In this document: positions 1 through 64,000 of the stretch, in pieces
Numbering within the stretch: the first letter of the stretch is position 1
Layout of the letters: each line of letters starts with the position of its first letter
Source: a virus
Virus record (IMG/VR): IMGVR_UViG_3300022842_000007
Span: 1-64,000 of that record
Length of the DNA: 64,000 nt
Reading direction: 5' to 3' (one strand)
The notes under the pieces: generated by a model
Database searches by the model: none
Seen by the model: the letters and a program-made list of their open reading frames with translations, nothing else
Told to the model about the DNA's origin: nothing
Position numbers and translations under genes: made by a program

Positions 1-1
1 G

Positions 2-103
2 GCCAAGTTTGCCGAAGCAGTCAATCGCAAGCCAAGACATTGGACGTACAAAGATTATCCTAACTTAGCACGATACGAGATATTTAAAAAAGGAGTTCGT
101 TAA
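2..103 (+). CDS. C-terminal fragment of a gene truncated by the window start, possibly a DegT/DnrJ-type aminotransferase
   Basis: Frame 2 reads AKFAEAVNRKPRHWTYKDYPNLARYEIFKKGVR*. The W-x-Y-x-D-Y-P-x-L ending resembles phage DegT-like proteins, and the gene precedes a sugar-modification cluster. Confidence 0.4.
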   Translation, partial: AKFAEAVNRKPRHWTYKDYPNLARYEIFKKGVR

Positions 104-304
104 TATTAACGATGATGATATAGATTCGTTCTTCAGGGAGTATGAAGGAAGTGAGGCATTTAAAGAGGGAATGGTTAATGCTGGGAATTTTATAGCAGAT
201 GCTCTTTATGGGGATGAGGTTTCTCTCCAGTCCATTAGGTTGCGTCAAGGACTAACTCAAAAGGATTACGAAAAAAAACTTGAGATATTTAAAAAAGGAG
301 TTCG
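77..304 (+). repeat. 23-bp exact direct repeat GAGATATTTAAAAAAGGAGTTCG at 77-99 and 282-304
   Basis: Read directly; the repeat contains an AAGGAG Shine-Dalgarno and encodes EIFKKGVR in both copies. Confidence 0.9.
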
Positions 305-311
305 ACAATGA
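105..311 (+). pseudogene. Short ORF resembling a truncated XRE/HTH antitoxin-like N-terminal fragment
   Basis: Open frame INDDDIDSFFREYEGSEAFKEGMVNAGNFIADALYGDEVSLQSIRLRQGLTQKDYEKKLEIFKKGVRQ* (ATT at 105 or ATG at 171). SLQSIRLRQGLTQKD matches the start of an XRE HTH, but the recognition helix is missing. Confidence 0.4.
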
Positions 312-508
312 GGGAACTTGATAAGGATTTCATGCCAGCATATGACGTTAACAGGAGCGATGGACGTGTTAAACTTAACCTAATGAAAGCGGTTAACCTG
401 CCAGCGTTCCGTCAATCTTTCCGAGAACTACAGGATATTAATATACAACTGTTCGGAGAAGTTGAGGCTCGAATGAAAGAGATTCGAAAAGAACTAAACA
501 GAAAATGA
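308..508 (+). CDS. Small hypothetical protein, paralog A
   Basis: SD inside the upstream repeat; shares FMPAYD(V/L)NxxDGxxKLNLxKAxxLPA(F/W)R with the next ORF. Confidence 0.7.
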   Translation: MRELDKDFMPAYDVNRSDGRVKLNLMKAVNLPAFRQSFRELQDINIQLFGEVEARMKEIRKELNRK

Positions 509-669
509 AGAAAAAAAAGGAAAGGGAATTTATGCCAGCCTACGATCTAAACGATGATGACGGGTCTGCTAAACTGAATTTAAGGAAGGCAGCCCAACTT
601 CCTGCATGGCGAAAAACCTTCAAAATAATGTTCGATAACAAAGATAGAATAATGGGTAAACAGAAGTAA
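505..669 (+). CDS. Small hypothetical protein, paralog B (54 aa, not in ORF track)
   Basis: MKKKKEREFMPAYDLNDDDGSAKLNLRKAAQLPAWRKTFKIMFDNKDRIMGKQK*, with ATGA and TAATG overlaps on both sides. Confidence 0.75.
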   Translation: MKKKKEREFMPAYDLNDDDGSAKLNLRKAAQLPAWRKTFKIMFDNKDRIMGKQK

Positions 670-2456
670 TGGCTACAACGACTGAAAGAGGTCATATCGG
701 TAAAGCCTGGCAAAACGAACATAAGTTTTTACCATACCACAGACCTGAGATGACTACTCATCAGAAATCATTGTATGACCTCGCTGGTTACAGTGATATG
801 CAAGGCGCACTTAAATTTAATGCAGAAGTTTATGATGATCCAATCATGCCATCATGGGCGAAAGATATTGGCCGTATGTTTGGTTTATATCAACAAGAGT
901 TTGTGTTCTTAAAAATATGCGCATTAGACATCGCCCCTCCACACAAGCCTAGTATTGTCGAGTATTGCAAAAATCAAGGCGCAGATCCAGATGATGTTTA
1001 CTTTACTGCCGTGATGCTGGAAGATTGGAAATCAGGACAATATTTAGAAATAGATAATATAGGATATACAAACTGGAAACAAGGTGATTGGTACAAGTTC
1101 CAATCAGAAATAGATTTCGCATATGGGAATGTTGGTAGACAGAACATGTACATGTTGTTTGCAGTTGGCAAAGATTCTTTTGTAGGACAATTAGAACACT
1201 TGTTTCCATTCAATGTACCAAACGTTTGGGACAGTCCCGAATCCACTCACCCAATCGTTCAGTTGTCAATTCTTCCATTGATTAATCCAACCAATGACAA
1301 CCAAACAATGAACATGGTGTATATGCACAACGGTGAGATTGCATCTTTAAAAGATTACACACATGATGATAAAGGCAGAGACAAGATTAATCAATGGGGA
1401 TTGACTATTTGGTTATTTGAACCTATGTGTGGTTATCTTGAGAATGAAGAGTTTACTCAAGGGTTCTACAGTGAGTTTTCTACACCGTATGATTATAAAC
1501 GCATGCGGTCTAAAGAATTAGATTCTATTATTGAGTACCAACAACGCAATGAAATCTGGCCACAGATGATTACTGTGCGCACAGGAGAATACAATGTTAA
1601 AACACATTACTCTCACTACTCACAGCAACTAAAACTTGTATGTGATGATCTGTATATCTCTACACAAAATAATATAATAGGACTGTCTAAAGAATTAACA
1701 CCAGAGTATTTAAATCATAAATTTGAGAAATATTTTATCTCTATGAATTGGAGATTTACAAAGCATCGCCAATTGATATCTAACTTCTTAGCAGGTGAAG
1801 AAGGCTATCTAAGTTGGTATTTTAAAGATTCGTTCGAGCAATTGATTAACGGTTGTTATTTTAATTTGAGAGATTGGCAACATTCTAGTCCAGACCTGTA
1901 CCAGACATTAATAGCAAACAATACGACACTGCAACACAATGCACCGTATGTCATAGATAAGCCGTCACAAAGAGCAGAAGACCCAGACACCAACATTTGG
2001 CCAATCGTCGAAGAATACAAGTCAGGTCAAACACCTTCGCTGTATAATACAAAAGAGACTACATTAGTAACCTATTATAAAAACATCTTCGTTGACATAG
2101 TAACAGAAACTAGGTTCGCTCAACCGAGTGCTAATTTCAGTGAGAAATTGTTACAACCAATTCAGTACATGAAACCGTTTATATTATTAGCGCCACCCCA
2201 CACACTAGAATACTTAAAGACTTTTGGTTATCAAACATTCGGTGACTTCTGGGACGAATCATATGATGACATAGAAGATCATGGAGAAAGACTACAGGCT
2301 ATCATGCGTTTAATACAAGAAGGTATTTTATGCAAACCAATCATTGAATTGCATGCGCTGTATCAACAAATGATGCCTATAATAGAACATAACCAGAAAA
2401 CATTCCTGTCAATGATAAATTCACCTAACTATAATACTACGGAGTTTCACGACTAA
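669..2456 (+). CDS. Degenerate cupin/2OG-like N-terminal domain fused to a glycosyltransferase-like C-terminal domain
   Basis: N-terminal LEDWKSGQYLEI...NWKQGDW; C-terminal IVTET...SEKLLQPIQYMKPFI...LKTFGYQTFGDFWDESYD, a GT-B-like tail common in large phages. Confidence 0.55.
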   Translation: MATTTERGHIGKAWQNEHKFLPYHRPEMTTHQKSLYDLAGYSDMQGALKFNAEVYDDPIMPSWAKDIGRMFGLYQQEFVFLKICALDIAPPHKPSIVEYCKNQGADPDDVYFTAVMLEDWKSGQYLEIDNIGYTNWKQGDWYKFQSEIDFAYGNVGRQNMYMLFAVGKDSFVGQLEHLFPFNVPNVWDSPESTHPIVQLSILPLINPTNDNQTMNMVYMHNGEIASLKDYTHDDKGRDKINQWGLTIWLFEPMCGYLENEEFTQGFYSEFSTPYDYKRMRSKELDSIIEYQQRNEIWPQMITVRTGEYNVKTHYSHYSQQLKLVCDDLYISTQNNIIGLSKELTPEYLNHKFEKYFISMNWRFTKHRQLISNFLAGEEGYLSWYFKDSFEQLINGCYFNLRDWQHSSPDLYQTLIANNTTLQHNAPYVIDKPSQRAEDPDTNIWPIVEEYKSGQTPSLYNTKETTLVTYYKNIFVDIVTETRFAQPSANFSEKLLQPIQYMKPFILLAPPHTLEYLKTFGYQTFGDFWDESYDDIEDHGERLQAIMRLIQEGILCKPIIELHALYQQMMPIIEHNQKTFLSMINSPNYNTTEFHD

Positions 2457-3337
2457 TGCAGTCTACATTTTTACATGATGAATTTCTAACAGTTCATGGA
2501 CACGGAGCTGATTGGACAATTGATATTAAATCTAAGCATAGAGAAGCAGGCTCATATTTTGAAGAATCAATCCGTACCGCACAAATAATTTATGAAGAAT
2601 CTAATAACGATATTCATTTAATGTTCGGTGGAGGCAAGGACGCTGAGTATATGGTCAACGTTTTTGATAAAGCAAATATAGACTTTACTGTTGCTATTAT
2701 CAGTTACGGCAAAGACTTTAAGTGGAACGGACATGATACAAAGTATGCGTTAGATTGGTGTAGTAAACATAATAAAACTCCGATCATAATTGACTTAGAC
2801 TTAGTAGACTTTGTTAGAAGCGGTAGAATGCTTGAAATAGCAGAAGAAGCTAAGTGTTGCGAATATAGATTAACTACTACAATGGAAGGTGCAAGTAAAG
2901 TAGATGGTACAGTTGTAATGAATGTTGAGCCACAAATTTGTAAGATGCCAGACGGTACATGGGTTTTGGAAGAATATGAAAGAATCCGCAGTTATTGCAA
3001 CTGGTGGGAGTCTCGTAACATAAAAGGTACATCAGACTTTGGATCATACACTGGCGAACAAGTACTTGCATTCTTACAAGAACCAATCATTAAACGTCTC
3101 GTAAATAACGAACTAGGGTATGAATCGTCTATACCTGTTAAACAGTTATTATATAATCAAAATTCTTGGAATCAAACAAACCGATTTAAGTATACAGGTT
3201 GGGAACGATTTGAAAGAACTGATCTTTTTGAAAGTTTAGAGGTAAGATCAATGATGTCTGGTTTAAAAGAAAAATACAATGGAAGTTTCTATTTAAACTA
3301 TGATGAAACGATTAGGCAATTGAGAGGAATAGAATGA
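2456..3337 (+). CDS. Hypothetical protein with PP-loop-like motif
   Basis: LMFGGGKDAE resembles the SGGxDS PP-loop; translationally coupled. Confidence 0.5.
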   Translation: MQSTFLHDEFLTVHGHGADWTIDIKSKHREAGSYFEESIRTAQIIYEESNNDIHLMFGGGKDAEYMVNVFDKANIDFTVAIISYGKDFKWNGHDTKYALDWCSKHNKTPIIIDLDLVDFVRSGRMLEIAEEAKCCEYRLTTTMEGASKVDGTVVMNVEPQICKMPDGTWVLEEYERIRSYCNWWESRNIKGTSDFGSYTGEQVLAFLQEPIIKRLVNNELGYESSIPVKQLLYNQNSWNQTNRFKYTGWERFERTDLFESLEVRSMMSGLKEKYNGSFYLNYDETIRQLRGIE

Positions 3338-4092
3338 ATAAAGAAAATATATTATTAATTGCAGGGTGCAGTCACGCGGCTGGTTCTGAGATTGACGGCA
3401 GAGAAGATTCAGCATATAATAGACAACATTCGTTCGGTGGGTTGGTAGCAAAGAAGCTACAGAGAAGGCCTATCAATATTGCACAAGCAGGGGCAACAAA
3501 CACTGGTATCAGTAGACAAATACTGCAATGGTTTCATGACGAGCATAATCCAGAGACGATGAATGTAAAGGTATTAGTATGTTGGAGCGAATCTACTAGA
3601 ATGGAAATTCCATGTGAACGTCCGCGTAATTATCACGACTCCGTAACTCACTCAAATTGGTTTGATGCAAGTGCAGAAGATTATTATAGAGTTATCATCG
3701 GTTGGGATGGTGGTGATGCAGAAGAACTAAAAAACACTCCATTGTTACATAGATTTATGGTAAATCACCAACCATACTTAGAATGCCTATCATATAATCT
3801 TATTCTGCAAATACAATATTTCTTACAAGCAAACAAAATCGATTATTTAATGTGTCAGTCTATGCCTTTCTTCTTGGACGATATACCAGCAATTAAGAAA
3901 CTTATTCCATTAATCGATACTAATAAATACTATAACCTGAACAAGAAAAATGAAGCCTTTTTCCATAAATACAAAGAACTTGGTTACGTCAATCCAAAGG
4001 CAAAGTATTGGCATCATGGTGAAGAACCACATCGTTTATATGCTGATGAATTATTAAAATTCAACGAGGAAACTAAATGTTTAACAAAATAA
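3334..4092 (+). CDS. SGNH/GDSL-like hydrolase family protein
   Basis: IAGCSH block I, NIAQAGATN block II, C-terminal WHHGEEPH. Confidence 0.6.
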   Translation: MNKENILLIAGCSHAAGSEIDGREDSAYNRQHSFGGLVAKKLQRRPINIAQAGATNTGISRQILQWFHDEHNPETMNVKVLVCWSESTRMEIPCERPRNYHDSVTHSNWFDASAEDYYRVIIGWDGGDAEELKNTPLLHRFMVNHQPYLECLSYNLILQIQYFLQANKIDYLMCQSMPFFLDDIPAIKKLIPLIDTNKYYNLNKKNEAFFHKYKELGYVNPKAKYWHHGEEPHRLYADELLKFNEETKCLTK

Positions 4093-4226
4093 TCGACAAA
4101 ATCAAAAAGGTTTCCAAAGCAATCTGGGGCTTTATTAAATTACCATATATTAAATGGAAGCGTGAAAAAGAATATCAAAAGCGGTTGGCCGAACTTAAAA
4201 AAAGAGACCCGTTTATATACCGGTGA
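4077..4226 (+). CDS. Small basic hypothetical protein (49 aa, not in ORF track)
   Basis: GAGG SD; MFNKIIDKIKK...KRLAELKKRDPFIYR* fills the gap exactly. Confidence 0.7.
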   Translation: MFNKIIDKIKKVSKAIWGFIKLPYIKWKREKEYQKRLAELKKRDPFIYR

Positions 4227-4235
4227 GTGAACACT

Positions 4236-5747
4236 ATGATACATGTAGGAGTAAGTTGTGGATTCCATGATGCTGGTATGGCAGTCATTGATGGTGGTGG
4301 TGAGATATTATACGCAGGTCACTCTGAAAGGTATAGCAAGAAAAAACACGATAAGGATTTACATCCTGACATGGTGACAGATGCAATGAAATACGTATCT
4401 AACACTGATCCAATTCAATTATACTACTACGAAAGACCATTGGTGAAAATGATCAGAGAATTTATGTCTGGTCAATGGTCTAGAGGCTTGCGATCACCTT
4501 TATCATCACGCACGATTATAGGCAAAGAATTTATTAATGCTTTCTTACCTAGCACTCAATTAACAAAAAGAATAAAGAACAAGCCACATCACAAATGTCA
4601 TGCGGCCGCAGGCTTTCAAACATCACCTTTTAACGAAGCAACTGTCGTAGTGATCGATGCTATCGGCGAAGTTGACTGCGCGACTATCTGGCATGCCCAC
4701 TATAATAAAAAAGGTCATGCAAAGTACAAACGTTTATGGTCAATGAGATATCCTAATTCAATAGGTCTATTCTACAGTGCAATGACACATAGAATAGGAT
4801 TGCGCCCACTGGACGAAGAATACATTCTAATGGGAATGGCCGCATACGGACAACCCAAACATACAGCCGAAATTGAAGAATACTTTGGCGCAAACAATGA
4901 TAGATTGTTATTTACACGCAATGCACATGCCGGCGTAGACGAAACCTTCTTAGAAGGTGCTAATGAATTTGACATAGCCGCATCAACTCAAAGCTATGTA
5001 GAAAAATTAATTAAACTCGTAATGAACAAGGCACGAATTAAAGGTAAGAGTACGAATTTAGTCTATGGTGGAGGTTGTGCGTTAAACTGTTCCGCTAATC
5101 GGTTATTAGGCAGATACTTTAAAGACATTTGGATCATGCCTAATCCAGGAGATGCAGGTAATGCATTAGGTGCCGCGGCTTTGGGTTATGGCAAACGAGT
5201 AAATTGGAAGCATGCGTTCTTGGGTACTAACATTCCTGGCGCGTATCCTATTAAAGAGACTATCAACGCACTGAAGACAGATATGATTGTAGGCGTTGCC
5301 AGTGGTCGTGCGGAGTTCGGTCCTAGAGCATTAGGCACACGTAGTCTACTTGCAGATCCTCGAGGCTCAGAGATTAAAGATAAAGTGAACAAGATTAAAA
5401 AGAGACAAGAGTTCCGACCCTTTGCTCCAATGATACTAGAAGAACATGTACATAAATACTTTGTCATGCCTACCAATTGGGACTCTTCACCGTATATGCA
5501 AGTAACAGCGACTTGTAGATTTCCTGAAAAATTTCCTGCTATTGTACATGCAGACGGAACAAGCAGAGTTCAAACCATCTCCGATGATGGCACTGGAATA
5601 CGCAGGTTGTTGAAAGCCTGGCACAAAGAAACAGGTTGTCCTATTTTGCTTAATACCTCTCTAAACATTCGTGGAGAGCCAATGGTTAACGATAGGGAAG
5701 ACGCAGATCGTTTCGAGAAACTTTATAAGACCAAAGTCATCTCATAA
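4236..5747 (+). CDS. Carbamoyltransferase, NodU/CmcH family
   Basis: FHDA, SERYSKKKHD, HHKCHAA, DAIGE, GGGCALNC, EFGPRALG, RQEFRPFAP, HADGTSRVQT, LLNTSLN. Confidence 0.93.
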   Translation: MIHVGVSCGFHDAGMAVIDGGGEILYAGHSERYSKKKHDKDLHPDMVTDAMKYVSNTDPIQLYYYERPLVKMIREFMSGQWSRGLRSPLSSRTIIGKEFINAFLPSTQLTKRIKNKPHHKCHAAAGFQTSPFNEATVVVIDAIGEVDCATIWHAHYNKKGHAKYKRLWSMRYPNSIGLFYSAMTHRIGLRPLDEEYILMGMAAYGQPKHTAEIEEYFGANNDRLLFTRNAHAGVDETFLEGANEFDIAASTQSYVEKLIKLVMNKARIKGKSTNLVYGGGCALNCSANRLLGRYFKDIWIMPNPGDAGNALGAAALGYGKRVNWKHAFLGTNIPGAYPIKETINALKTDMIVGVASGRAEFGPRALGTRSLLADPRGSEIKDKVNKIKKRQEFRPFAPMILEEHVHKYFVMPTNWDSSPYMQVTATCRFPEKFPAIVHADGTSRVQTISDDGTGIRRLLKAWHKETGCPILLNTSLNIRGEPMVNDREDADRFEKLYKTKVIS

Positions 5748-5755
5748 GTAGTAGT

Positions 5756-8700
5756 ATGCTTAGAGACGTATTTTATTTCGGTGAAAAACCAAATGTTCAT
5801 CCTAGAGAACAACATGTAAAAGATATTGATGTAGCCCGTCAATTATCGACTACCTTACATTTTTGGATAATAGATGAGTTCTGTGAATACGCAAATTTTG
5901 ATTGGGAATTCGATTTTGATTTCTTACCTGACGAAGATGTTTGGGCTGAAGAACATAATAACATCTGGCCAAGCAAACATCAAAAAGATTCTGGTACATG
6001 GCTGTGTCCAAAAGAAGAGAGTCAAATACGAGTCTATCGGGCTGACGTTAATCCAATCAATCGTAAACGAGAACCCAATGCATATTGGAAGTTTTTAGAT
6101 ACAGTAGATAAAAAGTCAATTGATTTTTCATGGCATCCAGATCCAACTGATCCACCTTACATCTATAAGTGGGGTAGTAAATTTGCTCCGGTTGAACTTG
6201 CCACGGTATTAGAATACCATACCCCTGGCAACAACGGTGTTGTCAAGAACTTAAACACAACTATATCATTATTACCTAACAATGATTGCATAACAGTGCA
6301 TCAACCTATTAACACCGATCGATGGGATATGTCTTGGCGCCCAGATCCAATGGATGAACCATACATATACGTTTGGGGCAATAAATGGATATCTGGTGAA
6401 CTAGAACCTACGCTTACATATACTGTAGAAGGCGCAACTGAACACAAATACATGGCGAATGCAATTCCTGTACTACCGCAAGATGATCGTTGGGAAATAC
6501 TCACCGCTATCGACGAAGAAACATTTGATTTTAGTTGGAGACCTGATCCAAGAGAGCCTGCATTTATATATGTGTTTGGAAATCATCTATACGAAGGCTC
6601 GATAATGCCTACCTTAAGATACACAATGCCTGATGCTACTGAAATTAAGTATGTATATGATATCAAACCCACATTAGCACAAAAGCCAGAATTGTTTGAA
6701 CATTTAGAAGACATTGATCAAACGTTATTTGACTATTCATGGAGACCTAATCCAACCGCACCTGCATATATGTATGCATGGGGCAATCAATGGAATGAAG
6801 CACAAGATAAAGTTAGTGTGCAGTTTGTAGTAGAAGATGCAACTGAATATCAATACATGGAAGAAAAGACAACTCGCAAAGCATGTAAAGATAACTGGAT
6901 TGTACCTACTAACTTAGACACCCGTGCATTTGATTTTAGTTGGGAGCCTAGCCCTAACGAACCAGCAATGATACATGAATTCGGTACTCAGTGGCAAAAG
7001 ACAGGTGGTCCTCAATATCATGTTGAAGGGGCAGTTGAAATAAAATATGAAAATGCATCTAAGGCTAACATATTACCTTCAGATAAGAGTAACTGGACAG
7101 TACCAAGTAACATAGACGCAGATACGTTTGACTTTAGTTGGCATCCAGATGCAACAAGCCCTCCCTATGTCTATCATTTCCCAACGCAATGGGCATTAAG
7201 TGGTGGTCCTCAATATCATGTTGATGGTGCGGATGAAACAAAGTATGTAGAAGATCAAGTGGCAAAGGCAAAAGCAAACAAAGAATATTGGGAATTTGAT
7301 TCTACTATCCTCGACGAGGGTGATTTTGATTACTCTTGGCATCCCTATGCGGAAGATGAACCATTCATCTATCAGTTTGGTACACAACACCAGAAAACAG
7401 GTGGCCACAAATACATGACGCCAGGTACACATGAAGGCAGTGCAGTCAAATACATTGATCCTCGTATTGCAAAATCAAAAAGATTACCTGATCCTAACAA
7501 CAGATACTGGGGTACTTTAGGTAATTATAAAATTAAAGACTTTGATTATTCATGGCACCATGATGAAACAGACGAAGCATTTGTTTATCACTTTGGTAAC
7601 AAATATTATTCAGCACAAGAAATGCCGACGGTCGAGTACAGAGTTCCTAATGCAGTTCAAATTAAGTATATCAATTCTATTGTGGCAGAACTACAACCTG
7701 TTAAAGAAGGCTGGACAATCCCTGCTGACATAGATGATTCAGAGTTTGACTATAGTTGGAGACCTTCTCCGTTAGAAGATCAAGCATACGTTTATCAGTT
7801 CGGTACTCAGTGGCAGAAAACAGATGGTCCTAGTTATAAAGTCGAAGGTGCAACTGACATTAAGTATGTCGAGGGCAATACTGCTAAGAAAAAACCTGAT
7901 CAATTGAAGTGGGATATCCCAATTGGCATTGACGTTGATGATTTTGATTTCTCGTGGCACCCAGACAGTACAGAGACATCTCCATTCATCTACCAGTTCG
8001 GCACTCAGTGGGCACTAACAGGCGGTCCTAGCTACATTGTCAAAGACGCCACTGAAGTTAAGTATGTTGAAGAACCTATTGCTAAAACATTAGTAAACAT
8101 GGAGAACTGGGAAGTCCCGACCGACGTAGATAGTTTCGACTTCTCTTGGCATCCTTATACACAAGACGATCCGTTCATCTATCAATTTGGTACACAACAT
8201 CAAAAGACTGATGGTCCTAGATACATCGTACCGGGCGCAACACAAGTCAAGTATGTTGACACTAGAATTATTAAAGCACGTAAACTAGCAAACAGTAAAA
8301 GAATGCATTGGGTTATACCCGATGATTGTGATGTCGATACGTTTGATTTCTCGTGGCATCCAGACAGTACAGCAAGCCCTGCAATCTATCAATTTGGTAG
8401 TGTAACAGGTAAAGATGATGGTCCGAAGTATATTACACCAGGCAACTCAGGTGAAGTTTTGTATTTGCAAAATATTAAATCTGATGGTGTTATGCCGGCA
8501 GAACTAGAAGTATACTTCATCAAGACTACACTCGAAGATTTGATAGCAGAACATAAAGGCGAAGTCTTCTGGGCAATCAACATAGACCTAGTGTACACTG
8601 ACTTTGATTTCTCATGGCGTCCTGATGTCTATCAGTCAAATTACATTCATGCATTCGGTTCTAAAGATAACATAGATACACAAACCTATTTTGTTAATGC

Positions 8701-10507
8701 TGTTATTTGGGAAAAAGGATTTAAGAACATAAACTACATTGAAACTGAGGCTGTTGCTATTAAAGCAAACTTAGATATGTTCTACGTAGATAGAGGTAAC
8801 AAAGAATCGAAAGAACGATTTGAGCAACTGCAACTTCGTTATCCTAATATACAGAAAACAAGATACTTAAACTCATGGGTAGAAACTACTCGTAGGTGTA
8901 TAAACAGATCAACAACCACATTGCTTTGGGTGTTAAATTCTGAGTTAGATTATGCAGAGTTTGATTTTGATTATTATCCCAACCCATGGCAGATGAAGAT
9001 GGTACACGTGTTCGGAACTCAATGGTCACATTGGGGGACAACTTACCTTGTCAGTAGAGAAACATTTAACGAAGATACGAAATTCATTCGTGTTATCGAA
9101 CATTTAAATAATCTAAACTTTGTCAAAGAGATTCGTGCCAAAGCAACAGAATGTGTATATGATGTTGTCGTGGTAGATCATGGCAATAAAGAAACAGACG
9201 CGGTTGTTAAACAACTTCAAGAGAAAGCACCAAGACAGCGGCTGACTACTATCGAACACGATACTGATTACCTTGTCACGTTAAAAAATATCATAGCCAA
9301 ATTACCTAAACGCAAGGAGCATTATATATGGATAGCATCATCTATTTGCGATTACAACGACTTTGATCTATCCTATATATGTGATCCGTTTGCACGTGAC
9401 CAGTTACATGTCTTTCCTAGCGACAAACAAAAGTTTGGAGATACATTCTTTATTGACGTAAACAAGACACGTGAAATTATCGATGGTATGACATCATTAG
9501 AAGATTATGAGAAGATAAACTACAATCAAACACTGCGTACACATCGCCTAAGGCCTCCTGTAATCATTTCTCCAGGTGATACGCACATGAAGACGATCAA
9601 AGACATTACTAACTTTCCTTATGCAGTATTAGTAGCAGAAACAGACAAAGATATACAAGTGGTAGACGAAGAACCAATGTCATTGTGGTCACAAGATAAA
9701 AAGAACATCATCGTCACTTCAACTGGTGCAACACGAATCATTGTTCCTCGCGAAGTTAAGGATGTGGTCAAGAAAGAACTGTATGAATATCCATATATCA
9801 AGAATGCGAATAGACTTGCGTTATCTAAACCAATGGACATAGTGTTTCTCTCTAATGGAGAAACAGGTGCAGAGGAAAACTGGGAGCATCTGCAAAAGAT
9901 AACCAAGAACTTACCGAATCGAGTAGTAAGAGTTGATGGCGTTGATGGCAGAGTAAAAGCATATCATGCCTCAGCAGAAGCAAGCGAGACACCATGGGCA
10001 TTTACAGTCTTTGCTAAACTTAAAGTCTCGCCCAAGTTTGACTTTAACTGGCAACCAGATCGTATGCAAAGACAGAAACATTATATCTTTGAAGCAAAGA
10101 ATCCAGTTACTGGTCTAGTCTATGGACATCAGGCTATGATTGCATACAACAAAGAACTAACTCTTAGCAACTATGGTTATGGCCTAGACTTCACACTAGA
10201 TGATGACCATGCAAGTATTTCGTTGTTGTCGGGCATTGCAAAGTACAACACTGATGCATTCTCAACGTGGCGCACAGCATTTAGAGAAGTGATTAAACTA
10301 TTGTGTGATGATACAGAGATAAGCAAGACTCGTTTAGATACATGGTTGAATATAGCAGATCCAGATCAGCCTTTCTTCCAAGAATCGATTAAGGGTGCAA
10401 TATGTGGAGAAGAATACTTTGAAGAAGTCGATGGAGATTTCGAGAAGTTGCGTTTAAGTTATGAATGGAAATGGCTTGCAGAAAGGTATGCAGAAGTTTC
10501 TTATTAA
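5756..10507 (+). CDS. Giant tandem-repeat protein with degenerate GT-A-like modules
   Basis: Twelve ~67-70-aa repeats (FDFSWHPD...YQFG...GP.Y...GA...KY) followed by GT-like modules (DIVFLSNGE...RVDGVDG...WRTAFREVIKL). Confidence 0.75.
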   Translation: MLRDVFYFGEKPNVHPREQHVKDIDVARQLSTTLHFWIIDEFCEYANFDWEFDFDFLPDEDVWAEEHNNIWPSKHQKDSGTWLCPKEESQIRVYRADVNPINRKREPNAYWKFLDTVDKKSIDFSWHPDPTDPPYIYKWGSKFAPVELATVLEYHTPGNNGVVKNLNTTISLLPNNDCITVHQPINTDRWDMSWRPDPMDEPYIYVWGNKWISGELEPTLTYTVEGATEHKYMANAIPVLPQDDRWEILTAIDEETFDFSWRPDPREPAFIYVFGNHLYEGSIMPTLRYTMPDATEIKYVYDIKPTLAQKPELFEHLEDIDQTLFDYSWRPNPTAPAYMYAWGNQWNEAQDKVSVQFVVEDATEYQYMEEKTTRKACKDNWIVPTNLDTRAFDFSWEPSPNEPAMIHEFGTQWQKTGGPQYHVEGAVEIKYENASKANILPSDKSNWTVPSNIDADTFDFSWHPDATSPPYVYHFPTQWALSGGPQYHVDGADETKYVEDQVAKAKANKEYWEFDSTILDEGDFDYSWHPYAEDEPFIYQFGTQHQKTGGHKYMTPGTHEGSAVKYIDPRIAKSKRLPDPNNRYWGTLGNYKIKDFDYSWHHDETDEAFVYHFGNKYYSAQEMPTVEYRVPNAVQIKYINSIVAELQPVKEGWTIPADIDDSEFDYSWRPSPLEDQAYVYQFGTQWQKTDGPSYKVEGATDIKYVEGNTAKKKPDQLKWDIPIGIDVDDFDFSWHPDSTETSPFIYQFGTQWALTGGPSYIVKDATEVKYVEEPIAKTLVNMENWEVPTDVDSFDFSWHPYTQDDPFIYQFGTQHQKTDGPRYIVPGATQVKYVDTRIIKARKLANSKRMHWVIPDDCDVDTFDFSWHPDSTASPAIYQFGSVTGKDDGPKYITPGNSGEVLYLQNIKSDGVMPAELEVYFIKTTLEDLIAEHKGEVFWAINIDLVYTDFDFSWRPDVYQSNYIHAFGSKDNIDTQTYFVNAVIWEKGFKNINYIETEAVAIKANLDMFYVDRGNKESKERFEQLQLRYPNIQKTRYLNSWVETTRRCINRSTTTLLWVLNSELDYAEFDFDYYPNPWQMKMVHVFGTQWSHWGTTYLVSRETFNEDTKFIRVIEHLNNLNFVKEIRAKATECVYDVVVVDHGNKETDAVVKQLQEKAPRQRLTTIEHDTDYLVTLKNIIAKLPKRKEHYIWIASSICDYNDFDLSYICDPFARDQLHVFPSDKQKFGDTFFIDVNKTREIIDGMTSLEDYEKINYNQTLRTHRLRPPVIISPGDTHMKTIKDITNFPYAVLVAETDKDIQVVDEEPMSLWSQDKKNIIVTSTGATRIIVPREVKDVVKKELYEYPYIKNANRLALSKPMDIVFLSNGETGAEENWEHLQKITKNLPNRVVRVDGVDGRVKAYHASAEASETPWAFTVFAKLKVSPKFDFNWQPDRMQRQKHYIFEAKNPVTGLVYGHQAMIAYNKELTLSNYGYGLDFTLDDDHASISLLSGIAKYNTDAFSTWRTAFREVIKLLCDDTEISKTRLDTWLNIADPDQPFFQESIKGAICGEEYFEEVDGDFEKLRLSYEWKWLAERYAEVSY
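6085..8470 (+). repeat. Array of 12 imperfect ~200-bp coding repeats
   Basis: D(F/Y/M)SW(H/R/E)(P/H) recurs 12 times at regular spacing; boundaries approximate. Confidence 0.85.
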
Positions 10508-10510
10508 AGT

Positions 10511-11758
10511 TTAATCGTACTCACCATATAGGTCTTCTTCTGCCCCGTTTTCAGGGTTATCATCTGCGTAGTGTGGTAAATATGTGTTATAAGCCGTAAC
10601 AAGTTCTTTATGCCTGTCTGCAATCTCTTGTGGCAAGTCCATCTCCTCATCTTGTGGGTCCATAATATTACTGTAGGCCCACTCTACGCCTTTATTTCCC
10701 TCTGGAGTGACAGCATACACTACCAGTTGTAATTTATTAACCTCGGTAGCCTGATTATCAGGTTCTCCGCAACTGTCGCATTCTTTAAATCCATATTTCT
10801 CAAGATCATCCCGCGTCGTCCCATCCCGGTATGTTAATTTCTTTACTATCTCACCACCACAATACTGGCATGATACATCAACTTTTATTGGTGGCGTAAA
10901 ATTGAATATAAGGATAGACTGGCCTTCAAATGGTTTGCTGTATTCATCGAAATAATTGGTTGATTCGGTTGACGCAGTACACCATTGAGTACCTTGTCCG
11001 TAATAACAGGCGGCTGCTTCGTCCTTCGGCCAATAAACAGTCATTACGTCATCTTTGTAAAGAATTTGTGCATCGCCCTTACCCAGTTTAGCTGGTTTGC
11101 CGTACTCTTTATGAAGTAGTTGAGCCCATCTTGAAAACGCCACAGCAGTGGGGTATTGTCGAATATCTCTCTTGTCAACAGGTAACCTTGCTTTCATGCG
11201 TTCAAATTTACCCAGTCCATCAGCTAATGTTGCTCGACCATCTTCTATGTTTGGAAAGTTTCCGGTACCAAACTCGTTTGAAGAGATATACCATTTAATG
11301 ATTTGTAATGTGTACTTTTTACTCTGAGTTGGATCGAATTGTTCAAGTATGCTTATTAAGGCAGTCGCTATCTGATCTTGTAATTCCGATATTGCTTGAT
11401 TAACATACCCTTCTATCGCTTTATTCATAGATCCATCTAATACGTTAAGTGCTTGGTTGTCTGAGGTTCCATGATCCATTAGTCTATTATAGACGTATGG
11501 ATGAAGTATGTGCAATGCCGTAACTTGATAATCATTCAACGTACTTTTCCAAATTATTGCGCGAGATTCATCTGAGTTAGGGGCACTTCTAAAAAAGTTC
11601 CTCAACTCTGAATCATCATCGCCAGCGGCCGGAAGATCGCCTAGGTGATTTGCAAAGCTTTTTAGGTCTAGTTTCTGTACGATTTTATTGCCAAGTTTCT
11701 GTACTGTCGCTTGAGTGTTGTACTCTAATAATATATGTTTGAATTCATAATAACGCAT
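10511..11758 (-). CDS. Hypothetical protein, probably head-packaged, with a WCTA motif and an inserted Zn ribbon
   Basis: N-terminus MRYYEFKHILLE; AACYYGQGTQWCTAS; CQYC...CDSC; TAAATA 4 nt upstream of ATG. Confidence 0.7.
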   Translation of the reverse strand: MRYYEFKHILLEYNTQATVQKLGNKIVQKLDLKSFANHLGDLPAAGDDDSELRNFFRSAPNSDESRAIIWKSTLNDYQVTALHILHPYVYNRLMDHGTSDNQALNVLDGSMNKAIEGYVNQAISELQDQIATALISILEQFDPTQSKKYTLQIIKWYISSNEFGTGNFPNIEDGRATLADGLGKFERMKARLPVDKRDIRQYPTAVAFSRWAQLLHKEYGKPAKLGKGDAQILYKDDVMTVYWPKDEAAACYYGQGTQWCTASTESTNYFDEYSKPFEGQSILIFNFTPPIKVDVSCQYCGGEIVKKLTYRDGTTRDDLEKYGFKECDSCGEPDNQATEVNKLQLVVYAVTPEGNKGVEWAYSNIMDPQDEEMDLPQEIADRHKELVTAYNTYLPHYADDNPENGAEEDLYGEYD

Positions 11759-11833
11759 TATGTATTTAGCTAAAACAGTTTACCCAGAAAGATTGTTATT
11801 GTATAGGATCAATGTATAATGCTAAATAGATTC

Positions 11834-12124
11834 GATTGTTGTATGAAGTGAAGTGAAAGGTGTTTTGGACGCCGGTTCGACTCCGGCCATCTCCACCAAA
11901 AGCATATTGGATAAGGGTAGTATGCTTTTGATGGGGATGCAACGGGATTCGACAGAGCAATTATTAATGGAACGGACAACACAGTAGGCGATGACTGTAA
12001 ATCAAGCAGAAACTATAATTGACAAAAACAATTATGCAATGGAAGATTACGCACTAGCTGCCTAATCCCCCGAGGCTAATCACCTCGTCACCAAACGATA
12101 GAGGGGGAATCCAAGTTCCCCCTC
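11834..12124 (+). ncRNA. ssrA: Circularly permuted (two-piece) tmRNA
   Basis: The acceptor piece comes first: T-arm GCCGG-TTCGACT-CCGGC then CATCTCC-A-CCA ending 11898. A hairpin intervening segment follows, then the 5' end GGGGATG (11933) with GGATTCGAC. The acceptor stem has the G3-U70 Ala determinant. Tag ORF 12021-12065 encodes DKNNYAMEDYALAA*; terminal hairpin 12101-12124. Outer ends approximate. Confidence 0.92.
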
Positions 12125-12164
12125 GCCTATTTCTCACTCCCACTACCCAGCGATAAATACTTGC

Positions 12165-13388
12165 ATGAATATACTTGAACTGGAAAAATTTAAGATCGAA
12201 GATGCAATCAACTTCCACGATGAATACAATCCTTGGTTATTTGACGGCGACAAACTAAAACCTGTCATTAAGAAGCAACTAGAAACTATTTCAAATGATT
12301 TTGTTGAATACATGGGAATACCTGATCTCGCATTAGAAGACATCATCATCACAGGATCTAATGTAGCATACACATACACACCTCACAGTGACATTGATTT
12401 ACATTTGCTTGTAGATTTTAGTAAATTGTCAGACTCAGATGTGTATCGAGAATTATTCAATGCGAAGAAATCTCTCTATAATAATACGTATGACATTACT
12501 ATCAGAGATATTACGGTTGAACTCTATGTTCAAGATACAGCACAAGCCCACACCAGTTTAGGTGAATACAGTTTATTCCAAGACAAATTCACCCGTATAC
12601 CTACAAAGAAACGCGCAAACTTAGATGAAATCTCAGCCGCCGCAAAGTTTGAAAAATTAGAAGCAATGGCGATTGAAGGATTAGCATCTCCTGACATGGA
12701 ACGAGTTAATCGAGTGCTTGGAATCATTAAACGATATCGTCAAGCAGGATTAGATACTCATGGCGAGTTTGGTCCAGAGAATTTGGCCTTTAAGGCAATC
12801 AGATCAAAGGGATATTTTCGAGCGTTACACGATCATAAGAACAAATTAAGAGCAGATCAACTATCACTCGAAGAAGAATTCTTCCGCAGAACGTTCGAAG
12901 AATCACTTGGTGTTGGTTTGATTGAAGAAAGGCCCAATATTCCTGCATCGACTGCCGATGATCTCGCAATGAAATATGAGGTAAGTAAAAGAGAAGTAGC
13001 AAAACAAATAGACCTGGGCACTAGAATTGAAATGGCATCTAATCCTAACGTTACTGCTATCTCCACTAATCTTAGAAGAGAGCAAGCAAGGGCAATTGCG
13101 ATTGCAAATATAAACATAAAACTTGAATACTATCCAAAAATGATCGTTTTTAGAAAAGAGGTTGCTAGATTAAAAAGAGAACAGCCTAACACTGATACAG
13201 ACGATAATGAAATGATGGAAGCATCTGGTTATATACCAAGTGAAAAGCAAAAGAATGATCCTAGATGGTCATATGCGTTGACCAAAGATGTCAGACCCGA
13301 CACCATGCAAAAAGGTGCCAAAGCAATGGGACTCGGCAATATTTCACGTGCAGGTGTTCCTCCTCTCTTGCGTCCCGGCAAGAAATAA
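12165..13388 (+). CDS. Pol-beta-superfamily nucleotidyltransferase with extra C-terminal modules
   Basis: ITGSN...SDIDLHL (hGS...DxD) and VELYVQ; TAAATA 5 nt before ATG. Confidence 0.75.
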   Translation: MNILELEKFKIEDAINFHDEYNPWLFDGDKLKPVIKKQLETISNDFVEYMGIPDLALEDIIITGSNVAYTYTPHSDIDLHLLVDFSKLSDSDVYRELFNAKKSLYNNTYDITIRDITVELYVQDTAQAHTSLGEYSLFQDKFTRIPTKKRANLDEISAAAKFEKLEAMAIEGLASPDMERVNRVLGIIKRYRQAGLDTHGEFGPENLAFKAIRSKGYFRALHDHKNKLRADQLSLEEEFFRRTFEESLGVGLIEERPNIPASTADDLAMKYEVSKREVAKQIDLGTRIEMASNPNVTAISTNLRREQARAIAIANINIKLEYYPKMIVFRKEVARLKREQPNTDTDDNEMMEASGYIPSEKQKNDPRWSYALTKDVRPDTMQKGAKAMGLGNISRAGVPPLLRPGKK

Positions 13389-13393
13389 CTCCA

Positions 13394-13594
13394 TTGGCCA
13401 GGCGTGGCAGGAAAGTACCTGCGATAGATCCTGCGACTATTCAATCACCGTGCATTAGTATATGCGTCTTTAACGAAGATGACTACTGTGTCGGTTGTAA
13501 GCGATCAATGAACGAAGTAGGTGATTGGCATCGATACTCTGAAGAGATGAAAGCGGCCGTGACTTTAGACCTCATTGAAAGAAAATTGCAATAA
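13394..13594 (+). CDS. DUF1289-like small Cys protein
   Basis: IQSPCISIC...YCVGCKRSMNEVGDW; probable TTG start at 13394. Confidence 0.75.
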   Translation: MARRGRKVPAIDPATIQSPCISICVFNEDDYCVGCKRSMNEVGDWHRYSEEMKAAVTLDLIERKLQ

Positions 13595-13598
13595 GGCA

Positions 13599-13626
13599 TT
13601 GACAAATTAGGTAAAGGATGTATAAT
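13599..13626 (+). promoter_or_regulatory. sigma70-type early promoter
   Basis: TTGACA-N16-TATAAT. Confidence 0.8.
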
Positions 13627-13741
13627 CAATGTTTGAAGCCAAAATATAAACGCGCATCACGCGCCAATATAAGGAGTTTACACAATTCAAGTCATGAATG
13701 CTATGTATAGGTATTATACATAATAAATATGACTAGAGTGT

Positions 13742-13769
13742 TTGACAAATTGGGTAAATGATGTATAAT
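13742..13769 (+). promoter_or_regulatory. sigma70-type early promoter, near-copy of 13599
   Basis: TTGACAaattgggtaaatgatgTATAAT. Confidence 0.8.
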
Positions 13770-13803
13770 CATCGCTCTATTAATCAATAAAGAGATTAAG
13801 ATT

Positions 13804-14001
13804 ATGTCAAGGAAAACAGTCTTTCACGTTACAACTGAAGAGTCAACTGGCAGAAAGATCGCCAGTTGCTGGAGCATGTCACAACAAGACGGCTCATTCC
13901 CATACTCAATTTATGTTTCAGACGCACACATCGCTGAAATGAAATTGGATCCTGAGGTAATTATTGTCGATGGCGAAGTAAAAGAAGAGGTTACATCATG
14001 A
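13804..14001 (+). CDS. Small early hypothetical protein
   Basis: First ORF after the promoter; coupled to the next ORF. Confidence 0.65.
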   Translation: MSRKTVFHVTTEESTGRKIASCWSMSQQDGSFPYSIYVSDAHIAEMKLDPEVIIVDGEVKEEVTS

Positions 14002-14249
14002 GCGAATATATCGAAAGCGGTAAACCAGAAGTACTCGAAGAGTACAGCGACATAGCAAGCGAAATACTCGCAGACGCAGACATGTACCCACGCGAACAGT
14101 TAGAGGGTGAGTACGAAGGCGAATACGAAGGCGAGTTCGATGACTCTGGTGCTGAATTGGTCAGCCAAGCAGAGTTTGATCGGCTCATGAATGAAGGCCG
14201 CGTTGTAGGCAAGGAGCACCTTAAAGGTAGCCTGGACCTACTAATTTAA
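13998..14249 (+). CDS. Small acidic early hypothetical protein
   Basis: GAGG SD, ATGA overlap, EGEY repeats. Confidence 0.7.
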   Translation: MSEYIESGKPEVLEEYSDIASEILADADMYPREQLEGEYEGEYEGEFDDSGAELVSQAEFDRLMNEGRVVGKEHLKGSLDLLI

Positions 14250-14267
14250 CTACAGGAAATAGGAGTC

Positions 14268-14612
14268 ATGAAAAACGTTAAGAGCAATATATTAATTGTA
14301 ATGATCACTGCACTACTATCAGTGTCTGCTTTTGCAGTAGATGATTCGATAAGACTTGCTTGTTACAAGTATGGAATGGCTAGTGCTTACTGGACCCACG
14401 GTATTAAAACTGCGCGGTATTACTCGCTCATCAAAATCCAACTAACACCTGATCAGATGCATGATCTTTGTTCAACCGACTTATACATTTATGATTTCAC
14501 ACAAGGCAATTTGATAACAAACAAGTACACGGCAGGCATGAATTTTGGACAGATCAAATTTATGTACAAAAGAGGAAAGGATGATATGGTGATCATGCTT
14601 AAAATCCTCTAA
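14268..14612 (+). CDS. Hypothetical exported protein
   Basis: AGGAG SD; Sec signal MKNVKSNILIVMITALLSVSAFA. Confidence 0.7.
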   Translation: MKNVKSNILIVMITALLSVSAFAVDDSIRLACYKYGMASAYWTHGIKTARYYSLIKIQLTPDQMHDLCSTDLYIYDFTQGNLITNKYTAGMNFGQIKFMYKRGKDDMVIMLKIL

Positions 14613-14705
14613 TAAACCAAACCCATGGCTTTACGTTGAAGGGCCACTTTACGATACTTATGATGAAGCACTAGAAGCATATGATCGTGGCAACTTGAAA
14701 AAAGC

Positions 14706-14734
14706 TTGACTTTGTAATTAAACATCTTTATACT
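14706..14734 (+). promoter_or_regulatory. sigma70-type promoter
   Basis: TTGACT-N17-TATACT. Confidence 0.7.
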
Positions 14735-14767
14735 GCATACACAAATTCAAATATATAGGTAATACAA

Positions 14768-15865
14768 ATGTCTCAACTAACCGATACACTGACTGTAACT
14801 ACAGTCTCCGCAAAAAAATCAATTATAAAATGTTTCAAGAAGAAACGTCCATTATTCATATGGGGGCCGCCAGGTATTGGCAAGTCTGAAATAGTTGAAG
14901 AAGTTGCTGAAGAACTTGGTGGTATTGTAATTGATCTGCGTATGGCACAGATGGAGCCTACTGATATTCGAGGTATCCCCTTCTTCAACAAAGACTTATG
15001 CGTTATGGATTGGGCTCCCCCAATCGAACTTCCTTCTGAAGCGTTTGCCGCTCAATACTCTATCGTAGTCTTATTCTTAGACGAAATGAATTCAGCTATG
15101 CCCTCAGTACAGGCTGTAGGGTATCAGTTAATACTTAACCGCAGAGTTGGTAAGTATGTTCTCCCAGACAATGTTGTGCTTGTCGCGGCAGGTAATAGAG
15201 ATTCTGACAAAGGTGTCACTTATCGAATGCCACTGCCTTTAGCTAACAGATTCATTCACATAGAATTGCGTCCTGATTTCGCGGCTTGGCTGGATTGGGC
15301 TACAACGAACCGCATACACAAAGATGTTGTTGGTTACTTGTCATTTGCAAAGCAAGATTTGTATGACTTTAATGCAAAATCTTCTAGTAGAGCATTTGCT
15401 ACTCCTAGAACATGGACTTTTGTAAGCCAGTTATTAGAAGATGATGATTGTGATGCAGAGACTCTTTTCCATCTTGTGGCAGGAACGATTGGTGAAGGTC
15501 TTGCTACTAAGTTTATGGCACATCGTAAGATTGCTAGTAGAATGCCGAACCCAACAGATATTCTGTCAGGTAAGGTGAAAGAACTTCAGGTGAAAGAAAT
15601 TTCTGCAATGTACTCTTTGACTGTTTCAATGTGCTATGAACTTAAAGATAGCCTGGACAACAAAAGAGTTAACTCGAAAGAGTTTCATAAAATGTGTGAT
15701 AACTTCTTTGGTTACATGATGGCTAACTTTGAAACTGAACTAGTAGTGATGGGAGCAAAAGTTGCTCTTAAAAATTACAAGTTGCCAATTGAACCTTCTC
15801 GATTGAGAAACTTTGATGAGTTTCATAAGAGATATGGAAGCTACATAGTTGAGGCAGGCAACTAA
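14768..15865 (+). CDS. MoxR-like AAA+ ATPase
   Basis: GPPGIGKS, LFLDEMN, AAGNR, LANRF, ATPRTW. Confidence 0.88.
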   Translation: MSQLTDTLTVTTVSAKKSIIKCFKKKRPLFIWGPPGIGKSEIVEEVAEELGGIVIDLRMAQMEPTDIRGIPFFNKDLCVMDWAPPIELPSEAFAAQYSIVVLFLDEMNSAMPSVQAVGYQLILNRRVGKYVLPDNVVLVAAGNRDSDKGVTYRMPLPLANRFIHIELRPDFAAWLDWATTNRIHKDVVGYLSFAKQDLYDFNAKSSSRAFATPRTWTFVSQLLEDDDCDAETLFHLVAGTIGEGLATKFMAHRKIASRMPNPTDILSGKVKELQVKEISAMYSLTVSMCYELKDSLDNKRVNSKEFHKMCDNFFGYMMANFETELVVMGAKVALKNYKLPIEPSRLRNFDEFHKRYGSYIVEAGN

Positions 15866-15867
15866 AG

Positions 15868-16461
15868 ATGCGCAGTGATTACAAGTATATCTACGAACCT
15901 GATTTTCTAAGTCAAGACTTGCATGAGTTAATGCTTGACCCTGAAAATCAGCGAGCAGATAAGCCTGGAGCAATAATCACAGAATCTGGCCAAATTTGGC
16001 CCGTCTCTGATAACCTAATCAAAAACTATTGCTCTGATCAATCTGTCTTGCATTCCTTTTTACCTTTACCTTTTGTCCAACTTTTGAAGGAGATGCGAGT
16101 TGTATTGATCGAGCAAGGCATGACAGATCCTAAGGTAAGACATTTAACGACTATGATTAATCCTGAAGAGGCGAAACCAGGCGAACTCAGTCATGGATGG
16201 CACAAGGATTATAATGTTGAAAAAGTAATCACTGATCCAATGAAGTTGTGGATCACCTTTTTTACCTTAACTCCAAATGCTGTTAATTCAAAAATATCAA
16301 TGTCTCCTACAGCAGATGGTCCCTCTCAATGGGGCATAGGAACAGAAGCAACATTGCACAGTAATACTTTTCTTGGACACAATTTTAATATCGGTCATCA
16401 CTACAAAGAGAGTACTGATGACGAATTAAACATGATTTACATCAGATGGTATGATGAATGA
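15868..16461 (+). CDS. Hypothetical protein, possible 2OG-Fe(II)/cupin fold
   Basis: GWHKD (HxD) and a distal His; lies between the MoxR and VWA genes. Confidence 0.5.
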   Translation: MRSDYKYIYEPDFLSQDLHELMLDPENQRADKPGAIITESGQIWPVSDNLIKNYCSDQSVLHSFLPLPFVQLLKEMRVVLIEQGMTDPKVRHLTTMINPEEAKPGELSHGWHKDYNVEKVITDPMKLWITFFTLTPNAVNSKISMSPTADGPSQWGIGTEATLHSNTFLGHNFNIGHHYKESTDDELNMIYIRWYDE

Positions 16462-16492
16462 TTAACTGGGTTTGCAACTAAGATGCACACCT

Positions 16493-16539
16493 GGGAGAGA
16501 ATAAGGTTTGAGACTCCTTATTCTCTCCCGAACTTTTTA
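16493..16539 (+). terminator. Long hairpin, probable intrinsic terminator
   Basis: GGGAGAGAATAAGG...CCTTATTCTCTCCC followed by a T-run. Confidence 0.75.
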
Positions 16540-16540
16540 C

Positions 16541-16569
16541 TTGACCTTTCCCGCGTAAGTTTGTACAAT
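16541..16569 (+). promoter_or_regulatory. sigma70-type promoter
   Basis: TTGACC-N17-TACAAT directly after the hairpin. Confidence 0.7.
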
Positions 16570-16596
16570 AGAGTTAATATATTACAGGAACTGATT

Positions 16597-17958
16597 ATGA
16601 CTAACAATGCTACTACCACTAATAATGACAGAGAGAATAATCTGGATCATTTGGTAGGTCCAACTGATCCAGATGTAGATAATCAAGCCCGTGAGCGTTT
16701 GATCACTGCTCGAATAGGCCTTCTACTACGTCATTCATTCTTTGGTAATCTTGCTACTAGACTCGAACTAGTCAATGCAGATGGATGGTGTCCTACAGCG
16801 GCAACTGATGGCAAGCACCTCTACTACAACTCACGTTTCATAATGATGCTCAGAACAAAAGAAGTTGAGTTTCTTGTTGGACATGAAGTTCTTCATGTAG
16901 TCTATGATCACATGGATCGTAGAGGCTCACGCCATCCTAAACTTTGGAACATTGCTGATGATTATTGTGTCAACGCAGATTTAAAAAAACACAATGTCGG
17001 AGAGTTTATCACAACTGTTCCTTGCTTGTTTGACTACAAGTATGCAGATATGCCAGCAGAACAAATCTATGATATCCTATACGAAAACGCTGAACATATA
17101 GACATAGATCAATTAATTGACATGCTTATTGATGTGCATATGGATGGTGATGCTAGCGGGGATGGCGACGGCGACTCTGATAGTGATTCAGATGATTCAG
17201 ATGATTCAGATGGTTCAGATGGTTCTGATCCGTCAGACAAAAAAGGCAAGAGCAAGAAGCCTGGTCCTGTCAAAATGACTAAAGAAGAAAAGGACACACT
17301 CAAGCAAGAAATAAAGGAAGCAATTATATCAGCCGCACAAAACGCAGATGCAGGATCATTGCCACAAGGTGTGAAACGAATGATTGATGACTTGACTAAT
17401 CCTGTTATGCCATGGGACGATCTGCTTCAAAATAATCTAACTAGCACAGTATCAAGTGATATGTCATTTATGAAGCCTAGTCGCAGAGGATGGCACATGG
17501 ATGCTATCATGCCTGGCATGACTCCAGGAGAGTTGATCGACGTTGATATCTTTATTGATCTGTCTGGTTCAATTAGCTATGCGCAAGGTACTGAATTCTT
17601 AGCTGAGATTAAAGGTATCATGGATATGTTCACTAACTATGTCATTCATGTACATTGTTTTGATACAGAAGTTTACAATCCGCAAACATTCACCAGCGAC
17701 AACTTAGAAGATATCACTGACTACGAAATGTTAGGTGGCGGTGGTACTGACTTTACTTGCATCTTTGAACATCTTAAAGAAGAAGGACGAGTTCCAAAAC
17801 GTTTAATAGTATTCACAGACGGTTATCCTTGTGGAAGTTGGGGCGATGATAGCTATTGCGATACTACTTGGATAATACATGGCGATACGGATCCTCATCC
17901 CCCTTTTGGAACATTTGCAGTTTACCAAGAACATGTACATAAGAAATCACATGCATGA
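16597..17958 (+). CDS. DUF2201-type HExxH metallopeptidase-like domain plus VWA domain
   Basis: TAATDG, HEVLH, D/S/G-rich linker, DLSGS MIDAS, GGGTDF, FTDG; start moved to the ATG after the AGGA SD. Confidence 0.85.
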   Translation: MTNNATTTNNDRENNLDHLVGPTDPDVDNQARERLITARIGLLLRHSFFGNLATRLELVNADGWCPTAATDGKHLYYNSRFIMMLRTKEVEFLVGHEVLHVVYDHMDRRGSRHPKLWNIADDYCVNADLKKHNVGEFITTVPCLFDYKYADMPAEQIYDILYENAEHIDIDQLIDMLIDVHMDGDASGDGDGDSDSDSDDSDDSDGSDGSDPSDKKGKSKKPGPVKMTKEEKDTLKQEIKEAIISAAQNADAGSLPQGVKRMIDDLTNPVMPWDDLLQNNLTSTVSSDMSFMKPSRRGWHMDAIMPGMTPGELIDVDIFIDLSGSISYAQGTEFLAEIKGIMDMFTNYVIHVHCFDTEVYNPQTFTSDNLEDITDYEMLGGGGTDFTCIFEHLKEEGRVPKRLIVFTDGYPCGSWGDDSYCDTTWIIHGDTDPHPPFGTFAVYQEHVHKKSHA

Positions 17959-18211
17959 GGTTGACCCACCATCAGATGGATCGGATAAATTGATTTATGA
18001 ATCGCCTGATGGTGGGAAGACCGTCTATGCCAGACCATTTGGTGAAAATTTGGAGTACCGCAAAAAGGTTTATGAAAGTCCAGAGTCGATTGCAAAAAGG
18101 GCCATTCACGACCGCTGGCACATGTACAGAGATATACTCGACGCATCAAAAGATAATCCAGTACTACAAAAATTATTAGAACAAGTAGAAATACTTTATA
18201 AGTTATCATAA
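17951..18211 (+). CDS. Hypothetical protein
   Basis: LIYESPDGGKTVYAR motif; overlaps the upstream stop. Confidence 0.7.
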   Translation: MHEVDPPSDGSDKLIYESPDGGKTVYARPFGENLEYRKKVYESPESIAKRAIHDRWHMYRDILDASKDNPVLQKLLEQVEILYKLS

Positions 18212-18277
18212 GATGGAGTTAAAAATATTAATAAATTAACGTGGTTTAATAAAGACGAGTGGTTTCAGAACAGATGC

Positions 18278-18481
18278 GTGAATTATGTTCCTGCTCATTT
18301 TGTAATTGCTACTCCTTCAGCGACAGAAGAAAATCTGTTGTGGGTGTACAAGAGCACCAAGGGTAGATTTGCATTTGTTGCACATGCACTGCCATTAATG
18401 GACGTGTATATATACGATACTGATTCTTATGCGTTCGAAGATCCACAAGAGGCAATACTGTATGAACTGCGATGGGGATAA
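18278..18481 (+). CDS. Small hypothetical protein (start uncertain)
   Basis: Ends AFEDPQEAILYELRWG; the frame is open back to 18212. Confidence 0.6.
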   Translation: MNYVPAHFVIATPSATEENLLWVYKSTKGRFAFVAHALPLMDVYIYDTDSYAFEDPQEAILYELRWG

Positions 18482-18570
18482 ACGGGTAAATGAATCTCAT
18501 ATTTATTTTTTCACTGCCGTTAAACGCATTAAATAATACTGTTAATGTTTAAACCCTATAGGAGAATAAC

Positions 18571-19281
18571 ATGAGTTTTTTAAGACATGTCGGAAAACAT
18601 GGTGACCGTAAGATCGCAGTAATATTCCGCGAAGTACCAAACGAAGAGCATATGTGTCTAGTAACATATACACAACTATTAAATCAAAACATCCACGATC
18701 CGTTGATGGCCACGATTGAAAGTGATATCGGACAGAATAGTGAACAACTAGCAGATGCATTGAACAGACAGTATACTAAATCAGGTGATCGCATCTTACA
18801 AGTGTTACATGCTGAAGGAATGCTCAAGAAAATTAGAACAGCAGATGTCATTATGACACCTGGTCCCAATCAAGCTATTCGACTAGATGAGTTGAATAGA
18901 ATCTTGTCAGAAATGGCTTTGGGTGCTGATGCTACTAAGAGATTAGCAGAGTCAGATGCATCAAGAGGCATGCAGGCGCCAGATGATGTTAGACGTAGAA
19001 AAGCTGAGGGTGCAATGATCGGTGAACAACATCGTCCGATGCCAACAGCAGGCACAAACGTCTTACATGATGATGCACTTGCTGATGACTTCTTATCTCA
19101 GGCTGAAAGAATGCAGAATGAGGCAAAGTCTCTACTTGCAGAAGCCAAACGCTTAACAGAGCAAGCAAACGCTATGTTGCCAAAACCAGTTAAAGTTAAA
19201 AAAGCGGTAGTTAAAAAAGCCACTGTTAAAAAGGCTACTGCTAAAAAGAAAGCGACTGGGAAAGCAAAGACTAAGGCTTAA
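18571..19281 (+). CDS. Conserved hypothetical protein with histone-H1-like Lys/Ala tail
   Basis: AGGAG SD; C-terminus KVKKAVVKKATVKKATAKKKATGKAKTKA. Confidence 0.8.
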   Translation: MSFLRHVGKHGDRKIAVIFREVPNEEHMCLVTYTQLLNQNIHDPLMATIESDIGQNSEQLADALNRQYTKSGDRILQVLHAEGMLKKIRTADVIMTPGPNQAIRLDELNRILSEMALGADATKRLAESDASRGMQAPDDVRRRKAEGAMIGEQHRPMPTAGTNVLHDDALADDFLSQAERMQNEAKSLLAEAKRLTEQANAMLPKPVKVKKAVVKKATVKKATAKKKATGKAKTKA

Positions 19282-19300
19282 TTAAAAGAGGGGATTTGCG

Positions 19301-19600
19301 GTGACAGACAATCGATCAATACAGGACTGGGAGCGCCTCCTGGAAGATGTGGACAAGCATCGAATACCAGTTGAATTTTTAAAGAAACTTGTGCTTCGGT
19401 TAACTGAAAGAAAGCAAAAAACTATTAACATTGAAAAGCTCCTGAATTCAGGGTGCACGTGCGACACAGTAGAAATAATAGTCGGTAAACAGTTAGAAGA
19501 ATATGAACCATATATTATCAGTATAGACTTCATTCTCAATATAGAACGAATTGCGGAAGCAGTTCAACCTGAGACCGACAAACTGTTACACGGATTATAA
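19301..19600 (+). CDS. Hypothetical protein
   Basis: GAGG SD with GTG start; followed by a hairpin at 19620-19640. Confidence 0.7.
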   Translation: MTDNRSIQDWERLLEDVDKHRIPVEFLKKLVLRLTERKQKTINIEKLLNSGCTCDTVEIIVGKQLEEYEPYIISIDFILNIERIAEAVQPETDKLLHGL

Positions 19601-19668
19601 TTTCAATCTGTAAACTATAGAACGGTGCAAGGCACCGTTCGTTCCTTAACTAAACTAAAAAGGTTTTT

Positions 19669-20019
19669 ATGAGCGTATACGGAATGGCTGGAAAAACAGA
19701 CAGATTACCTGAAACCATTGATATTGTTATGACAATCAACAACATTAAACAATGGCATCACGACCGTAATTTAATTAATGGTGCAACCGACAAAGATCAA
19801 TTTTGTAAATTAATTCAAGAAGCAGGAGAACTCTCTGATAACATTTGCCAAGGTAAAGACATCAGAGATGATATCGGAGACATGATGGTTGTGTTGATCA
19901 ACATTGCTGAACGTAACAAGATAAGCATAACAGAGTGCTTAGAAGTTGCATACAATGATATCAAGGGCCGCACAGGTATAATGATAGATGGGGTATTTGT
20001 TAAGGAGTCATGTATATGA
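19669..20019 (+). CDS. MazG-like nucleotide pyrophosphohydrolase
   Basis: KLIQEAGEL...DDIGDMMVVL...AYNDIKGRTG. Confidence 0.85.
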   Translation: MSVYGMAGKTDRLPETIDIVMTINNIKQWHHDRNLINGATDKDQFCKLIQEAGELSDNICQGKDIRDDIGDMMVVLINIAERNKISITECLEVAYNDIKGRTGIMIDGVFVKESCI

Positions 20020-20690
20020 AAGTCAAACTAGTCAGTTATAGTCAAGCACCAGCATTAACAGGTGCAGACCCTAGCCCATTAGATTTAGTTGCCTATTGTG
20101 CAAGAGTAAGTAACCCAGAAAACCAAGATAATACGGAAACAAACGAAAAGCTAGTAAAGTATCTAATGAAGCATAAGCACTGGAGCCCACTTGAAATGGT
20201 AAGTGTTTGTATGTCAATTGAAACAACTAGAGATATCGCTAGACAAATTCTTCGTCATAGATCATTCTCGTTTCAAGAATTCTCTCAGCGTTATGCAGAC
20301 CCAACAAAAAGCTTGTCGTTTGAAATTAGAGAAGCACGATTCCAAGACCCCAAGAACAGACAGAACAGTATTCCATTAGATCCTGAAATGGATGGTCATG
20401 CAGTACTACAAGGCGAATGGAAGAACAAACAGCAACAAGTTATAGATGCCTCACTAGAAGCATATGTCTGGGCACTAAGTAAGGGTATCGCAAAAGAACA
20501 AGCAAGAGTAGTATTACCAGAAGGCAATACACAGAGTAGAATGTACATGAATGGTACTCTGCGTAGTTGGTTACATTATATGGAACTCCGCGGCGAAAAC
20601 GGCACTCAACAAGAACACAGAGATATCGCACATGCATGTGCAACCGTTATCGCAGACATATTTCCTTTATCTGATCTCCAAACTATTTGA
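20016..20690 (+). CDS. thyX: FAD-dependent thymidylate synthase
   Basis: RHRSFSFQEFSQRY signature, HWSPLE, EQAR. Confidence 0.95.
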   Translation: MKVKLVSYSQAPALTGADPSPLDLVAYCARVSNPENQDNTETNEKLVKYLMKHKHWSPLEMVSVCMSIETTRDIARQILRHRSFSFQEFSQRYADPTKSLSFEIREARFQDPKNRQNSIPLDPEMDGHAVLQGEWKNKQQQVIDASLEAYVWALSKGIAKEQARVVLPEGNTQSRMYMNGTLRSWLHYMELRGENGTQQEHRDIAHACATVIADIFPLSDLQTI

Positions 20691-21052
20691 CATCGAGGGT
20701 GTTAATGTATAGAATTGATGCTATGAAAGATTTGGTGAGGGTAAAAGCAGAATCGGAAGCACAGAAAACATTAGTGTATGAAATTTTTATAGACGATGAC
20801 ATGTTAATAGACGATCCTGATTCAATCCTAGCTGACCCTATTGGCACCTGGCAACAAAGTGAATCAGGAAAATATATTATGGAACATAGTAACCCAAGTC
20901 CTAAATGGGTTAAAGGCAATTCGATGATCAACTGCGAAGAACGATCGTTCTTCGCCGAAGAACGAATATATTCGATTTTCGGCGCAACATATAAAATAAT
21001 AGCATATCTCACCCCTGAAGAAGTTACTTATTGGACTCTAAAATTCTCATGA
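20687..21052 (+). CDS. Hypothetical protein
   Basis: Coupled on both sides; C-terminus YLTPEEVTYWTLKFS. Confidence 0.65.
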   Translation: MTSRVLMYRIDAMKDLVRVKAESEAQKTLVYEIFIDDDMLIDDPDSILADPIGTWQQSESGKYIMEHSNPSPKWVKGNSMINCEERSFFAEERIYSIFGATYKIIAYLTPEEVTYWTLKFS

Positions 21053-22095
21053 AAACAATACAACAAAATATATTAGTCACTGGTGGATTAGGATTCATTG
21101 GTTACAATGTCGTCGTGAGATTAATAAACGAAGGACACAAAATTTCTATCATTGATAATAAAACAAATTATGGTATTATTCCAAAAGATGAATTAGATTA
21201 TATTCATAAAGAAAGATTCTTTGCAATTGCAAATCGCATGACAGAATCCGGTGATTTAAATATCTACACGATTGACGTAGCTAATCCCGAATTAGACCAA
21301 TTGTTTAATGCAGAAAAGTTTGACAGCGTAATTCATTTAGCGAGTTTTCCTAGACAGAAAGTGGTCAATTATAATCCTACAGTAGGCTCTAAAGTAATGA
21401 GCGAAGGGCTGTTGAACTTGTTAGAACTCAGCAGTAAACACAAGGTAAACAGATTCACATACATTAGTTCATCGATGGTATACGGAGATTTCACTGACAA
21501 CGTGACTGAAGAGGCTGTATGCAATCCACAAGGACAGTATGCTATTATGAAATATGCAGGCGAATTACTAGTCAAAGACTACACACGCCAATACAACCTA
21601 CCGCACACTATAATTAGGCCTAGTGCAGTTTATGGACCAGTTGATGTCGATGACAGAGTAGTCTCTAAGTTCATGCTATCAGCAATTCAAGGTACCCCTT
21701 TGAGAGTCAATGGCAAAATGGAAAAATTAGACTTTACATTTGTTAATGATGTTGCTGACGGTATAGTCGATGCCACCCTAAGTCCTAACGCAGAAAACAA
21801 CACGTACAATCTAACACGATCAAAATCAGTTACGTTGTATGATGCGGCCAGAGCAATTACACAAATTGTAGGCAAGGGACGCATTGAGGTAAAACGAAAA
21901 GATGCAAACTTCCCTACTAGGGGTTCATTAAGCATCAAAAAAGCACAGAAAGATTTTGATTATTCTCCCAGTGTAGATATCAACGAAGGTTTTATGATCT
22001 ATTACAATTGGTTCTTGAATTCTACGTTTTGGAACAGTGTGCCTGATCTTCTTCCTAAAGCAAAGTTAAAGAAAAAGAAAAAGAAAAGTGATTAA
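21049..22095 (+). CDS. NAD-dependent nucleotide-sugar epimerase/dehydratase
   Basis: TGGLGFIG, SSSMVYG, YxxxK (YAIMK), RPSAVYGP. Confidence 0.92.
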   Translation: MKTIQQNILVTGGLGFIGYNVVVRLINEGHKISIIDNKTNYGIIPKDELDYIHKERFFAIANRMTESGDLNIYTIDVANPELDQLFNAEKFDSVIHLASFPRQKVVNYNPTVGSKVMSEGLLNLLELSSKHKVNRFTYISSSMVYGDFTDNVTEEAVCNPQGQYAIMKYAGELLVKDYTRQYNLPHTIIRPSAVYGPVDVDDRVVSKFMLSAIQGTPLRVNGKMEKLDFTFVNDVADGIVDATLSPNAENNTYNLTRSKSVTLYDAARAITQIVGKGRIEVKRKDANFPTRGSLSIKKAQKDFDYSPSVDINEGFMIYYNWFLNSTFWNSVPDLLPKAKLKKKKKKSD

Positions 22096-23215
22096 GTATT
22101 TTGGCTTAGACCGACAGTACCAAACTCTACGGGGAGAACTCTTACATGCAAGTGATAATGCATTAAAAGATGGTCAACTATCTGGTGGCATATTTGCAGA
22201 TAAGTTCTCAGATTGGCTCTCTATCAAAACAAACGCAACGGATGCTGTCTTATGTCACAGTGGCTCTCAAGCACTTGAGATCATCGCCAGATATGAAAGA
22301 GAGACCTCACCTGACCAAGATCCATATGCTGATTGGCAATATGATAAAAAAACCTATAACACAATCAGAATTCCTAACCTAACATACCCAGCAACAATGA
22401 ATGCTTTCTTAAGTGCTGGCCTCAATGTTGAGTTGTGTGATACAGACAAAAATGGACTCATGCTTCCTCAAGAAGACGGTGACCTTAAAGGGTTTATGAT
22501 AGAATGTCACGTAGGCCTATTTGGAGCCCCTACAATGCGCGTAGAGAGCGACAACGGTATCACTGTAATGAATGATAATGTTGCTATTGTAGATGGTGCA
22601 CAGCATTGGTTAGTTGCTGACGGTAATATAGGTACTGCCATGGCAATTAGTTTTGACCCTACAAAAAACTTAAACGCATCTGGTAATGGCGGAGCCATTG
22701 TGACAAATAATGAAGCATTAGCAACCTTTGCTAGACAATGGAGAGACAACGGAAAGCCCCATCACTTTTACTCTGGTACAAATAGTAAGATGAGTGAACA
22801 AGACTGTGCTCAGATATTAGTAAGATCACAATACATTGATGAATGGCAAGCACGTAGAAAACAAATCAGAGAATATTACTTAGATGCCTTTAAAGACTTG
22901 CCATTGGTTAGGTGTTTGAGCAGAGGCTTTAAGGTACACGCTGATCAGAAATTTGTAATAGATGTCGGTCCACACCGTGATAACTTACGGGCATGGCTTG
23001 CTGATAAAAAAATAGAAACCAAGATACATTATGGTACAGCCTTGTCTGAACTTCCTATTAGTGCTAAGATGACTAAACCTGATTTTATGTCTGCGAGTGT
23101 AATGCTTACAAGATCGGTGCTTAGTTTACCTATGTATCCTGAACTAACTGATGAAGAGATTGAAACAGTCGCAGATGCAGTTTGCCTCTATTTTGCAATA
23201 ATACGAGCTTTATGA
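22088..23215 (+). CDS. DegT/DnrJ/EryC1/StrS PLP-dependent sugar aminotransferase
   Basis: SGSQAL, VDGAQ, SFDPTKNL (PLP lysine), LSLPMYP. Confidence 0.9.
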   Translation: MIKYFGLDRQYQTLRGELLHASDNALKDGQLSGGIFADKFSDWLSIKTNATDAVLCHSGSQALEIIARYERETSPDQDPYADWQYDKKTYNTIRIPNLTYPATMNAFLSAGLNVELCDTDKNGLMLPQEDGDLKGFMIECHVGLFGAPTMRVESDNGITVMNDNVAIVDGAQHWLVADGNIGTAMAISFDPTKNLNASGNGGAIVTNNEALATFARQWRDNGKPHHFYSGTNSKMSEQDCAQILVRSQYIDEWQARRKQIREYYLDAFKDLPLVRCLSRGFKVHADQKFVIDVGPHRDNLRAWLADKKIETKIHYGTALSELPISAKMTKPDFMSASVMLTRSVLSLPMYPELTDEEIETVADAVCLYFAIIRAL

Positions 23216-23399
23216 GAGTATGAACCATCTGATGGAGCATATTTCAATCGACACTAATAATGATCTATCGATTTGGGATAAATTACATTGGTTTTATTTT
23301 CCTGATCTATCTGAAAAACCCGCGTCAGTAAACGAACATTAACGCATGGCAGTAATAATGCTCCTATAATACTAAATAATAGTACATTAGGAGAACAAT

Positions 23400-23837
23400 A
23401 TGATAGGAATTATCAAATCAGTATTAGGTGTTGCAGGCCCGTTAATAGGCAAGTTTATCCCTGATAAGGACAAGCAAATAGAGTTTGAACACGAACTCAA
23501 GATGGTCTTACACAACGCCAACTTACAACAAAACGAAATCAACTTAGAACAAGCAAAGCACCCAAGCATCTTTGTAGCTGGAGCAAGACCTGCTATCATG
23601 TGGATATGCGCATTCGGATTAGCCTGGGCTTATCTCGTCGCACCAATGTTAAATTGGGCGGTTGTAATTAGCGGATCTACGATAGTACTTCCAGTGATTG
23701 CAACTGAAGGCTTAATGACATTAACTCTTTCAATGCTAGGCTTAGGTGGCATGAGAAGTTTTGAGAAGATGAACGGATTAGCCAGAGAGAATATGAAGGC
23801 TACTATTAAAATATCAAATAAAGCAACAAAGGACTAA
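23400..23837 (+). CDS. Holin-like membrane protein (3TM / GTA-holin family)
   Basis: FIPDKD...EQAKHPSIFVAGARPAIMW...MLGLGGMRSFEK. Confidence 0.8.
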   Translation: MIGIIKSVLGVAGPLIGKFIPDKDKQIEFEHELKMVLHNANLQQNEINLEQAKHPSIFVAGARPAIMWICAFGLAWAYLVAPMLNWAVVISGSTIVLPVIATEGLMTLTLSMLGLGGMRSFEKMNGLARENMKATIKISNKATKD

Positions 23838-23893
23838 TACCTACATCTATATACAAGTGATAAATACAGTATAAGACTGACTGGGATAAACAT

Positions 23894-24457
23894 ATGGCTA
23901 CACAAGAAATTATTAATATTGGTTCACTTCCGAATGATGGCCTAGGCGATCCGTTAAGAGTTGCCTTTGGGAAGATTAACAACAACTTTGCTAATCTATA
24001 CTCAACCGCTGTAAATACGAGTAATAGTTATACCATTGGTAATGCAGTCAATCAAGTTATATGGGAATATCCAGCCAACGCATTCACATTGGGCAGTTTT
24101 TTCATTAAATCAAATGATCCAGGGACGATTGATCAACAAGATATAGTAATAAAGGCACAGTTAAGTGCTAATGCAACTGATGTTAAATTTAGTGCATACG
24201 CAACCACTCAGTGGGGCAACGTATTAATTGGAGGAAGTGGGTATGACATGGATGTCTCTTCTGGTAATGTTAGAATTACCGTCGATCCAGATACAGCAAA
24301 TGTTACTGGGTCACAATCATTATTTCACTTCATTAATTCTCAAGTTTTATTTCAGGGTGATGCCCCAGCTGGCTTACCATTAGCATTAGATGGGTATGTA
24401 GATTCAGAACTTGGAACAGAATCAAATTTAACTGTTACAACTGAAGAAACTCCCTAA
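23894..24457 (+). CDS. Structural protein with T4 gp9/gp10-like N-terminal motif
   Basis: INIGSLPNDGLGDPLRVAFGKINNNFANLY; late promoter upstream. Confidence 0.7.
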   Translation: MATQEIINIGSLPNDGLGDPLRVAFGKINNNFANLYSTAVNTSNSYTIGNAVNQVIWEYPANAFTLGSFFIKSNDPGTIDQQDIVIKAQLSANATDVKFSAYATTQWGNVLIGGSGYDMDVSSGNVRITVDPDTANVTGSQSLFHFINSQVLFQGDAPAGLPLALDGYVDSELGTESNLTVTTEETP

Positions 24458-24837
24458 TGAGAGCAAAAGAATTTATCACAGAACAAAATTCCTCAGGTGA
24501 AATCTCTAAGAGACAACGCTATAGCAGTAGAGGCATACACAAATTTCAAGATATAGAAGGCAGAGATAGAGTATATGAACTTAATCGCGTGATGATGGCC
24601 CTCGCCCAAGCTAATGGGGAGAAGGGAGAAAAGATAGATTTAGACTCTGAGAGTTGGGTTGGTACGAGCAACGTGGCTTTCCCGTATACCGAATTAGAAG
24701 CAAACATGTTAAAGGCGGCCTACAAAGCAGTAGGGTCTGAGTGGGAAGACTTAAACGACGGCGACATGCGTTCAACCGAACTTCCAACCACTTACAAAGA
24801 TAGTCCTGTCAAAGGATTCAAAGGATACCCGAGATAA
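24457..24837 (+). CDS. Hypothetical protein, probably internal head protein
   Basis: N-terminus MRAKEFITE resembles the T4 capsid-targeting sequence. Confidence 0.7.
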   Translation: MRAKEFITEQNSSGEISKRQRYSSRGIHKFQDIEGRDRVYELNRVMMALAQANGEKGEKIDLDSESWVGTSNVAFPYTELEANMLKAAYKAVGSEWEDLNDGDMRSTELPTTYKDSPVKGFKGYPR

Positions 24838-25553
24838 TGGCAGCCATTAATGTTCCAGTCAAAGGCTTAACAGGATTGATTACAATCTTCGCATATGCAA
24901 ATGATGCAGTAACTACAATAGCAGATGTACTTGCTTCAATCGTTGCCGCGGATGGTATTGGTGTGGGGTATTACTACAATCTAGCACTAATAAGAGATAC
25001 GAGTAAAGACAATCTTACCGCAGGTGCTACTACTCTTGCCACACTTAACTTTGTGGGCGCAACAGGCACAGATCCTTTCGCCGCAGGCTCTATCGTTAGT
25101 CAAACATTTGATAACGGAACACAAACAACTATTCCAGCAACAGATATCTTTCTTACTACCCCAGCATCTATCACAAATGCTCCTGCTAGTACCCGACAAT
25201 TCAGACAAGAGTTGAGAGTATCAGAAGTAGCACAACTTAATAGAAGAGGTGGAATTGGTGGTAACGTCAATCTACCTGCATACAATGTATTAAACACCGC
25301 TGACTTAGACTTGCTACCTGCTAAGTATGTGGGTAACGTAGCAACACAATCAGCACAGCCAGGAACAGCACCGCGAGTTGCGGGTACTTTTACAATTGGT
25401 TTCGTCTATGAAATACAAACCCTAGGTACAACTGACTTTACATTAATTGGAGCTTCAGAAAATGCAGTCGCTATCCAATTCCAAGCAACTGGTGTTGGAG
25501 TAGGAACTGGCACAGCCGCCCAACCCCTTGAGTACGCTCGTCCCTGGACTTAG
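24837..25553 (+). CDS. Probable virion structural protein with GTTDFT module
   Basis: A/T/G-rich; C-terminal YEIQTLGTTDFTLIGA...FQATGVGVGTG. Confidence 0.65.
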   Translation: MAAINVPVKGLTGLITIFAYANDAVTTIADVLASIVAADGIGVGYYYNLALIRDTSKDNLTAGATTLATLNFVGATGTDPFAAGSIVSQTFDNGTQTTIPATDIFLTTPASITNAPASTRQFRQELRVSEVAQLNRRGGIGGNVNLPAYNVLNTADLDLLPAKYVGNVATQSAQPGTAPRVAGTFTIGFVYEIQTLGTTDFTLIGASENAVAIQFQATGVGVGTGTAAQPLEYARPWT

Positions 25554-25620
25554 CAGTCCTAAAAAAATCCTGCACCTTCCATTCCTCATAAATATTACTA
25601 ACCACTAACAGGAGCAGTGC

Positions 25621-26322
25621 ATGGACGTCCCATATGATATCAACAACACACTAGACTTAATTAAATTAAAGTTTTATAATGAATGGTTATATACTGCTCA
25701 TATTTACGATGAAGGCGATAGCCAATTTCATCAAGATTTAACAACGCAAGTAGTTTCACAATATTTTGATCCATTGGCATTGCCCAAAGACGCTCATATT
25801 CTTGATCTCGGTTGTGGTCCTGGCTACTTTTTAGATGAGATGCAAAAACGTGCATACACGAATGTCGTTGGTATTACATTAAGTCCAGGAGATCAACAAC
25901 TCTGTCGGAATAAAGGCCATAATATTAAAGGATATGACCTTTCGTTCTTGCCCCAGAAAGACGGCTACCACGATGAAAGCGTAGACTTTATTTTCTTAAG
26001 ACATGCACTAGAACATTCACCTTATCCTATCTTTAGTTTAATGGAATACAATCGTGTTCTAAAGCAAGGCGCGAAGATTTATATCGAGGTACCTGCCCCA
26101 GACTGTGATCGTAAGCATGAATATAACTTGAATCATTATAGTATCTTTGGACACAATCAACTTGCGGCCCTTTTACAACGCACTGGTTTCAGTATAGATT
26201 CATTTAATAATTTAGAATTTGATCTGAACGTAGGCAAAGACGAAAATGGCAATGATATGTCTGCAACTGAAAAATATTATTGCATCGTGGCCACCAAAGC
26301 ACAGCCATTAGATATTAAATAG
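25621..26322 (+). CDS. Class I SAM-dependent methyltransferase
   Basis: ILDLGCGPG, RHALEHS, RVLKQG. Confidence 0.88.
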   Translation: MDVPYDINNTLDLIKLKFYNEWLYTAHIYDEGDSQFHQDLTTQVVSQYFDPLALPKDAHILDLGCGPGYFLDEMQKRAYTNVVGITLSPGDQQLCRNKGHNIKGYDLSFLPQKDGYHDESVDFIFLRHALEHSPYPIFSLMEYNRVLKQGAKIYIEVPAPDCDRKHEYNLNHYSIFGHNQLAALLQRTGFSIDSFNNLEFDLNVGKDENGNDMSATEKYYCIVATKAQPLDIK

Positions 26323-26329
26323 TGCGGCC

Positions 26330-26551
26330 ATGTTAACATTCATAAAATACACGCTCTCATGGATAAGTCAAAACCTGGCAGTTCCATTCTGGGCGGTAGG
26401 ACATCTACACCTAAGTTCAAATTTAGACATCTATCAAGACTTACATGTTATCATAGCATCGTGTGGTATGAATCTTATCGTCGCCATTGGATTCTTCTTT
26501 GATTACCAAGTGTACAAAAAAGAGCATGGAAAAGAGAGTAAAACCTCATAA
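26330..26551 (+). CDS. Small membrane protein
   Basis: Two hydrophobic segments. Confidence 0.6.
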   Translation: MLTFIKYTLSWISQNLAVPFWAVGHLHLSSNLDIYQDLHVIIASCGMNLIVAIGFFFDYQVYKKEHGKESKTS

Positions 26552-26570
26552 TTTTACTAAATAATAAGAT

Positions 26571-28133
26571 ATGAGTAAATTACATCAAAATACTGCTGAA
26601 GAGTTAGTAAAAACACCCTATAAAGACACGCATTTCAAAGACCAAAAACAACTTGAAGATTTTGTAAAATGCTGTGATCCTGATGATGGCTATGTATACT
26701 TTATGGATAACTTCTTCCATATACAGCATCCGACTCAGGGTGGTATTCAGTATCAGGCATATGAATACCAAAGACGTTTAATCGATGTATATCATAATTA
26801 TCGTTATTCTATTGCATTGATGCCTAGACAGTCAGGTAAGTCTACCTCAGCCGCAGGTTACTTGCTCTGGTATGGAATGTTTATATCAGATGCTACGATT
26901 CTTATTGCGGCTCACAAGTACACAGGTTCACAAGAGATTATGCAACGCATAAGGTATGCATATGAAGCATGTCCTATGCATATTAAGGCAGGAGTTACCA
27001 CTTACAACAAAGGGTCAATAGACTTCGAGAACGGCTCTCGCATCGTATCAGCAACGACTACTGAGAACACAGGTCGTGGTATGTCTATCACACTTCTATA
27101 CTTAGATGAGTTTGCGTTCGTTAGAAACACAATTGCGGAGCAGTTCTGGACTTCTATTACCCCAACACTAGCAACAGGTGGTAAAGCAATCATTACATCT
27201 ACTCCGAATTCGGACGAAGATCAGTTTGCGTTGATTTGGAAACAAGCTAATAAAAATATCAATGCTCAAGGCGACGAAACTGAACTAGGTGTTAATGGTT
27301 TCAAACCGTTTAGATCATACTGGAATGAGCAACCTGGACGTGACGAAAAATGGGCAGACGAACTTCGCGCAATGATTGGGGAGGACAGATTTAACCGTGA
27401 GATAGGATGTGAATTCTTAATCTCAGACGAAACACTTATTAATCCTAATTCCTTGTTTGTGATGGAAGGGGTTGACCCTATCCATCGTATGGGACAGATA
27501 CGTTGGTTCCAACAACCTAAGAAAGACATGATATATGTAATTGGCTTAGATCCTTCACTGGGTACTGGTGGTGATCCAGCAGCCATTGAAATCTTTGAAG
27601 CAAACACCACGACACAGATAGGAGAATGGAAGGATAACAAGACCGATATCCCCAGTCAAATTAAATTGCTGGCACAGATTACTTCTCACATTGCAGAGAA
27701 AACGGAACAACCCAATAACATCTATTATTCAATAGAGAACAACTCTATTGGTGAGGCATCACTTGTTTCACTCAATGAATTCGGGGAATCTAACATTCCA
27801 GGTGTTATGATGAGTGAGAGAGGAAAAAAACGCAAAGGATATACTACAACAAACAAATCTAAACTTCCGGCGTGTGCTAAATTCAAGACATTGATAGAAA
27901 GTAAGAAGATGACAATAAAAAGCAGTGCCTTAATTAGTGAATTAAAAACATTTGTTGCATCTGGTGGCAGTTATGCCGCTAAAATAGGAGACAACGATGA
28001 TTTAATAATGGCTACGTTGCTGGTCGTTCGAATATTGCAAGACATAACAGACTATCACGGCGATTTGAGCGAGCATATGCGCGACCATGATGAAATAATT
28101 ATGCCTTTGCCTTTCTTTGCAGTGATTCACTAA
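26571..28133 (+). CDS. Terminase large subunit (T4 gp17-like)
   Basis: PRQSGKST Walker A, LYLDEFAF Walker B, ITSTPN, GLDPS and DDL nuclease motifs. Confidence 0.95.
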   Translation: MSKLHQNTAEELVKTPYKDTHFKDQKQLEDFVKCCDPDDGYVYFMDNFFHIQHPTQGGIQYQAYEYQRRLIDVYHNYRYSIALMPRQSGKSTSAAGYLLWYGMFISDATILIAAHKYTGSQEIMQRIRYAYEACPMHIKAGVTTYNKGSIDFENGSRIVSATTTENTGRGMSITLLYLDEFAFVRNTIAEQFWTSITPTLATGGKAIITSTPNSDEDQFALIWKQANKNINAQGDETELGVNGFKPFRSYWNEQPGRDEKWADELRAMIGEDRFNREIGCEFLISDETLINPNSLFVMEGVDPIHRMGQIRWFQQPKKDMIYVIGLDPSLGTGGDPAAIEIFEANTTTQIGEWKDNKTDIPSQIKLLAQITSHIAEKTEQPNNIYYSIENNSIGEASLVSLNEFGESNIPGVMMSERGKKRKGYTTTNKSKLPACAKFKTLIESKKMTIKSSALISELKTFVASGGSYAAKIGDNDDLIMATLLVVRILQDITDYHGDLSEHMRDHDEIIMPLPFFAVIH

Positions 28134-28150
28134 AAGAGATAAATAGTATT

Positions 28151-31072
28151 ATGGCCATAGATCAAGAAACATACAATACACGACTTTTCAAAAACTTAGA
28201 TGTGCGAGGTTATAAGCCAGTACCTAAGGATGCAAATAATGAGAGAACCAATCCACAACTTGCAGAAATAATAGAGTTTCAATTCATTAAAGACGGTGAA
28301 AACTACGGCAAATGCTGGGCAACCATCGACAAAGCATCACAATTAAAAATATACTACGATACTAAGGTCTCGGAAAGTCCTCCAGGCCAAACAAAAGGAG
28401 TAGAATACGATGACTCCTGGTATGGCTTAATAAAACACCTAAAAAAATGGGCAATGGATAAACAATTATCATTCGATTTGATAGACAATCCAAAACAGAT
28501 AAACGGTGACATGAAGCAAAGGGAACATTATAAAATGAAAGAAAAAACAAATGAAGCGTATCATGCAGTCAACAAAACAACTTCGTACAACGACAACATA
28601 CCAAATGTAAAAGTTGTTATACAGCATGATAGAGCAGTACAAGAAGGCGAACAACGTTGGAGAAATGTACAGAAAATCTTCGTAGAAAATACAGAAGGTG
28701 AAAGATTTGCGGTCCCTACTAGAATGCCTGGCATTGCACGAGTCTATGGTAGACACGTAGCAGAAGGCGGAACACCTTATGATGAACGTGGTAAGCACAT
28801 CACTGCATTAGTAGAAGAATACACTAAAATGGCGGGATTTGTCCGCGCCACTCGGAAAGGACAATTTAATGAATCAGTTGCGAAACTGATAGCAGAAGGC
28901 ATCAACCATCACAAATCATTAAAAGAATCATTGCAAAGAATGCAAAGTCATAGAGGTTACAATCATTACTTCGAGTCTTGGACTCCACCATTAATGGAAG
29001 ATGAGAGTGATTCATCCAGCATCGCAGAGATGTTTGCACAAGACACAATTGATCCACGAATTGAAAGTGTTTTACCTATTCTAAACAGATTAAACAGTGG
29101 CATCATTAATGAAATTGAAGAAGTCAATGAGTTAGATCAGTGGGCTAAAGGAATCACGGAGATTACCGAAGCGCAAGAAGAGCGTCCATACATTTGCGTA
29201 CATGCGCGAAAAGGCAGACACGAATGTCATGCGTCATCTTCATACGAAGCCGTTAAGAAAGCCGCGGATCATTGGAAATTAAAGTCAACGGCAGGCATTG
29301 ATGCTTATCTAGCAGATGTTACTCATAGTACAGCGTCACTTGAAGAAGATTCTGGTTGTGCATGTGGATGTGGACCAAAAGACAAATGCACATGTGATGC
29401 GAGTTGCACTAAATGCGACTGTGCGAAAGACGACCTGAAAGAAGGGGCAATGTCTGAAATTCACATAGATGCTCAAGAAATGAGCAAAGAAGAATTTACA
29501 AAGAAACACCCCAAATTTGCCAAAGATTATGATTCAATTAATGCGTCTGCTCGTGATGAGAAAAAACCGACACAGGGTGAACTTGCTTTGCAAGGAGAAC
29601 TTAATTTAAAAGAAGAATCGGTTTCCAAATTTGACGTTAAAGCTTTTGTCGCTAACCTGGAAAAGCAATATTCAGATGATGAAGGCAGTATTAAGCTTCT
29701 TGTTAAACAAAGAGTGTTAGAACTGAAGGCAGAATACCGAAAAAGTAAGCACGGGGACGCCAACACAGCAAAGAAAATACGGTTTCTTGAGCAATACCTA
29801 CAACGTGAAGGGTATGCTCAAGTAGGTACTGCCGCAACGGCAGCCGAGAGAGAAATGAAGAAGCAGATTGGTACATTTGGTAGAGGGAAGATAGACCCCT
29901 CAGGAGCTGATAATATGGATAGCAAAATTTCAATAGGTAAAGCATTAAGTGGGATTATAGGCATGGCCGCAGAGAGTCTTAACGAGTTCCAAGAAGAAGA
30001 CTTCGATGATGATCGTGAAGATGCACCCAAAAAATACAAACCTATATTAGTTGATATGGAAGGTAATGAAGTAGATTTGCCGTATCATACCAAAGACTTT
30101 AGAGGAGATCCTCTTACAGTAATAGGCTTCGAAGCACCTAGACACACAGCATCATCAGGAAGAATCTATACAGACACTGATAGAAGTTTTTTCCCAAGTG
30201 TAGCAAAATTAAAAATTATAAATCACGAATTTGATGACAATTTAGATGAGGCCGGCATGCCTTCGTCTGTTATTAAAAACAAACAGAGATTGGCTAGTAT
30301 GTCAGATATTGAATTAGCAAAACTTCTCGGTAGCAAATCAAGTGAAGAACTAAAACAAATGGCATGGAGACACGGCTACAAAATGAAGTCTAATTACTAT
30401 ATAGACAGAGTTGCCAGGGGTTCTAAAGTAGATGAATCTGGTACGAAAACAGGTGCGCATGGTTATACTGTCCACACTGACGGTGCCCCATTAAGTTTTG
30501 CAGACTGGTGTAGCGAAAACAAGAGCGAAGATGCAGTATCGACAGATAATCGCAGTAAGGACGAACTAGAAGCATCATATAAAGAATACCGGAATGCAGT
30601 ATCCTCTGCTCGCATGCAAGAGGACAATGAATTGTCTGAGATTAGAAAGTTGTCGGGCCATACCAAAGAAGCTAGTGTTGATGAAACGAGCGCAGGTGGC
30701 ATGGACTTTGCTGGACATTTTAAAACAGGACCAGCTGGTCAGTGGAAGAATACAGGCAAGACTAAAGGTAAGCCTGCTAAAGTAGGTGACTTGGTTGGTG
30801 CAGAAGAAAGTGCAGATCCCTTGAAAGAAGACGAGATAGAATATGGAGAAGGTGATCTTGTAATCCTCAGAGGACAATCATACTACTTGCATATTGATGG
30901 AAACGGTACTATATGGGCTGAGGATGATGACGGCGGAAGCTATGAGTTTATCCCAGGCACTGAACAACACCATGATCCTGCAGGTGAGAAAGAAGAAGAG
31001 ATCGATGATATTGATTTCGATCTAAACGAAGCAAATGACTTGCTCAATATTATCAAAAACATCAGAATATGA
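28151..31072 (+). CDS. Large acidic head-associated protein, apparent modular polyprotein
   Basis: Follows terminase; many [ILV]-x-E sites separate short unrelated segments; TAAATA 5 nt before ATG. Confidence 0.65.
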   Translation: MAIDQETYNTRLFKNLDVRGYKPVPKDANNERTNPQLAEIIEFQFIKDGENYGKCWATIDKASQLKIYYDTKVSESPPGQTKGVEYDDSWYGLIKHLKKWAMDKQLSFDLIDNPKQINGDMKQREHYKMKEKTNEAYHAVNKTTSYNDNIPNVKVVIQHDRAVQEGEQRWRNVQKIFVENTEGERFAVPTRMPGIARVYGRHVAEGGTPYDERGKHITALVEEYTKMAGFVRATRKGQFNESVAKLIAEGINHHKSLKESLQRMQSHRGYNHYFESWTPPLMEDESDSSSIAEMFAQDTIDPRIESVLPILNRLNSGIINEIEEVNELDQWAKGITEITEAQEERPYICVHARKGRHECHASSSYEAVKKAADHWKLKSTAGIDAYLADVTHSTASLEEDSGCACGCGPKDKCTCDASCTKCDCAKDDLKEGAMSEIHIDAQEMSKEEFTKKHPKFAKDYDSINASARDEKKPTQGELALQGELNLKEESVSKFDVKAFVANLEKQYSDDEGSIKLLVKQRVLELKAEYRKSKHGDANTAKKIRFLEQYLQREGYAQVGTAATAAEREMKKQIGTFGRGKIDPSGADNMDSKISIGKALSGIIGMAAESLNEFQEEDFDDDREDAPKKYKPILVDMEGNEVDLPYHTKDFRGDPLTVIGFEAPRHTASSGRIYTDTDRSFFPSVAKLKIINHEFDDNLDEAGMPSSVIKNKQRLASMSDIELAKLLGSKSSEELKQMAWRHGYKMKSNYYIDRVARGSKVDESGTKTGAHGYTVHTDGAPLSFADWCSENKSEDAVSTDNRSKDELEASYKEYRNAVSSARMQEDNELSEIRKLSGHTKEASVDETSAGGMDFAGHFKTGPAGQWKNTGKTKGKPAKVGDLVGAEESADPLKEDEIEYGEGDLVILRGQSYYLHIDGNGTIWAEDDDGGSYEFIPGTEQHHDPAGEKEEEIDDIDFDLNEANDLLNIIKNIRI

Positions 31073-31281
31073 AATTTATATTTTCCATTCTGATAGCATT
31101 TAGTTTAACTAATTGTGCTACTATCCCCAAAGGCGATACGGCCTTTACAGAAATGGCTGGGAGACCAGTCAATATTCGTCTAATAGGACAGAAAGAAATG
31201 TGTGAACGTGAGCCAGAATCACTATTATGCGATGTCGAAGACGATGAGATAGACAACACAACCGAGAGCGACAACTTATGA
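31069..31281 (+). CDS. Small lipoprotein
   Basis: MKFIFSILIAFSLTN-C lipobox-type signal. Confidence 0.65.
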   Translation: MKFIFSILIAFSLTNCATIPKGDTAFTEMAGRPVNIRLIGQKEMCEREPESLLCDVEDDEIDNTTESDNL

Positions 31282-31622
31282 GCGTAAACTATAGAGAATT
31301 AGCAGTGTTATTAGATTCACCTAAAGGAACAGGCAAGACCACTAGTATGGTTAACCAAGCCAAAGAGATAGGGGCGACAGTAATCGTCACTAATCCGCAC
31401 ATGCATTTAGGTCTCGGAAAGGCACACCAAATCGATACAGTAGGACTAAAACAATTACATACACTACATGGACTTAGAAAACCTTTATTAATCGATCACC
31501 ATGCAATCAGTACGGTACTACTTGAAATGCAAAACGAGATCGACCGATTAACCTTTATAACCAATTCCAGCTGGTTGAGACGATTCTTTTCTTGGTTTGT
31601 CGTAAAACCAGCCAACGTTTAA
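31278..31622 (+). CDS. Short P-loop-like protein
   Basis: SPKGTGKTT and LLIDH; only 114 aa. Confidence 0.55.
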   Translation: MSVNYRELAVLLDSPKGTGKTTSMVNQAKEIGATVIVTNPHMHLGLGKAHQIDTVGLKQLHTLHGLRKPLLIDHHAISTVLLEMQNEIDRLTFITNSSWLRRFFSWFVVKPANV

Positions 31623-31625
31623 CCA

Positions 31626-32036
31626 ATGAGTAAAGAAATAGCAATCAAAGTCCACAAACTAGTCGAAAGTAAATTCACCTATATTCACGATGATAAGCAA
31701 TACATGCAGGCCGAACATTGGACGAGTCATGCTAAAGAAGTATTGGCTGGCAACGACTTTAAAGATGATTGTGACGGATTTGCTAACACTTGCGCAGAAC
31801 TATTAATCAGAGAAGGCATCGATAGAAAAAAGGTGTCTATTGCATATTGCGTAACTGAAACAGGCGAAGATCATCTAGTATGTGGTGTCGTGATTGACGG
31901 CAAGACTTATATATTAGAAAACAGATTCAGTGAGATATACGATTGGAAAGACAAGACAAAGTATGATTTTAAATACTATATGAAGATGGACGATCCAGGC
32001 CAATGGTTTGAATTACCAACCAACCAACCTTATTAA
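31626..32036 (+). CDS. Transglutaminase-like cysteine proteinase (BTLCP / peptidase C93, LapG-like)
   Basis: DDCDGFA (cf. DCEDYA), GEDHLV, YILENR. Confidence 0.75.
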   Translation: MSKEIAIKVHKLVESKFTYIHDDKQYMQAEHWTSHAKEVLAGNDFKDDCDGFANTCAELLIREGIDRKKVSIAYCVTETGEDHLVCGVVIDGKTYILENRFSEIYDWKDKTKYDFKYYMKMDDPGQWFELPTNQPY

Positions 32037-32063
32037 AAAATAATTAAACGGGTAAATTCGGGA

Positions 32064-32101
32064 TAAATACATATTGACACAGGTAGCTATTAGTGTATAA
32101 T
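32064..32101 (+). promoter_or_regulatory. Tandem late (TAAATA) and sigma70 (TTGACA-N16-TATAAT) promoters for the SSB gene
   Basis: TAAATA 32064-32069; TTGACA 32074-32079; TATAAT 32096-32101. Confidence 0.75.
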
Positions 32102-32211
32102 AGTTAAATGTGTTAGATACTGTTTTGAATAAAACTACACAAGTGAGACTTCGGTCTTACGACTACTAAACGAAAGCTAAAATTAAAGCATATTACAAAG
32201 GAGAAACAAGT

Positions 32212-33243
32212 ATGGCAAGTCTAGCTGACATCCGTGCCCGTCTGGCGGAACAAGAAACAAACACTAATACCCCTAAATCTGACGGGGCGATATATCCACA
32301 TTGGAATATAGACGTAGGTGCATTAGCAACTGTGCGCTTCCTACCCGATGGCGATCCAGAGAACGCATTCTTTTGGATCGAACGTCAAATCATCAAACTA
32401 CCATTTAATGGTATAAAAGGTGATACAAACTCAAAACACACCACTGTGCAAGTTCCTTGCGTAGAAATGTTTGGAGACAACTGTCCTATACTCGCAGAAG
32501 TTCGTCCTTGGTACAAAGACGAAACATTAAAAGCTATGGCAGGGAAATATTGGAAGAAACGTACTTACATCTTCCAAGGGTTTGTACGTCAAAATCCGAT
32601 CGGAGAGGACGAGACTCCTGCGAACCCAATTCGTAGATTCATTGTTGCACCACAAATCTTTGCTGGTATCAAAGCATCATTAATGGATACTGAGATTGAA
32701 GAAATGCCAACTGATTCACTGCGTGGTCTTGATTTTAATATCAGAAAGACGCAGAAAGGTGAGTATGCTGATTATGCAACTTCGTCTTGGTCTCGTAAAG
32801 AGACTGCATTGACTGAAGCAGAACAAGCGGCTGTCGATGCGCATGGTCTATGGGATCTAAAAGAATTCTTACCCAAGAAGCCAAGTGAGTCAGAGTTACG
32901 TGTTATCAAAGAAATGTTTGAAGCATCAGTTGATGGTCTTCCATATGATCTTGAGAAGTGGGGAGCATACTATCGTCCATATGGTATGCAACTACCAGAT
33001 CAGGCCTCAAAATCTGATTCTGCGGCACCAGCAGATCCTGCAACACCTGCAACACCTGCAACACCAGCAGATCCTGCACCACTACCAGAGGCGGCTATAC
33101 CACAAGCCGCATCACAGGCACCAGCTGAACCTGAGGCAAATATTCAAACCCCAAGTGCTGAACCTGTTAAAGATCCAGGTACTTCAAGTGATAAAGCACA
33201 AGACATTCTAGCAATGATTCGTGCAAGACAACGTACTGATTAA
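32212..33243 (+). CDS. Single-stranded DNA-binding protein (T4 gp32-like)
   Basis: VRFLPD, CVEMFGDNCPI, FNIRKTQKGEYADY, Pro/Ala-rich tail; precedes UvsX. Confidence 0.85.
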   Translation: MASLADIRARLAEQETNTNTPKSDGAIYPHWNIDVGALATVRFLPDGDPENAFFWIERQIIKLPFNGIKGDTNSKHTTVQVPCVEMFGDNCPILAEVRPWYKDETLKAMAGKYWKKRTYIFQGFVRQNPIGEDETPANPIRRFIVAPQIFAGIKASLMDTEIEEMPTDSLRGLDFNIRKTQKGEYADYATSSWSRKETALTEAEQAAVDAHGLWDLKEFLPKKPSESELRVIKEMFEASVDGLPYDLEKWGAYYRPYGMQLPDQASKSDSAAPADPATPATPATPADPAPLPEAAIPQAASQAPAEPEANIQTPSAEPVKDPGTSSDKAQDILAMIRARQRTD

Positions 33244-33253
33244 TATGGTTATC

Positions 33254-33278
33254 GGGGGAAGGCAACTTCCCCCATTTT
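33254..33278 (+). terminator. Intrinsic terminator
   Basis: GGGGGAAG-GCAA-CTTCCCCC-ATTTT. Confidence 0.75.
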
Positions 33279-33292
33279 GCAGGAGAAAAACA

Positions 33293-33517
33293 ATGACCTT
33301 ACCAGAAGAAAGATTCAGGGCTCTCAAACAAGGCAAAAAATTATTAGAAGAATTATGCGACCCAGGCAAGACTCCAAGAGTTCCAAGTCTCGTTAGAGAT
33401 AGGGCCAAAGCCGCACTTAGACATTTTCCTACTGATTTTGATTTAGATGATATTTTACAAAGTTGCCCAGAGTTACTAGATAAACCAACAATTCCAAAAA
33501 AACAATCTAACCGATAG
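33293..33517 (+). CDS. Small conserved hypothetical protein
   Basis: AGGAG SD; MTLPEERFRAL...TPRVPSLVRDRA...LRHFP. Confidence 0.75.
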   Translation: MTLPEERFRALKQGKKLLEELCDPGKTPRVPSLVRDRAKAALRHFPTDFDLDDILQSCPELLDKPTIPKKQSNR

Positions 33518-33526
33518 GAGAATATT

Positions 33527-34609
33527 TTGGCTAAACCATTTGATGTGTCGAAATTTAGGAAAGACATAACAAAGTCCATTGAAGGACTTTCAGTAGGATT
33601 TCATGATCCAACAGACTGGATCAGTACTGGCTCATATGCACTTAATTATTTAATCAGTGGAGACTTTCATAAAGGAGTCCCCTTAGGAAAAGTAACAGTC
33701 TTTGCAGGCGAATCAGGCGCAGGTAAATCATACTTTGCCGCCGGCAACATAGTGAAGTCAGCACAAGATCAAGGTATCTTTGTAGTCTTAATTGACACAG
33801 AGAATGCACTTGATGAGGCTTGGTTACAGGCTTTGCAAGTTGACACTAGCCCAGAAAAGTTAATTAAACTTAGTATGAGTATGATCGACGATGTAGCAAA
33901 AACTATATCAACCTTTATGATAGATTACAAAGCGATGGCAGAAGAGGAACGTCCCAAAGTTCTGTTTGTAATTGATTCACTGGGTATGATGCTAACACCG
34001 ACTGATGTTGCACAGTTTGAAAAAGGTGACATGAAAGGAGATATGGGTCGAAAACCCAAAGCACTTACATCTTTAGTAAGAAACACAGTTAATATGTTCG
34101 GCAGTTACAATGTTGGACTCGTCGCAACCAATCACACATACGCATCACAAGATATGTTTGACCCAGATGACAAGATATCAGGTGGTCAAGGATTTATCTA
34201 CGCATCAAGTATCGTTGTTGCTATGAAAAAGATGAAACTGAAAGAAGATGATGATGGTAACAAGATTTCTGATGTCAGAGGTATTCGTGCAGGATGTAAA
34301 GTAATGAAGACTCGTTATGCAAAACCTTTTGAAGGTGTGCAAGTGAAGATTCCTTACGAGACGGGCATGAACCCACATTCTGGACTTGTAGACTTGTTTG
34401 AAAAAGGAGGCGTGTTAACTAAGCAAGGGAATCGTTTAAAGTACATCACTCAAGATGGCACTGAAATTCTTCAATTTAGAAAGCCTTGGGAAGCTAATGT
34501 AGACGGTTGTTTAGATAAAGTGATGGAAGAATATGCTGAAGTCAAAGAAGCACTAGACAAACAAACTAACGAACAAGCTCAGGAAACTGAAGAAGGGGTA
34601 TTACAGTGA
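33527..34609 (+). CDS. uvsX: RecA-like recombinase
   Basis: GESGAGKS, IDTENA, VIDSLG, NHTY, SGG. Confidence 0.93.
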   Translation: MAKPFDVSKFRKDITKSIEGLSVGFHDPTDWISTGSYALNYLISGDFHKGVPLGKVTVFAGESGAGKSYFAAGNIVKSAQDQGIFVVLIDTENALDEAWLQALQVDTSPEKLIKLSMSMIDDVAKTISTFMIDYKAMAEEERPKVLFVIDSLGMMLTPTDVAQFEKGDMKGDMGRKPKALTSLVRNTVNMFGSYNVGLVATNHTYASQDMFDPDDKISGGQGFIYASSIVVAMKKMKLKEDDDGNKISDVRGIRAGCKVMKTRYAKPFEGVQVKIPYETGMNPHSGLVDLFEKGGVLTKQGNRLKYITQDGTEILQFRKPWEANVDGCLDKVMEEYAEVKEALDKQTNEQAQETEEGVLQ

Positions 34610-34851
34610 ACGTATCAGACTTAGCTGAAGTTTGGACACTAATCAAACCAAGTATTGTAGATGGTGATGTAAATGAAGCATCTGATCTATTGATTAATCA
34701 CTTGATTGATGGTGGACATTCTGCAATTGAACTTAAAAAAGCATTCGGAGATGACGAATCTATCACAGCGGCACTATCATATTTCACAGACGTTGATGTT
34801 GATGATAATGACGATGAGGATGAGGATGACACCGACGATAATTGGGATTAG
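34606..34851 (+). CDS. Small acidic hypothetical protein
   Basis: GTGA overlap; Asp-rich tail. Confidence 0.7.
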   Translation: MNVSDLAEVWTLIKPSIVDGDVNEASDLLINHLIDGGHSAIELKKAFGDDESITAALSYFTDVDVDDNDDEDEDDTDDNWD

Positions 34852-34861
34852 TGAGCATAAA

Positions 34862-35053
34862 ATGAGTAAACCAGATCCTCATAGCTACCTTAACTTAAAC
34901 GTTTATATTAAAGACATGAAAAGTTATGCACAACGGGTAGGTAAGAACCCTAATAAATTTGAACTGTATCGGTACAAAGAGTTAGGGATTTATTCAATAA
35001 CCGATCTGGTAGCACATCGCAAAAACAATCCATGGAGCAAAGTGGACCTATGA
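34862..35053 (+). CDS. Small hypothetical protein
   Basis: Fills the gap; ATGA overlap with the next gene. Confidence 0.55.
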   Translation: MSKPDPHSYLNLNVYIKDMKSYAQRVGKNPNKFELYRYKELGIYSITDLVAHRKNNPWSKVDL

Positions 35054-35508
35054 ATTGGTATACCAGAGTAAGCCATGATCTGTCTGTAATACCAGACTTT
35101 ATTACTCATTATGAAAATGAGTTGATATCGTCTAAGATCGATGTACGAATTACCGGTTCGGTAGAAAAGCAAATCACTGCCTTGCCAGGTGTCACTGAGC
35201 ATCGCTTCAATCAATTACAAGAGGTTGAAGCGATACTCAATTTACTTAACATTAAATTACGCAAGATTCGCAGAACTCACTTTCAAAAGTACTTAGAGAA
35301 GTATCAACGAGCATTGACCTCGCGTGATGCTGAGAAGTATGTAGATGGTGAAGATGAAGTCATTGACTTTGAATACTTGATTAATGAGGTTGCTTTACTA
35401 AGAAACAAATATTTAGGCATAATGAAAGGATTGGACGCTAAACAGTGGCAGATGGGACACATTGTACGTCTCAGGACTGCTGGAATGGAAGATATTAGAG
35501 TAGATTAA
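35050..35508 (+). CDS. uvsY: Recombination mediator (UvsY-like)
   Basis: Helical protein with AEKYVDGE...KGLDAKQWQMGHIVRLRTAG, next to UvsX. Confidence 0.7.
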   Translation: MNWYTRVSHDLSVIPDFITHYENELISSKIDVRITGSVEKQITALPGVTEHRFNQLQEVEAILNLLNIKLRKIRRTHFQKYLEKYQRALTSRDAEKYVDGEDEVIDFEYLINEVALLRNKYLGIMKGLDAKQWQMGHIVRLRTAGMEDIRVD

Positions 35509-35539
35509 GTATTATTTTACAAATTAAAGTGAAAAAGTG

Positions 35540-35569
35540 TTGACAACCTTACCCAAAAGGTGTTAAGAT
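35540..35569 (+). promoter_or_regulatory. sigma70-type promoter
   Basis: TTGACA...TGtTAAGAT with TTACCC in the spacer. Confidence 0.55.
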
Positions 35570-35610
35570 AACATCTTTAAACGCACTGACACTCTAAGGT
35601 AGAAAATAAT

Positions 35611-36663
35611 ATGTCTAAAAATATAGTTGTTAAATTTGGCGAATACAGAAATCAGCCAATTGTTAATCAAGAATTCGTTCTCGTTAAAGGCTTCTCAGAA
35701 GGCAAACGCGGTCCTTATATCACTGTTAGAAACGATGGTCAATTTCCAAATATCAGCACTGCTAATGTTAAAGTAAAACTTAATAACGTTAATGATGTTC
35801 TTTGGAGTGGTGACCCAGTACTAGCAAGTGAATTTATCTCGCAACCTGGTGTTGTAGAAGAAGATTTAATCATAGAATCTGATGATGAGGCTATGGACAG
35901 AATCAGAAGTAGATTCGATATCTTAGATGATATGGCGGCTGCCGCTATCAGTGGAGACATTAGAGCAATGATCGTCTCAGGTCCTCCAGGAGTAGGCAAG
36001 TCATATGGTGTTGAACAGCAAATGATAGGTGCTTCGTTGTTTAGTCAACTGGAAAAAAATGTATTACCTCGATATGAAGTCGTTAAGGGAGCGATGACAG
36101 CATTGGGACTTTACAGAGTTCTTTATAAGTTTTCTGATCCCAAGAACGTCTTGGTGTTTGATGACTGTGATTCGGTATTTACTGATGATCTTGCTCTTAA
36201 CATTCTTAAAGCGGCATTAGATTCAGGTAAGTCTAGGAAGATTTGCTGGAACTCAGATTCAAGTCTATTACGTAAAGAAGACATTCCAAACTCATTCGAG
36301 TTCAAAGGTAGTGCAATCTTTATTACTAACTTGAAGTTCGAGAACATTAAGTCTAAGAAGTTACAAGATCACTTGGATGCTTTGCAATCTAGGTGTCACT
36401 TTCTCGATCTAACTATCGATACTGATCGCGACAAGATGTTGCGTATCAAACAAGTTGACAGAGATTGTGCTGGTGGCCTGTTTAGAGATTACGATTTCGA
36501 AGACGGTGAAGATGAACAGGTACTTCAGTTTATGGAAGATAACGCAGACAGGTTAAGAGAAGTCTCAATGAGAATGGCTCTTAAACTCGCTGACTTGTTT
36601 AAGATCCAGAAGGACAATAACTGGGTCTTGTTAGCTGAATCAACTTGTATGCGTAGAGGTTAA
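35611..36663 (+). CDS. AAA-type P-loop ATPase
   Basis: SGPPGVGKS, LVFDDCD, FITN, ALQSR. Confidence 0.8.
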   Translation: MSKNIVVKFGEYRNQPIVNQEFVLVKGFSEGKRGPYITVRNDGQFPNISTANVKVKLNNVNDVLWSGDPVLASEFISQPGVVEEDLIIESDDEAMDRIRSRFDILDDMAAAAISGDIRAMIVSGPPGVGKSYGVEQQMIGASLFSQLEKNVLPRYEVVKGAMTALGLYRVLYKFSDPKNVLVFDDCDSVFTDDLALNILKAALDSGKSRKICWNSDSSLLRKEDIPNSFEFKGSAIFITNLKFENIKSKKLQDHLDALQSRCHFLDLTIDTDRDKMLRIKQVDRDCAGGLFRDYDFEDGEDEQVLQFMEDNADRLREVSMRMALKLADLFKIQKDNNWVLLAESTCMRRG

Positions 36664-36683
36664 AACTCTGTGTCAGGAGTGTT

Positions 36684-36707
36684 GGCGCCTTTCGGGGCGC
36701 CTTTTTT
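36684..36707 (+). terminator. Intrinsic terminator
   Basis: GGCGCCT-TTCG-GGGCGCC-TTTTTT. Confidence 0.9.
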
Positions 36708-36755
36708 ATTACCAAACAGTTTGGTTTAATAGTTTAAAGGATATATAATATACAC

Positions 36756-37787
36756 ATGAGAGACGAATTTACATGCAAAGAACATATCCTTTGGTTTATG
36801 ATGACCAATGCCATTAGCTTGTCTCATTACGATCATAAATTTATTTCCAATATGCAAGTGTTCACGCACGAAAAGAAACAAATTACAAGCAACCAATCAG
36901 CGTTATTTAATAAGTTACTGGGTAAATACACAAAGCAATTAATTAAATGTAAAAAGGATCCAGTAGAACTTGTAAAACTTCCATGGAAATGCGAAGTAAT
37001 TTCAAGTCTGCCTCAATATACTAATGCTAATGTTGCCTACGATTCTGAGAATAACCTATTAACAGTTAGGGCGCCATTCAAAAGGCAGTTCCTTCAATAT
37101 CAGCAGGGAAAGAAGGGAAATCCATGGCTATGGAATCCAACGAAAAAACGATATGAGGCTGTACCCGATACAAGAGCATTACGGGTTGCATATGATCATT
37201 TGCCCAAGTTTTTCAATACTGTGTATCACGATGGCCTCAATGATCTAATAGCCGAGATGGAAAAAGAAAAACAGCAATTCAATCGGCCAACACTGACCAT
37301 TATTAATGGAGAATATGTTGTTGCAGTTTCCAATAAAATATTAGATGAGAAACTCGAAGGAATAGAACTTAATGCTACACCACAATGCCTGTATCAAATG
37401 TCATTACTGGGCATCAGCGTAGACAGCATCATCTTACAAAACGATCCTAAGTTGCTGTTTGCTTCTAAATACGCTAATGAATGTGATGTAGATGATTTAG
37501 ATAAGATTCTGTCATGGATAGCTGAGTTGGGTTGTCGTTACCTGAGCCACCAATACAGCATGGGTGGAGAAATCGGCGGAGAAGTAAGACGGGCACTTGA
37601 AAAGGCAGGCATAGCGTTAATACCACCTGGGCCTAAGTTCGACAAGATAGCGAAGAAAAAATGTAACAACACCTTGCCAATGTTGTGTCAATTTACTTCT
37701 ACTATTAACTCGGACCAACATCATGGAGCCGGTGCTGTTGGTAAAATAATTGTAATAAAAAATGGAAGAGCGATAAAAATATTATGA
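36756..37787 (+). CDS. Hypothetical protein
   Basis: 343-aa ORF coupled to the helicase. Confidence 0.7.
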   Translation: MRDEFTCKEHILWFMMTNAISLSHYDHKFISNMQVFTHEKKQITSNQSALFNKLLGKYTKQLIKCKKDPVELVKLPWKCEVISSLPQYTNANVAYDSENNLLTVRAPFKRQFLQYQQGKKGNPWLWNPTKKRYEAVPDTRALRVAYDHLPKFFNTVYHDGLNDLIAEMEKEKQQFNRPTLTIINGEYVVAVSNKILDEKLEGIELNATPQCLYQMSLLGISVDSIILQNDPKLLFASKYANECDVDDLDKILSWIAELGCRYLSHQYSMGGEIGGEVRRALEKAGIALIPPGPKFDKIAKKKCNNTLPMLCQFTSTINSDQHHGAGAVGKIIVIKNGRAIKIL

Positions 37788-39247
37788 GCAAAGGAACTGC
37801 TATACTTAAAATTAAAGACGAGGTCAATCTCAAGATTGAAGGGCTTGACCTCGATGCTCGCAGAACATTGATGCAGAAATTCGAGTACGAAGTCCCTGGC
37901 GCACGTTATATGCCTGCTGTAAAACTAGGCAGATGGAATGGTAAAGTAAGTTACTGTTCATTAGCAGGATCAACGTTTATTAATTTACTCCCTGAGATTA
38001 TACCAATCTTAGAAGACCTTAATTATAATATTGAGTTAGCAGACCTAAGAGAATATAAGACTTCGTTCAACTTCTCTGAGATCACATCTGAATCATATGC
38101 AGAGTGTAAGTGGCCTAAGGGTCACGTACATGAAGGAGAGTCTATTAAGCTAAGAGACTATCAAGTAGAAATTATTAATCAGTTCTTGGCACACCCTCAA
38201 TCGATTCAAGAAATAGCAACTGGCGCAGGTAAGACTATCATGTCAGCCGCCTTGAGTCATAGTGTAGAATCATATGGTCGTAGCATTGTCATTGTTCCCA
38301 ATAAGAGCTTGGTAACACAGACAGAAGAGGATTACATTAACCTGGGATTGGAGGTTGGTGTTTATTTTGGTGACAGAAAAGAATACTTTAAACAACATAC
38401 AATCTGCACATGGCAGTCGCTGAACAATCTATTAAAGAATACTAAAAAAGGCGAAGCACTATGCACGATAGACGAATTTATAGAAGGGGTAGTCTGTGTG
38501 ATAGTAGATGAAGTGCATATGGCAAAAGCAGATGCATTAAAGACATTATTAACTGGTGTTATGGCTCATGTTCCCATACGTTGGGGACTGACAGGAACCG
38601 TCCCTAAAGCACATTACGAACGATTAGCACTACAAGTTAGTCTTGGCGAAGTTATTAACAAATTGTCTGCCAGTGAGTTGCAGGACCAGGGAGTGTTAGC
38701 AAAATGTCATGTGAACATAATGCAACTGCAAGACAACGCGGACTTTGGTGATTATCAAGGTGAGTTAAAATATTTACTCGGCGATAAAAAACGATTAGAC
38801 AAATTGGCTAGTCTTATAGATGCAATATCTCTGTCAGGAAACACTCTGATACTAGTAGATCGTATCAATGCAGGCCATGAATTAGTCGAGCGTTTAGACG
38901 ATGCAGTATTTGTATCAGGAGGAATGAAAGTTGTTGACAGAAAAGAAGAATATGACGATGTGGCCACGGCTACTAATAAAATTATTGTTGCTACTTACGG
39001 CGTGGCTAGTACTGGTATTAATATTCCTAGGATTTTTAATCTTGTACTCCTTGAACCAGGTAAGAGTTTTGTTCGTGTCATACAGTCTATCGGTCGTGGC
39101 ATTCGTAAAGCAGAAGACAAAGATTTTGTTCAAATCTGGGACTTGACAAGTTCATGTAAATTTGCAAAAAGGCATTTGACACAGCGCAAGGCTTTCTACA
39201 AAGAAGCAAACTATCCATTTGTTGTTGAGAAAATACAATACAAATGA
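37784..39247 (+). CDS. uvsW: SF2 DNA helicase (UvsW-like)
   Basis: LRDYQ, ATGAGKT, DEVH, GLTGT, STGINI, QSIGRGIR. Confidence 0.92.
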   Translation: MSKGTAILKIKDEVNLKIEGLDLDARRTLMQKFEYEVPGARYMPAVKLGRWNGKVSYCSLAGSTFINLLPEIIPILEDLNYNIELADLREYKTSFNFSEITSESYAECKWPKGHVHEGESIKLRDYQVEIINQFLAHPQSIQEIATGAGKTIMSAALSHSVESYGRSIVIVPNKSLVTQTEEDYINLGLEVGVYFGDRKEYFKQHTICTWQSLNNLLKNTKKGEALCTIDEFIEGVVCVIVDEVHMAKADALKTLLTGVMAHVPIRWGLTGTVPKAHYERLALQVSLGEVINKLSASELQDQGVLAKCHVNIMQLQDNADFGDYQGELKYLLGDKKRLDKLASLIDAISLSGNTLILVDRINAGHELVERLDDAVFVSGGMKVVDRKEEYDDVATATNKIIVATYGVASTGINIPRIFNLVLLEPGKSFVRVIQSIGRGIRKAEDKDFVQIWDLTSSCKFAKRHLTQRKAFYKEANYPFVVEKIQYK

Positions 39248-39293
39248 TACCATTAAACTTGACTATCCTACTAGGAGCAGTTACAATAACATC

Positions 39294-39797
39294 ATGAGAA
39301 TATTAACACTAGAAGAAAACCTGTACTATAATTTAGAAACACTTCCGGAAGAGATTGATGATATGCGATTTGCAATATTAGACAACTCTAATCCGTCGTA
39401 TGTGGATTACTATTACATACCATTAATCTTTATTGAATCTTTCAATGCACCAGCAGTCGTATTGCAGATAGGTAACAGACAGATTAAGATGCCAGTTGAT
39501 TGGCAAGTGTTAATAGGTGATGAAGAAGGAGGAGATTTAGAAACGCTCCCACTCTCAAGTCTAAACGATAGAGGTTTCTCTGTATTTGCGTTCAATCCTT
39601 TAAGTTCATTCTCACCTAGTTTCTTACCAATCGAAATAGTTGACATCTATTCTGATGTGACATGGTATGCTCCTAGACTACGCAATGGTCAGTTCCTGTG
39701 CGTGCCTATTGATGATAGTCCTAAGCCAAGATGTGTTTATTTCATTAAGGAGATAAGTCGTAATTGTGAGATCGTAGACTATGCACAGGTATTCTGA
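39294..39797 (+). CDS. Conserved hypothetical protein
   Basis: MRILTLE... start; lies in the replication block. Confidence 0.7.
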   Translation: MRILTLEENLYYNLETLPEEIDDMRFAILDNSNPSYVDYYYIPLIFIESFNAPAVVLQIGNRQIKMPVDWQVLIGDEEGGDLETLPLSSLNDRGFSVFAFNPLSSFSPSFLPIEIVDIYSDVTWYAPRLRNGQFLCVPIDDSPKPRCVYFIKEISRNCEIVDYAQVF

Positions 39798-39799
39798 AA

Positions 39800-40387
39800 A
39801 TGGCTAAGGCGAAGGTTCCGATTGAAGAGAAGTTTGAGAAACAAGAGTTTGACTTATTTGAGGCAATTACTGCTATCGATAACAAAGATTATGGTTATTA
39901 CGATAGACTAACTCCAGAACAGCAAAGGAAGTTTGTTCCTTATATGATGTTACATTGGATCAGTGCGGTAAACGGTTCGCGAAAAATGGCACAGTATTAT
40001 TTACAGAGTGTAGACTATCATGCTAACAAGTACGTGTTTAATGAAAATGTGATCAAGCATCCTAAACTACAGTGGTTGATGTTGTGTTCAGCCAGTCCCG
40101 GTATTGGTAAACAATATCATGCATGGATACCGCAAATTAAAGCAGGTGTATCTAAGTTGAGAGACAAAGCAATACCAAAAGATATTAAAACGTATTTTAA
40201 AAAGATATATCCTGCACTAACAGTGGGAGATTTGGCAGAAATGTCAGAAGCATATTGCGATCAACATAAACGCAAAATGTATTTGGCAAGCAAATTCCCT
40301 GAATTAAAATTTGATGAGGTAGAATTACTGAGTGACATCGTTACCGAAAATGACATCGAAGAATACGAAAAAGAACTCGGCAACTAA
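39800..40387 (+). CDS. Hypothetical protein, possibly a replication accessory (clamp-loader small subunit-like)
   Basis: Helical; FVPYMMLHW, HPKLQWL; function inferred weakly from context. Confidence 0.5.
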   Translation: MAKAKVPIEEKFEKQEFDLFEAITAIDNKDYGYYDRLTPEQQRKFVPYMMLHWISAVNGSRKMAQYYLQSVDYHANKYVFNENVIKHPKLQWLMLCSASPGIGKQYHAWIPQIKAGVSKLRDKAIPKDIKTYFKKIYPALTVGDLAEMSEAYCDQHKRKMYLASKFPELKFDEVELLSDIVTENDIEEYEKELGN

Positions 40388-41057
40388 ATTCGGTTGTGAC
40401 TTCTGCGGTCGTAAATTTCTTAGAGAGAGTACGATTGAAGTACACCTATGTGAAAGTAAACGTAGATGGAGTGACAAAGGCCTTAAAGGCAATCGTATTG
40501 GGTTCGCCGCTTGGTTAAACTTTTATGCAAAGAATACGCCAACCAAAAAGCAAAAAACATATTTGGATTTTGTTAAAAGTTCCTATTATATTGCATTCGT
40601 TAAGTTTGGTCATTATTGTGTTAACATAAGATGCATCAATATCAATCAATATGCAGATTGGTTACTGAAGAGTCAAATCAAGATAGACAAGTGGACGAGT
40701 GATACAAATTACACTAGATTTATTGTGGAGTATCTTAGAGCAGAAGATCCATTAGATGCAATTGCTCGTAGTATAGAATCTGCGATTAACATTGCACAGG
40801 ACGCAAAGATAGAGAACCACGATACTTTTAGATATGGTCCTCCGAATAAAATCTGTTACGAAATAACATCAGGTAGAATCTCTCCTTGGATTTTGTATCA
40901 AAGTAAATCTGGAGTAGAGTTTTTAGGGAAATTAGATTCAGGTCAACAAAACATGATATTAGAATACATCGATCCAGAACTATGGGCCATTAAGTTCTTA
41001 AGAAACACTGACATCATTAGTGAAGTAAAAGATTTACTCAATCAAGCAGGTTATTAA
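40350..41057 (+). CDS. Hypothetical protein with N-terminal Zn finger
   Basis: FGCDFCGRKFLRESTIEVHLC. Confidence 0.7.
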   Translation: MTSKNTKKNSATKFGCDFCGRKFLRESTIEVHLCESKRRWSDKGLKGNRIGFAAWLNFYAKNTPTKKQKTYLDFVKSSYYIAFVKFGHYCVNIRCININQYADWLLKSQIKIDKWTSDTNYTRFIVEYLRAEDPLDAIARSIESAINIAQDAKIENHDTFRYGPPNKICYEITSGRISPWILYQSKSGVEFLGKLDSGQQNMILEYIDPELWAIKFLRNTDIISEVKDLLNQAGY

Positions 41058-41459
41058 ATGGCCAGTATAGTATCTAAAAAACTTGATAATAGATTCACTG
41101 GCTATAAACATTTTAAATATCGTGCTAATTTGACCTCGTCCCAGCCAGTGCCAGAGATGTTTAGTTCAACACAAGGCGGCTATGCTGATTTAATCAATAT
41201 CATAGACCACGTTAAATTGCGAGATTGGTGCTGGGATACTTGGGGACCAAGCTGTGACTTAAAAGACTATATTAGAATTGCTGAACTAAGAGTATTTCTT
41301 GCTGTCAATGAGCGCACCAGACAGTCTGAAGATTATGAACTTAATGAACATTGGTGCTTTTCTAATGAATCAATAGTAAACACCAGAATAGGAAGAGAAC
41401 GTCGAATTTATTTAGCAGGTGATGCAGAACTTGCATGGCTAGGCCTAAAATGGCAATAA
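41058..41459 (+). CDS. Hypothetical protein
   Basis: DWCWDTWGPS...IYLAGDAELAWLGLKW. Confidence 0.7.
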   Translation: MASIVSKKLDNRFTGYKHFKYRANLTSSQPVPEMFSSTQGGYADLINIIDHVKLRDWCWDTWGPSCDLKDYIRIAELRVFLAVNERTRQSEDYELNEHWCFSNESIVNTRIGRERRIYLAGDAELAWLGLKWQ

Positions 41460-42157
41460 ACGAATTACACTATGACGGTAAAGGTTATGTCATTGAATAT
41501 AAGGTTGTGGCAGATGAATTACTGGATGCAATCAGTGACAAACTAGATACCTGTTATCCAGTCAGAGCATCTACACATAGAAAAAAATATGCAGAGGCAG
41601 AAGACACACAGAAACTGCAAGGCGTTGCTGTTTGGTGGTCACAACTGACTGATGAATGGGATGAAGTTCAGACAATTAACAATTTGGTTTATCCAATAAT
41701 TCAACAACATATGCCTAAGGCAAAGTTCTATGCGAGTGACATTGTAACTATTAATGGACCTTCTCGTTGGATTGGTCCGCATGTTGACACGCCTCATAGA
41801 TTCACAGAATACAATGACGTAGCGCCAGACGAACTCTTGGGCATACAAGTCATTATACCATTAGAGACACTAGACGAGACTACAGGGGCTACCGGCCTGA
41901 TCCCTTTCAGCCATAGAGAAGATTGGGATATACAAGATTGTTACGATGGTGTACATGATGATATGTTCAAAGACGAAGCAGTACAGCACGAGTTACCAAA
42001 AGGGTCGGTGTTGTTCTATAACACTCGATTGATGCATTCTACAATGCCATTAAATTTACCCAAAAAGCGATCTATTCTCTTGCTTAACTATTTACGGGAT
42101 GATATAATACAATCTGTAACAAAAATTGACAATATATGGAGTAGTAATGGCAAATGA
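41450..42157 (+). CDS. PhyH-family 2OG-Fe(II) dioxygenase
   Basis: PHVD, GATGLIPFSH, KGSVLFYNTRLMH, R-S. Confidence 0.85.
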   Translation: MAINELHYDGKGYVIEYKVVADELLDAISDKLDTCYPVRASTHRKKYAEAEDTQKLQGVAVWWSQLTDEWDEVQTINNLVYPIIQQHMPKAKFYASDIVTINGPSRWIGPHVDTPHRFTEYNDVAPDELLGIQVIIPLETLDETTGATGLIPFSHREDWDIQDCYDGVHDDMFKDEAVQHELPKGSVLFYNTRLMHSTMPLNLPKKRSILLLNYLRDDIIQSVTKIDNIWSSNGK

Positions 42158-42686
42158 TATAATGATAGATATGGAAACATTAAGCACGAGAGCCGACTGT
42201 GTGATATTAACTATTGGTGCTGTGCGATTTGATCCCAGGGGCATTGGTGTAGTAGAGCGCATTGAAATCAGACCCACAATAGAAGAACAAACTGCCGATT
42301 TTGACAGACATATTGATGAAGAGACTCTGGATTGGTGGGGAAGACAATCAGATGATGCAATCAATGAATCAATGGGTGATACAGGTCGAGTACCATTTAA
42401 AGTCGCAATGGAACAGTTGCACAAATTTTGTTGGAATCAAGGAAAGATATGGTCCAATGGTTCTGTTTTTGATGTAATCATAGCTGAACATGCATTCAAT
42501 CAATTAGATATAACTCATCCATGGCGATTCTGGAACATCAGAGACTGTCGAACAATATATAATCTTTGTAAAGTATCTTTAAAAGATGGTTCTCATGTAA
42601 CCTCTCACAAAGCAGTAGAGGATGCTGAACACCAAGCAATAGTAGTGCAACGAGCATATTTAAAATTAACGGAAGCAGGATTGTAA
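42147..42686 (+). CDS. DEDD 3'-5' exonuclease
   Basis: MIDMETL, WSNGSVFD, RDCRT, HKAVEDA. Confidence 0.88.
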   Translation: MANDIMIDMETLSTRADCVILTIGAVRFDPRGIGVVERIEIRPTIEEQTADFDRHIDEETLDWWGRQSDDAINESMGDTGRVPFKVAMEQLHKFCWNQGKIWSNGSVFDVIIAEHAFNQLDITHPWRFWNIRDCRTIYNLCKVSLKDGSHVTSHKAVEDAEHQAIVVQRAYLKLTEAGL

Positions 42687-43270
42687 TGCATCAATCGGAT
42701 ATTGACATAGATTTTGGTGATAGGACGAAGTTGTTAAAAGTAATACAACATATTCCTGCATCCATGCGTAATGTCAGTCCGATTAAAAAGCATCCTACTG
42801 GTGTATACATTACAGAAGTTCCGTATGATCCTGTTAATGATATGTGTGCATTGGATTACAAAGAAGCCGATGCTCGTAAATATTTTAAATTAGATTTGTT
42901 GAATGTAAATGTGTATCAACAAGTTAAAGATGAACATCATTTGATTAGTCTTATGGCAGAGCCAAATTGGGAACGCCTTAAGGAAAAAGACTTCGTAGAG
43001 CAATTAATACACTTAAATAAACAATATGATATTTTACAAAAAATGCCACAAGAAATAAATAGTATTCCAAGATTAGCAATGTTCCTGGCTATCATTAGGC
43101 CTGCTAAAAGAACGCTCATAGGAAGAACGTGGGAACACATTAGTAAAACAGTATGGATAGATAACAATCGTGGGTACACATTTAAGAAATCGCATGCTGT
43201 AGCATACGCACAATTAGTTGTGGTACATATGAATTTAATCGAAGAAGGAAAAACCCGTGACGGAATATAG
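42686..43270 (+). CDS. Miniature DNA polymerase III alpha (DnaE)-like protein
   Basis: DIDIDF, KHPTGVY, FKLDLL, AIIRP, FKKSHAVAYA in DnaE order within 194 aa. Confidence 0.78.
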   Translation: MHQSDIDIDFGDRTKLLKVIQHIPASMRNVSPIKKHPTGVYITEVPYDPVNDMCALDYKEADARKYFKLDLLNVNVYQQVKDEHHLISLMAEPNWERLKEKDFVEQLIHLNKQYDILQKMPQEINSIPRLAMFLAIIRPAKRTLIGRTWEHISKTVWIDNNRGYTFKKSHAVAYAQLVVVHMNLIEEGKTRDGI

Positions 43271-43520
43271 CGATACAGTAGAAAGACAGCGGTTGCGCAT
43301 AAACTCAGAGAAGTGGGGGAAGGGTATTACAACACTTCATGCGCATTCATTAACATCTATGTGGTATGATACACGCAAGACAGATGGCTCGGTAATAGAC
43401 ACTGAATACAATAATGGTTCTATTAAACGAGTAATACAAAACACTGGTGAAATTATTTACTTTGGAAAAGCACTCACAGGAGATGCATTAATGGATGCAT
43501 ACGGAAGTCATGGGCAATAA
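43257..43520 (+). CDS. Hypothetical protein
   Basis: AAGGA SD with GTG start; overlaps both neighbours. Confidence 0.65.
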   Translation: MTEYSDTVERQRLRINSEKWGKGITTLHAHSLTSMWYDTRKTDGSVIDTEYNNGSIKRVIQNTGEIIYFGKALTGDALMDAYGSHGQ

Positions 43521-44067
43521 ACTAGAACTTACGCTAATTGATGAAAGTAATCCTTTATTAAAAGAACCCTGCACTGCCTGGGATTTTACATCAGACGGTT
43601 CACCAACTGAACTGGTGTCTGCTTTGACAAGAGTTATGTTTAGCCCTAATCATGGTGGTATTGGGTTGGCCGCACCACAGTGTGGAGTGATGAAAAATAT
43701 ATTTGTCATGGGAAGCAATGAAAATTTGATTGCTGTTATTAATCCTGTCATTGATGAATTAATTGGCGACAAAGAGATGTACTTAGAAGGTTGTTTAAGT
43801 TATCCTGATCTTTGGTTACATGTACTAAGACATCCAGAATGCATCGTATCGTATCAAACACTCGACGGCACTGCGGTTGAAAGAAAACATCTTACGGATC
43901 TACAAGCAAGAGTATTTTTACACGAATTTGATCATTTATTAGGTATAACATTTGAAGAACGAGTACAGAGTAAACTTAGTTTAGAATTAGCTAAGAAGCG
44001 TAGAGTAAAGAAGAGGCGTCAAACAGAAAAAGCTATCAAAAGAATGAAAGCGAAAGCAACTCAGTAG
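43510..44067 (+). CDS. def: Peptide deformylase
   Basis: GIGLAAPQ, EGCLS, HEFDH; basic C-terminal helix. Confidence 0.93.
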   Translation: MGNKLELTLIDESNPLLKEPCTAWDFTSDGSPTELVSALTRVMFSPNHGGIGLAAPQCGVMKNIFVMGSNENLIAVINPVIDELIGDKEMYLEGCLSYPDLWLHVLRHPECIVSYQTLDGTAVERKHLTDLQARVFLHEFDHLLGITFEERVQSKLSLELAKKRRVKKRRQTEKAIKRMKAKATQ

Positions 44068-44453
44068 GTTCGTTTTACTAACGTAATAGATTTTCTCTTA
44101 ACACGTTTCTTTTGAAAATCAGTCATACTAACAACAGGGCCGTGTAGTAAATTTAGTGCTTTGTTGTTGAATGTTCTGATAAAAGGTTTGAAGGCTGTCC
44201 ATTCATCTTTCAAGAACAGGTTGATTGGTATTTGTCTATTCGATTCCCACCACCATACATCGCCTAATTCTAAAAACAGAACTTTAAGATCAGCATCATG
44301 TATCGCTCCGTAATCATACATAGTAGTGACCAGATCATCTCGGTTCTGTATGATGCCCACGTGGTCTTGTCCAGCATACTGAAGCACCGATATGAAAGGG
44401 TGAGTTTCGGTCAGTTTCTGAAAATAATCTAGTGGGTTCTTTGCATCTGTCAT
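44061..44453 (-). CDS. Conserved hypothetical protein
   Basis: WWWESNRQIPINLFL; TAAATA on the minus strand at 44464-44469. Confidence 0.75.
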   Translation of the reverse strand: MTDAKNPLDYFQKLTETHPFISVLQYAGQDHVGIIQNRDDLVTTMYDYGAIHDADLKVLFLELGDVWWWESNRQIPINLFLKDEWTAFKPFIRTFNNKALNLLHGPVVSMTDFQKKRVKRKSITLVKRTY

Positions 44454-44546
44454 AGTCTAATAGTATTTAACTCTGGAAAATAATTGGTGTAATTTCTTTA
44501 GATTGGGTTAAAGATAAATATAGTTAATAAAGGAGATTAGAATGCC

Positions 44547-45347
44547 ATGTCTTACACGACATCAGTTTACACATACACAGTCCGACAGATTGTTGTCGTC
44601 CTGTCAGGTACAAGTCCGAGGAAATATATGCCAGTTTATGCAAAACCATTAACACTAAACAAGGGTGTTGACAATCAACTACAGTTTCAGTTTCTGAATC
44701 AAGAGCAGAAGCCAGTAAACCTGTCGGCATTAGCGGCCGCTAACTTGCAAATTTCTTTCAGAGCATTAAACTCAGACGGTACCTCGGTCCTTTTTAGAAA
44801 GGCATTAGAACCCGTATATGATGTTACTGGCATCTTTGTGCTAAACACCTCTGCCGCACTGATAGAAGACATTGTTGCTCAAAAAGGATCGTATTCTTTA
44901 GAATGGCCTAGTGGAAATCTAAAGTTACCGGTATTCACTGATTCAAAAGCAGGCGCACGTGGGGATTTAAATATTGTAGATTCGGTTCTACCGTCATTCG
45001 TCCCTTCACAACTTGTCACGATTCCAAGCTCCCAGACGCTCCCTGCCGCAAATGCCAATGCGAATACGGTAGCTGTCACGTTTTTCTCAAGTACGATTGA
45101 TACGCAATCTAATCCAATCCTATCGACCTCACTTGATTACGCAAATTTTGTTGGTAATATGACAATTCAAGGTTCAACTACGTCTGATGCAGACTATTAT
45201 GACATCAGTTCATATGAATATGGCAACGCCGCAAATGGTGCATCTGAGTCTGGTACAATTGGTTACACGATCAATGGGTATCATCCATTCATCCAACTTA
45301 AATTTACTGCAAATGTGGGTAACATAACAACGATTCTAGCAAGATAA
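44547..45347 (+). CDS. Probable virion structural protein
   Basis: Late promoter at 44515 and AAGGAG SD; beta-rich sequence (KGVDNQLQFQFLNQEQKPV). Confidence 0.65.
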   Translation: MSYTTSVYTYTVRQIVVVLSGTSPRKYMPVYAKPLTLNKGVDNQLQFQFLNQEQKPVNLSALAAANLQISFRALNSDGTSVLFRKALEPVYDVTGIFVLNTSAALIEDIVAQKGSYSLEWPSGNLKLPVFTDSKAGARGDLNIVDSVLPSFVPSQLVTIPSSQTLPAANANANTVAVTFFSSTIDTQSNPILSTSLDYANFVGNMTIQGSTTSDADYYDISSYEYGNAANGASESGTIGYTINGYHPFIQLKFTANVGNITTILAR

Positions 45348-45397
45348 GTTACCCTCTTTACTTGTTTTCTCATTCTTTTTAGTATATAATTACAGAT

Positions 45398-46375
45398 ATG
45401 TTTGATATACTCACGATTATTCCTGGCAAAAAGAAAAAGACACAAAGCGGTTGGAATTCATTCAATGCTCCGTGCTGTGCTCATAATGGCCACACTCCCG
45501 ATAAACGCATGCGTGGCGGTATCAAACAAGATGGAGACAATTGGCAGTTTCATTGTTTCAATTGCAACTTCAAGTGTGGCTTCCAGTTAGGTAGATCGAT
45601 CAGCAAAACGTGTCGTAGATTTCTACTCTGGCAAGGCATGCCTGAAACAGACATTAACAAATGGTCTTTGCATTCTGTTCAGCACAAAGACTTGATTAAT
45701 TCGATATTGTCGAAAAAGAAACAGCTGGTGGTGCCGGCGTTTAAAGAAATGCCTATGCCTGCAGGCGAGTTGATTTACGCAGGGAACAAAAAGCATAAAG
45801 TTTATATAGACTACCTACATACCAGAGGGATGACTCAAAATGATTATCCTTTTTTAGTAACCCCTGATGAAGAAGGTAGAGAAGCAAATAAATTGATTAT
45901 ACCCTTTACATATCAAAACAAAGTTGTAGGTAGCACTAGTAGATACATAGATGGTAGAAAGCCCAAGTTTATAAGCGATCAACAACCAGGTTATGTATTC
46001 GGCACAGACTTGCAAAGGGACACGTGGGGAATAGTCTTGGTGTTTGAAGGCATCTTTGATGCAATCTCAATGAATGGGTTAGCAGTGACAGGTAGCGAAA
46101 TCAATGATAATCAAGCCGTGATTATTAAAAGATTGGGTAAACGTGTTATTGTTGTTCCTGATCAAGATAAAACAGGATTAGAGATATGTGATCGTGCATT
46201 AGACCTGGGTTTTGAGGTAGCACTACCAAATTGGTATGGTGCTGACAAAATGGATGCAAATGAGGCAATAATAAAATATGGTAAATTAAATACCCTACTA
46301 AGTATACTTGATGCCGCAACCAGTAGTAAAATAGTTGTGGAAATGATGAGGAATAAAATTGCTAAAAGAATTTAA
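45398..46375 (+). CDS. DNA primase (Zn finger + TOPRIM)
   Basis: PCC...HCFNC, FEGIFDA, PDQD. Confidence 0.88.
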   Translation: MFDILTIIPGKKKKTQSGWNSFNAPCCAHNGHTPDKRMRGGIKQDGDNWQFHCFNCNFKCGFQLGRSISKTCRRFLLWQGMPETDINKWSLHSVQHKDLINSILSKKKQLVVPAFKEMPMPAGELIYAGNKKHKVYIDYLHTRGMTQNDYPFLVTPDEEGREANKLIIPFTYQNKVVGSTSRYIDGRKPKFISDQQPGYVFGTDLQRDTWGIVLVFEGIFDAISMNGLAVTGSEINDNQAVIIKRLGKRVIVVPDQDKTGLEICDRALDLGFEVALPNWYGADKMDANEAIIKYGKLNTLLSILDAATSSKIVVEMMRNKIAKRI

Positions 46376-47801
46376 CATAGAAGTGCAAGAGTTATTCTTG
46401 CGAATGATGGTAACGAACGCAGAACTATTTATAAGAACCAGTAATATATTTAACGCGGAAAATTTTGATCGTAAATTACAGCCAGTTGCAGAATTTATGA
46501 TTGAACATTCAACTGAATATAAATGTCTGCCTGATCCTACACAGATCAAAGCAACAACTGGTGAAACAATAGAAGCAGTTTCAGATTTAGATGAAGGCCA
46601 CTATGAATGGTTTATGGATGAGTTTGAAGCATTCACACGTAGACAAGAATTAGAAAGAGCCATCATGAAGTCGGTTGACCTTTTAGAACAAGGTGATTAC
46701 AACCCTGTTGAGAAACTTATCAAAGATGCGGTGCAAATCTCATTACTAAGAAACATGGGCATCGACTATTTTGATGATCCACGTGGTCGATTGATGCATC
46801 TTAAACAGAGTAATGGAGAGTCCTCTACGGGCTGGCCTTGTCTTGATCAGAAACTCTATGGTGGCTTTAACAAAGGCGAACTACAGATTTTCGCTGGTGG
46901 CTCCGGTTCAGGTAAATCGTTGATGATGCAAAATCTATCAGTTAACTGGTTATTACAGGGCAAGTCAGGGGCATTCATCACACTTGAGTTAAGTGAGGAA
47001 TTAACAGCAATGCGTGTTGACTCAATGATAACTGGTACAAAAACAAAAGAGGTGTTTAAAGATTTAGATAATGTCGAGATGAAAGTGAAGATGAAACAAA
47101 AAGTATCCGGCAACTTTCGAATTAAGTATCTTGCGGCACAATCAACAGCAAACGATATTCGAGCATACGTCAAAGAATTGCAAATACAAACTGGCATGAA
47201 AATAGATTTCTTGTGTGTCGATTACTTAGATTTGCTAATGCCTGTTAGTGCAAAGGTATCTCCGAGTGACTTGTTTGTTAAAGACAAATATGTCTCTGAA
47301 GAACTTCGTAACCTTGCAAAAGAGTTTGATATAATCTTTGTAACAGCATCACAGTTAAACAGAGGGGCAGTAGAAGAACTCGAATTTGATCACAGTCACA
47401 TCTCTGGAGGCATCTCTAAAATACATACTGCTGATAATGTGTTTGGTATCTTTACTAGTCGTAGTATGCGAGAACGCGGTCGATATCAAATACAGTTGAT
47501 GAAAACTAGATCGAGTTCTGGAGTAGGACAAACAGTAGAACTAGCATTTGACACAGAAACATTGCGTATTACCGACCCAGGGGCAACTAGCACAACCGCA
47601 TATGGAGCATCCTCACCTGCATTGCCAGCACCGGTACGGAACTCCGCACAAATTCTCATGGAAAAATTCAAGACAACTTCAGCAGTTGGAGCAACGGATG
47701 AGTTAGTACATGCTCAATTAGAGCCATCGAACAAAAAACCTGTCGGTGATATTCAAAGTACTAAATTAAAATCATTGTTGAACTCTCTAAAAGACAAATA
47801 A
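46359..47801 (+). CDS. Replicative DnaB-like helicase (T4 gp41-like)
   Basis: GGSGSGKS, ITLEL, VDYLDL, TASQLNR, KTR. Confidence 0.92.
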   Translation: MLKEFNIEVQELFLRMMVTNAELFIRTSNIFNAENFDRKLQPVAEFMIEHSTEYKCLPDPTQIKATTGETIEAVSDLDEGHYEWFMDEFEAFTRRQELERAIMKSVDLLEQGDYNPVEKLIKDAVQISLLRNMGIDYFDDPRGRLMHLKQSNGESSTGWPCLDQKLYGGFNKGELQIFAGGSGSGKSLMMQNLSVNWLLQGKSGAFITLELSEELTAMRVDSMITGTKTKEVFKDLDNVEMKVKMKQKVSGNFRIKYLAAQSTANDIRAYVKELQIQTGMKIDFLCVDYLDLLMPVSAKVSPSDLFVKDKYVSEELRNLAKEFDIIFVTASQLNRGAVEELEFDHSHISGGISKIHTADNVFGIFTSRSMRERGRYQIQLMKTRSSSGVGQTVELAFDTETLRITDPGATSTTAYGASSPALPAPVRNSAQILMEKFKTTSAVGATDELVHAQLEPSNKKPVGDIQSTKLKSLLNSLKDK

Positions 47802-47851
47802 TATGCCCATATGGGCACTAAAGACTAAATAGTACTAAGGAAAATACACTT

Positions 47852-48094
47852 ATGCAAAAGAAAACCCGAAGTCTATTAGAAGAACTTGAATCCATTGGTG
47901 TTAACCGCGACATTCCTCATCTGGTTGAGTCTCGTGGTAGCAATATCATTACTAGTGCAGTTAATCTATTAGAATTCATTGAGAAAAACTTTAGCGAGGA
48001 TGACGCTGATATGTTAGAGAAAAAATTATTAAGTGCTATTAAAGGAAGGGATAAAACTCGTTTTTCTAAGACGATGAAAAAAATACAAGGGTAA
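47852..48094 (+). CDS. Small late hypothetical protein
   Basis: TAAATA at 47826 and AAGGA SD. Confidence 0.75.
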   Translation: MQKKTRSLLEELESIGVNRDIPHLVESRGSNIITSAVNLLEFIEKNFSEDDADMLEKKLLSAIKGRDKTRFSKTMKKIQG

Positions 48095-48098
48095 TACA

Positions 48099-48800
48099 AT
48101 GAAGTTCGATGATGTAATCACAGAAGCCGGTATATTTAAGTTTGGTAACGACAAGAGCGCAGAAAAAGCACCTAGTATTAAAGGCGGAACGAATCGTGCT
48201 ACAAAATTATCAAAGAAAATCTTTCTTGACGATTTTTCAAGTGATTTAATAGGTTCCATACAAAGTGGATTGCAATCCGGCTTGATTCAGCCACCAATTA
48301 TTGCAACAGCAAACGAAAATTATAACAGATTAAATCAAATACTCGAAACTGTCATCATGACATCTGAAAATACAGCATCCGCATCCGCAGGAATGGATAT
48401 AAAGACATATATCGCGCAATGGCTTGGACAATATATGCAAGGGGTTGATTACACTGCGCATAAACCTGCTTTGTCTCGAATAATAGATCAAATAGCAGTA
48501 GCATATAACAACAGTACTAATCCAAACAGTCCTAATATTGACAGAAATCTTGTAACTCAGTTAGGCAACGGTGGCTGGGCCGCATCAAAAAGTGTAGTGC
48601 CAAAAGGCGCAAAGAATTCAGTACCTGGCAGTACTATCTTGCCACCCAATGCTCCAGATGGACCGATTGATCACGATGCCGCAGACAATACAGGCGACCG
48701 AATTGATTACGATGAGCCAGCATACAAAAGAGTAATTCCAAGAGAGAAATTCAGTGAGTCAGCCAAACGAGCAGAAAAACTGAAGAATCTGAAGAAGTAA
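48099..48800 (+). CDS. Hypothetical protein, probably internal head protein
   Basis: N-terminus MKFDDVITE; internal ANE, ILE and FSE sites. Confidence 0.7.
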   Translation: MKFDDVITEAGIFKFGNDKSAEKAPSIKGGTNRATKLSKKIFLDDFSSDLIGSIQSGLQSGLIQPPIIATANENYNRLNQILETVIMTSENTASASAGMDIKTYIAQWLGQYMQGVDYTAHKPALSRIIDQIAVAYNNSTNPNSPNIDRNLVTQLGNGGWAASKSVVPKGAKNSVPGSTILPPNAPDGPIDHDAADNTGDRIDYDEPAYKRVIPREKFSESAKRAEKLKNLKK

Positions 48801-48802
48801 TT

Positions 48803-49951
48803 ATGAACCTTGCCGAGTCACTCGCCAGTTTAACAAAAAAATTAAACGCGATCAGTATAGTTGAGGGCAAAGGACACTTGGACCACCCAGAAGACTTGGT
48901 ATTTTTAGATGATATCGCCGGCGCAAAACAAGCTATCTCAGCAATAGAACAGACTGTAAACAATCCAAACAATATAACAATCAAATGGGATGGTTATCCT
49001 GCCCTGATCTTCGGTCGTGGTACAGACGGTAGATTCTCTGTTATGGACAAGCATATGTTCAATAAGAGAGATGGTACTGGTCGTCAAGTATTCTCTCCTA
49101 AAGAATTTAAAGCATACGATGTAGCACGTGGAGTAAACAGAGGTGACTTGTACAATATTATTAATGGAATATGGTCAGGACTAGAAGCAAGTGATCGAGG
49201 CACGTTAGGTTTTTACTGGGGAGACTTGTTATTTTCTAAACCTCTCACCGCAGTTAACGGCGAGTATTCTTTCAAGGGAAATCCAAATGGCATCGCATAC
49301 AAAGTCACCGCAGACAGTGATGTTGGTAAATTGTTAGCAAATAAAAAAGCTGGTATTGCAGTACATCAGTTTATTCCGGCAACTGCATCATCAATTGATG
49401 AAGCAGAATCACTTGACGGTACAATAGGTACTCTCAAGGACAATTCAGACGTAGCAATTGTTCCTAGCAAAATGCCGATCACGCCTAACATCAAAATGCC
49501 AACTGATCTTAAAGGAAAAGCAGAACAAGAGATTGCCACAAATGCTAATGCTGTGCATTCTCTCATGCAGGCAGCACCTCAGTCCCGCAACTCATTTAAC
49601 ATGCTGTTTACAGTATACGTTAACAAGAAAATTGTCTCTCAAGATTTGTCAAACATGTACAGTGGTTTTACAGATTTTATACAAAACCGCAAAATGACAG
49701 ACTCGATGAGAACTAAAATTACTACTCATTTCAATAACCATAAAGCCGGTGTTGCTGGCGCATTTAAGATTTGGATAGCAATATATAATCTAAAACAAAA
49801 TATCATTGCCCAACTAGATCAGGCCGCTAAGGCCAGCCCGGTTAAAGGGTTTTTAGATGATGGCACAGAGACCCATGAAGGGTTTGTTGCAAATGGTGTT
49901 AAGTTTGTCAATCGTCAGGGCTTTTCTGCTCAAAATCTCGCTAAAAGATAG
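48803..49951 (+). CDS. Ligase-like nucleotidyltransferase-fold protein (DUF6267-like)
   Basis: HLDHPED, TIKWDG (motif I KxDG), WGDLLF, HEGFV (motif IV), KFVNR (motif V). Confidence 0.6.
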   Translation: MNLAESLASLTKKLNAISIVEGKGHLDHPEDLVFLDDIAGAKQAISAIEQTVNNPNNITIKWDGYPALIFGRGTDGRFSVMDKHMFNKRDGTGRQVFSPKEFKAYDVARGVNRGDLYNIINGIWSGLEASDRGTLGFYWGDLLFSKPLTAVNGEYSFKGNPNGIAYKVTADSDVGKLLANKKAGIAVHQFIPATASSIDEAESLDGTIGTLKDNSDVAIVPSKMPITPNIKMPTDLKGKAEQEIATNANAVHSLMQAAPQSRNSFNMLFTVYVNKKIVSQDLSNMYSGFTDFIQNRKMTDSMRTKITTHFNNHKAGVAGAFKIWIAIYNLKQNIIAQLDQAAKASPVKGFLDDGTETHEGFVANGVKFVNRQGFSAQNLAKR

Positions 49952-50060
49952 TCTTATAACCTTGTTTTTTTACATTTAGCATAAATAAATGTATGGACCT
50001 CATGCTGAGGGACAACAAACTACAGGACTCGGAACGAGTCTTTAAAAAAGGAATATTATA

Positions 50061-50447
50061 ATGGCACAATTTACAAGAGCAAATGGTGATTTTCAACCAG
50101 TATTAAGATTAGACAGCACTTCTTATACTAACGGCGGCGTTAACGTTGCAACTACAGGCGTAACAGTACAACCACAAGGACCCAAGTTAGACTATTGGAC
50201 AATCACTGCGGCCGGTGCTTTAACTCCTGCTGACCTTAAAGTCGGTTTTGATATAATTCAAAATAAAGCAACAATCTACATTTATGAGTATACAGACGCG
50301 GCTTCTGATCTATTAGCTATCGCAGTATACCCAACAGCGGCATATGATGCGGCTACGTTGCAGGTTGATGTTCGATTAGGACTTAACGGTTGGGTTGGAT
50401 GTACAGCCGCGAGTGGTGCAGAATTTAGTGGTCTAGCACAAGCGTAA
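50061..50447 (+). CDS. Small, probably abundant virion protein
   Basis: Own late promoter (49982), hairpin-rich leader, AAGGA SD and its own terminator. Confidence 0.7.
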   Translation: MAQFTRANGDFQPVLRLDSTSYTNGGVNVATTGVTVQPQGPKLDYWTITAAGALTPADLKVGFDIIQNKATIYIYEYTDAASDLLAIAVYPTAAYDAATLQVDVRLGLNGWVGCTAASGAEFSGLAQA

Positions 50448-50469
50448 GCTAACAACGTAACAAATTAAG

Positions 50470-50497
50470 AAGCCTCTTTTATTAGGGGCTTTTTTTT
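50470..50497 (+). terminator. Intrinsic terminator
   Basis: AAGCCTCT-TTTATT-AGGGGCTT followed by a T-run. Confidence 0.85.
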
Positions 50498-50514
50498 GGT
50501 TACTAAATAGTCAT

Positions 50515-50961
50515 ATGAAAAGAATTTCATGTCATACTCTATTTGATATTACCAACACCAATGTGTTGAATCGTTCAAAGCCTGTGGGAGATAATATCGA
50601 GTTGTGGACGATGCAACGAAATTCACAAGCAAATTTTGACACAATATTACAGTGTATAAGTCTTCGTGGCACACCAGACTTACTACAATATCCTCATAAA
50701 ATAGAATTTGATCCATACTTCGCAACCAAACATTTTGGTTTTTTAATAGACACGTTTAAAGATTTCTGGCATTGGCGATTTGATTTCTCGGTTCAACAGG
50801 ACTCTGTATTTGATAACGGCATTGATTCTCTTGGTTATTTGATAAACGATTGTCACGAGATACCTATGCTAACCGTCGGCACAGAATGCCTAAGCAGTTT
50901 ACCTAACTTCTTAGACTCTACACCAGAACTAGCCAACATTTACTTCGAGGAGCATGTATGA
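50515..50961 (+). CDS. Late hypothetical protein
   Basis: TLFDITNT...QRNSQANFDTILQCISLR; TAAATA 5 nt before ATG. Confidence 0.75.
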   Translation: MKRISCHTLFDITNTNVLNRSKPVGDNIELWTMQRNSQANFDTILQCISLRGTPDLLQYPHKIEFDPYFATKHFGFLIDTFKDFWHWRFDFSVQQDSVFDNGIDSLGYLINDCHEIPMLTVGTECLSSLPNFLDSTPELANIYFEEHV

Positions 50962-51512
50962 TGACGAAAGGTGAACTAATAGACAGGGATAAGATAACGC
51001 AATTATTTAAAGCAGAATTGCTCGATGGGTTAAAACACTCGTATATCAGCAATGATGATAGCGGTATCAAATTATTCGGTGAATACAGTATTCGGAGTAC
51101 ACCTGATAATTGTTATGTAGTTAGCAAACCTCATTGGGGAGAAGACCTAGAATTTACAAATGCTAAAAATGCCACGACATATTGTGTATTGCATCATAAT
51201 AATTTCTCAGAGATCGCAGGAAAAGTTTATACATTAGATGGTAAATTAGCAAGTATTAACTTAGATATTGCTATCCATACAAAAGGATACCAGAATTCTG
51301 GTAATACACTTGATCATAGATTAATTCAATTGACTAAATTGCAACATGATTTAGAAAAAAAGAAACAAATTGTCATACAGTTAACAAAACATATAAATAC
51401 ATCTAAAGAAACACAACGCGCCATTTTTGCAAAACAAAAAAATAAGCGGCACCTAAAGACCAGGAATTCTACTGGCGATGATAAATACAAGTACAGATTA
51501 ACTAGGAACTGA
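50958..51512 (+). CDS. Hypothetical protein
   Basis: GAGGAG SD; ATGA overlap. Confidence 0.7.
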   Translation: MMTKGELIDRDKITQLFKAELLDGLKHSYISNDDSGIKLFGEYSIRSTPDNCYVVSKPHWGEDLEFTNAKNATTYCVLHHNNFSEIAGKVYTLDGKLASINLDIAIHTKGYQNSGNTLDHRLIQLTKLQHDLEKKKQIVIQLTKHINTSKETQRAIFAKQKNKRHLKTRNSTGDDKYKYRLTRN

Positions 51513-51514
51513 TT

Positions 51515-52228
51515 ATGAAATTAAATGATTTAAACACGAAGAAAGGCCACGCCGTCACAGCGTTAAAAGAAAACTTTGAAGTTGATCTTAAAGTAAAGGG
51601 TCTTACTAAAATACAAACCGAAACAATGCTTAATAAGCTAAAAGGTTTGCTCAAGGAAGCAAAAGAATCACGCACTTTTGGTGCAGACTATCCATCATAC
51701 ATGAAAATGGTGTTCATGGAACAGGCTCTCCGGGAGCATTACAAAACAGTTCCTGCTACACCAAGAACTAGAGTAATCACTGAAAACGAAGAAGTTAATC
51801 GTTCTCAAGTCATCTTGGCCGCACAGGACATGGTTGATTCTGTTCAAAAAATGTTAGAAGAAGTTTCTGATATGCTGGTCAAAGAAATGCCTGCACTTAC
51901 GGACAGTATTCAAAGTGAAATTGGTGTCAATGAAGCACAAGCATTTGATCAAACAGCAGGCCAAGGTCTAGCTGAACTTAATCAATGTTTAGTTTCTGTT
52001 AAAGGTCAACTTGATCAAGCATTATCTGGTGTCACCGGTGGCGAAGTTATTGATGCATTTGACGGAGACATTGATATGGGCATGGGCGACGGTGAAGTAG
52101 CTGTTGATGACATGGATGTATCTGCACCAGTTGATGTTGTCGGTAATATAGACGGACCAACAATTGATGATGTAGAAGATATTGACGTAGACGTTTCTAC
52201 AGGGCCAGTCGGCAGAGCAAGAAGGTAA
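51515..52228 (+). CDS. Acidic coiled-coil protein, possible prohead core/scaffold
   Basis: TAAATA at 51482; LKE and ITE sites; VILAAQDMVD; acidic tail ending GRARR. Confidence 0.6.
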   Translation: MKLNDLNTKKGHAVTALKENFEVDLKVKGLTKIQTETMLNKLKGLLKEAKESRTFGADYPSYMKMVFMEQALREHYKTVPATPRTRVITENEEVNRSQVILAAQDMVDSVQKMLEEVSDMLVKEMPALTDSIQSEIGVNEAQAFDQTAGQGLAELNQCLVSVKGQLDQALSGVTGGEVIDAFDGDIDMGMGDGEVAVDDMDVSAPVDVVGNIDGPTIDDVEDIDVDVSTGPVGRARR

Positions 52229-52234
52229 GACCCA

Positions 52235-52597
52235 ATGAGGTTTTTCGAATTTGTTGAGCCTGCAGAAGAAGATGCACAGGTTGCCTCTATTATTGCAGTA
52301 TCTAATCAATTGCAACAGCACGTAGAAGACGAGACAGTCAATACGGACGATTTTATGGTTGATGATTTATTAGATTTGTTTCAAGCTAACGGTGTCATCT
52401 TAGATGTACAAGACCTCTACACAATGATTGATAAACCTTTACTTAAAGGAATCATATCAAATATAGAAGGTGACAAAATAGTCTTCAAAGGACACGAGCC
52501 AGTTAATATTGATCCAGATGATAGCAAATCTGATGGTGAAAGTACAGTTGCTAATATGGCAAAATCTGCTCAAACATCACCTGAATTCAAAATTTAA
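52235..52597 (+). CDS. Hypothetical protein, probably internal head protein
   Basis: N-terminus MRFFEFVE. Confidence 0.7.
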   Translation: MRFFEFVEPAEEDAQVASIIAVSNQLQQHVEDETVNTDDFMVDDLLDLFQANGVILDVQDLYTMIDKPLLKGIISNIEGDKIVFKGHEPVNIDPDDSKSDGESTVANMAKSAQTSPEFKI

Positions 52598-52607
52598 CCC
52601 AATTTAA

Positions 52608-52636
52608 TAGACACAGGTAAAGAAATGCTTTATACT
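52608..52636 (+). promoter_or_regulatory. sigma70-type promoter
   Basis: TAGACA-N17-TATACT. Confidence 0.6.
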
Positions 52637-52659
52637 TGTGTATAAGGACAATTACTTTA

Positions 52660-52977
52660 ATGGACGTTACACAAATAGCAAAAGAAAAAATTAAAATGCA
52701 CCTTGACAACAGGGGCAAAGGCTTTGGTATACGTATAGGTATTGAAACGACTGGTTGCAGTGGTTATGCCTACAAACTTGAGTTTGCTGACATAATAGAG
52801 CCTGAAGATATCAGATCAGATTATGATGGTTTCTCGGTGTTCATTGATCCCAAGGCTAAAACAATGCTTGACGGCATAACAGTTGATTATCAGAAAAAAG
52901 GACTCAATGAAGGTTTCGAGTTCATCAATCCAATAGAAAAAGCACGATGTGGTTGCGGAGAGAGCTTTACAATTTGA
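52660..52977 (+). CDS. iscA: A-type Fe-S cluster carrier (IscA/HesB family)
   Basis: TGCSGYAY, NP...CGCGESF. Confidence 0.9.
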   Translation: MDVTQIAKEKIKMHLDNRGKGFGIRIGIETTGCSGYAYKLEFADIIEPEDIRSDYDGFSVFIDPKAKTMLDGITVDYQKKGLNEGFEFINPIEKARCGCGESFTI

Positions 52978-53879
52978 AGTTGAAGATATCTCATTTAGTA
53001 GCCAATGGTTGTAGTTATACCTACGGTCATGGAATTCCTAATCCACTAGAAGATGCTTGGCCTTCTCTAGTAGCAAAAGAATTAGGTGTTCCTTTAGTCA
53101 ATCTAGCTATTCCTGGACAAGGGAATGACGCGATATATAGACACACAAATCGATATTTTTATAAAAATTTATACTATGATAACAATCCGTTATATATTCA
53201 TGCATATTCTCAGTCTGCACGACAAGAAATATATGCTCACACAGATGTCCAGGGAAATATTAGCCAAGCGCATCAGTTACTTGATTCGAGCCCAGGCAAC
53301 AAGTTGGCACTTGATAAAGAAGTATTGTTGCAAACTGATGAGTGGGCATACCATTTACTAGAAGAACACAAATGTCATCTCTGGGCCAGCATTAATGCAT
53401 TGTTAGATTCTTATAAGATTAACCACTTAGCAAGTGACTATATGCCACAGACAGATGGTGCAGTCCGGTCCTGGATGTGGCAACATAATTACAATTTACA
53501 GGCTGAAATATACACTCATAGTAATAAATTAACAGACTTTAATATAGTCACTCACCATATACCTAAAACTTCATGCTTGCATGAGACTGAAGAAGGACAC
53601 CGATACCTTGCAGATTATATCCTGCGGCAAATAAATGCTAGATGGGACGGTGTAGAAGTAATAACAGAAGACTATGCAACATTAGGAGACTCGATGGTAG
53701 TAGCACCAAATGCAAGTGATCGTATTCGACGTATAGGTATAGACAGAACAAAAGTAGATGAAGTAAAAGAATTGCCTAGTCAGTGGCTACACAATCTTTA
53801 TTATCTAAATGAATTAGGTTTGCCTTGGCTCGATATGCATTGGATGGGTAAACCACACCTCGAGGCTGAACTACCATGA
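52974..53879 (+). CDS. SGNH/GDSL-like hydrolase family protein
   Basis: ANGCSYTYG, NLAIPGQGND, HETEEGH; similar to 3334-4092. Confidence 0.65.
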   Translation: MKLKISHLVANGCSYTYGHGIPNPLEDAWPSLVAKELGVPLVNLAIPGQGNDAIYRHTNRYFYKNLYYDNNPLYIHAYSQSARQEIYAHTDVQGNISQAHQLLDSSPGNKLALDKEVLLQTDEWAYHLLEEHKCHLWASINALLDSYKINHLASDYMPQTDGAVRSWMWQHNYNLQAEIYTHSNKLTDFNIVTHHIPKTSCLHETEEGHRYLADYILRQINARWDGVEVITEDYATLGDSMVVAPNASDRIRRIGIDRTKVDEVKELPSQWLHNLYYLNELGLPWLDMHWMGKPHLEAELP

Positions 53880-54559
53880 TAACACCTAAATATCCCTACA
53901 AAATCCTTGAGAAAGGTGACTACAATGGATCGCGCAAATACCATGCTCCAGGCGGCCAGAAACTTCCGAGTGTTACAACTATATTAAGTGCCACTTCATC
54001 AGAAGAAAAGAAACAAGGATTAGAGGCCTGGCGCAAGCGAGTTGGATATGCCCAAGCGGAAGCGATCACTCTTGAAGCGGGAAGTCGTGGAACACGCATG
54101 CACAAGTGGCTCGAAGACTACATCAAAACAGATGTGAGAGGGACTCCTGGTTCAAACCCATACAGTAAACAAAGTTATAAAATGGCTCGGGAGATTATTG
54201 GTAAAGGACTTAAAAACTGTGATGAGTATTGGGGTACTGAAATTTCATTATGGTTCCCTGACATCTATGCTGGCACCACTGATTTAGTCGGTGTACACGC
54301 AGGTGATGACGCTATCATGGATCACAAACAATCGAACAAGCCCAAAAAGCGTGAATGGATTGATGAGTACTTCATTCAGCTAACCGCTTACGCTGATGCT
54401 CACAACGAACTCTACGGCACAAAAATACGCAAAGGTGTTATCTTTATGTGTAGTAAAGATTACCAATACCAAGAATTTATTGTCCAAGGCAATGAGTTTG
54501 ATAGGTATCACCAACTGTGGTTAAAGAAATTAGATCAATACTATACCCAGTTTCTGTAG
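53876..54559 (+). CDS. PD-(D/E)xK (RecB/Cas4-like) exonuclease
   Basis: PSVTTIL, RGTRMH, YAGTTD, DHKQS, QLTAYA. Confidence 0.85.
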   Translation: MITPKYPYKILEKGDYNGSRKYHAPGGQKLPSVTTILSATSSEEKKQGLEAWRKRVGYAQAEAITLEAGSRGTRMHKWLEDYIKTDVRGTPGSNPYSKQSYKMAREIIGKGLKNCDEYWGTEISLWFPDIYAGTTDLVGVHAGDDAIMDHKQSNKPKKREWIDEYFIQLTAYADAHNELYGTKIRKGVIFMCSKDYQYQEFIVQGNEFDRYHQLWLKKLDQYYTQFL

Positions 54560-54618
54560 TCTTCTAGCTTTCTAAAATTTCTAAGATAAATAAGTATAAT
54601 CACAGGAAAGTTATACTT

Positions 54619-56883
54619 ATGGCTATTATTCAAATCTCTAAACTTCAACAACGAGCAGGTAACCTGGTTGACTTACCTCAACTAGTGGAAGCAGAAATGG
54701 CCTGGGCATCTGATGCCAGAAGACTTTTCATTGGTAAAACAGTTAGCGGCTTAGAGAATGTTGAAGTATTAACCTCGTATTCTGCTATTACTTTTAGTCA
54801 AATTGACGGCGCAGTCGGAAATCTAAACATCTCAAATACAGTGGCTGATGGCCAAGTACTTGCATACGATGGTACTAATTGGGTCAACAAGGGTGGAACT
54901 GTTGGTGGCACAGTCGATCTAGGTGCAGTAGGTAATGTATCAATCGCAGGTGGATCAACTGGTTATGTCTTAGAAACTGATGGTCTTGGTAATCTTACGT
55001 GGTCTTCAAAAGGCACAGAAACTGCATTCATTCAATCAATTTCACAAGCAAATCCAGGTTTAGTCACGACTGCTGATAACAGTTCACTAGTCTCGGGTGC
55101 GGCAGTCACGATTACTAACTGTCCAGGAATGACTGAGGTCAACGGTGGCACATATTATGCAAACGTGCAGACATCAAATACATTTACACTTTACTCTGAT
55201 CTAGCGTTATCTACTGCGGTGGATACATCTGGATTTACTGCCTACTCGAACACATCAATGACTGCGACTTCTACTGCTACTAATATTATCACAGTCGGTG
55301 ATGCGACATTGTTTGCCCTGAATATACCAGCAAGATTTGTCGGTGATGTCAGCGGAACAAACCTAGATAACGCGAATACTTTTTATATTAAAACAGCATC
55401 AGGTACTTCTGTCACAGTTTCAGACGAATTGTTAGCTAACGGAGTTGCTGGTAGTGTATTTGCATTACAGACGGTCTCTGGTCTTTCTGTTAGCATGTAT
55501 GGAACGGGCGGTAGATTAGTATCTCCATTAGGTGGCGCAACTAGCGCGGCAAGTGCAGGGTCATCAACAAATACACAAGTTTTGTACAATGACACAAATT
55601 TAATACAAGGCGATGCAGACTTTACATACGACTCTACTGGAGCCGGATTGTTAACATTAACTGGCAACGCTAATGTTGGTAACTTGAACAGCACTGGTTC
55701 AGTTACATCATCAAGACTTTTTTCAAACGTAGCAACAGGTACAACTCCAATTGTTGTCACATCTACCACACGAGTAGCAAATTTAAACGTATCAAATTCA
55801 CTTGTCTCAGGTACGGTATATACAGCGGCACAGCCGGCAATTACTTCTGTTGGTACACTAGTATCGTTAGCAGTAACAGGAAATATTACTTCGGGTAATG
55901 TAGCAGGTACAGGTGGAGTATTCACGTATGTCTCGGGAGATGGAGCAAACTTAACTGCTTTGTCTGGCGCAAATGTAACTGGTGAAGTGCCGTTCGCGGA
56001 TACAGCAAACGCAGTAGCAGGAGCTAATGTATCAGGCGCAGTAAGTTTCGCAACTACAGCAAACAATGTAGCAGGAGCAAACGTCTCTGGTGAAGTTGAT
56101 TTTGCACAAGTAGCAAACGCAGTAGCAGGAGCAAATGTATCAGGTGCTGTCGCATTAGCAACAAGTGCTACATCTGCAAATGCAGTAGCTGGAGCTAACG
56201 TCTCTGGTACTGTTCCTTCAGCAACTCTAGCAACTTTTGCAACAACAGCAAACGCAGTAGCAGGTGGTAACGTATCAGGTACAGTTGCTTTGGCAACAAC
56301 AGCAGGCTCTGTAACAACTGCGGCACAAGGAAATATCACATCAGTCGGTGCACTTACTTCACTCACTGTCAGTGGAGCATTGAATGTATTAGCTGGTACA
56401 TTACAAGCAGACACATTAACAACAGGTGCATCAGGCACTGCGGGTTCGATCACGGGTAACTGGACATTGACATCAGGCTCACGCCTTACTGCAACATATG
56501 CGGATTTGGCTGAGTACTATGAAGGTGATAGTGAATACGAATCTGGGCAAGTTTTAGATTTCGGTGGCGAAAAAGAAGTTCATCTTTCTGCTACTGAATG
56601 CAGTCAACGAGTAGCTGGTATTGTTACCACTTCACCAGCATATGTCATGAACGACGATTGTCCAGGACTTAAAGTTGCGGTTGCTCTACAAGGGCGAGTA
56701 CCGACTAAAGTAACAGGCAAATGTGAGAAAGGAGACATGATGGTCTCTGATGGTGCAGGACATGCAACTGCTTGGTACAATGTAGTAACCAGTATGCAAC
56801 CAGGTGTTGTTATAGGTAAAGCAATTCAAGCACGTACGGACACTGATCTTGGTATTATAGAAATAGCAGTCGGCCGACTCTAG
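54619..56883 (+). CDS. Tail fibre-like structural protein with a C-terminal chaperone/autocleavage-like domain
   Basis: Late promoter; LPQL...W..D.RRLFIG N-terminus; ANAVAGANVSG repeats; C-terminal YADLAEYY...GRVP.KV...GKA. Confidence 0.75.
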   Translation: MAIIQISKLQQRAGNLVDLPQLVEAEMAWASDARRLFIGKTVSGLENVEVLTSYSAITFSQIDGAVGNLNISNTVADGQVLAYDGTNWVNKGGTVGGTVDLGAVGNVSIAGGSTGYVLETDGLGNLTWSSKGTETAFIQSISQANPGLVTTADNSSLVSGAAVTITNCPGMTEVNGGTYYANVQTSNTFTLYSDLALSTAVDTSGFTAYSNTSMTATSTATNIITVGDATLFALNIPARFVGDVSGTNLDNANTFYIKTASGTSVTVSDELLANGVAGSVFALQTVSGLSVSMYGTGGRLVSPLGGATSAASAGSSTNTQVLYNDTNLIQGDADFTYDSTGAGLLTLTGNANVGNLNSTGSVTSSRLFSNVATGTTPIVVTSTTRVANLNVSNSLVSGTVYTAAQPAITSVGTLVSLAVTGNITSGNVAGTGGVFTYVSGDGANLTALSGANVTGEVPFADTANAVAGANVSGAVSFATTANNVAGANVSGEVDFAQVANAVAGANVSGAVALATSATSANAVAGANVSGTVPSATLATFATTANAVAGGNVSGTVALATTAGSVTTAAQGNITSVGALTSLTVSGALNVLAGTLQADTLTTGASGTAGSITGNWTLTSGSRLTATYADLAEYYEGDSEYESGQVLDFGGEKEVHLSATECSQRVAGIVTTSPAYVMNDDCPGLKVAVALQGRVPTKVTGKCEKGDMMVSDGAGHATAWYNVVTSMQPGVVIGKAIQARTDTDLGIIEIAVGRL
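55960..56300 (+). repeat. Six 17-23-aa (A)NAVAGANVSG(A/E/T)V coding repeats
   Basis: Visible in protein and DNA (gcaaacgcagtagcagg recurs); boundaries approximate. Confidence 0.85.
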
Positions 56884-56923
56884 TACAAATAGCTAAAATC
56901 TCAAACTAATCATAAATACATTT

Positions 56924-57000
56924 GATTGTTCTCGTTTATTCGAAAACTCAAATAAACAATCTCATGCGGGTTTGCCCCCGAACGTGCGACCTAGAACGTC
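56924..57000 (+). ncRNA. Candidate structured 5' leader RNA with pseudoknot
   Basis: Lies between TAAATA (56913) and the SD; three stems; bulged GTTCT is complementary to loop AGAAC. Confidence 0.45.
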
Positions 57001-57029
57001 TCAAACTCAAATCTTAGGAGAAAAACAAA

Positions 57030-58823
57030 ATGGCAAATCGATTAAAAATCACAAAAGCTACCAAAACGTTTAGTATTACTGGTATCGGCGCATCAACAGC
57101 CGCTGGCACTAATAGACAAGCGATTATCACAGTAGCCGCAGGCGGATTAAAACCTGCAACTAAAACTATGACAAATTCAGACCTTCAAGTTGGCGACAAA
57201 TTCTTAGTTGCAACTACTCAAAATGGACTAACAGCAGGTACTACTTACTATGTAGGTGAAGTACTTTCTGACACAACATTCGTACCCTTTCGATTATCAC
57301 CAGATGATATGCAACCAGCAGCCGGCACAACAAGTCCACAATGGCCAGGTGGCGGATCACCTGTTACTACTGCAAGTGGCGCAATAGCAGTAGCTACTAC
57401 AGTAGCAATATCAGGTAGTGGATACCCGACGCCTAGCAACGCAACAGGCCCTCAAATGGGTGTAGTTGGTGGAGACACATCATTATTTGGTTCACAACTT
57501 ACAGTGACTTCGGCCATTGCTGTAGCGGCTCCAGGCAGGTATTGGTTCGATGCCGCGTCAGCAGACGTATTCGGTGACAAAGACGCAGACTTTGCAACTA
57601 ATGCAACAGTAGGCGAGCAATTGTCAAAAAGCTTTACACAAGATAATGTTCCATTTGTAGTAGGTGATCTTATTGTTGGATATTCATACATTATTAGTAA
57701 CGCAGGCACTACAGACTTTACAGGAATTGGTGCAGAAAACAACAATCATGGTACAGTCTTTGTAGCAACTGGTGTTGGCGCAGGTACAGGTACAGTACTT
57801 TATTCAGGTTCTGGTTCTCTTAACTTAGAATTAGGAACAGTGGGTTCTGTAGATGTAGTAGCAACAAACACTGCAAGTTCTTCAGCAGGCACAGGTTTAA
57901 TTACATGCGCTTCGACTGCGGATTTTGATCTATTTGCTCCTATCTGGTTTACAGCAACTATCGGTGGACTAACAGCAAACACAACATACTTTGTTTTAAC
58001 AATCCCAAGTGCGACTACATTCAGTGTCTCAGCAACTAGAAATGGAGCAGGATTAGCACTATCTACTACAACTGTAACAACTCCCGCTAACATAGAAAAA
58101 TTAACTCTAGGCGCTGTTTCTAATCTTACAGCATACGACGAGGCTTCAATCTATGGCGCAAACGATGATGCGGATTCTTTCATTCTACGTCAAAAAGGCA
58201 AAAGAAAATACTTAGTACAGAATTCAGCAGGTAACTCAGGAATTTGTACATTAGTTGACGGTGCTGGAGCAACATTGAATGCAAATGAAATGAGTATTTC
58301 AGGTACATACAGAGCATCAACAGGTAATGCTGGTGGACTTGCGGGTGTTACATCCTTTGCACAATCAATCTCTGATGTTAATGGATTGCCATTCACTAAT
58401 GCTGAAGGCACTACAGTTACTGCCGCATATAACCCAGGCATGCAAGCAACATTCGTAGCGGCACCAGCGGCTATTGCTTACCCGGCAATTGTTTCGGGTA
58501 CTAGATACGCAGTTATTTCAGATGGCACTACTACAGCGGCATTACTAACAGCAGTTGGTTCAACAAGTGTTGCGGCCGCGACAGGATATACAATAGGAAA
58601 GTCTTACATCATTACAACGGCAGGCACTACAGACTTTACACTTATCGGTGCTGATGATAGTGTAGTAGGTACTATCTTTACTGCAACTGGTGTAGGCTCA
58701 GGTACAGGTTTTGCAAGTGACGCGATCTTTACAGCGACTAATGCCGGAACTGGTGCAACGACAGGTACATTCCAACAGTACTCTCAGACTGGTTCTAACA
58801 AGCCAATTATTGCATTTGCATAA
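57030..58823 (+). CDS. Ala/Thr/Gly-rich modular virion structural protein
   Basis: TAGGAG SD; two GLTAxTTY(Y/F)V modules; FILRQKGKRKYLV...GICTL; GTTDFT modules. Confidence 0.75.
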   Translation: MANRLKITKATKTFSITGIGASTAAGTNRQAIITVAAGGLKPATKTMTNSDLQVGDKFLVATTQNGLTAGTTYYVGEVLSDTTFVPFRLSPDDMQPAAGTTSPQWPGGGSPVTTASGAIAVATTVAISGSGYPTPSNATGPQMGVVGGDTSLFGSQLTVTSAIAVAAPGRYWFDAASADVFGDKDADFATNATVGEQLSKSFTQDNVPFVVGDLIVGYSYIISNAGTTDFTGIGAENNNHGTVFVATGVGAGTGTVLYSGSGSLNLELGTVGSVDVVATNTASSSAGTGLITCASTADFDLFAPIWFTATIGGLTANTTYFVLTIPSATTFSVSATRNGAGLALSTTTVTTPANIEKLTLGAVSNLTAYDEASIYGANDDADSFILRQKGKRKYLVQNSAGNSGICTLVDGAGATLNANEMSISGTYRASTGNAGGLAGVTSFAQSISDVNGLPFTNAEGTTVTAAYNPGMQATFVAAPAAIAYPAIVSGTRYAVISDGTTTAALLTAVGSTSVAAATGYTIGKSYIITTAGTTDFTLIGADDSVVGTIFTATGVGSGTGFASDAIFTATNAGTGATTGTFQQYSQTGSNKPIIAFA

Positions 58824-58849
58824 TCTAACAACTTAAAGGGAATTAGGTA

Positions 58850-59176
58850 ATGGCACAAAATAATGCACAGAGAGTAGGAGCGAATGAATCTAGCATCGCA
58901 GTCCTCCAAGTTGAATTCAGAAATTTGGATTCTAAATTTGATACATCTTTAGCTGATGTGAGAGCAGACGTTAAAGAAGTATCAGAAAAAATAGACAAGT
59001 ACAGTGAAAGTACGCTTCAGATACTGAAAGAGGTTCAATTAATAAACCTTAATTCTTATACTGAGATATCGAACAAAGTAGCAGGACTTGAAAAATGGAG
59101 ATGGATGATGATGGGTGCAGGTGTTGTACTTGGTGGGCTAGGATATTCAGGTATTGAATCTTTTATGTCACCCTAA
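58850..59176 (+). CDS. Coiled-coil protein with C-terminal transmembrane segment
   Basis: LEKWRWMMMGAGVVLGGLG. Confidence 0.7.
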   Translation: MAQNNAQRVGANESSIAVLQVEFRNLDSKFDTSLADVRADVKEVSEKIDKYSESTLQILKEVQLINLNSYTEISNKVAGLEKWRWMMMGAGVVLGGLGYSGIESFMSP

Positions 59177-59193
59177 CAAATGATATGACGTTT

Positions 59194-59223
59194 AAGAATG
59201 GGGACTTCGGTCCCCATTCTTTT
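59194..59223. terminator. Terminator between convergent genes, probably bidirectional
   Basis: AAGAATGGGGAC-TTCG-GTCCCCATTCTT. Confidence 0.9.
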
Positions 59224-59229
59224 GGATGT

Positions 59230-59643
59230 CTATAAGGAAGTTAATACTTTCATTTTTTCTACTACATTATCAATATTAATAGTGGAAAACAAGCCAGGAT
59301 GTAATGGTTTGGGATACATGTTGTTTCCTACCCAAGCGTAACCACAATGCTCATCGTTTAAGATAGGTGTAAATTCATTCTCTATTGCACAAAAGAATGT
59401 ATGATATGCAAATGTATTATTGACAAACTTTTGAATTGGTACTAATTTAAAATCATCAGACCAAATTTGAATTTCTTCGTTGCATTCTCTTTTTAACCCG
59501 ATAAGCAAAGTTTCGTTCTTTTCGATCTTGCCGCCTGGAATAGACCATGTAGGATTCTTGTTCTCATTTCTAAGTAGATATAAAAATCGATGAGTAGATT
59601 TACTGTAAAAAAAGATGCCAGCGGATTGATTAACAATGATCAT
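59230..59643 (-). CDS. NUDIX hydrolase
   Basis: GGKIEKNETLLIGLKRECNEEI Nudix box. Confidence 0.9.
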   Translation of the reverse strand: MIIVNQSAGIFFYSKSTHRFLYLLRNENKNPTWSIPGGKIEKNETLLIGLKRECNEEIQIWSDDFKLVPIQKFVNNTFAYHTFFCAIENEFTPILNDEHCGYAWVGNNMYPKPLHPGLFSTINIDNVVEKMKVLTSL

Positions 59644-59673
59644 ACAGTTATTTATTAGGTGAACAAAGGTGCC

Positions 59674-61272
59674 TTAAATAACTACGCTGTAATCACCTTC
59701 ACCATAGTAACCTTCGTAAGACTTCATCCATGCCGCCACCTTTGCTGGATGGTCAGGATCTTCTGGTGTTGCCGCCCATCTATATTGAATCTGTGTAGTT
59801 AGATTAGTTACGTAATCGACTTGATCTTCATTTACATTTGCATCATATGAAACAAACCATTTCGAAATATCTGCGTTGAATTGTAGAATATCATTTGCTT
59901 GTGCTGTAACAACATTATACACTGTACCGGTACCAGCTGGCTGTACATTATTCATCGTGAAGATAGTGCCGATTGTGTTTGTTGCCGCACTATACTGAGC
60001 AAAATTAGATGTACCTACACTAGCAATCATGTATTTTGATCCAGAGACCATAGCAGTTGCAATTATTGCTTGGGGTATTTCAGATTCTCCAGTGACACTT
60101 CCTATGATTGTCCCCCAAGAGGATGAATCACTTCCTATACTGTCTACTAACAAATATCTAACTCCGATTACTGGTCCTGGCAGACCGGCATTCGGTCCAG
60201 TGATCTGTGGATTAATAACACTGTTAACTGGTGTCAATGTGTTTGCCGGCAATGTATCTGGATCAACACTAAATATCAAGTATCTATCATCCAGCGGGTC
60301 AACTACTATTGTACCTACAATTTCATGGTCCATGTATGGATTTACTAGCCATATCTGAGAAATACCTGGACGATATGCTCCGTATACTTGTAATAGTGCA
60401 GTCCAAAAGATACTAGTATCTGGATTGACTGGTGCATCTAATGAATCATTGGGTACTAAGGCAGTTGTTTCGTTCTGTGGCAGTAACTGCAATGAGTTGC
60501 CTATAAACAATAACTGATAACCGTACGGTGATACTTTCTGTCTAGTTCCCATAAGCAAGTCATCGTTATCCATATCTTCAATTGTCTTGCCGTCAAAAAT
60601 AGAAGCAATAACTTTGTTAATGACACCATACTTTCTAAGTTTTGCCGATGTTGTCAACCATATGGGTATGTAAAATTTCCAGGACATCACATCGATTGGA
60701 TTTCCTGTGCCTTGCGGAATACTACGAGATGAGAATGTTAACCCATCTTGATAAACGACTGACAATGAAGTCCAATCTACAAAATTATCGGTGCTTTGAA
60801 TTTCTAAACTTGGATTGAATAATGTTCCTAACTGTTCAATTATTTCTAGTTTTTGCTGATAGTTAGTTGTCCAAATATCAACTTGTACTCTCAATGTATA
60901 CGGTACCGGCATTAGTTTCTCAACAGTGAATGCCTGACCCTGTGTTGTCTCGTAAGAGCCAGTAGCACTGTCAAACGATCTTTGTCTTATGTTTTGTTTC
61001 TCTACGAAATAAGGCTCTTGTGTGCGTTTCTGATCATATTCGAGTCCATTAATAAAATATGTCATTAGTGGAGCCGAAGGCAGATTGCTTGCAGAATTAT
61101 TCGCCATAATAGTAGCAGCCTGCCTACTCGCATCACCATATTGAACTGGTACACGCCGTAAGATGAGATTACCGTTTGGATCCTTTCCGTTAGAAACATA
61201 CCATTCACTAAAGATTTTTTGAAACTGTAATAAAAATCTTCTTATCTGATTATCGTAAAAATATTGTGCCAT
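59674..61272 (-). CDS. Tail sheath stabiliser/terminator (T4 gp15-like) with C-terminal extension
   Basis: YFYDNQIRRFLLQF, VPVQYG, MPVPY, EQLGTLFNP. Confidence 0.75.
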   Translation of the reverse strand: MAQYFYDNQIRRFLLQFQKIFSEWYVSNGKDPNGNLILRRVPVQYGDASRQAATIMANNSASNLPSAPLMTYFINGLEYDQKRTQEPYFVEKQNIRQRSFDSATGSYETTQGQAFTVEKLMPVPYTLRVQVDIWTTNYQQKLEIIEQLGTLFNPSLEIQSTDNFVDWTSLSVVYQDGLTFSSRSIPQGTGNPIDVMSWKFYIPIWLTTSAKLRKYGVINKVIASIFDGKTIEDMDNDDLLMGTRQKVSPYGYQLLFIGNSLQLLPQNETTALVPNDSLDAPVNPDTSIFWTALLQVYGAYRPGISQIWLVNPYMDHEIVGTIVVDPLDDRYLIFSVDPDTLPANTLTPVNSVINPQITGPNAGLPGPVIGVRYLLVDSIGSDSSSWGTIIGSVTGESEIPQAIIATAMVSGSKYMIASVGTSNFAQYSAATNTIGTIFTMNNVQPAGTGTVYNVVTAQANDILQFNADISKWFVSYDANVNEDQVDYVTNLTTQIQYRWAATPEDPDHPAKVAAWMKSYEGYYGEGDYSVVI

Positions 61273-63020
61273 TATGTTCCGTCACTTGGTGGATTGTCAT
61301 CTGGTGCTAAGTCTAAGAGTGAAGATAGCGGTTGTGCAGATGCTATGTTCCCTTCATCATTATTTATGTAAATATTATCATCGTTATTAATAAATCCAGA
61401 TTGCAATGATTTATCGACCGAGGTATAGCCTGTTTCAGTTCTAACATTCTCGTCCACTCTTAACCAGAGTGTTCCTGACCAACGATACAATACATTCGGT
61501 GAGTAATCGATTCGTAAGAAGTAATATCCTACTGTAGGTGATGATGGGAATGAGATTCCTGCACCAGTCGGCAAGCCATTAGGGGCAGTACCATCACCAG
61601 TTAAGTATCCTGATGTGTAACCAAATGACTTTGGCGTAGAACGAGCAATGAATTGGAATCTAGGATCACAATCTGCTCTATAGTCCATTGTGTTAGGACC
61701 ATATGGCTCAGTACCTGTGAAGCCTGACTGTTCAGGATCTTGGTCTGCCGTTGCATAAGTGTTATCAGCCGTACCATATGGACCAGTAACTGGTCCAGAA
61801 ATATTAACTGCTAATAATTTAGTACCTTCTAGTGCTCCTGAGCCTGTAGCAGACATCTCTGGTGCTTCAATCATTATCGATAAGCTTGCTTCTACGAATT
61901 TAGCAATCACCTGATCTAGGTCAATATCTTGACCCTTCATTTTAGACTGCATAACTTCAAGCACTTCTTTTGGTATCTTTATGCCAGTTGATGCGTTTCT
62001 ATAGTTAGCACTTTTCATCGTCACTACTTGGCCGGTTGCTGATAATGGTGAATTGCCTGGCATCCATGCTCGAACATCAGTCGGCGGTGCCGGTTGATTC
62101 TCTTTCTGAGACAAAACACCATTTGCTTCGTACAATCCATAAGTAGGGATAATGTAAAACTTCGAGGAGTCATATCCTGCTTTCGGTAGAATCCGATCTG
62201 CTTCTTTTAGTACAGCATCATTGATTCTAATATTTTCGTTGTAACGGCCTAATACATCTTTTAATGTATTAGATGCGTCTAGTTCCCAATATAGATCAGG
62301 GTCAGTTGCACCAGGTTTAGTACCAGCTGGTACTTCTTGCAATGATGTGTAATTTTTATCACCGAACGTAATTACATATCCAGGTGGATAATCTGATGTT
62401 ATATCCCAATCTCCTAGGTAGTTGTCGATGTCGGTTGGTTGTTCAAGGATATTAGAGAACTCTTGGCTATCAACCATTTTCTCACATTTAATACGCCAAA
62501 GATGCGGGTACCAATCAGACGCAAATCCTTCACTTGCGTAGTTCGAATCCGTAACTTGATAAAATCTTCTCAGTGCAGTTGGGAATGTCTCGTTAAGACC
62601 ATCGTAGTCAAGCAAGTGAGGTAACTCAATGACATCACCGACCATTAATTTTCTACCAACGATGTCAATCATATTATTGTAATGAATAGTTACAAAAATA
62701 GTATCATTACTTAAGAATAAACCGAATTGGCTCAGGTCAAAATCTAAGTTCTGTACATTATAATGACCACGTAATCTGTAAATATCTTTTGCATACTTTC
62801 TATCTCTGTTCTCTAGGAACAGTAAATCTTGTATGTTATTTGGGTTTAATGCATCATATTGTGGTTGACTGAAATCTGCTGAGGCACCTTGGTCCTCAGG
62901 ACCAAGATATTTGTGTACGAACAAGTCCGTACCGCCCACAGTCATTTGTTCAGAAATATTTCTGTCGAAAAAACGGTAGTCGTTTTGTTTTTCTTCTCTG
63001 TATAAACTGAGTCTAGGCAT
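61272..63020 (-). CDS. Neck/head-completion protein (T4 gp14-like)
   Basis: MPRLSLYRE..., QDLLFLENRDRKY, DLSQFGLFL, GDVIELPH; start reassigned to the ATG at 63020. Confidence 0.7.
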   Translation of the reverse strand: MPRLSLYREEKQNDYRFFDRNISEQMTVGGTDLFVHKYLGPEDQGASADFSQPQYDALNPNNIQDLLFLENRDRKYAKDIYRLRGHYNVQNLDFDLSQFGLFLSNDTIFVTIHYNNMIDIVGRKLMVGDVIELPHLLDYDGLNETFPTALRRFYQVTDSNYASEGFASDWYPHLWRIKCEKMVDSQEFSNILEQPTDIDNYLGDWDITSDYPPGYVITFGDKNYTSLQEVPAGTKPGATDPDLYWELDASNTLKDVLGRYNENIRINDAVLKEADRILPKAGYDSSKFYIIPTYGLYEANGVLSQKENQPAPPTDVRAWMPGNSPLSATGQVVTMKSANYRNASTGIKIPKEVLEVMQSKMKGQDIDLDQVIAKFVEASLSIMIEAPEMSATGSGALEGTKLLAVNISGPVTGPYGTADNTYATADQDPEQSGFTGTEPYGPNTMDYRADCDPRFQFIARSTPKSFGYTSGYLTGDGTAPNGLPTGAGISFPSSPTVGYYFLRIDYSPNVLYRWSGTLWLRVDENVRTETGYTSVDKSLQSGFINNDDNIYINNDEGNIASAQPLSSLLDLAPDDNPPSDGT

Positions 63021-63145
63021 ATATATATTTATCGTAAAGAATGCCAAGTACATATTCTGGGGAAAAAAGATATTGCTTTGTAAAAAAATATAACGTATAA
63101 TTCGCGAGATATATAAGTACGTATTAAAATTAGCAGAGGATACTA

Positions 63146-64000
63146 ATGGCAAAGAGAAAAGGAAAGCCGGTTTATTTTACCCCAGAACCGAAGTGGACAG
63201 ACTATCAATCTATCACCGACCCAGATGCACAAGCAAAAGCATATCAGGATTGTCAGTACTTTATTCGTACTGAGATCGCAGATAAGAAAAAAATTACAAT
63301 CATAAGAGCATGGATAAAAGAGGAATCTGGTTGGCCTGACAAAGATATTGAGGTCATTCTTCGAAATCCAGACTGGGCATTCAGTACTCAATCTGAAGCT
63401 GTCTTCTTCAAAACAAAAGTAGGCTATCTGCCACAAGCAAATAGAGATTATGTTGAAAAGCAAAGGCCCGATTGGGTAGAGCGCGGTTTGCAAATTAAAC
63501 AAGAAAAAGAAGAGAAGACCAGTGACAACCCGAATCGGCCCTCGATTCAAGACATTATGAATGACAAGTTACTTGAGGCTGGTGGGGAAATTGATGGTTT
63601 GATCGATGAATGGTTTAAAAATAAACGTAAACTAGATGTGCCCATGATACAATCGAGTATAATGAAATTTCTTAATCTTTACAGTCCTTTAGCACAACAT
63701 ATACCCAAATTAGTTTTGTTATATGAAAAAGAAAAGCTTGAGTTTATCGAAGTAATAAAAGGCAAAGACGACCAGTTAGTTGAGGGATATGAACATCTCA
63801 CTAAAACAAAATTAAAACAAAGTGTAATTCTTTATGATCACATCATAAGCACGTTAAATTCATATGCTACTCTCAAGATTCAATCTAGGACAAAACGCAA
63901 GACTAAGCCTATCTCTCCCGAGAAGGCTGTATCTAAGTTAAAATATTTAAAAGAATTCACCACTGATCAACTGAAGCTGAAAAGCGTCAAACCAACTGCA
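63146..64000 (+). CDS. Hypothetical protein running off the window end
   Basis: GAGGA SD then MAKRKGKPVYFTPEPKW...RPSIQDIM; upstream TATAAT; missing from the ORF track because no stop is reached. Confidence 0.75.
   Translation, partial: MAKRKGKPVYFTPEPKWTDYQSITDPDAQAKAYQDCQYFIRTEIADKKKITIIRAWIKEESGWPDKDIEVILRNPDWAFSTQSEAVFFKTKVGYLPQANRDYVEKQRPDWVERGLQIKQEKEEKTSDNPNRPSIQDIMNDKLLEAGGEIDGLIDEWFKNKRKLDVPMIQSSIMKFLNLYSPLAQHIPKLVLLYEKEKLEFIEVIKGKDDQLVEGYEHLTKTKLKQSVILYDHIISTLNSYATLKIQSRTKRKTKPISPEKAVSKLKYLKEFTTDQLKLKSVKPTA

Follow-up and report, generated by a model that had tools for sequence, protein, structure and literature searches.

The 64,000-nucleotide stretch of viral DNA analysed here (the window) very probably carries a genuine, intact, beta-type two-piece tmRNA gene that has been vertically inherited in an uncultured jumbo-phage lineage with genomes of about 350-400 kb. 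The sole RNA gene that ARAGORN finds in the 64-kb window is a permuted tmRNA at 11806-12156, with the tag DKNNYAMEDYALAA. A locus belongs to an Rfam family when it spans the full covariance model and its bit score reaches the curated gathering threshold; the scores given here are those left after clan competition. With cmscan, the locus reaches 129.4 bits against a cut-off of 47 for RF04321 (tmRNA_permuted; E 5e-25, model positions 1-213, full length) and 112.7 bits against a cut-off of 84 for RF01850 (beta_tmRNA; E 2e-33, model positions 1-331, full length). Both gathering thresholds are passed, so the locus is a member of both families by score, and the match by ARAGORN and two Rfam models is far beyond chance.

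An earlier note on this DNA, made from the letters alone, had proposed a circularly permuted two-piece phage tmRNA at this place. That proposal is borne out by the ARAGORN call, which returns the same tag as the note had read, and by both covariance models, which score above threshold. The sequence read from 11600 to 12400 contains every feature that the note had listed, each where the note had put it, including the promoter-like boxes TATAAT (11815-11820) and TAAATA (11823-11828). The gene order is permuted: the CCA end at 11898 lies upstream of the GGGGATG start at 11933, with a 34-nt spacer between them. Acceptor piece, spacer and coding piece follow one another in the same order in 12 relatives, where the spacer measures 12-85 nt. 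The predicted parts of the gene are as follows.

11782-11820, + strand: sigma-70-like promoter, with ACCC at 11782-11785, -35 TTGTTA at 11793-11798, a 16-nt spacer and -10 TATAAT at 11815-11820
11823-11828, + strand: TAAATA box, 8 nt before the first helix, a candidate second (late-type) promoter
11829-11898, + strand: acceptor piece, with a predicted 5' end (Rfam alignments, covariation in P2 and T-arm)
11837-11867, + strand: 5' strand of P2 (Rfam alignment)
11871-11887, + strand: T-arm (Rfam alignment)
11888-11894, + strand: 3' acceptor strand CATCTCC (sequence)
11895, + strand: discriminator A73
11896-11898, + strand: encoded CCA
11899-11932, + strand: intervening segment of 34 nt, predicted to be discarded (fold)
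11933-12020, + strand: 5' part of the coding piece (Rfam alignment)
11933-11939, + strand: 5' acceptor strand GGGGATG, with 7 canonical pairs to CATCTCC
11948-11953, + strand: conserved UUCGAC
11953-11981, + strand: 3' strand of P2 (Rfam alignment)
11981/11982-12007, + strand: PK1 (Rfam alignment, covariation)
12015-12020, + strand: resume context AUAAUU (sequence)
12021-12065, + strand: tag frame GAC ... TAA, encoding DKNNYAMEDYALAA (ARAGORN)
12071-12100, + strand: minimal PK2, with stem 1 CGAGG/CCUCG (12071-12075 with 12083-12087) and stem 2 AUC/GAU (12079-12081 with 12097-12099)
12101-12133, + strand: terminal hairpin (12101-12124) plus GCCUAUUUC, probably an intrinsic terminator that forms the 3' end of the coding piece

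The tRNA-like domain contains G3:U70, A73, CCA and a T-arm of 5 bp whose loop reads UUCGANU. The acceptor stem, which has alanine identity, has canonical pairs at 7 of 7 positions including G3:U70 (11935:11892). Anchor-based extraction shows that G3:U70 is invariant in 12 of 12 relatives and that pair 5 changes from A-U in the window to G-C. The T-arm is 100% paired among relatives, with one CG to GC switch. A long P2, the helix by which the two pieces are joined, is also present; in it the outer and inner segments (helices 1 and 2) are paired with compensatory changes, while the middle is poorly paired and contains the non-canonical pairs flagged by cmscan.

Covariation places one pseudoknot before the tag and one after it. 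Stem 1 of PK1 covaries within the clade to which the window belongs, and stem 2, which is invariant in the clade, takes the forms GAU/AUC, CUGA/UCAG, CCGA/UCGG and CCUA/UAGG across the family, which amounts to covariation; its mean best pseudoknot score in the wider family is 7.3 compared to 3.4 for shuffled sequences. Stem 2 of PK1 and stem 2 of PK2 are each only 3 bp long in the window, and the register of the former is ambiguous. In PK2, stem 2 reads AUC/GAU in the window and GUC/GAU, GGUC/GACC or GGU(A)/(U)ACC in relatives, and the sixth pair of stem 1 alternates between U-A and C-G among relatives. Judged by these comparisons, the pairing of the post-tag loop with a downstream triplet is a small H-type pseudoknot, PK2. 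The terminal hairpin has a stem of 8-10 bp among relatives, also with compensatory changes.

When 12 sequences are aligned with MAFFT, pairing reaches 98.7% in the five helices that stay in register, and both sides have changed in 7 of their 25 pairs. Their covariation score is 0.239 compared to 0.106 for shuffled alignments, none of 500 shuffles reaches 0.239, and slid partners score at most 0.13. MAFFT misplaced the 5' acceptor strand, PK2 stem 2 and some terminal hairpins, which produced false mismatches, and anchor-based extraction was used for these instead. Minimum-free-energy folding of the pieces or of the precursor recovers the acceptor stem, the spacer hairpin and the terminal hairpin; the T-arm and P2 are not recovered by such folding alone. 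The structure calls rest on covariance models and comparison rather than on minimum-free-energy folding.

The spacer is predicted to fold into a 13-bp hairpin at 11897-11930 (AAAAGCATA.../...TATGCTTTT, -14.9 kcal/mol) that prolongs the acceptor helix. Among relatives, the spacer is 12, 28, 34 or 85 nt long and not conserved in sequence, with a hairpin when it is long and none at 12 nt. This freedom in length and sequence fits a segment that is discarded. The predicted ends of the two pieces (from about 11829-11835 to 11898, and from 11933 to about 12124-12133) agree with the sizes of approximately 65 and 190 nt that had been estimated for them.

The predicted layout, consisting of tRNA-like domain, P2, PK1, tag, PK2 and closing hairpin, is the standard two-piece set. 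Two-piece tmRNAs typically retain PK1 and PK2 only (PMC3985003). The earlier note had treated the compact body, considered too short for pseudoknots 2-4, as a peculiarity. It is instead the usual two-piece layout: the full 331-position beta model aligns and a minimal PK2 is present. The length given by ARAGORN, 351 nt, lies within the range of 304-406 nt found for 77 other unique permuted genes.

The tag frame at 12021-12065 (+) reads GAC AAA AAC AAT TAT GCA ATG GAA GAT TAC GCA CTA GCT GCC TAA. The peptide DKNNYAMEDYALAA is encoded at 12021-12062 and the stop TAA lies at 12063-12065. The tag of its own ending in ...YALAA that had been read from the letters is thus an actual reading frame, with which ARAGORN agrees, and upstream context, resume codon, ...YALAA end and stop are all in place. 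The A-U-A at -6 to -4 of the resume codon matches the U85/A86 context of E. coli.

A small clade of phages has in common with the window a GAC (Asp) resume codon instead of the usual GCN. The Asp-first tags of this clade, all DNNYEMEDYALAA, are found in four IMG/VR contigs (L053, L123, L124 and L125) and in 8 further distinct metagenome contigs; a tag of 28 residues is found in L033, a more distant member. Within the clade, the final ALAA is spelled GCA CTA GCT GCC, GCC TTA GCG GCC, GCC CTA GCG GCC or GCA CTA GCT GCA with no change of amino acid, and GAT/GAC and TAA/TAG also vary. The amino acid differences among the clade tags are limited to one Ala/Glu change and one 3-nt in-frame (Lys) indel. 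The variation is mostly synonymous and the sole indel is in frame, as in a translated sequence, and the tag peptide is under purifying selection. An Asp resume codon is rare, with 3 sequences in a 2005 comparative set that included ordinary bacterial tmRNAs (PMC1168896). The traits that set the gene apart are modest: an Asp resume codon in a small phage clade, a position apart from any tRNA cluster, and apparent dual promoters.

A promoter scan finds that TTGTTA-16-TATAAT matches 10 of 12 consensus positions, and the -35/-10 region that belongs to the RF01850 model itself aligns at this sigma-70-like promoter. The whole promoter block is kept in L053, and lies about 100 nt farther upstream in L123. 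As for the TAAATA box, CTAAATA occurs at the same position, next to the first helix, in six relatives (L053, L123, L250, L259, L153 and L192), and the box is absent from that position in five (L125, L196, L179, L200 and L169). CTAAATA is not enriched in the window overall (12 found compared to 15 expected); what is informative is solely where it lies with respect to gene starts. In the window, 7 of 70 TAAATA occurrences (10%) lie 4-10 nt upstream of ORF starts, compared to 0-4.6% for hexamers of the same composition. Among the ORFs preceded in this way are that of the terminase and those on either side of the tmRNA gene. These TAAATA sites, and those of a further promoter-like pattern, lie at the following positions.

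11763-11768 (- strand), 12154, 26558, 28140, 50504, 59649-59654 (- strand) and 44464-44469 (- strand): TAAATA ahead of the start codon (ATG) in seven ORFs with 80 aa or more
20678, 36712, 39250, 42071, 45353 and others, + strand: CC-N7-TTG-N20-TATAAT

The seven TAAATA-preceded ORFs leave no space for a Shine-Dalgarno sequence before the ATG. The position of TAAATA suggests a candidate promoter class that would give leaderless mRNAs, that of the terminase included. It is plausible that the tmRNA would be expressed from two promoter classes. At the other end of the gene, a terminator scan finds a terminator-like hairpin at 12101-12124 followed by GCCTATTTCT. The CC-N7-TTG-N20-TATAAT pattern, allowing at most one mismatch, occurs 8 times in the window compared to 1.9 expected, and none of 100 shuffles reaches 8; the promoter of the tmRNA gene follows this scheme too (ACCC-N7-TTG), but its spacer is shorter by one base. 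The small ORFs on the minus strand of the tmRNA locus were considered as well and are spurious.

The IMG/VR virus record from which the window is taken is 92,110 bp long, with a completeness of 26% (CheckV). The record encodes a large terminase, and its nearest cultured relatives by this protein are PA5oct and Phosso (48% identity) and Atu_ph07 (48% over 80% of the protein), followed by jumbo phages of Vibrio, Yersinia, Erwinia and Serratia at about 40-42% identity. A megablast search with 20 kb of the window gives no nucleotide match to deposited phage genomes, and the phage therefore has no close cultured relative. No tRNA gene is detectable in the 92-kb record.

The junction-spanning pattern of the gene is found in at least 119 IMG/VR contigs, and ARAGORN calls a permuted tmRNA in 117 of 119. 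L053 is 79% identical to the tmRNA region of the window over 355 nt. In at least 11 related contigs, the gene is found at this locus, flanked by the same pair of genes. The divergent upstream neighbour at 10511-11758 (-) is 31-36% identical across the clade, and the downstream neighbour at 12165-13388 (+) is 56-88% identical across at least 11 contigs. Farther out, the C-terminus of a 1,583-residue protein encoded at 5756-10507 (+) is 88-91% identical in the 5 contigs that reach far enough, and an AAA ATPase flanking the locus is 76-82% identical in the 7 contigs that do so. The gene has thus held its place while the proteins on either side retain only 31-91% identity, which argues for its usefulness to the phage.

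Several features of these surroundings can be added. The neighbouring genes evolve at very different rates, as seen for the product of 10511-11758 (31-36%) and the C-terminus of that of 5756-10507 (88-91%). The downstream gene at 12165-13388 has sub-threshold matches to Pol-beta-type nucleotidyltransferases (NTP_transf_2, E 0.025; MTPAP-like, 0.05; Polbeta, 0.09) and also matches PHROG 36119, a group with unknown function. In L053, an extra gene is inserted between the tmRNA gene and this nucleotidyltransferase-like gene. The end of the downstream gene is overlapped by a 109-residue ORF at 13265-13594 (+), for which the match is to DUF1289 (PF06945; E 6.6e-17).

Compensatory structure, the evolution of the tag, the free spacer and the fixed locus together indicate a gene under selection as a tmRNA. 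Reviews describe the maturation of two-piece tmRNAs from a single transcript (PMC3985003, PMC11915505), and the maturation steps are known from Caulobacter (Keiler 2000, as cited in PMC3985003). From such known two-piece tmRNAs we infer the steps of processing, charging, delivery and tagging for the phage RNA. One precursor would be made from the sigma-70-like promoter, with the TAAATA box next to it as a possible second source. Cleavage by RNase P would occur 5' of G11933, the 3' trailer would be trimmed to CCA11898, and the 34-nt spacer hairpin would be discarded, leaving the acceptor and coding pieces base-paired. Host AlaRS would then charge the RNA, and host SmpB together with EF-Tu would bring it to stalled ribosomes. 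Here reliance on host SmpB is assumed, the phage fragments searched for SmpB being 4-26% complete. Translation would resume at GAC, appending (A)DKNNYAMEDYALAA, and ADKNNYAMEDYALAA-tagged proteins would be the expected products of tagging by the phage tmRNA, with the YALAA end targeting them to host ClpXP-type proteolysis. The likely benefit to the phage would be that ribosomes are kept free during infection. The further idea that the phage RNA replaces cleaved host tmRNA is speculation.

Other readings of the gene can be weighed against selection for tagging. The phage RNA could serve chiefly as a decoy, titrating host SmpB or competing with the tmRNA of the host, and so shut down host trans-translation instead of carrying it out. 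A molecule consisting of the tRNA-like domain alone is a strong inhibitor of tmRNA (Mao 2009, as cited in PMC4131195), a domain-only form of this kind exists in phage DS6A (PMC4131195, PMC11915505), and no match to SmpB (PF01668) is found in the 92-kb record, the four clade fragments or the more distant L033, these fragments being 4-26% complete. However, the full coding piece is kept in the phage gene, with four synonymous ALAA spellings, an in-frame indel and a conserved resume context, and both PK1 and PK2 are preserved by covariation. None of these coding-piece features would be needed by a decoy, and this role is very unlikely. The relic reading, in which the gene is not in use by the phage but was left by integration or excision at a host ssrA, or is misassembled host DNA, draws on the fact that ssrA is a common integration site whose fragments are found in prophages (PMC9004378, PMC4131195). 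Against this, ARAGORN and Rfam find a complete gene and not a 3' fragment, the same locus recurs in at least 11 independently assembled contigs, and no integrase is found in the 92-kb record. Moreover, identity to the nearest bacterial tmRNA found is no higher than 75% (over 158 nt), and the G+C content of the gene (0.42) is near that of the surrounding phage DNA (0.39-0.40). The probability of a relic or misassembly is close to nil, both being contradicted by synteny and completeness.

Trans-translation could also take place with a different outcome, if the Asp-first and N-terminally longer tag alters the choice of adaptor or protease, for example by avoiding a host SspB-type adaptor or by feeding a phage-specified pathway; proteins tagged by the phage RNA would then meet a different fate from those tagged by the host. 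The GAC resume codon is conserved in the phage clade and Asp resume codons are rare, and the N-terminal part of the tag is unlike the ANDE.. tags of Alcaligenaceae that have the same PK1 motif. Yet the C-terminal YALAA is an ordinary proteolysis signal, and Asp resume codons are also found in ordinary bacterial tmRNAs (PMC1168896); a different outcome is very unlikely. A slim chance is given to a wider proposal, in which either the Asp-first tag defines a phage-specific branch of trans-translation with its own adaptor or protease choice, or the tmRNA and the downstream nucleotidyltransferase-like gene form a module that would keep the CCA end of the RNA intact against host attack. Tagging for host proteolysis, as in other two-piece tmRNAs, remains the preferred reading.

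The closest known counterparts of the gene are the two-piece tmRNAs of Betaproteobacteria (RF01850; Sharkady and Williams 2004, as cited in PMC3985003, PMC9004378 and PMC11915505), which have the same permuted order, upstream promoter and closing hairpin. The PK1 motif GUAGGCGAUGAC..UAAAUCAAGCA is common to the window gene and to Alcaligenaceae (Advenella, Pelistega, Taylorella, Brackiella), and the exact motif occurs in 28 species genomes, mostly of this family. Bacterial tmRNAs with the motif share 67-75% identity with the window over stretches of up to 234 nt, and the best match among 401 sampled genomes of the order containing Alcaligenaceae is 75% identical over 158 nt. The tag of these bacterial copies is ANDESYALAA in 24 of 26, whereas the window has an Asp resume codon and DKNNYAMEDYALAA. 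Compared to bacterial beta-type tmRNAs, the window gene is phage-encoded, the middle of its P2 is degenerate, and its PK2 is reduced to 5 + 3 bp.

The earlier note had also taken the permuted layout as a hint to the host group. The subtype is beta; as a guide to the host it is weak, the best bacterial match being only 75% identical over 158 nt. The tmRNA subtype of phage Melnitz does not match its host (PMC9004378), and the alpha-type tmRNA of Phosso does match its host. The beta subtype points to the origin of the gene, and is not a reliable guide to the host.

Two-piece tmRNAs in phages are not new, contrary to what the earlier note implied; such genes are published and common. In 18,146 phage genomes, Buchholz et al. 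(2022, PMC9004378) counted 53 two-piece tmRNAs that are unique, and a 2025 tmRNA database holds 79 phage sequences (PMC11915505). Phage-encoded permuted ssrA with its own promoter, as in the window, is described for the OM43 phage Melnitz, pelagimyophages and cyanophages, with the maintenance of hijacked ribosomes as the proposed role (PMC9004378). These phages are mostly marine T4-like myophages, and the ssrA of Melnitz is alphaproteobacteria-like, whereas that of the window is beta-type. In addition, Melnitz has a glutamine riboswitch in the 3' domain of its tmRNA (PMC9004378); no riboswitch is found in the window, where the two tmRNA models are the only Rfam hits.

The Stenotrophomonas phages Marzo, Moby, Mendera and IME-SM1 (Menderavirus) and DLP_6 have tmRNA genes, some of them annotated in GenBank (PMC8928761); these phages were left out of the comparison of subtype with host. 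Marzo and DLP_6 score 94.6 and 103.7 bits with RF01850, above threshold and with the same beta-type permuted model as the window, and their acceptor pieces are 76-81% identical to that of the window. These phages are about 160 kb in size and carry the tmRNA inside tRNA clusters, unlike the window, which is without tRNA genes. The DLP_6 tag is Ala-first and that of Marzo is called as VAANDD..; both end in IAA, and the window tag is Asp-first.

Among five cultured relatives tested, only Phosso has a tmRNA; PA5oct, Atu_ph07, Vibrio 2.275.O and Yersinia fHe-Yen9-04 have none. The tmRNA of Phosso, a Sinorhizobium phage, is permuted like that of the window (113 bits) but alpha-type (RF01849, 108 bits) and about 600-690 nt long. 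One tmRNA is also reported for the Sinorhizobium jumbo phage AP-J-162 (PMC11242549). Mycobacteriophages of the Bxz1 group and Bacillus phage G carry ssrA as well, but in one piece, in standard order and with more pseudoknots, and the tRNA-like domain of phage DS6A stands alone without a tag frame, in contrast to the full coding piece of the window (PMC4131195).

Phage two-piece tmRNAs are thus already published, annotated in GenBank and found by standard tools, and the window adds a beta-type, jumbo-phage example to a long list. The gene is well supported but ordinary and opens no new question. The clade as a whole is a clean natural data set, with a minimal PK2, spacers that vary from 12 to 85 nt and a rare Asp resume codon.

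Three further contigs carry related genes in other settings. In L169 (1582-1906, -), a gene with the DNNYEMEDYALAA tag has an 85-nt structured hairpin spacer and flanks that are not syntenic with the window; a tRNA gene replaces the terminal hairpin, and RNase P could set the 3' end of the coding piece. L276 (CALMJT010000228.1), a 46-kb contig from a MAG labelled Alteromonadales, has a beta-type permuted tmRNA with the tag ANDSTYALAA and 38% G+C over 8 kb, and may be a mis-binned phage or betaproteobacterial contig. L220 (Ga0182745_1000012; 424,529 bp) has a beta-type permuted tmRNA with the tag ANDNVYAAAA and the same PK1 motif as the window, and could be either bacterial or the complete genome of a jumbo phage.

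Follow-up and report, generated by a model that had tools for sequence, protein, structure and literature searches.

The open reading frame at 42686..43270 of the window, as we call the whole 64,000-nucleotide stretch analysed here (positions 1 to 64,000 of the virus record IMGVR_UViG_3300022842_000007), probably encodes the C-terminal unit of a two-gene minimal Pol III alpha of the T4-related group 2.2 jumbo phages, acting together with an N unit as an accessory polymerase. The N unit is encoded on the same contig (G000), 42.5 kb farther downstream. The two predicted units are:

42686..43270, + strand: C-terminal half of the minimal Pol III alpha pair (phrog_11778), with the DxD strand D5/D7, K68/D70 and reduced fingers
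85795-86301 of contig G000, beyond the window, + strand: N unit of the same pair (phrog_11127), 168 aa, with the GS motif

In the mechanism proposed here the C unit would supply the metal-binding strand with D5 and D7, the second catalytic strand with K68 and D70 and a cut-down version of the fingers, and the N unit would supply the first half of a Pol-beta-like palm carrying the GRGS triphosphate-binding motif; upon association the two would rebuild a single active site, yielding a nucleotidyltransferase of about 360 residues that may serve as an accessory DNA polymerase beside a family-B replicase. Given the fixed place of the C unit between the UvsW and primase-helicase genes, repair, recombination-dependent synthesis or primer extension would be its likely tasks.

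Motifs and catalytic residues of the C unit

The reading frame of 194 aa is intact and, as the original prediction had it, overlaps the preceding 3'-5' exonuclease gene, whose stop codon shares one base with the ATG (TAATG). The five DnaE motifs recognized in that prediction are all present in canonical order, DIDIDF at residues 5-10, KHPTGVY at 35-41, FKLDLL at 67-72, AIIRP at 135-139 and FKKSHAVAYA at 166-175, the last two being finger motifs that align to E. coli 635-641 and 756-765 (ALFRPG and FNKSHSAAYA). Profile alignment to PDB chains pairs K68/D70 with K553/D555 of the E. coli enzyme, R138-P139 with its ALFRPG motif, which lies around residue 640, and K168-S169-H170 of the KSH motif with K758-H760. 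Profile and fused-homologue alignments taken together identify D5, D7 and D70 as the equivalents of D401, D403 and D555, the first two because the DFDID of a natural fused homologue aligns with E. coli D401-F-D403-V-D405. The three catalytic aspartates are thus all kept, as had been claimed; with K68, R138 and P139 they are invariant across 80 diverse homologues down to 29% identity, and the loss of aspartates in orthologs that the prediction had envisaged occurs in none of these. The dN/dS of the gene, likewise proposed as a check, amounts to 0.03-0.11 for the closer pairs among the relatives, with respect to which the synonymous sites of the window's own gene are saturated.

The C unit matches phrog_11778 (“DNA polymerase”) with E=1.2e-54, its residues 3-188 covering positions 6-194 of the 197 in the profile, and belongs to a family of 388 clusters at 50% identity, nearly all of 185-215 aa, that comprises at least 7978 clusters at 90% identity from environmental jumbo phages. 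With a profile built from the 80 homologues, Pol III alpha chains were the only matches in the PDB (E 1.8e-5 to 2.8e-4). By itself the C unit found no Pfam-A family at E<=0.1 and did not reach the gathering score of PF07733, and megablast of 4 kb against phages returned no match. The resemblance of the C unit to DnaE is not due to chance.

Fold of the C unit and missing domains

An AlphaFold model of the C unit (pLDDT 95.4), when compared with known structures as the original prediction had suggested, matches C-family polymerases only, with Z-scores ranging from 9.6 to 6.0 over 187-189 of the 194 residues and a next match at Z 3.9; the scores are 9.6 for PolC (3f2b), 9.2 for Mtb DnaE1, 8.9 for the Taq enzyme and 7.5 for that of E. 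coli (399-781). These are VIA-align scores, used because Foldseek against the PDB, albeit placing DnaE on top, gave weak E-values of 0.02-0.3.

The absence of the PHP, OB, clamp-binding and intervening domains, noted earlier, was borne out. Neither unit contains PF02811 (PHP); the thumb, which Lamers et al. are said to have located in 2006 as an insertion in the palm at E. coli 433-510, is missing, with 62 residues between D7 and D70 as against 151 between D403 and D555; and the chain, with 188 residues aligned across E. coli 399-781, stops at the position corresponding to residue 781, lacking the clamp-binding, OB and tau-binding domains. A profile search of the phage's own contig for the fingers family PF17657 found nothing. 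The description of the 194-aa protein as a “minimal family-C polymerase core” therefore needs to be narrowed: it is indeed a miniaturized piece of a family-C enzyme, but one limited to the second half of the palm and to reduced fingers, the first half of the palm and the GS (GRGS..GS) triphosphate-binding motif being absent from this ORF and present in the separate N unit.

The N unit and the natural fusions

The search of the rest of the genome for other DnaE pieces, another of the checks originally put forward, is what yielded the N unit. PF07733 matches positions 86059-86304 of the contig above the cut-off (E=3e-11, 38.9 bits), and the encoded protein matches phrog_11127 with E=5.7e-40. Its C-terminus reads GVGRGSS...EFLK and stops exactly where the C unit begins, C units starting at M-x3-DxD; the same split point is seen in 11 N units. 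The two units share the jumbo phage genera in which they occur (96 and 86 records), their genes being separated by 31-224 kb depending on the phage. For the alignment of N and C sequences large mixed sets had to be discarded, N units being wrongly placed on the C half; in the alignment retained, the last nine N-unit residues are slightly misaligned.

Natural fusions, albeit rare, exist: in three proteins of 375-376 aa (P0181, P0272 and P0273) the N and C parts are joined by a nine-residue linker. In P0181 the PF07733 match spans the N/C junction, and the model of this protein matches DnaE and PolC with Z 22.2-14.7 over 282-298 residues, the structural match beginning at E. coli residue 267; the next matches, Pol-beta-fold nucleotidyltransferases among them, lie at Z 4.8 and below. 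The fused clade is nested within the stand-alone C units with a support of 0.99. Fusion, co-occurrence and fold suggest that the N and C units associate into one active site.

Two other candidates did not hold. A longer homologue (P0271, 350 aa) has an unrelated N-terminal part, lacks the DxD strand and is a probable assembly chimera, and the “(x2)” annotation in 121Q, which could be read as a further split, merely reflects that the C-unit gene is overlapped at its 3' end by a convergent gene.

The existence of the N unit also bears on the possibility that the 194-aa protein works alone, either as a repurposed small nucleotidyltransferase, as the original prediction had offered, or as a non-catalytic DNA-binding factor. 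That the two genes lie so far apart in different phages and that the C unit folds confidently by itself would be in keeping with this reading, but half of the nucleotidyltransferase fold is missing from the ORF, which makes a stand-alone nucleotidyltransferase unlikely. Without the N unit there is neither a GS-motif helix nor the initial part of the palm, with which every Pol-beta-fold enzyme holds the triphosphate. Also against independence are the co-occurring N unit that ends precisely at the junction and the fused forms, and the invariant catalytic residues speak against a purely structural protein. Taken as a whole, this explanation is highly improbable.

Genomic neighborhood

The window carries the T4-like (group 2) set of gp32-like, RecA/UvsX-like, UvsW and Toprim primase genes in an order shared with the relatives. 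Around the C unit the following features are found:

37784..39247, + strand: UvsW-like helicase, upstream anchor of the conserved block
39250..39287, + strand: candidate promoter of sigma-70 type (CC-N7-TTGACT-N17-TACAAT), its 3' end 6 nt upstream of the start codon at 39294
39294..39797, + strand: conserved neighbor, phrog_11279, following UvsW in all examined relatives that cover the position
39800..40387, + strand: conserved neighbor, phrog_11758
40332..41057, + strand: zinc-finger neighbor, phrog_11058, with one N-terminal C2H2/C2HC-like zinc finger
41058-41459, + strand: orf133, clade-specific insertion upstream of the C unit, after the zinc-finger gene
41435-42157, + strand: PhyH-like 2OG-Fe(II) dioxygenase, clade-specific insertion in the same interval
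42147..42686, + strand: DEDDh 3'-5' exonuclease, Rv2179c-like (PF16473, phrog_255; Pfam E=7.9e-34)
43257-43520, + strand: orf87, clade-specific insertion downstream of the C unit
43495-44067, + strand: peptide deformylase, clade-specific insertion downstream of the C unit
44061..44453, - strand: conserved convergent gene, phrog_11637
45398..46375, + strand: Toprim DNA primase (gp61-like), downstream anchor of the conserved block

The operon that includes the C unit is probably transcribed from the promoter candidate; seven such sites occur on the + strand where about one is expected, and a near-identical candidate precedes the N-unit gene (G000 85752-85788). Translation of the zinc-finger ORF probably begins a few codons after 40332. 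At <=59% identity no other conserved gene lies between this one and the C unit; the two are directly adjacent in several relatives and separated by one small gene in 121Q and RaK2, and the 3' end of the phrog_11637 gene overlaps that of the C-unit gene in PA5oct-like phages, Phosso, 121Q and RaK2. As to function, ESM Atlas and PDB sequence searches with the conserved neighbors gave a single hint, the zinc finger, and for the phrog_11279 protein Pfam, PDB and ESM Atlas offered no lead.

A polymerase devoid of thumb and clamp contact would be poorly processive unless helped by other proteins. The N and C units could be the catalytic heart of a larger accessory polymerase in which the small proteins of the invariably linked phrog_11279, phrog_11758, phrog_11058 and phrog_11637 replace the thumb and clamp contacts, with the exonuclease recruited as an editing partner in the marine clade. 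We consider this elaboration unlikely; were it true, such a complex could, for instance, elongate the products of the primase and then hand them to the family-B replicase. In Bacillus, DnaE extends primase products before the hand-off to PolC.

The missing parts raise the further question of whether the enzyme made by N and C is active but not a template-directed DNA polymerase, being for example a terminal transferase, a modifier of RNA primers or RNA ends, or a nucleotide-signal synthase. The loss of the thumb and of most DNA-gripping parts is compatible with such an activity, as is the fact that the next structural neighbors include CCA-adding enzymes, MenT and OAS, all of Pol-beta fold, and the literature searched reports no biochemical activity for any member of the split family. 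On the other hand, the RP and KSH finger motifs, which make nucleotide and template contacts in Pol III alpha, are conserved, and the gene has a fixed site among those for gp32, UvsX, UvsW and primase, so that a non-templated function appears quite improbable.

The adjacent exonuclease and the family-B polymerase

The original prediction saw in the exonuclease a possible proofreader coupled to the polymerase, and in the 194-aa protein possibly one subunit of a split Pol C replicase. Carried to its conclusion, this would make the mini Pol III and its DEDDh neighbor the main replicase of the phage, a two- or three-subunit Pol C enzyme with a dedicated proofreader. In favor of such an arrangement, the exonuclease gene lies next to the C unit in all relatives of >=64% identity (the window's marine sub-clade; in one case about 1 kb lies between them), RaK2 and 121Q have an exonuclease of DnaQ type (PF00929) upstream of UvsW in this gene cluster, and PF00136 (PolB) was not found in the 92 kb available, a null result that is uninformative because the record is 26% complete.

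The comparison across relatives, however, does not support the proofreader. The neighbor belongs to PF16473 and not to the DnaQ/RNase T family (PF00929) expected of an epsilon-type proofreader, and the window exonuclease shows no similarity to the DnaQ-like ORF117 of RaK2, the exonuclease of the latter cluster being unrelated. At <=59% identity (PA5oct-like phages, Phosso, RaK2, 121Q and more distant marine contigs) the exonuclease is not at this position, and the PF16473 gene sits 46 kb from the C unit in G004 and 109 kb in G001; the family, moreover, is spread over 645 records from diverse phages, most of which lack a mini Pol III. Nor is the TAATG overlap special, since throughout the operon adjacent genes either overlap or lie <=2 nt apart, and the 1-nt overlap is typical of these junctions. 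The exonuclease is probably a recent neighbor and is not a conserved proofreading partner; its gene appears to have been relocated here in one marine sub-clade, and it may or may not cooperate with the mini polymerase. The idea of a built-in proofreader was attractive but is unsupported.

As to the replicase, family-B genes (frames of 825-1013 aa) are present in every sufficiently large relative tested, namely Phosso, PAC2, G001, G003 and the complete 329-kb genome G004. Because relatives bearing the C unit also encode a family-B polymerase, the mini enzyme is taken to be accessory, a term that draws on the relatives since no family-B polymerase was found in the 92-kb fragment itself. Hence, of the proposal of a split Pol C replicase, the split subunit stands, its partner having been found, whereas “replicase” does not, in view of the family-B polymerase of the relatives and of the missing thumb, PHP, clamp-binding and OB parts; a role as main replicase is highly improbable.

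Comparison with known systems

Split minimal Pol III alpha enzymes of group 2.2 jumbo phages were described by Iyer, Anantharaman, Krishnan, Burroughs and Aravind (2021, Viruses 13:63, PMC7824862), who propose them as a picture of the ancestral form of the bacterial replicase. The window instance adds no new principle to this description; the natural fused forms and the conserved neighbor block are not mentioned in the part of the article consulted.

Examples of the split enzyme are found in RaK2, 121Q, GAP32, CBB, PA5oct, Atu_ph07 and Phosso (phrog_11778 for C, phrog_11127 for N), and members of these two families are often labeled DNA polymerase III alpha in GenBank. With these phages the window shares the length of the C unit, its start at the DxD strand, a distant N unit in the genome and the T4-like replication context of gp32, UvsX, UvsW and primase. 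It differs from the cultured ones in belonging to an uncultivated marine lineage, with a C unit that is 33-45% identical to theirs, and in having the exonuclease, the PhyH dioxygenase, the peptide deformylase and two small ORFs around the C unit. The split enzyme is among the smallest known relatives of the bacterial replicase, and an exact partner gene, a conserved split point, single-chain fusions of 375 aa, invariant residues and linked genes of unknown function provide the material for a first biochemical test.

With DnaE and PolC (PDB 2hnh, 2hpi, 5lew and 3f2b) the mini Pol III has in common the Pol-beta-like palm, the three aspartates, the K553 equivalent, the RP and KSH motifs and the structural match. 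Unlike the bacterial enzymes, which have 1100-1450 residues in one chain, it has about 360 in two, lacks the PHP domain, thumb, distal fingers, clamp-binding motif, OB and tau-binding domain, and shares genomes of its type with another polymerase; furthermore, its C unit fails PF07733, whose threshold both the N unit and the fused homologue pass.

Another viral parallel is Pol X of African swine fever virus, a “minimal” Pol-beta-fold DNA polymerase consisting of palm and fingers only (mentioned in PMC11646218). Both are stripped-down enzymes without DNA-gripping domains, Pol X acting in repair beside a family-B replicase; Pol X, however, is a single chain of family X with an experimentally demonstrated activity, whereas the mini Pol III is of family C.

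The split itself recalls a different case. In cyanobacteria, DnaE is encoded by two distant genes whose products are ligated by a split intein into the full-length protein. Both systems derive a C-family polymerase from two distant genes, but those of the mini Pol III have no intein sequences; its N unit terminates in ...EFLK and its C unit opens with M-x3-DxD, so that the two could only assemble non-covalently.

The C-terminal unit of a split polymerase

The ORF at 42686..43270 (+) encodes a 194-aa protein, here called the C unit, whose identification as the C-terminal unit of a split minimal Pol III α (mini Pol III) is very secure. As stated in the original prediction, the ORF is intact, being free of internal stops, overlaps an exonuclease ORF and carries five DnaE motifs in order:

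residues 5–10, DIDIDF
residues 35–41, KHPTGVY
residues 67–72, FKLDLL
residues 135–139, AIIRP
residues 166–175, FKKSHAVAYA

Across an alignment of 80 homologues (A1), with identity down to 29%, D5, D7, K68, D70, R138 and P139 are invariant, and so the three catalytic Asp (D5, D7 and D70) are indeed kept; D9, H36, G39, K141, K167 and H170 are conserved at ≥90%. Pairwise Nei-Gojobori analysis of close relatives yields a dN/dS of 0.03–0.11 for the gene, synonymous sites being saturated between the window's own copy and its relatives. The family comprises at least 7978 clusters at 90% identity, many of them from marine samples including Tara, and 388 at 50% identity.

A Pfam-A search of the ORF gave no match; within PHROGs, phrog_11778 (“DNA polymerase”) matches it over its whole length (E = 1.2e-54) and phrog_405, the family of full-length DnaE, matches weakly and locally. 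The A1 profile found no PDB chains other than those of Pol III α (from E. coli, T. aquaticus and M. tuberculosis; E 1.8e-5 to 2.8e-4). It pairs K68/D70 with K553/D555 of E. coli and places the RP motif on ALFRPG, around residue 640, and the KSH motif on F756–A765. Since the DFDID of a natural fused homologue aligns with E. coli D401-F-D403-V-D405, D5 and D7 are the counterparts of D401 and D403. With the AlphaFold2 model of the C unit, built on A1 (pLDDT 95.4), Foldseek ranks nine Pol III α chains first, albeit with weak E-values, and a VIA-align scan covering 48,161 chains is led by seven C-family polymerases.

VIA-align matches of the C-unit model and of the model of P0181, a metagenome protein in which both halves are naturally fused
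PolC: C unit (3f2b), Z 9.6, 187 aa aligned, rmsd 3.2; P0181, Z 21.3
Mtb DnaE1: C unit, Z 9.2; P0181, Z 22.2, 286 aa, rmsd 2.9
Taq: C unit, Z 8.9, range 459–841; P0181, Z 21.6
E. coli: C unit, Z 7.5, range 399–781; P0181, Z 16.2, range 267–773
Next match: C unit, Z 3.9; P0181, Z ≤4.8

Unlike DnaE, mini Pol III has no PHP domain, distal fingers, clamp-binding, OB or τ-binding part, the loss of the PHP, OB and clamp-binding regions having been noted at the outset and being corroborated by Pfam searches and by the ranges of the structural matches. Between D7 and D70 the C unit has 62 residues, against 151 between D403 and D555 of E. coli, a shortfall of about the size of the thumb, which Lamers et al. 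2006 are said to have placed at residues 433–510. Likewise, 98 residues lie between D70 and K168, against 203 in E. coli, whose residues beyond ~781 have no counterpart.

The N-terminal unit and the split point

The suggestion that the rest of the genome be searched for DnaE pieces proved fruitful. Over the whole 92,110-bp record (CheckV completeness 26%), of which the window is bases 1–64000, PF07733 gives one match above the cut-off (86059–86304, outside the window; E = 3.2e-11), which locates the partner gene, or N unit (record coordinates):

85795–86301, +, 168 aa, PF07733, phrog_11127 (E = 5.7e-40); L003:1237–1743 in the extract of this locus

The C-terminal stretch of the N unit, GVGRGSS...DIKEFLK, corresponds to the GS triphosphate-binding motif and the next helix of DnaE. 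In E. coli the GS-motif segment is followed by a short loop and then by PDFDVDF, and it is at exactly that spot that the C unit (MHQSDIDIDF) starts. Viral contigs supplied 11 N units, 10 of which share the ...EFL(K/R) terminus, the remaining one extending four residues more. Because the GS-motif segment sits in the N unit, the C unit is devoid of the first half of the Pol-β-like palm, and the polymerase core consists of ~360 residues in two chains. The description of the ORF as a minimal family-C core is correct as to its kinship with DnaE and its catalytic Asp, but the ORF represents only one half, the GS-motif half being encoded separately. Downstream of the N unit come an ORF for a charged 210-aa protein and a gene resembling GroES/Cpn10 (L003:2386–2763; PF00166, E = 1.8e-5).

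Co-occurrence and natural fusions

By tblastn 96 phage records contain the C unit and 86 the N unit, with nearly identical genera and counts (C/N: Escherichia 34/33, Pseudomonas 11/11, Klebsiella 11/10, Salmonella 8/8, Erwinia 8/8). Furthermore, three metagenome proteins of 375–376 aa (P0181, P0272 and P0273), which represent three clusters of different sources on contigs of 2.4–5.9 kb, contain the N unit, a 9-residue linker and the C unit in a single chain. The N half of the fusion is 39% identical to the N unit of the window phage, aligning through its final residue, and PF07733 spans the junction without a break (residues 97–207). The matches that follow DnaE and PolC in the ranking of the P0181 model (pLDDT 80.4; residues 80–375 mostly >85) include the Pol-β-fold nucleotidyltransferases ANT(2''), CCA-adding enzymes, MenT, OAS and Pol β. 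Since this model matches DnaE/PolC, the Pol-β-like palm, whose lack would have spoken against the original prediction, is present, but it is complete only with both units.

In a FastTree phylogeny of 94 C-unit sequences the fusions form a clade. It belongs to a larger group (support 0.99) in which the nine remaining members are unfused C units, and this group lies several nodes deep among split forms; on this tree, whose midpoint root makes the direction of change tentative, the fusion looks secondary to the split form. Such natural single chains would be handy for a first biochemical test of the family. P0271, a metagenome protein of 350 aa from one 2-kb contig, was rejected as a longer form: it joins the C-terminal 115 residues of a C unit to an N-terminal region of unrelated sequence that has no DxD strand, and is probably an assembly chimera.

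The neighbouring exonuclease

42147–42686, Rv2179c-like DEDDh exonuclease (PF16473, E = 7.9e-34; phrog_255)

The best start of this ORF is ATG 42147, where homologue alignments begin, and the final A of its stop codon (TAA, 42684–42686) is the first base of the C-unit ATG. This 1-nt overlap is not distinctive, because the operon is similarly tight throughout, all junctions from 39797 to 43520 being ≤2 nt or overlapping. The exonuclease adjoins the C unit in all relatives at ≥64% identity, with spacers of 2 to ~950 nt, and is not at that position in relatives at ≤59% identity, nor in PAC2, Phosso, 121Q and RaK2. In two more distant marine relatives a PF16473-family exonuclease is encoded elsewhere: on the complete contig G004 its gene is at 104.5 kb and the C unit at 57.8 kb, and on the contig G001 the two are ~109 kb apart. 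Members of PF16473 are found in 645 phage records of many types, of which most lack mini Pol III. With an adjacency limited to one clade, a widespread family and an ordinary overlap, the proposal that the neighbour is a dedicated proofreader is not supported, and its coupling to the polymerase is weakly supported.

The enterobacterial jumbo phages RaK2 and 121Q have a different exonuclease, of the DnaQ/RNase T type (PF00929), in the gene immediately upstream of UvsW (RaK2 ORF117, L078:1416–2237, from the RaK2 locus extract; 121Q gene 9). Its sequence bears no relation to that of the window's PF16473 enzyme, and its location gives at most a faint hint that the UvsW/C-unit module attracts exonucleases.

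Gene neighbourhood and promoters

Comparison of 55 viral contigs and four cultured phages reveals a kept gene order of UvsW, phrog_11279, phrog_11758, the zinc-finger phrog_11058, the C unit, a convergent phrog_11637, (orf266) and primase, followed in annotated cultured phages by a DnaB/gp41-type helicase. In the window are found:

32212–34609, gp32-like SSB (PF08804, weak) and RecA/UvsX-like recombinase (PF00154, E = 2.9e-14), upstream of the C unit
39294–41057, phrog_11279, 11758 and 11058 (one zinc finger)
44061–44453, −, phrog_11637, convergent to the C unit

The gp32-like and RecA/UvsX-like genes confirm a T4-like recombination-replication module around the C unit. The positions of the four small neighbours (phrog_11279, 11758, 11058 and 11637) are kept from marine contigs to PA5oct, RaK2, 121Q and Phosso, and their products are candidate accessory subunits; searches of Pfam, PDB and Atlas gave no lead to them except one C2H2-like finger. 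Clade-specific insertions have added to this locus orf133, orf87, a PhyH-like 2OG-Fe(II) dioxygenase (41435–42157) and a peptide deformylase (43495–44067). The dioxygenase and the deformylase, which only this marine clade carries within its replication module, are auxiliary-gene-like.

The N and C genes are separated by 42.5 kb in the window's contig, 43.7 kb in PAC2, 31 kb in 121Q, 34 kb in RaK2 and GAP32, 119 kb in the complete 329-kb G004, 182 kb in Atu_ph07 and 224 kb in Phosso. Nearly identical promoter-like sites of the same type precede the C-unit operon (CCATTAAACTTGACT-N17-TACAAT, 6 nt short of the ATG at 39294) and the N unit (CCATTTTACTTGCTT-N16-TACAAT, 6 nt short of its ATG), from which we infer that the two may be co-regulated. 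On the + strand 7 sites fit the relaxed pattern CC-N7-TTGnnn-N16-18-TAnnAT, where ~1 would be expected:

window, +: 39250–39287, 45353–45390, 36712–36749, 20678–20715, 11784–11820
whole record, +: 65277–65314, 85752–85788

Several of these sites stop 6–8 nt ahead of an ATG, suggesting that the leaders may be very short or none.

Role and relation to known systems

A PF00136 search detected family-B polymerase frames of 825–1013 aa in Phosso, PAC2, the relatives' contigs G001 and G003 and the complete G004, and none in the 92-kb record of the window phage, which is 26% complete. Their presence in relatives speaks against mini Pol III being the replicase, as had been one of the proposals. We infer instead, with good support, that the N and C units would associate non-covalently, rebuild one active site and act as an accessory DNA polymerase.

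A search of the accessible literature found no experimental follow-up on minimal Pol III α. The part of Iyer et al. (PMC7824862) drawn upon here describes it as accompanying a family-B polymerase, with synthesis of one strand or repair as possible roles; in that part no mention was seen of natural fusions, exact split-point conservation or a constant neighbour block. GenBank already labels these genes DNA polymerase III α in several phages. The idea of a split minimal Pol III α is already published and the family is abundant, the C unit of the window being an uncultivated marine representative of it.
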